A stretch of DNA of 13,770 bases from Candidatus Thorarchaeota archaeon (GTDB lineage: Archaea > Asgardarchaeota > Thorarchaeia > Thorarchaeales > Thorarchaeaceae). The notes under the pieces were generated by a model, which worked only from the letters and a program-made list of their open reading frames with translations, did not search any database and was not told the origin of the DNA. The stretch lies in contig JAFGAR010000150.1 in NCBI GenBank assembly GCA_016933575.1, positions 1 through 13,770 on the forward strand, given 5' to 3'. A program made the translations under genes and the position numbers. Of this stretch, positions 1 to 13,770 are shown in pieces. How positions within the stretch are numbered: position 1 is the first letter of the stretch; every line of letters starts with the position of its first letter.

Positions 1-3000
1 ATCCAAGGTAGTGGTGTGAATGTTTCAGCTTCAACTACTGGATGTAGTATCGTCTTCTCTGATACTATCTCGCTTGATGATGTAGAATCTAACTACAATG
101 ACTTCGGTTTCGATATGTTCTATTCAGATGCTGTCATCATCTCAAATAGTACAGTAATTGGTGCAGATGAGGGCGTCCATTTCTATGCATGCAACTACTG
201 CGAGGTGCAGAATTGCACTATTCTTGATTGTACAGACTACGGCATCCATGACATTGCAGGCTATTACCTGATTGTGAATGACAATGAGATTCACAATAAC
301 GCTGAGGGAATATGGGTCACAACAACAGGAGGAATTTTCTCGAATAACACAGTTTCGGGGCATTATGGCTCAGGACACGCCATCTATTGTCAGGGGTGGG
401 ATTGCATCATCGATAACAACACATGCAGTGACTACTGGGCAGGTATAAGAATCGTTATCAATACGAACAACACGATTCGAAATAATCATGTCTACAATAC
501 TGGACATGGTATTCATCTGTATTATTCAAGCAACATTACAGTTCAACATAACTACGTTGAGAATGGAGACCAATGCATCGACTTGTATTATTCGCACAAT
601 GTAACTGTTGAGGATAATACCTGCAATGATCACGTACCCTTCTATCTCCTAGGCTCTGATAATAACACATTTCGTTCAAACACAATCATGAACTATGTCA
701 ACTACGGAATACGAATCGACAATTCGAGTAGCAACATTGTAGAGGATTCCATCTTCACATCTTCAGCCAACTATGGAGTCCTTTTGTATTATTGTTCGGA
801 AACAACACTCAGTAATCTGACAATTGAGAATGTGATCAACAAGGGAATTTACCTGCATTACTCATCGATGTCTATAATTAATAAGTGTATCATCCGGAAT
901 TGTGAATACGCCATCCATTCCTATTATTGCCTTTCAACAACATGCAATGCCAGCACCTTAGAAGACTGCTCATTATATGGAATGTTTAACGAGCGGTCTT
1001 CAGGGACAACGATGACTTTCAATAATATCAGTAGGTGCGAATACGGACTTGAGATATACATTTCAGATGACTGCATAGCTGCCATCAATACTGTCGTGGA
1101 CTGCCAAACAGGAATCATGATAACTGGAACTCACAATACCCTAACTGCGAATGTACTCTCGAGATCGGGAGTCTTCTTGGAAAGTCAGTACATGACTGTG
1201 AGTGGAAATTGGGTAGATGGAAAACCAATTGGATATTTCGCAAACCTGACAAGCGGCACCTACGACTGCTCAGGCTTTGGACAGGTATTTTTCGTAAATT
1301 GTGATAATTTGGATATTCATTCTGGTATCTTTGAGAATGTTAGCTTTGGTTTGGTTCTTGCAGATTGTGATTATTCAACTGTGCATGATATCTATGTCAA
1401 TTATCCCTACAGAATTGGAATCTATTTGATTAGAGGATATTCTTGTACATTAGAGAATTTCACCTGTATTAATTCATCAGGCTCAGGTGTATGGACCTAT
1501 CAGACGGATCAATGCACAGTAAGAAATGGAACGACCTTCAACAATGCTGTTTGGGGCGTATACATAAGAGAATCTCCGAATACCATTGTGGCGAATATTA
1601 CGTCTAACGGTGATGGGATTGACATCTATGCATCGAACTACTCGGTTGTTGAGGACTGTGTGATAGCAAATAGTAATCTCATGGGACTCCTGATTCAAGG
1701 CTCGGATTACTGCGAGATACAATTCAACACGATATGGAACTCTGGAGAAGCAGCCCTTGCTATCTATTCTTCCAGTCATACATATGCAGCATACAATAAT
1801 CTCTCTGATAGCTATTGGCCAGCGAATGTCAGAATCCAAGATTCATACAACACGACGATCTACTGGAATCATATCTTGCATGATGAGTACTACGATGGTA
1901 TTCTTATCACGAACTCTGACTACAACTATATCATCAATAATACGATCTTGGACAACGGCTGCTATGGAATCAGAGTAGAATCGACAAGCACGAATTGCCA
2001 CATTTACTCGAATATCATCGCCTACAATGGAGTGGAGAATGCGTGGGACGATGGAGCGAGTAACAGCTGGGATAATGGCATCCACGGGAACAAGTGGAAT
2101 GACTACAGCGGTATCGGCACATATGCTATCCCAGGAAGCGCACTCAGCGTGGATCATTATCCGCAGTTGTACGATACCTTTGCACCAACCATCGATAGCC
2201 CATCTGATGTCACCTATGATGCTGGAGAATCAGGTGCATCCATTACTTGGGCACCAAGAGACGGTCACCCGTCAACATTTCAGATTTACAGAAATGGCAC
2301 GAGCATTGCGAGTGGTCCTTGGGGTGGTGGTGATATCCCGATAGATGTAGATGGCTTGGGCATTGGTACATACAACTACACCCTCAAGGTCACGGATCTT
2401 GCTGGAAATGTGAAGATTGATACTGTCTATGTCTTCGTTAGATTTGATAGCAAGCCTCCGACGTTAGACCAACCAGCTGATTTTCAATACAGCGAGTTCG
2501 TAGCGGGAAATGTCAGTTGGATGCCATTAGATGTGCATCCTTCTTCGTATGATATCTACCAGGATAGCATCCTCATAACTAGTTCTCCGTGGGATGGAGG
2601 TGATATAAGCTATGCATTCAACCTTACGATGGGTGCCTATAATTTCACGATTGTGGTCTTCGATACTGTAGGAAATAATGTGGCTGATACGGTCTTCGTG
2701 ACAATACTCGACGACTCACCTCCTGTAATAATTGGACCTGATGATTTCCTCGTGTTTCTTGGCACTATCGATGAAGTGCTTCGATGGAATGTTACTGACG
2801 CTCATCCAAATACAGCAATCGTCTACAAGAATGGCACTCAAGTTGTGACGGCTAATTTCTATGGCACCTTCGCCAATGTTTCAATTAACACACTAATTGA
2901 GGGTGTATTCAATTACACAGTGATAGTATGGGATACCAGTGGTAATAATGCAAGGAATACCGTCTGGATCACAATCTGGAACCCTGACTTTCCATTCATA

Positions 3001-4218
3001 GATCATCCTGATGACATCGAATTCGTTGAAGGCACCGCTGGAAATTATCTAGAATGGAACCCAATCAGCAATCAGCCTGACACATACTCGATTGAGGTCA
3101 ACGGAACAGAAAAGAAGAGCGGTATCTGGAGCGTGAATATCACCATAAATCTTGATGATTTTGCGGTGGGAATCCACAATATCACAGCAATTGTCTGGTC
3201 CCAAACTGGTAACTCTGCAACTGACACCGTCTTTCTGAGGGTTCTGTATAATCCGCCACCTGAAATCGATAGCCCTGCAGATCTGATGTATGTCGAGTCC
3301 ATTGGATTGGGACAAATAACTTGGCATCCTACTGATGATAATCCAAATTGGTGGTACCTTTACATCAATGGCACGCTCAGGAGCGATGGGGGATGGACCG
3401 GTGGCAAGGTGGTCGGAAATGTCAGCTACCTTAGTCATGGCATCTACAATGCAACATTGGTTGTCGAGGACATTGGAGGAAAGACAATCTCGGATACGGT
3501 CTATGTCAGAGTTGTCTATGAATTGAATCCACCGGTGATTGCAGGACCTGCTGATCTTTCGTATACATTCGGTGATACAGGGAATGTGCTAAGCTGGGGC
3601 GCCTTTGATGAGCATCCCTCTCATTTACTCGTCTATAGCAATGGAACAATAGTAGACACGAGAGCATGGGACGGGTCTGTCATTACTACGAGCGTTGATG
3701 GACTAGAGCCCGGAGTCCATAACATAACACTCCTTCTCTATGATATCGATTTGAACTCGAACTCAGATACAGTGATGGTGTTCGTCGAGAATATTCAACC
3801 GCCGACGCTCTCCTTGCAACCGGATGTCACGACCCAACAAGGTGCAGATTCGCAGCTCAACTGGAATCCGTCGTCGCTGTTTCCTGACCACTACGAGATC
3901 TATGTTAATGGTAGCATGGATGTGTCAACAACATGGAATGGGGGATCCATCTCATACGATCTCAAATATTTAGAGCCCGGAGTATACAATATTACTCTTG
4001 TCGTCTATGACCAGGCCGGCAATAGTGCCTCTGACAGTGTCTGGGTTCATATCGAGGGCATGGGTGCCCTACCAGATTTCATGTCTCCGCTCATCCAGGC
4101 AGGGTCAGTGGTCACGATTCTTGTGGTCATTGCAGCCGCCTATCGCATATTCAAGCAAGCCGGACAATCCAAGGAAGAATCAGACTGGCGTTCTATGATG
4201 GATGACTTTGGGCACTAA
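1..4218 (+). CDS. Large cell-surface protein (5'-truncated): right-handed parallel beta-helix (NosD/CASH-like) region, seven Ig-like repeats, C-terminal TM anchor
   Basis: The frame is open from base 1 (ATC CAA GGT AGT GGT GTG), so the true start probably lies upstream. It has many 'GI.l..s.n..i.nN.i' beta-helix repeats, VDGKPIGYF, and a NosD-like cap NAWDDGASNSWDNGIHGNKWNDY...DHYP. Seven ~90-aa repeats follow, then hydrophobic LIQAGSVVTILVVIAAAYRIF and a short tail. N-x-S/T sequons are abundant. Confidence 0.9.
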   Translation: MQGSGVNVSASTTGCSIVFSDTISLDDVESNYNDFGFDMFYSDAVIISNSTVIGADEGVHFYACNYCEVQNCTILDCTDYGIHDIAGYYLIVNDNEIHNNAEGIWVTTTGGIFSNNTVSGHYGSGHAIYCQGWDCIIDNNTCSDYWAGIRIVINTNNTIRNNHVYNTGHGIHLYYSSNITVQHNYVENGDQCIDLYYSHNVTVEDNTCNDHVPFYLLGSDNNTFRSNTIMNYVNYGIRIDNSSSNIVEDSIFTSSANYGVLLYYCSETTLSNLTIENVINKGIYLHYSSMSIINKCIIRNCEYAIHSYYCLSTTCNASTLEDCSLYGMFNERSSGTTMTFNNISRCEYGLEIYISDDCIAAINTVVDCQTGIMITGTHNTLTANVLSRSGVFLESQYMTVSGNWVDGKPIGYFANLTSGTYDCSGFGQVFFVNCDNLDIHSGIFENVSFGLVLADCDYSTVHDIYVNYPYRIGIYLIRGYSCTLENFTCINSSGSGVWTYQTDQCTVRNGTTFNNAVWGVYIRESPNTIVANITSNGDGIDIYASNYSVVEDCVIANSNLMGLLIQGSDYCEIQFNTIWNSGEAALAIYSSSHTYAAYNNLSDSYWPANVRIQDSYNTTIYWNHILHDEYYDGILITNSDYNYIINNTILDNGCYGIRVESTSTNCHIYSNIIAYNGVENAWDDGASNSWDNGIHGNKWNDYSGIGTYAIPGSALSVDHYPQLYDTFAPTIDSPSDVTYDAGESGASITWAPRDGHPSTFQIYRNGTSIASGPWGGGDIPIDVDGLGIGTYNYTLKVTDLAGNVKIDTVYVFVRFDSKPPTLDQPADFQYSEFVAGNVSWMPLDVHPSSYDIYQDSILITSSPWDGGDISYAFNLTMGAYNFTIVVFDTVGNNVADTVFVTILDDSPPVIIGPDDFLVFLGTIDEVLRWNVTDAHPNTAIVYKNGTQVVTANFYGTFANVSINTLIEGVFNYTVIVWDTSGNNARNTVWITIWNPDFPFIDHPDDIEFVEGTAGNYLEWNPISNQPDTYSIEVNGTEKKSGIWSVNITINLDDFAVGIHNITAIVWSQTGNSATDTVFLRVLYNPPPEIDSPADLMYVESIGLGQITWHPTDDNPNWWYLYINGTLRSDGGWTGGKVVGNVSYLSHGIYNATLVVEDIGGKTISDTVYVRVVYELNPPVIAGPADLSYTFGDTGNVLSWGAFDEHPSHLLVYSNGTIVDTRAWDGSVITTSVDGLEPGVHNITLLLYDIDLNSNSDTVMVFVENIQPPTLSLQPDVTTQQGADSQLNWNPSSLFPDHYEIYVNGSMDVSTTWNGGSISYDLKYLEPGVYNITLVVYDQAGNSASDSVWVHIEGMGALPDFMSPLIQAGSVVTILVVIAAAYRIFKQAGQSKEESDWRSMMDDFGH
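2185..4056 (+). repeat. Seven tandem ~90-aa Ig-like beta-sandwich repeats within the surface protein
   Basis: Units begin PTIDSPSD, PTLDQPAD, PVIIGPDD, PFIDHPDD, PEIDSPAD, PVIAGPAD, PTLSLQPD. Most contain W..D..P..y.iy.NG and G.yN.Tl.V.D..GN...DTV.V.V. Confidence 0.85.
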
Positions 4219-4329
4219 CCGCTCAGGAAGATACGAATATGTTTTGGAATCAGAAGATCCTGGAGGATCGACTTCGTCGCCAAGATATTTCACTGATTGA
4301 CTCATCTTGCTGCAAAATCAATGAGATTA

Positions 4330-4992
4330 TCATTCCTTGGTCTCACGCTTTCCATACTTTCGAAGGTAATACTGTCGCATGAAATGCGCCTCGAACTTGT
4401 TGATCTCCTTCGCCCCTCCGAGGAACTCAGCCTCAATGAACGCCTTACAGGCTTTCTCCAGCACGAAGGTGCAGGTGAATGCCTCTTCCATATCCCGACC
4501 AGTACAGACAGCGCCATGGTTCGCCATCAGCGCAGCATTCCGCCCTTTCAGCGCGTTCATTGTTTTTTTGACGATCTTCTTTGTTGAAGGGAGAGCGTAC
4601 TCAGCGACCCGAATGGTCGGACCGATGATCTGCACCATGTCGTCTAGGATCGGTGGAACCTCTCTTCGAGCAGCGGCGACTGTGGATGCGTTCATCGAAT
4701 GCGAGTGGATGACTGCGTTGATATCTTTTCTATCCCTGTAGATTGCGATGTGGAGCTTCATCTCAGCAGAGGGCTTATGCTTGCCTTCCCAGGTGACATT
4801 ATCTGAGCTGAAGTCGACGATGGTGATATCCTCAGGGACAAGGGTCTCATAGCTCATCCCGGAGGGTGTGATCGCCATTCTATACTCATCAATCCTACAG
4901 GAAATATTCCCCCATGTGCCACCAACCAGTCCATTCTGAATGAGTCGCTTCCCAGCATCGCATACTATCTTCTGAGATTCAGGAACATCCAT
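4330..4992 (-). CDS. Class II aldolase/adducin family protein (FucA-like), 220 aa
   Basis: GTWGNIS, ITPSG, PSAEMKLH (catalytic Glu), HSHS and ANHG (Zn ligands). The start is moved to ATG 4992 because a TTTATAA box at 5033-5027 puts transcription start near 5003. Confidence 0.9.
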   Translation of the reverse strand: MDVPESQKIVCDAGKRLIQNGLVGGTWGNISCRIDEYRMAITPSGMSYETLVPEDITIVDFSSDNVTWEGKHKPSAEMKLHIAIYRDRKDINAVIHSHSMNASTVAAARREVPPILDDMVQIIGPTIRVAEYALPSTKKIVKKTMNALKGRNAALMANHGAVCTGRDMEEAFTCTFVLEKACKAFIEAEFLGGAKEINKFEAHFMRQYYLRKYGKRETKE

Positions 4993-5026
4993 GAAGATCC
5001 CACAAATGTCCATACTAGTCAAGATA

Positions 5027-5033
5027 TTATAAA
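5027..5033 (-). promoter_or_regulatory. Archaeal TATA box for the aldolase gene
   Basis: TTTATAA on the minus strand, 35 nt before ATG 4992. Confidence 0.55.
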
Positions 5034-5088
5034 GGCAATCATTGAGAGAGTCCGACCTAATGATGGATTGACCACAACAATTGATGGA

Positions 5089-6564
5089 CTAACTGTAATA
5101 GCTTTGGGGTTCCACATTTTGCAGGGCCCTCTGGAATCTTGCTAAGGCGTCATCAATCACCTCGTCAGTATCTGCAAGACTAGTATACATACGAGACCCT
5201 GCAAGAGTCACGATACCTTCTGCCATATAGGCGGCTCCTATCTCCTCCATGAAATGCTGGCGAGCTTTGATCTCCTTCAAGATCGACTTGATCCTGATGA
5301 CATCCTTTGGAAGGCTGATCTTGATGAACATAGCACCAGAGGTCTCTAGATGGCAGATGGCTCCTTGGTTATAGGCAATAAAAGGGAGCTTCAGGTCCTC
5401 GATAATCTCCTCGAGTCCCTTGGTCAGTCGATCCCCTGCTCTTCCTGCGATCTCACATGCATTCGTTCTCTCGATCTCTTGAATCGCAAAATAGCCTGCT
5501 GCGGAACTCAATGGATTGGCAGCGAGGGTTCCGCCCACATAGGCGCGCTTCTTCCCGCCAGCGATTCCAGCGGCGAGGTGCTCCATGAGATCTCTCCTGC
5601 CCCCTAGACCACCTGCGGCAGGATAGCCTCCAGCGACGATCTTGCCAAAGGTGGTCAGATCGGGCTTGATCCCGAAGTAGCCTTGGGCTCCTCCGAGACC
5701 TATCCGTCCAAAGGTGACGACCTCATCGAATATCAGCAAAGCATCATACTGGTCACAGAGCTCACGGATCTGCTTGTTATGTTCCTTATCCACAGGTCGT
5801 GTACCAGACTCAGGACCGACGGGCTCAACGATCACTGCAGCTGTGCCTCCACGAAGACGATTCCTTGACAGCTTCTTTCGTAGCTTCTCGATGTTGTTCG
5901 GATAGACCTCTTGTGAATGCTGTCTGCTCCCCTTGGGTATGCCATGCGCTTCGAAGCCTCCAGTTCCGGGTATGTGAAGTCCATACACCATCTGGTCACT
6001 CCAGCCATGGTATGCACCACCCATCTTGATGACCTTCTTCTTCTTGGTGGCCAATCGGGCAAGTCTGAGTGCTGCCATAACAGACTCGGTACCGCTACCC
6101 AGCATGCGAAACATCTCGACTGCGGGGAGGTGCTTGTTGATCTCTCGAGCAAGCTTCAGCTCGAATTCTGAGAAGAGACCCGTCACTGGACCTCTCTCAT
6201 TGATCAATTGAATGACCTTCTCCCGCACTGGAGCATAGTTATTTCCCAGGATGATAGGTCCGCCCGCCTGCAAGAAGTCGATATAGCGATTGCCATCAAT
6301 GTCCCAGAGGTATGCTCCTTCTGCACGGTCGATGACGATGGGGAATGGATAGTTGAAGGCAAGATTATGCTGAACCCCTCCAGGGATGTACTGTCGGGCT
6401 TCAGTAATCATCTCTTTTGACTTTGCACACCTCTGCTCGAAATGCTCAAGATACTTCTGCAGGGAGTCTGCTTTTAACTTCTGTACCGGTAATTCCATCA
6501 TATGTTCTATCTTTCGATAGATATCTGCAGTATCGTGATAGTTGGATATACTATAACCCGACAT
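5089..6564 (-). CDS. Class III PLP-dependent aminotransferase, glutamate-1-semialdehyde 2,1-aminomutase (HemL)-like, 491 aa
   Basis: IPGGV, GAYLWDIDGNRYIDF, SGTESVMAALRLAR, GAYHG, IVEPV, LLIFDEVVT, DLTTFGK (PLP lysine), GGTLAANPLS. The first 61 residues of the 552-aa ORF look non-coding, so the likely start is MSGYSIS at 6564. Confidence 0.9.
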   Translation of the reverse strand: MSGYSISNYHDTADIYRKIEHMMELPVQKLKADSLQKYLEHFEQRCAKSKEMITEARQYIPGGVQHNLAFNYPFPIVIDRAEGAYLWDIDGNRYIDFLQAGGPIILGNNYAPVREKVIQLINERGPVTGLFSEFELKLAREINKHLPAVEMFRMLGSGTESVMAALRLARLATKKKKVIKMGGAYHGWSDQMVYGLHIPGTGGFEAHGIPKGSRQHSQEVYPNNIEKLRKKLSRNRLRGGTAAVIVEPVGPESGTRPVDKEHNKQIRELCDQYDALLIFDEVVTFGRIGLGGAQGYFGIKPDLTTFGKIVAGGYPAAGGLGGRRDLMEHLAAGIAGGKKRAYVGGTLAANPLSSAAGYFAIQEIERTNACEIAGRAGDRLTKGLEEIIEDLKLPFIAYNQGAICHLETSGAMFIKISLPKDVIRIKSILKEIKARQHFMEEIGAAYMAEGIVTLAGSRMYTSLADTDEVIDDALARFQRALQNVEPQSYYS

Positions 6565-6830
6565 CGTGTCTTCACGCAGATTCTCAAAAGAAGAAGTCTG
6601 ATGAATAAGTCTTTGGATAACTTCAGGAAAATTCGTTCTCCAATGCTTGTGATCAAATCCCTTCTCAATGGTAAGTAAACAGGGAGAAACAGAATTCCTT
6701 GAAGCTTGAAATTTGCTTCTGCGTGGATGTGTGTTTTTAAGCCTCATTCTGGTTCATATGCGTATGGATTAGATTTAAGAGCTAGTTCTTTTAGTGTATG
6801 ATAGATATGCATCCCTAGGAGATTATTGAT

Positions 6831-7529
6831 TTGGCATTCGGTATCCTTCATTTTGGATTTCTCATCACAGCACTCATTGTGACTGTGTGTATCATTGTTC
6901 TGTTAAATAGATACTTTTCTACAAAGAGCAGTTTGACTCTGGCATTCACTATCTTCCTTATGGCATATGTAATCTCAGCATACGTATACTTTGCGAGAGG
7001 CCTTTTTGACCTTCAATCAGCAGGAGATATCGCACTATGGAAAGTGACGAATATAATGTACCCATTGATGGTCGTCCCGCTCTTCATATTCCTTGGATAT
7101 CCGTACCTCATCGAAAAAGAGGGAACGATGATCGCACTGATAATGAAACTTGCAATGCTATACAGCTTCATCATCTCGGTTTTCAATTTCATCATAATTG
7201 GCATAGCTGATGTGCAATGGACCTATGATGACCCATATGGTCTTTCACATTACGCACTTACTCTCATACAGATTCCTTATGTCTATTATATCACCTTGAT
7301 ACTGGTAGTCAGTATCGCATTCTTCTCCGTAATACTGCTTGCTCTAGCATTCAGAAGAGAAACAGATCCCTTCTTCAAGACAAGAACCCTTTTGCTCCTC
7401 ATTGGATGGCTAAGCGTTTTTCTCGGGCAGCTATTACTACTAAGTCCAACGCTCGCTATTGTCCAGCCAATGGTTGCAATCCCTGGAGTCATTCTAATAG
7501 CGATAGGAGTCATTCGCCCGAGAAGCTAA
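6831..7529 (+). CDS. Integral membrane protein with about seven TM helices (HisKA_7TM-like sensor module, stand-alone)
   Basis: Seven hydrophobic segments, with a longer loop between TM4 and TM5. TTG start preceded by AGGAG at 6817-6821 and TTTAAG at 6774-6779. The family assignment is inference. Confidence 0.8.
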   Translation: MAFGILHFGFLITALIVTVCIIVLLNRYFSTKSSLTLAFTIFLMAYVISAYVYFARGLFDLQSAGDIALWKVTNIMYPLMVVPLFIFLGYPYLIEKEGTMIALIMKLAMLYSFIISVFNFIIIGIADVQWTYDDPYGLSHYALTLIQIPYVYYITLILVVSIAFFSVILLALAFRRETDPFFKTRTLLLLIGWLSVFLGQLLLLSPTLAIVQPMVAIPGVILIAIGVIRPRS

Positions 7530-7665
7530 TCAATCTCTGAGTACAAATGATGAATCCAGACGCATGCATATGAAAACGATAAGTTAAATATCCATCTAAA
7601 TAGATTTCCTCCAATTCCCCAGATTATCTTGGGTCAAGGGAAATACAGTGGCAAGCCCCTTGATT

Positions 7666-8598
7666 CTACCCCAGTGGCATAACAAGTAGAAAGTAGAAGA
7701 TGAAGACATCTGGAAGGAAATGAATAAGCCACGCCCAGAAGAAACCCTTCGTTTCAATCATGCTCTTTCCGAGGAAATATCCCAAGAATGCAGCTAGAGC
7801 GACACCGATGATGCCATTCGGGTAGCCAAAATAGTGACCCAGACCGAAATATACTGCAGTGATCTGTAGACCTTCATTCTTGCCAATGCCTGGTTCAAGC
7901 TCGCTTAGAGGAGCGGCGCGTAGGGTGAATTCCTCATTGAATGCGTTCATCGCGGCGATGAGCAGTGCCGCAGGCAACAACGGAAGCCCATTCACTATCA
8001 GATCTAGAGAGGGTTGAAATGAACCAACCAAGAAAATGACAGTGAAGACAACGAAGATGATGATGAAAGGTCTTGCGAGCTTTGTCCATGGCTCAGGAGC
8101 CTTCATTCCCAACAATCGAGAGGGCTCGGCCTCGGCATCAATCTGACCTTTGATGAGGTAAAAGTCACTTGGTCTACGTCCTGAAATGAGCAGAAAAAGG
8201 AGAACAGCAAATGCGGGAGTGAGTCGTAGCAGATGCACTGCAAACATATCAAATGGGGCCGGGATAGTTGCCACCCATATGCTCCATTCAGCACTTGCCC
8301 GGATCATGGGAACAAGTCCAAAATCCCAGCCGCCACCAAAACCAAAGAAGAAGATGATTGTCATGATCGAATAGAATCTCCACATGTATCGCGTTGGTTG
8401 ATAGGCAAGTGCTAGTCCAAGTAGGGCTAGCAAAATCACTCCATGGATAAATGGATACCAGAATGGCACCATGCCAAGAATCTCACGGAAGGGAATGATT
8501 GCCAAAGAGCTTGCGAAAAGCATCGCAGTCCATGCGAGTGTTACAACATAATCGACGGACTTTGAGCTTTGGTTCTCTGAACTATCTATTGTTGACAA
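7666..8598 (-). CDS. CPBP (Abi/Rce1, CAAX protease-like) intramembrane glutamic endopeptidase, 310 aa
   Basis: NEEFTLRA, FGLGHY and WLIHFLPD motifs in a multi-TM protein. The start is reassigned to TTG 8598, preceded by GGAGGAG (8612-8606) inside the upstream gene. Confidence 0.88.
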   Translation of the reverse strand: MSTIDSSENQSSKSVDYVVTLAWTAMLFASSLAIIPFREILGMVPFWYPFIHGVILLALLGLALAYQPTRYMWRFYSIMTIIFFFGFGGGWDFGLVPMIRASAEWSIWVATIPAPFDMFAVHLLRLTPAFAVLLFLLISGRRPSDFYLIKGQIDAEAEPSRLLGMKAPEPWTKLARPFIIIFVVFTVIFLVGSFQPSLDLIVNGLPLLPAALLIAAMNAFNEEFTLRAAPLSELEPGIGKNEGLQITAVYFGLGHYFGYPNGIIGVALAAFLGYFLGKSMIETKGFFWAWLIHFLPDVFIFYFLLVMPLG

Positions 8599-9457
8599 TT
8601 GATGACTCCTCCAGAACGAACGGCTCCTTAGAAGGATTTGAAGATATCTGTCCTCTTCTCGACTCAAGAACACGGAGAATGATCACAAGTCCCCAGATGA
8701 ATATCATAAGTGTCCAATGTCGTGATGAGTTGTAGATGAATGTGAAGGTGGTACCTAAAGCTTGGTGAGCGAACATCGCTGTCAGGATATTCCTCTTCGA
8801 GAGATTGAATAGCGAATCGATCATGAAGGACTGCCCTACCATTGAAAGATATCCAAGAACCGAGGGTTCGAGTCCGAAAGAGATGTTCATCATCTGGTGC
8901 CACAACCACCAGTAACTTCCGATGATGAAACTACCTATCTCACGACCATATCTCTGCTGCAGCTCTGTCATGGCAAAGCCTCTCCAAGCAGGTTCCTCAA
9001 AAAGTGGGCTTGTAATGAGGCTAGCCGAGAAATGAATGGGTATGACGGCCAATAGAACAAATCCCAGTTCAGCATACATCACAGGATCAAGGATGAAAAA
9101 TTCAGTCTCAAGACCTAACATGAAGTTAATTCCGTTCGCTGCAATAGCAAGCAATGGGTAGGCGAAGGCTGCCAGAATCAGGTAAGGTATGCTCGATTTC
9201 CATGTGCGAACACTGGAGAGGATGCCATCGAAGCTAACCTGTTTGTGAGTCGCCTTCTCGATTATCTTTAGTGATATGAGAGGGCTAACTGCTCCTAGGG
9301 TTGATGGAATCAAAACGAGCTCTAGAGGCCAAAGACCCAAGAATATCTGAATCCAAAAAATCCACCCCAAAGGTATTGTCAGTAAGAAGAAAATGCCTAA
9401 GCGATATCGGAATGCGAAATTGCTTTCTTGGCCACCATCGGTCTTTATCCGTCCCAT
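8582..9457 (-). CDS. CPBP (Abi/Rce1) intramembrane glutamic endopeptidase, 291 aa
   Basis: FEEPAWRG, WWLWH and AMFAHQ motifs, with multiple TM helices. Confidence 0.88.
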   Translation of the reverse strand: MGRIKTDGGQESNFAFRYRLGIFFLLTIPLGWIFWIQIFLGLWPLELVLIPSTLGAVSPLISLKIIEKATHKQVSFDGILSSVRTWKSSIPYLILAAFAYPLLAIAANGINFMLGLETEFFILDPVMYAELGFVLLAVIPIHFSASLITSPLFEEPAWRGFAMTELQQRYGREIGSFIIGSYWWLWHQMMNISFGLEPSVLGYLSMVGQSFMIDSLFNLSKRNILTAMFAHQALGTTFTFIYNSSRHWTLMIFIWGLVIILRVLESRRGQISSNPSKEPFVLEESSIVNNR

Positions 9458-9472
9458 TTCGTTATTTCCTTA

Positions 9473-9566
9473 ATTGGTATTTGTAATATTGGTTTGTGCA
9501 GCAAATGGTTTATCACACAAACCATTATTTAAAGCTATTGCTTGCGATGCTTTGCGGATATATAAA
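9473..9566 (-). promoter_or_regulatory. Promoter/operator region of the CPBP pair: inverted repeat, phased TGGT boxes and TATA candidates
   Basis: AATAtTGGTTTGTG (9485-9498) pairs with CACAAACCAtTATT (9516-9529). TGGT occurs at 9475, 9490 and 9506, and ACCA at 9521. Minus-strand TATA candidates are TTTAAA (9533-9528) and TTTATATA (9566-9559). Confidence 0.5.
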
Positions 9567-9713
9567 GCAGAGATAGCCCTGCGTTCTCTCAGATATACTT
9601 TGATAGGCTTTCGGGCGAATCTTCTCAGGGATTACCTTTACTTGAATGGCGAATTAGCTATAGCAGTCCATAGAAGATGACTCGGGTAACAGTCATTGCG
9701 CCAAATAGGTATC

Positions 9714-9719
9714 TTATAT
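9714..9719 (+). promoter_or_regulatory. TATA box for a probably leaderless MBL hydrolase mRNA
   Basis: TTATAT ends 24 nt before ATG 9743, and there is no SD motif. Confidence 0.5.
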
Positions 9720-9742
9720 TCAACCATGTTTCAAAGTGTAAT

Positions 9743-10528
9743 ATGATTCTCTCTCGAAATATAAAGATAGGAATAGTTGCGATATTCATTGTGGGACTGG
9801 CAACGCCCGTAGCTCTGATTGCCATTCTTAATTCTCCTCCACAAAATACCATCAACCTTACATTACTCGACAACGCCGGAGTAATGATAGAAGCAGGTGA
9901 TGTACGGATATACATCGATCCGTATCTATTACCTGATAATTATACGGAGAAACCTGCCGACATAATACTAGTGACGCATCCGCACGGTGACCACTATCAT
10001 TATGCGTCAATCTCAGATATAGCTACAGAGGATACGATATTCATCTTTCCCGAGAACATGTCCACAGAGATAGCAAGACATGATGCTATTGGTGTGAATC
10101 CAGGAGATAGCATTCAAGTCGGCGATATCAATATCACTGCATTCTACATGTATACAACTGCTCCAGAGGGATATGAGCCTAGCCATCCCCCTGAGGCAAA
10201 TTGGACGAGCTACATCATTGATATCAATGGGTTCACAATTTTCCACGCCGGAGACTCGAAATGCATCCCAGAATATGAACAACTTACTGGGAAGATCAAT
10301 GTCGCATTATTACCACTAGGTCCTGGTTGTCAGACCATGTATAGGAGTGAAGTCGTTGATGCCATTGAGGTCATCGAACCTGACTACTTCATTCCGATAC
10401 ATTACACGGAGGATGAGTTTGACACGTTCTGTTCTCTCTATGACACTCAGATAGAGAACTTGGGATGTACAATGCTAGCAATGACATACTTCAGCTCGCA
10501 TATCTTTGCCCCTTCAGATGAATCCTAA
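9743..10528 (+). CDS. MBL-fold metallo-hydrolase (UPF0173/Lactamase_B_3-like) with N-terminal membrane anchor or signal, 261 aa
   Basis: IYIDPY, ILVTHPHGDH (HxHxDH), FHAGDS and IPIHY motifs. N-terminal RNIK followed by IGIVAIFIVGLATPVALIAIL. Confidence 0.9.
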   Translation: MILSRNIKIGIVAIFIVGLATPVALIAILNSPPQNTINLTLLDNAGVMIEAGDVRIYIDPYLLPDNYTEKPADIILVTHPHGDHYHYASISDIATEDTIFIFPENMSTEIARHDAIGVNPGDSIQVGDINITAFYMYTTAPEGYEPSHPPEANWTSYIIDINGFTIFHAGDSKCIPEYEQLTGKINVALLPLGPGCQTMYRSEVVDAIEVIEPDYFIPIHYTEDEFDTFCSLYDTQIENLGCTMLAMTYFSSHIFAPSDES

Positions 10529-10547
10529 TCTAAATCTCTCTATTTAT

Positions 10548-10629
10548 CTCGAAACCGAGGTGAGAATTGATCTGCTGATTCTCACCTCCCATTTCGAGGT
10601 TAACTTCAATTGACCAAGCCTTTTTCTTC
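10548..10629 (+). terminator. Long intergenic hairpin followed by a T-rich tract downstream of the MBL gene
   Basis: CTCGAAA (10548-54) pairs with TTTCGAG (10592-98), enclosing GAGGTGAGAAT/ATTCTCACCTC (11 perfect bp). TTTTTCTT follows at 10621. Confidence 0.5.
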
Positions 10630-10664
10630 AGATCACTCCAGCATATCAGACGGAGCTACTTAGG

Positions 10665-11465
10665 ATGCCAAATGAGCCCATGTTTAGAAAAATGACGGAA
10701 GCAGACTGGGAAGCATTTCACGCGTTTGATCGATCTGCGTTCCCAGACGATTCCATGTCTGAGGAGTTCTTCTTCAGAAGACTCGAACGTGACGGATTCT
10801 ACTCACTTGATGTTGGAGAGGAGATAGTCGGACAACTTATCATCGCGCCTTTCGGAGAGAATGAAGGGCATCTCGGTAGAATAGCGATAGCTCCTACGCA
10901 TCAGGGCAAAGGATACGGGAAATACCTTATGAGAAAGGCTATGGAGTTGTTCAAGGAACAGGGGTATCGAAGAGTCCATCTCTATACGCAGGATCATAAC
11001 ACTATTGCACAGGGTTTGTACAAGCAATTCGGATTCGAGAAGAGTGGAACGAGCTGGCACTACTTTGTACCACTTGATACATTGAGCCCCTCTGGCGAGT
11101 ATCATTGCCAGCCCGTCCAAGAGAATGAGATTGATTCCGTTGGAGAAAGGTATGAATCATTGCCTTCATTACAGATCAGAAGATTGCTCGAGTTTCCAGA
11201 AAACCCTGTACTGATCCTTAAGGATTCAGAGGGAAATCTCAAAGGAGCGTGTCGATTCACGCCGAGCTTTCCGGGATGCTTTCCCTTCGAAGTAGATGAA
11301 CCAGGTGGCTTCGATGACTTCATTTTTGGATTGACACCTTACACTCTTCCTGATTTCGACTACGTTCGAGTCACATTCGTGAATAATGAGAAGTTAGCAA
11401 TCATCTGTAATCAAAGAGGGTACAAGTTGCACCATAGGCTTTACAAAATGACAGCCGAAATATGA
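10665..11465 (+). CDS. GNAT family N-acetyltransferase (RimI-like N-terminal domain plus C-terminal second domain)
   Basis: Acetyl-CoA motif A IAIAPTHQGKGYGK and motif B NTIAQGLYKQFGF. Confidence 0.9.
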   Translation: MPNEPMFRKMTEADWEAFHAFDRSAFPDDSMSEEFFFRRLERDGFYSLDVGEEIVGQLIIAPFGENEGHLGRIAIAPTHQGKGYGKYLMRKAMELFKEQGYRRVHLYTQDHNTIAQGLYKQFGFEKSGTSWHYFVPLDTLSPSGEYHCQPVQENEIDSVGERYESLPSLQIRRLLEFPENPVLILKDSEGNLKGACRFTPSFPGCFPFEVDEPGGFDDFIFGLTPYTLPDFDYVRVTFVNNEKLAIICNQRGYKLHHRLYKMTAEI

Positions 11466-11760
11466 AGCAAATATCGCATATTTGAGAAATCCGAATCATG
11501 GAGAAAGCATCACGGATTCTTCTTAATATTCCACCCATTCTCAGGTTCGCGAAAAAAGATGACTAGAGAGAGAACGAATCAACGAGCGATCATATCATCG
11601 AAACCTCTTGAAGAGATATCCACGTGCAGAAATATAAAGACCATACATTTCAAAACTGACCTTAGGAACAGAGAATCTAATGTTTTCTGTCAGTAGGCGC
11701 TTTTCTTTGCCATGAGGTTTCAAATACATATGCCTATAAGGGTATGATATGCACACAAAC

Positions 11761-11884
11761 TTGCAGGACATCAAGCAGGATGCGCCTTATCAGAAAGAGA
11801 TTCGTGATTGGTTTCAACCGTTCGCACCTCCCCGATGGATACGCTACTTTTGAACGACCTGCAATCAATTATGCTTCGGCATAA
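11761..11884 (+). ncRNA. Candidate structured cis-regulatory 5' leader RNA of the SSB gene
   Basis: Closing stem TTGCAGG (11761-67)/CCTGCAA (11858-64), internal hairpin 11804-11825, and terminal TTATGC-TTCG-GCATAA hairpin (11869-84). TATAAG lies at 11735-40. Folded by eye only. Confidence 0.5.
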
Positions 11885-11897
11885 GTGAGTGATACAC

Positions 11898-12503
11898 ATG
11901 AGTTACGAACGAGAGCCTGTAGAGGCCCAAGTGGCTGACCTGAAGCCACGCATGAAGAATCTTGTAATCACATTCAAGGTTCTTGAAATAGGTGAGGAAC
12001 GCGAGGTTTCCTCCCGAAATGATGGAGCAACCCACAGAGTCTTAGATGCCGTTGTCGGAGATGCGACAGGCACAGTTGCAGTCCCATGCTGGGATGACAC
12101 TATTGACATGCTTGAAGTAGGAAAGACCTTCACTCTGAAGAATGGCTACACCGGCTTATTCAGAGGAAACCTTCGACTTAACATCGGTAAGTATGGAGAA
12201 CTTTCAGAAGCTGAAACACCCATTGAAGAAGTCAACATGGAGAACGACATGTCTGCTGAAGAGCATGAAGACACACGGCGTTCCTATCGAGGCGGCGGCG
12301 GTGGTGGCCGAGGCGGCGGCGGTGGATACCGAAGCGGTGGCGGCGGAGACCGAGGCTATGGCGGTGGTGGTGGCGGCAGCTATGGCGGCGGTGGTGGCGG
12401 CAGCTATGGCGGCGGTGGAAGAGATCGTGGCTATGGCGGCGGTGGCGGCGGAAGAGACCGACGTGACCGTGGCAACAGTCGTGGCGGCGGAAGACGCTAC
12501 TAA
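11898..12503 (+). CDS. ssb: Single-OB-fold single-stranded nucleic acid binding protein (archaeal SSB/RPA type) with long Gly/Arg/Tyr-rich tail, 201 aa
   Basis: VADLKP, FKVLEIGEEREV, HRVLDAVVGDATGTV..PCWD and LKNGYTGLFRGNLRLNIGKYG match crenarchaeal/Thermoplasmata-type single-OB SSB. SD-like GAGTGA precedes ATG 11898. Confidence 0.88.
   Translation: MSYEREPVEAQVADLKPRMKNLVITFKVLEIGEEREVSSRNDGATHRVLDAVVGDATGTVAVPCWDDTIDMLEVGKTFTLKNGYTGLFRGNLRLNIGKYGELSEAETPIEEVNMENDMSAEEHEDTRRSYRGGGGGGRGGGGGYRSGGGGDRGYGGGGGGSYGGGGGGSYGGGGRDRGYGGGGGGRDRRDRGNSRGGGRRY
12288..12500 (+). repeat. GC-rich low-complexity GGN repeat encoding the RGG/YGG tail, including a 24-nt tandem unit (YGGGGGGS)
   Basis: CTATGGCGGYGGTGGTGGCGGCAG at 12356-12379 and 12380-12403, with a partial copy at 12404-12418. 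Confidence 0.9.
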
Positions 12504-12528
12504 GATTCATCCAATTTGGGTAAATACT

Positions 12529-12569
12529 AAGAATGGGTTGTAGAATGCAACCCATTTTTCCTTCTTTCT
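12529..12569 (+). terminator. Hairpin plus pyrimidine-tract terminator of the SSB gene
   Basis: AATGGGTTGTA-gaa-TGCAACCCATT (12532-12556), followed by TTTCCTTCTTTCT. Confidence 0.7.
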
Positions 12570-12662
12570 AATAGCCTATTCATGCTTTGACGTTCTTTAT
12601 GGACATCTTCAAGGCGTTTCGTTTCATACCATAAATGTAATCAAGTCTGAATTGAAGTAAAC

Positions 12663-12992
12663 CTACTCCACATTTAGTAATTCAACCTCGAACACCAATG
12701 TTGAGTTGGGTGGTATCAGACCGTTTCCGACATCTCGAGTGCCATAAGCCATTTCAGGAGGAATCGTTAGTCTTCTCTTCCCGCCAATCCTCATAGACAT
12801 CACACCTTCATCCCATCCTCGAATTACCTGTCCAACACCGATGGTGAACTCAAAAGGCTCACCTCTGTCCACTGAACTATCGAACTTCTTACCATCAGTA
12901 AGCCATCCAGTGTAATGTACGACAACCTTCTGACCGCGTTGGGGTGTTTCGCCACTTCCGACCACTAGGTCCTCGATCTGTAGATCTGACAT
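12663..12992 (-). CDS. Short FKBP-type peptidyl-prolyl cis-trans isomerase (FKBP12-like), 109 aa
   Basis: VVVHYTGWLTDGKKFDSS, GQVIRGWDEG, IPPEMAYG and IPPNSTLVFEVELL. The start is set to MSDLQ (12992), with TATATTAA at 13025-13018. Confidence 0.95.
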   Translation of the reverse strand: MSDLQIEDLVVGSGETPQRGQKVVVHYTGWLTDGKKFDSSVDRGEPFEFTIGVGQVIRGWDEGVMSMRIGGKRRLTIPPEMAYGTRDVGNGLIPPNSTLVFEVELLNVE

Positions 12993-13115
12993 AGGCTTTT
13001 TCCTTCCTGCTGCCATATTAATATACCATATCCCGTGCTGCATTCGGTACCAATTCTGCGGAGCGGCAAGAACAAGAAAACCCTTCGAACCCTCAAAGTA
13101 AGAAAGGTGTTCATC

Positions 13116-13719
13116 ATGGATATTACACCTGAACTAAAGGAACTGGGACTATCAGAGGTCATCCATCGGCTACAAGGTATGGAATAAACAGATGTCTGTG
13201 AAAGGATCGTAGACTTCTTCTTCGGAGAGGAAAATGGTCAATGCAGGAGGGATGTCAAATGGAGGCACCACGATCTAGCAGGAGTGAAACTCGGTCATGT
13301 GGGAAGTCAAAGTTCATACGACCAACGAGCGATCGAGATAAACGAGATCTATGTGGGACAAGCATCTCTGAATCGCACCTACACCATTTATGATGGATCA
13401 TATGTAGAGTTCATCGCTGATACACTTCATCATCACCGAGGAGATGACTGCTTGTTTTTGCCATCTAAGAGTCTCGACAGACATTCAGCATACAGAGGGC
13501 AGCTCGCGGCAATCCTGTATTTGCTCAACGAGTACTGGGATTACTTCAACGAATTGACTCTCCTCACAGAATCTTGAATGGATGGTAGACTACAACCATC
13601 ATCATACGATCATCATCTATGGAGACCAGGAAGCAGCTCGTGCAAAGTTCTTGACCGAAGATCGAAGGAAATGGCAAGACCGAGTTCTCAGTTTCAATCT
13701 ATATCCGAAACATGAGTGA
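13116..13719 (+). pseudogene. Disrupted ~200-aa hypothetical gene (one nonsense codon, one frameshift)
   Basis: AGGTG SD (13105-09) and ATG 13116 give MDITPELKELGLSEVIHRLQGME, then TAA (13185-87). The same frame continues open through the 13284-13577 ORF. A shift near 13573 gives LEWMVDYNHHHTIIIYGDQEAARAKFL...PKHE, ending at TGA 13719. Confidence 0.6.
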
Positions 13720-13770
13720 TATCTGAGTATAAGGATTTGACACTCGAATCCTGTTTGAACATGCCTGGAC

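Follow-up and report, generated by a model that had tools for sequence, protein, structure and literature searches.

The window analysed here is a stretch of 13,770 nt from a Candidatus Thorarchaeota archaeon (contig JAFGAR010000150.1, forward strand), in which a gap of 432 nt separates a GNAT acetyltransferase gene (10665-11465) from an ORF of 201 aa (11898-12503). A preliminary description of this gap had proposed that a structured leader RNA precedes the ORF. The elements on which it was built, i.e. TATAAG at 11735-11740, the complementary strands TTGCAGG/CCTGCAA, TCAAG/TTTGA and GCG/CGC, the hairpins, the motif GAGTGA and the ATG at 11898, were all found where it had placed them (Table 1).

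The 201-aa protein matched the Pfam family PF21473 (Ssb-like_OB, E 2e-14), and its nearest structures were PDB 1o7i (the SSB of S. solfataricus), 2mna and 7wcg at E 2.6e-14, and human SOSS-B1 at E 8e-13. Its tail is rich in Gly, Arg and Tyr and ends in RRY, and the acidic C-terminal partner-binding tail of the SsoSSB/hSSB1 type was absent from the window protein. These comparisons identify the product as an SsoSSB/hSSB1-type single OB fold with an RGG tail, in agreement with the OB-fold protein that had been proposed. Compared to the closest ortholog, whose OB domain is 98% identical, the similarity of the window spanned 11718-12515 only, so that promoter, leader and gene form a cassette without conserved neighbours. 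Likewise, the GNAT and FKBP neighbours were absent from all related loci that were examined. Positions 11718-12515 are thus a self-contained expression cassette. A minus-strand ORF of 59 aa in the gap (11595-11774) falls for the most part beyond the stretch shared with the closest ortholog and is probably spurious.

Table 1 Features of the leader and its gene, numbered from the first nucleotide of the window
Feature	Position	Strand	Basis
Promoter block: BRE-like CAAaTaCAnA, then TATA-like box TATAAG (11735-11740)	11718-11742	+	Fixed spacing in family; ortholog similarity from 11718
Predicted transcription start: a G preceded by T, at which pairing of the GCAGG stem begins	11763	+	Inferred from TATA distance and usual archaeal geometry
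P1, 5' strand TTGCAGG	11761-11767	+	Pairs with 11858-11864 in MFE fold
5' strands of P2 (TCAAG, 11771-11775), P2b (AG, 11777-11778) and P3 (GCG, 11782-11784)	11771-11784	+	MFE fold
5' strands of P4 (TTATC, 11787-11791) and P4b (GAG, 11797-11799)	11787-11799	+	MFE fold
P5, apical hairpin GTGATTGGT-TTCA-ACCGTTCGC (GTGA/TCGC, TGGT/ACCG, loop TTCA)	11804-11825	+	MFE fold
3' strands of P4b (CTC, 11828-11830) and P4 (GATGG, 11834-11838)	11828-11838	+	MFE fold, alignments
3' strands of P3 (CGC, 11842-11844), P2b (CT, 11847-11848) and P2 (TTTGA, 11849-11853)	11842-11853	+	MFE fold; includes invariant TTTT tract
P1, 3' strand CCTGCAA	11858-11864	+	MFE fold, alignments
P6, hairpin (TCA + TTATGC, loop TTCG, GCATAA + TGA) ending inside the SD-like motif; core TTATGC-TTCG-GCATAA at 11869-11884	11865-11888	+	MFE fold
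SD-like motif GAGTGAT (GAGTGA at 11887-11892)	11887-11893	+	Family form GAG(A/T)GA; GAG.GA invariant in alignment
CDS of the 201-aa SsoSSB-like OB-fold protein with RGG/GYG glycine-rich tail	11898-12503	+	Pfam PF21473
Terminator-like hairpin and T-rich run, 3' of the gene	12529-12569	+	Consensus scan only

Transcription start and fold of the leader

The spacing between the TATA-like motif and the closing stem was nearly constant among related leaders. In 73 of the 82 distinct leaders the distance from the first base of the motif (T/A)TAAG to the G of GCAGG was exactly 27 nt, and in 79 of them it was 26-28 nt; a conserved CA.AA-type block precedes the motif, and a T precedes this G. In the window, the ATAAG part of TATAAG begins 27 nt before G11763. 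Archaeal TATA boxes are usually centred ~26-27 nt upstream of the start, so this fixed distance puts the predicted 5' end of the transcript at the first base of P1, ~11763, close to the closing stem as the preliminary description had expected. The transcript is therefore predicted to open at ~11763 with a conserved leader of ~135 nt. A single metatranscriptome contig of 222 nt, from a relative ~95% identical, covers 11775-11994 and bridges leader and CDS, although its strand and ends are not shown and carry-over of DNA is possible. It was found in only one run, and three further RNA-library runs did not cover the leader.

The minimum free energy (MFE) fold of 11760-11898 obtained with ViennaRNA (-36.3 kcal/mol) consisted of the 7-bp closing stem, an irregular rod with an apical hairpin, and a second hairpin just before GAGTGA. 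The irregular helix proposed earlier was reproduced with near-identical stems, the sole difference being that TTATC/GATGG replaces TATC/GATA. Against shuffled sequences, a control that the preliminary description had itself named, the energies were modestly better than chance for the family (mean z -1.08, with 19% of members below -2). The window copy alone gave a z of -1.53, and 13 of 200 shuffles folded as well. What lifts the window copy above chance is the conservation of promoter, leader and ATG as one unit, at a fixed position, in ~90 related loci.

The helices differed in how they varied among family members. In P1, CAGG/CCTG was invariant and the flanking pair was G-C, G-U or A-U. In the window's subgroup, the P2b pair occurred as AU, GC, UG and UA, and P3 was invariant; between subfamilies, P3 changed among GCG/CGC, AGG/CCU and AGC/GCU. 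P4 joins a CUUC-type pyrimidine strand to a conserved GAAG-type purine strand, which were paired in 87-93% of cases in the structure-fitted alignments and in 90% in a structure-blind alignment. A hairpin was present at the P5 site in most members, with a sequence that differs between subfamilies. P6 was kept in all nine members of the window's subgroup; in the other subfamilies this site holds a hairpin of 4 bp (TCGC/GCGA), where the window's subgroup has a longer one. Compensatory changes were found in P1 (G-C to A-U and U-A to C-G), in P3 (C-G to G-C between subfamilies) and in the short form of P6 (C-G to A-U and G-C to A-U). Two of the helices named in the preliminary description, P1 and P6, are kept in this way. 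The importance attached earlier to the UUCG tetraloop of P6 did not hold up, as the loop varies and close relatives carry CUCG, UUUG, CGUAG, AUGUU, ACAUU or UAAUU instead.

Two structure-fitted alignments had standard pairs in 88% (34 sequences) and 80% (52 distinct sequences) of cases, compared to ~44% when the pairing partners were slid. Changes on both sides were seen in 18 and 24 of the 36 pairs, and the covariation scores were 0.19 and 0.23 against 0.04-0.09 for slid partners, values that none of 500 shuffles reached. When the MFE structure of one member was laid over a structure-blind MAFFT alignment, 79% of cells were paired (36-47% slid), with a covariation score of 0.160 (0.05-0.08 slid) that was reached by one of 500 shuffles; in this alignment, pairs that had changed on both sides were no more numerous than in shuffles (11 vs 10.7). 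Most of 34 independent MFE folds had the same order of helices. From the family-wide alignments RNAalifold retained P1 alone or P1 and P6, and from the subgroups it returned partial rods. Mutual-information and Watson-Crick-consistent scans of the structure-blind alignment were uninformative, swamped by the subfamily signal and by columns of C/T versus G. Because the mutual-information scan was dominated by this signal, and many of the sequences are close kin, the inner helices are less certain. Overall, the support for P1 and P6 is solid and the inner stems P2-P4 are probable, while the apical P5 is variable and the least well supported part of the structure.

No pseudoknot was predicted in the leader. 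A pairing of GUAUA in the linker between P1 and P2 with UAUAC before the AUG was visible by eye in one subgroup only and was not retained, and a reading of the internal loops as a K-turn or C/D box was discarded for want of a tandem G.A arrangement in the folds.

The two strands were also compared. The window copy folded better on the opposite strand (z -2.99) than on the plus strand. Across the family the order was reversed, with a mean z of -0.50 on the minus strand and a lower z on the sense strand in 61 of 88 members. The family alignment contained 311 G.U cells but 101 A.C cells, an excess that favours the sense strand.

Distribution of the leader and of its genes

The leader family first became visible in the 110-nt upstream regions of the paralogs placed side by side, where all close paralogs and orthologs shared conserved blocks. 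From 5' to 3', these were the promoter-like motif, (T)GCAGG, AAG, CTT, GG, GAAG, an invariant TTTT, CCTG, a small hairpin, GAG.GA and ATG. In all the conserved upstream regions GCAGG and ATG lie 126-139 nt apart, and an AACAC-type loop was conserved in the family along with the invariant UUUU. The family is too divergent for blastn, which, with the leader as query, returned chance matches only from the window's genome and from 27 others of the genus.

We built a covariance model (R1) from 17 sequences of one well-aligned subgroup with the structure of their MFE folds, used it to align 34 leaders, and rebuilt the model from these (R2). The window was in neither training set. R2 matched the window at 11758-11900 on the plus strand with 42 bits (E 2e-7), over all 139 model positions, and the next-best match within the window had an E of 0.5. 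In the window's genome R2 found six sites, each directly 5' of an SSB-like paralog, and the leader was not found before any other gene of this genome. In the genus there were 69 sites, in 27 of the 28 genomes; ~30 of them were compared with protein matches, and each lay immediately 5' of an SSB-like ORF. In a phylum-wide sample, searched under stricter filters, 17 of the 26 genomes from the window's family carried R2 sites, spread over nine genera, and none of the 124 genomes from 26 other families did. Among the aligned R2 matches, 91 of 94 ended at the ATG of an SsoSSB-like ORF and the other three were cut by contig ends. In loci that had been fetched independently by protein similarity, the matches ended at ATG+2.

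Rfam 15 had no family at gathering score anywhere in the window. When 11400-12000 was searched with E up to 10, the leader at 11763-11897 was free of matches, so that the Rfam check proposed in the preliminary description returned nothing. A tRNA scan of the window found none. There was a chance-level match to an Rfam snoRNA on the minus strand at 11658-11743, upstream of the predicted start.

By these comparisons, essentially all close paralogs and orthologs of the SsoSSB-like family within one Thorarchaeota family have the leader in front of them. The window copy has the marks of this group, namely a match over the full length of the model, an end at an SsoSSB-like ATG and a TATA-like motif ~27 nt before P1. 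We conclude that the leader is a real, conserved and apparently undescribed structured mRNA leader, as had been suggested, and that it represents a new RNA family, of a kind that is known. To our knowledge, structured mRNA elements that regulate in cis have been described only rarely in archaea, and for Asgard archaea we found none in the literature or in Rfam 15.

The genes behind the leader are similar in design. Of 94 leader-linked genes, 76 encode Gly-rich tails and eight encode the OB fold only, and the N-terminus MSYE(E)REP is common to the paralogs. The window's genome had 14 OB matches, ~7 of them close paralogs, together with a separate RPA-like gene. The other genomes of the genus contained several copies each, often in tandem. 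The paralogs that carry the leader are chromosomal, sit on different contigs and have housekeeping genes around them. The cold-shock domain PF00313 was found in none of the 28 genomes of the genus, while control genomes were positive. In Crenarchaeota, SSB takes the place of Csp as an RNA chaperone and is induced by cold; the SSB of Saccharolobus is dispensable for replication, can melt duplex RNA and complements csp mutants of E. coli (PMC10684826). The authors of that study named bacterial 5' UTR thermoswitches as a precedent and gave the regulation of archaeal SSB as unknown (PMC10684826).

Ribosome-binding region and possible functions of the leader

The 16S rRNA ends in GGAUCACCUCCU in four genomes of the genus, so the GUGAU of the window is complementary to it over 5 nt. 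GAGAGA, the commoner form in the family, is a weak SD. About 10 A/U-rich nt lie between the SD-like motif and the AUG. Taken as a whole, the leader consists of the rod and P6, followed by an A/U-rich stretch of ~10-16 nt (AAUAUAC, UACAC) with the SD-like motif and the AUG, a layout of the T4 gene 32 type.

We scanned 85 leaders from 4 to 50 °C by partition function, a thermodynamic prediction that is blind to kinetic and co-transcriptional folds. The unpaired fraction of the SD-like motif rose gradually from 0.35 to 0.47, and the paired fraction of P1 fell from 0.87 to 0.76. The in-silico scan thus contained no sharp switch, and the SD-like motif was about half accessible. Thermometers of the FourU and ROSE types hide the SD in a hairpin, where it is paired with a short strand that is U-rich or of the form U(U/C)GCU, and the hairpin melts on warming. 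In the Thorarchaeota leader, the invariant UUUU pairs with CAAG in P2 and not with the SD-like motif. An alternative pairing between the U-tract and the ribosome-binding region was considered and dropped, as the tract is not a preferred partner of that region.

The presence of the leader before the whole OB-fold/RGG-tail family makes a single shared post-transcriptional control probable, and the leader is probably a cis-acting element of such control, common to the paralog family. Leaders that occur only with one family of nucleic-acid-binding proteins are the signature of autogenous control; examples are T4 gene 32, the ribosomal-protein leaders and the csp genes. This confinement, together with a family of small OB-fold chaperones whose long conserved leaders recall the csp genes of E. 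coli, leads us to favour, with a little less than even confidence, a feedback operator for Csp-like RNA chaperones. The SsoSSB/hSSB1 type of the protein, the crenarchaeal precedent (PMC10684826), the cold-shock domain found in none of the 28 genomes and the separate RPA-like gene form the background to this choice. Under such feedback, SSB-like chaperones in excess would bind the leader, or melt it, in the region of P6 and of the A/U-rich stretch where ribosomes bind; their binding would change translation initiation or the life-time of the mRNA, and the total pool of SSB-like proteins would be set in this way. The paired 5' end would probably also protect the mRNA. We know of no sequence specificity in the binding of single strands by SsoSSB-type proteins, and a specific operator is therefore not an obvious fit. 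More tentatively, the operator may be shared by multi-copy, SSB-derived, RGG-tailed chaperones that sense their own abundance, temperature or both and stand in for Csp, which would make it the first structured regulatory leader specific to one gene family to be recognised in Asgard archaea.

The preliminary description had offered a thermosensor, autoregulation and a riboswitch side by side, and our analysis does not single out one of them, although the linked genes make the riboswitch unlikely and no switch appeared in silico. An RNA thermosensor, in which temperature would alter the fold and thereby mRNA stability or translation to give cold induction, as in the 5' UTRs of cspA/B/G/I, would suit the irregular, G.U-rich and marginally stable rod. 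It would also suit the parallel with the E. coli csp family, whose multiple small OB-fold proteins have conserved leaders of ~135 nt. In addition, a cold-shock domain was found in none of the 28 genomes of the genus, and the crenarchaeal SSB that rises in the cold can complement csp mutants of E. coli (PMC10684826). The predicted change over 4-50 °C is gradual only, the invariant U-tract shows no preference for the ribosome-binding region, and the Rfam cspA model found no match, all of which speak against a thermosensor; we regard it as a rather unlikely but live rival. We rate as similarly unlikely a constitutive 5' stabiliser or translation enhancer, in which the paired 5' end and the rod would protect the mRNA and present the ribosome-binding site without sensing anything. 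For this reading, the transcript is predicted to begin, throughout the family, on the first base of P1 to be paired, no other helix is as robust as P1, no alternative fold was predicted, and 5'-terminal stem-loops are known to stabilise bacterial mRNAs such as ompA. A protective hairpin, however, needs neither ~100 nt with conserved internal loops, an invariant UUUU and an AACAC-type loop, nor a restriction to one gene family such that no other gene in the window's genome carries it.

Two further explanations are much less probable. An element acting at the DNA level, be it a transcription-factor operator within the transcribed region, a hairpin promoter in single-stranded DNA or a palindromic mobile insert, could account for the better fold of the window copy on its opposite strand and for a cassette that has no conserved neighbours. 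It is very unlikely, given the lower z of the sense strand in most members, the excess of G.U over A.C, a canonical archaeal promoter at a fixed upstream distance, and copies that are never found apart from an SSB-like start codon and belong to chromosomal paralogs in housekeeping surroundings. A riboswitch for a small molecule or ion is the most improbable of all: such an element would fit a 5' UTR that is structured and conserved down to its internal loops, but no Rfam riboswitch matched at E up to 10, the rod lacks a multi-helix junction, and the linked genes all encode nucleic-acid-binding proteins and none a metabolic or transport function.

Comparison with known leaders and a second Asgard family

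The feedback operator favoured here can be compared with several known systems. Phage T4 gene 32 is an SSB gene whose protein, when in excess, represses its own translation at an operator in the mRNA. In its mRNA, as in the Thorarchaeota leader, a folded element at the 5' end gives way to an unstructured, A/U-rich stretch with the ribosome-binding site; the nucleation site of T4 is a small pseudoknot, whereas the Thorarchaeota element is a rod of ~100 nt plus a hairpin. Single-strand DNA promoter hairpins of the Frpo/ssi type, which lie 5' of ssb on conjugative plasmids, resemble the leader in this position but act on the transferred strand of bacterial mobile elements; they differ from the Thorarchaeota leader, which has an archaeal promoter, a G.U bias on the sense strand and chromosomal copies.

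The 5' UTRs of E. coli cspA/B/G/I are leaders of ~135-160 nt that lie between promoter and ribosome-binding site and are kept among paralogs for OB-fold chaperones, and in these respects they resemble the leader described here. They exert post-transcriptional control through autoregulation and temperature-dependent folding. The Thorarchaeota leader differs in that it has no sequence or structure match to the Rfam cspA thermoregulator model, precedes an SsoSSB-type OB fold with an RGG tail instead of a cold-shock domain, and is found in a host with an archaeal TATA/BRE promoter, with no temperature switch predicted. Control of the cspA type by folding of the 5' UTR was also described in the study of the crenarchaeal SSB (PMC10684826). 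The leader thus bears on the open question of how Csp-replacing SSB-type chaperones are regulated in Crenarchaeota (PMC10684826), and, with a defined sequence family, gene association and predicted start, it is directly testable in vitro.

In a second Asgard family, SSB-like genes were also found to have conserved leaders, of ~110 nt. They share their layout with the Thorarchaeota leader: a TATA box is followed after ~22-25 nt by a closing stem (AUCAG/CUGAU or GCAGG/CCUG), which encloses a rod of ~90 nt with a U-tract on its 3' side, and ~25-30 nt then lead to the ATG. They differ in having GUGGUACCGAAA before the ATG instead of P6 and GAGnGA. Their sequences have diverged too far for R2, which gave one match in this family (E 0.18), and homology with the Thorarchaeota leader is plausible. 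In one subtype of the second family, an RNAalifold run suggested a possible alternative partner for the U-tract, the CCGAAAA immediately 5' of the AUG. These leaders hint at a device older than the Thorarchaeota family, and if the proposed operator is real, a leader of equivalent architecture in a second Asgard family would suggest that it arose before the Thorarchaeota family did.

The comparison also extends to eukaryotes, since the RGG/GYG tails are eukaryote-like and the hosts are the closest archaeal relatives of eukaryotes. Eukaryotic glycine-rich RNA-binding proteins are controlled by feedback through their own transcripts. If shared feedback on SSB-derived chaperones is borne out, the Thorarchaeota leader would be convergent both with the csp leaders of bacteria and with the self-regulation of glycine-rich RNA-binding proteins in eukaryotes.

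Boundaries of the SSB cassette

To its closest ortholog, at locus L118, the window's SsoSSB-like gene is joined by a single block of similarity, with OB domains that are 98% identical. The block starts ~45 nt 5' of the predicted transcription start and runs to 12 nt past the stop codon. The sequences flanking this cassette were unrelated between the two loci, and the GNAT or FKBP neighbours of the window's gene were found at none of the related loci compared. The SSB cassettes appear to move, or to be re-placed, as promoter-leader-gene units.

Conservation extended 5' of the TATA-like box in all family members, ~30–47 nt upstream of the closing stem P1 of the leader. This block is of the type CCAaTGcACAAG, and the window copy reads CAAATACATA. 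Such a pattern could represent a BRE together with a dedicated transcription factor's binding site.

Over window positions 11760–11898, the minus strand folded better than the sense strand (folding-energy z-scores against shuffled sequences of −2.99 vs −1.53). However, this advantage of the window copy was not family-wide, as the sense strand had the lower z-score in 61 of 88 family members.

Coordinates of the cassette, related features and other genes of the window

Feature	Location	Strand	Remark
Cassette	window 11718-12515		matches L118:1318-2105
Conserved upstream block	window 11718-11734		
SsoSSB-like OB paralogs, window's genome (G000)	contigs C215, C156, C7, C139		three copies on C156
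RPA-like gene	G000:C21:40347-40649		
Leader example, second Asgard family (f12)	L212:1379-1503		
ORF, 1405 aa	window 1-4218	+	5' end open
Class II aldolase adjoining class III aminotransferase	window 4330-6747	-	
Two Rce1-like CAAX protease genes, side by side	window 7666-9457	-	

Paralogs and related proteins

SsoSSB-like OB genes form a multi-copy family: the window's genome carries ~7 close paralogs, and the genus contains numerous tandem pairs (for instance at L005, L007, L012, L013, L014). Each leader-bearing copy had its own promoter and its own leader; no leader was detectable at the 57% identical paralog C139:21911. Most copies encode proteins with RGG/GYG tails, whereas the products of some, ~127–133 aa long, consist of the OB domain only. 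The cold-shock domain (PF00313) was found in none of the 28 genomes of the genus, and the window's genome holds an RPA-like gene (Rep_fac-A_C, 604-aa frame).

Leaders in a second Asgard family

The SSB-like genes of f12 (loci L025 and L193–L215) are preceded by their own conserved leader of ~110 nt. RNAalifold suggested a possible alternative partner for the U-tract UUUUUGG of this leader, namely CCGAAAA immediately 5' of the AUG, and this predicted alternative pairing might act as an on/off switch. The layout of the f12 leader is the same as that of the Thorarchaeota leader.

Follow-up and report, generated by a model that had tools for sequence, protein, structure and literature searches.

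The window, a 13,770-nt stretch of Thorarchaeota DNA, carries on its forward strand (11898..12503) an SSB gene whose product joins a single OB fold to a long disordered tail of glycine, arginine and tyrosine, and which is one of several single-OB SSB-family paralogues in this Thorarchaeote. We consider that the protein probably serves as a general RNA/ssDNA chaperone (at a rough probability of 0.55), because the genomes of the genus gave no Csp match, a separate RPA is available for replication and several of the SSB copies are preceded by the same kind of leader. The SSB family is known and annotated, and papers of 2017 and 2023 reported an RNA-chaperone role for its members in Crenarchaeota. 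Among open-access papers, we found none that connects Asgard archaea, SSBs and RGG tails, and none that describes long, tip-bearing Tyr/Arg/Gly tails, their prevalence in Thorarchaeota, the paralogue expansion or an SSB-specific leader.

The SSB gene and its OB domain

The gene encodes 201 amino acids followed by a TAA stop and is supported by its stop-free translation and by homologues. The first-pass annotation had described an open reading frame at this place, with an OB fold and a G/R/Y tail, all of which was confirmed, and the tail that it quoted matches the translation letter for letter. Two shadow ORFs (12142-12543 on the forward strand and 12232-12555 on the reverse strand) are wrong-frame calls across the tail repeat. 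Approximately 519 homologues were found at E <= 1e-3, the best two sharing 97% and 94% of their OB residues with the query, and their database labels read SSB or replication factor A1. A probable Asgard origin had been proposed from the letters of the sequence; the database homologues and the related genome loci agree with it and point to Thorarchaeota.

The OB fold spans residues 8-104 (11919..12209, +), as supported by Pfam, sequence matches in the PDB, AlphaFold2 and Foldseek. In the Pfam scan, Ssb-like_OB (PF21473) matched residues 15-102 with an E-value of 2e-14 and 54 bits against a cut-off of 24, which is above the gathering threshold and assigns the protein to the archaeal single-OB SSBs; this was the only domain returned by the scan, with neither RRM nor CSD (PF00313) detected. 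The protein falls outside RPA1/RFA, having a single OB fold and not several OB folds with Rep_fac-A_C, and also outside the Sulfolobales-type equivalog (NCBIfam PRK06461), as its best score, to NF005049, was 125.8 bits against a cut-off of 188.

By sequence, the nearest PDB entries are those of Sulfolobus solfataricus SSB (SsoSSB; 1o7i, 2mna and 7wcg, with an E-value of 2.6e-14 for 1o7i), and matches were also obtained to human SSB1/SOSS-B1 (5d8f, 8e-13; 4owt, about 1e-12) and to Arabidopsis At4g28440 (1wjj, 9e-12). The stacking aromatics W65, Y84 and F88 align on the base-stacking residues W56, W75 and F79 of SsoSSB, their equivalents in hSSB1 being W55, Y74 and F78; in the family alignments W65 is invariant and Y84 is nearly so. 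The AlphaFold2 model, made with 42 homologues, has pLDDT values above 90 for approximately residues 10-120 and below 50 for residues 132-201, and its top Foldseek matches are 1o7i, hSSB1 in SOSS1 (4oww_B, TM score 0.90 by target) and 1wjj. Model and structure matches thus agree on a single OB fold that continues into a flexible C-terminal tail.

Residues 105-126 (12210..12275, +), which carry the motif EVN.EN.MS..EHE and a net charge of -9, had been taken for an acidic linker. The segment is acidic but does not behave as a free linker, and we regard it as an ordered extension of the OB domain because it is conserved and is modelled with high confidence up to approximately residue 122. Its consensus, EVN.EN.MS..E[HY]E, can be followed far beyond Thorarchaeota; S119 does not vary in either of two alignments, of 24 and of 42 diverse sequences, N116 and E124 are conserved, and pLDDT values of 97 and 92 were obtained for residues 101-120.

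The Gly/Arg/Tyr tail and its C-terminal tip

The disordered tail comprises residues 127-201 (12276..12500, +), as delimited by translation, AlphaFold2 and composition, and consists of 43 Gly, 15 Arg, 7 Tyr, 5 Ser, 4 Asp and 1 Asn, with a net charge of +11. The earlier description of a tail made almost entirely of G, R, Y, S and D agrees with this composition. The tail contains three RGG, four [G/S]Y[G/S] and three RDR motifs, and its tyrosines are spaced 8-14 residues apart within residues 130-179 and are followed by the terminal Tyr201. By a definition reportedly due to Thandapani et al. (2013), di- and tri-RGG motifs are RGG repeats separated by 0-4 residues. Two RGG motifs four residues apart at residues 131-140 qualify as a di-RGG, and the third lies far away, near the C-terminus, so that there is no tri-RGG.

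At the DNA level, the tail has a GC content of 0.72 vs 0.47 in the OB part and is built of 3-, 21- and 24-nt tandem units, with glycine codons that are mixed (27 GGC, 11 GGT and 5 GGA). Such a tract is far beyond chance, given that a G/R-rich tract was found in just five ORFs of the 3.47-Mb genome, four of which are SSB paralogues. The best database homologues, which come from other assemblies and are 190 and 194 amino acids long, end in the same kind of tail; a tail is present in nearly all of approximately 200 relatives and varies in length from 28 to 77 residues among the close homologues. A search for related genome loci with an 8-sequence alignment gave 80 tail-bearing loci in named genome assemblies, nearly all from Thorarchaeota and a few from Hermodarchaeota, Promethearchaeota and Helarchaeota.

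The closest of these loci, from isolate LCG1B.475 (L021), is 91% identical in DNA and 98% in protein over the OB part. In the tail, it differs by indels of 3 and 6 nt and, near the 3' end, by offsetting gaps of 4 and 1 nt (net 3), so that the reading frame is kept. Logan contigs of the best-matching DNA run (X1) cover 12334-12650 without a difference and break inside the GGC repeat, at 12291-12333, and support for that short interval therefore comes from the relatives. No RNA run was among those listed as containing the sequence, and two metatranscriptome runs from the study of the best-matching DNA run contained next to nothing of it; their contigs gave a lone 33-nt match, which falls on the GGC repeat and has no bearing on expression. 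A few database proteins with Ala/Val-rich 'tails' proved to be wrong-frame calls across the same repeat. An assembly artefact, or a tail missing from the relatives, had been named as grounds for dropping the original proposal; the approximately 200 relatives, the maintained frame and the conserved tip speak against both. The tail is real, and its composition, frame and C-terminal motif are all conserved.

The C-terminus reads ...SRGGGRRY and forms the end of a conserved basic-aromatic tip, RDRRDRGNSRGGGRRY (12453..12500, +), whose pattern RDRR...RR[Y/F/W] recurs in most homologues. In a set of 116 close full-length homologues, the terminal residues are R[RS][Y/F/W] in 86 and RRR in 23; RDRR occurs among the last 25 residues of 103, and the last eight residues are acidic in none. 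Most of the 80 named genome loci share this RDRR...RR[Y/F/W] end, and 17 of 22 G-rich distant representatives have an aromatic last residue (Y, F or W). An acidic partner-binding tip of the Sulfolobales or bacterial type is accordingly not present, as had been noted before, but what stands in its place is a conserved motif of another kind; in the Thorarchaeota SSB tails, a basic-aromatic tip takes the place of the acidic one.

Tails of this general type are not restricted to the Thorarchaeota. We classified the tails of 102 single-OB representatives of the 50%-identity clusters nearest to the query and found 22 to be G-rich and basic, 46 basic with less Gly, 23 short or absent and eight acidic or neutral, the other three being wrong-frame artefacts. 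Taxon names accompany only a few of the distant representatives (Bathyarchaeia, 'archaeon' and Diapherotrites); among these, a Bathyarchaeia member has GYGRGGGGGG repeats in its tail, and in a Diapherotrites member an acidic tip comes after an RGG/GYG tract. In the Sulfolobales SSBs, which end in ...RGGRRQENEEGEEE, an RGG stretch likewise precedes the acidic tip (PMC10684826). Basic G/R/Y tails are the commonest state among the 102 representatives, a result that contradicts the view of the architecture as unusual for an archaeal SSB. Because basic tails span the family, from Bathyarchaeia and Diapherotrites to the RGG stretch of Sulfolobales, the tail is no Asgard-specific fusion: it occurs in nearly all close relatives but is special neither to Asgards nor to this gene. 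The Thorarchaeota version, which is long, rich in Tyr and tip-swapped, lies at one end of a spectrum that runs through the whole family.

The architecture had also been called eukaryote-like, which is correct as to composition, but nothing points to an ancestry shared with the RGG proteins of eukaryotes. Like GRP7, CSD proteins, CIRBP/RBM3 and the RGG proteins of the FUS/hnRNP group, the Thorarchaeota SSB combines a folded single-strand-binding module with a disordered Gly-rich Arg/Tyr tail, and it shares di-RGG and [G/S]Y[G/S] repeats with the glycine-rich RNA-binding proteins. However, its folded module is an SSB-type OB and not an RRM or CSD. Homologues of PRMT5 and PRMT_C were not found in the 85.5%-complete genome, and the PRMT_C query remained silent in all control genomes too, so that eukaryote-style arginine methylation receives no support. 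The likeness to eukaryotic RGG proteins lies in composition and is probably convergent.

Paralogues, genome context and 5' leader

The SSB gene lies on contig C137 of a 3.47-Mb genome bin with a completeness of 85.5% and a contamination of 6.9%. This genome encodes four SSB paralogues with G/R/Y tails (on C137, C215, the start of C156 and C7), two tail-less ones (C156) and one with an Arg/Ser/Tyr tail that ends in W (C139), in addition to a diverged SSB copy on C38 and three GNAT-OB fusions. The window also contains a GNAT gene; its resemblance to the GNAT-OB fusions amounts to generic GNAT similarity, and we do not regard it as their kin. Genomes of the same genus have 3-10 OB-domain matches each. 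Because 3-8 matches occur in genus genomes that are up to 97% complete, and because tandem pairs are seen on several contigs, the paralogy is taken as genuine. This multi-copy pattern is unlike that of an essential single-copy replication factor.

A candidate for the latter role is present elsewhere in the genome. Contig C21 encodes a separate multi-OB RPA, an RPA1-like protein with three OB matches and Rep_fac-A_C (PF08646), which matches NCBIfam 'replication factor A' models with E-values down to 2.5e-71; a single Rep_fac-A_C match was found in 27 of 28 genus genomes. The question of a dedicated RPA, raised in the first-pass annotation, is thereby answered in the affirmative. Neither the genome under study nor any of the 28 genus genomes has a match to the cold-shock domain. 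TRAM also gave no match in this genome, and as all 14 control genomes were matched, this result may reflect sensitivity and not absence.

The genomic surroundings of the gene are not conserved. In none of approximately 90 related loci is the SSB gene accompanied by the FKBP and GNAT neighbours that it has in the window, no DNA-repair or replication genes lie near it, and homology to the LCG1B.475 locus is confined to 11718-12515 (88% nucleotide identity), with unrelated flanks. The upstream limit of this homology coincides with the start of a putative archaeal promoter region (11718..11745, +), which includes a TATA-like TATAAG at 11735-11740; across 19 SSB genes, both the ATAAGG box and an AATGCAC-like element upstream of it are conserved. 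The region presumably functions as a promoter, with transcription starting near 11760. Downstream of the gene, a terminator-like hairpin with a T run is found at 12529..12559 (+), and the corresponding place in the LCG1B.475 locus is occupied by another hairpin with its own T run, though homology ends at 12515.

Between the putative promoter and the start codon lies a conserved 5' leader of approximately 135 nt (11760..11897, +), which was recognized in an 82-gene alignment and by nhmmer and can be aligned across 82 Thorarchaeota SSB genes. It consists of a closing stem (11761-11767 paired with 11858-11864), internal helices, a hairpin at 11869-11884 and, at its end, a Shine-Dalgarno-like GUGAGUGA right before the ATG. 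An nhmmer leader profile gave six matches in the same genome with E-values below 1e-13, each directly upstream of an SSB paralogue; four of these paralogues are tailed and two are tail-less, which shows that the leader is tied to the gene family and not to the tail. A seventh match (C156:19544-19625, E of 0.001) has no gene start downstream and was dismissed. No Rfam family reached its gathering score within 11466-12700.

Several observations suggest that the leader is structured. Its closing stem shows GC, GU and AU variants at two pairs, and several inner pairs have compensatory changes, one of them occurring as GC in 21 sequences, AU in 20 and GU in 14. The minimum-energy structure pairs 69.8% of cells vs 42-50% in slid controls, a comparison biased in favour of this structure, which was folded from this very sequence. 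The hairpin ahead of the Shine-Dalgarno-like GAG(A/U)GA occurs at the same place in two forms, AUUAUGC/GCAUAA and UCGC/GCGA. The z-score of the single-sequence fold is only -1.2, and RNAalifold, run on an 82-sequence MAFFT alignment whose inner part is too poorly aligned, recovered only a 5-bp closing stem. Support for the structure is therefore modest and that from covariation partial.

Possible roles of the Thorarchaeota SSB

The crenarchaeal homologue offers the best functional model for this protein. SsoSSB is described in the literature as a monomer. Its affinity is about 95 nM for 21-nt RNA and 21-nt DNA alike (PMC5346138). The SSB gene of Saccharolobus islandicus can be deleted without a replication, DNA-damage or genome-stability phenotype; the protein increases at low temperature, its loss slows growth in the cold, and it melts dsRNA and RNA/DNA hybrids (PMC10684826). 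The OB core of the Saccharolobus SSB complements an E. coli quadruple csp mutant, and this Csp-like activity was obtained with the core alone, the full-length proteins being toxic to E. coli; activity of this kind is retained in the SSBs of Csp-less Crenarchaeota (PMC10684826). In the same study, the SSBs of the Heimdallarchaeote LC_2 and of a Korarchaeote, which are tail-less and come from genomes with Csp, preferred ssDNA and lacked the activity; the Heimdallarchaeote protein, the sole Asgard SSB assayed, failed to complement the E. coli csp mutant (PMC10684826).

The Thorarchaeota protein resembles the Saccharolobus/Sulfolobus SSBs (SsoSSB and SisSSB; the 'SSB-1' type of Xiao et al. [quoted passage not shown] It differs from them in a tail that is about twice as long, rich in Tyr ([G/S]YG repeats) and charged at net +11, in its RRY tip as opposed to the acidic ...ENEEGEEE tip of Sulfolobus, and in the conserved acidic extension of the OB domain. 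Unlike most Crenarchaeota, which have SSB alone, the Thorarchaeote has its SSB alongside RPA and at least six paralogues.

On this basis, the SSB is probably a general chaperone of single-stranded nucleic acids, abundant and able to bind both RNA and ssDNA. It would stand in for the Csp proteins missing from the lineage, with replication left to the multi-OB RPA. Bases would be stacked on W65, Y84 and F88 of the OB fold. The arginines of the RGG and RDR motifs in the +11 tail could provide additional non-specific affinity for RNA and ssDNA, and the regularly spaced tyrosines might support multivalent self-association. With a segment of -9 next to a tail of +11, intra- or intermolecular electrostatic contacts are also possible. 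Expression is probably set post-transcriptionally through the structured 5' leader, and the SSB might bind its own mRNA.

A comparable arrangement is seen in the CspA family, whose members are small OB-type binders with several paralogues, each behind a long conserved structured leader; cspA genes lie behind a long leader, and T4 gene 32 is self-regulated. The Thorarchaeota SSB has no CSD and is not a member of that family, and control of its leader by temperature or by the protein itself would be a presumed parallel. The first-pass suggestion of an RNA chaperone in place of a replication SSB is supported in part, in each case by inference, by the separate RPA, the lack of Csp, the crenarchaeal homologue and the leader that precedes only SSB paralogues. 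A broader proposal, which we advance tentatively and consider rather unlikely as a whole, is that in Thorarchaeota, and perhaps in further Csp-less archaea, self-regulated SSB paralogues act as general RNA chaperones, with tails that condense with RNA as an independent counterpart of FUS/hnRNP proteins and a leader that sets the protein level in response to the protein or to temperature.

The same protein could instead function in DNA metabolism, i.e. in repair, recombination or the protection of ssDNA and R-loops, with the basic tail clamping DNA and the RR[Y/F/W] tip docking a partner, as the acidic tip does in bacterial and Sulfolobales SSBs. Such a role would fit the annotation of the family, the retention of the ssDNA-stacking residues, the preference for ssDNA of the assayed Heimdallarchaeote and Korarchaeote homologues (PMC10684826) and the conserved C-terminal peptide, a hallmark of partner-binding SSB tails. 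However, 27 of 28 genus genomes have a dedicated RPA, the SSB gene has several paralogues, some of them without a tail, repair and replication genes are missing from the neighbourhood, whose content is not conserved even with respect to the locus that is 98% identical over the OB part, and the crenarchaeal gene was deleted without DNA-damage or genome-stability effects (PMC10684826). We therefore regard a role in DNA metabolism as possible but on the whole doubtful.

More improbable still would be an archaeal counterpart of hSSB1/NABP (SOSS-B) that is no general chaperone but works alongside the transcription apparatus, e.g. in termination or in the control of R-loops. [quoted passage not shown] This comparison concerns the OB fold and not the composition of the tail, and the tail of hSSB1 is not known to be of the RGG type. 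Eukaryotic SSB1/2 act in SOSS/Integrator-type complexes, for which no archaeal SOSS or Integrator partner is known, and the multi-copy, leader-regulated layout suits an abundant structural protein and not the subunit of a complex. A link to transcription would agree with a report that the SsoSSB tail binds RNA polymerase and stimulates transcription, as cited in PMC5346138.

Least probable is that the tail is a neutral low-complexity expansion produced by slippage in GGC-rich repeats, with only the OB domain being of importance, for although its DNA consists of tandem units, its length varies, tail-less paralogues exist and assemblies often break or shift frame there, this reading is contradicted by the frame, G/R/Y composition, Tyr spacing and RDRR...RRY end kept in more than 100 sequences of 65-98% OB identity, as well as by the frame-keeping indels, the mixed Gly codons and the similar tails of distant lineages.

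Should the tail prove dispensable, it would be merely a compositional curiosity of a known family. If, on the other hand, it drives RNA binding and self-association, the Thorarchaeota SSB would offer a simple prokaryotic model of low-complexity domains with Tyr/Arg 'stickers', from the lineage to which eukaryotes are closest. The SSB-specific leader provides a testable case of archaeal post-transcriptional autoregulation. If the RNA/ssDNA chaperone reading is true, the role of 'SSBs' as RNA chaperones and not replication factors would extend from hyperthermophilic Crenarchaeota to mesophilic Asgards of sediments, and the annotations 'replication factor A1' and 'single-stranded DNA-binding protein' would need to be corrected.

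Other genes of the window and shadow ORFs over the tail repeat

At the start of the contig lies an open-ended ORF of at least 1400 aa (1–4218, plus strand) that encodes many Asn/Ile-rich beta-helix-like repeats, followed by about ten Ig-like modules of ~90 aa each and a C-terminal membrane anchor; its product is probably a surface protein. On the minus strand (4330–6747), the gene for a class II aldolase adjoins one for a class III aminotransferase that is extended at its N-terminus. The same strand carries two neighbouring, overlapping genes (7666–8673 and 8582–9457) for Rce1-like membrane proteins of the CAAX protease family.

The GGC-rich DNA repeat coding for the Gly/Arg/Tyr tail of the SSB also gives rise to long shadow ORFs on both strands (12142–12543, plus, and 12232–12555, minus), whose composition is Ala/Val-rich and His/Arg-rich. 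Several database proteins (for example, P0055, P0124, P0159 and P0208) have arisen in a similar way, from gene calls in the wrong frame or with a frameshift.

GNAT-OB fusions and a further G/R-rich tail

Elsewhere in the genome, three paralogous frames of 277–315 aa (C196:17004-, C75:12225- and C156:290281-) combine an N-terminal region similar to GNAT acetyltransferases with a C-terminal SSB-like OB fold, and similar frames are present in relatives. The sole non-SSB ORF of this genome with a G/R-rich tail (GRGMGGGYGMGMGRG...RRRGGGNW) encodes 162 aa on contig C64 (frame C64_-_148599). On visual inspection, the main part of this protein resembles a small cofactor-binding domain of the NifX/NifB type.

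A conserved leader and the SSB paralogues

Upstream of the SSB gene, a conserved promoter and a structured 5' leader of ~135 nt (together 11718–11897) were identified, an arrangement common to 82 Thorarchaeota SSB genes. The leader has six matches in this genome, found only 5' of SSB paralogues, and the leader region matched no Rfam family. As a candidate regulatory element, the leader may serve in autoregulation or in sensing temperature.

Two tail-less SSB paralogues located 6.6 kb apart (C156:29963–30328 and C156:36626–36991) are preceded by a leader identical in kind to that of the window SSB. A paralogue of a third type (C139:21951–22316), which has an Arg/Ser/Tyr tail with a terminal W, lacks the leader. 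Each of the three types also occurs in relatives of the same genus, and this recurrence suggests a division of labour.
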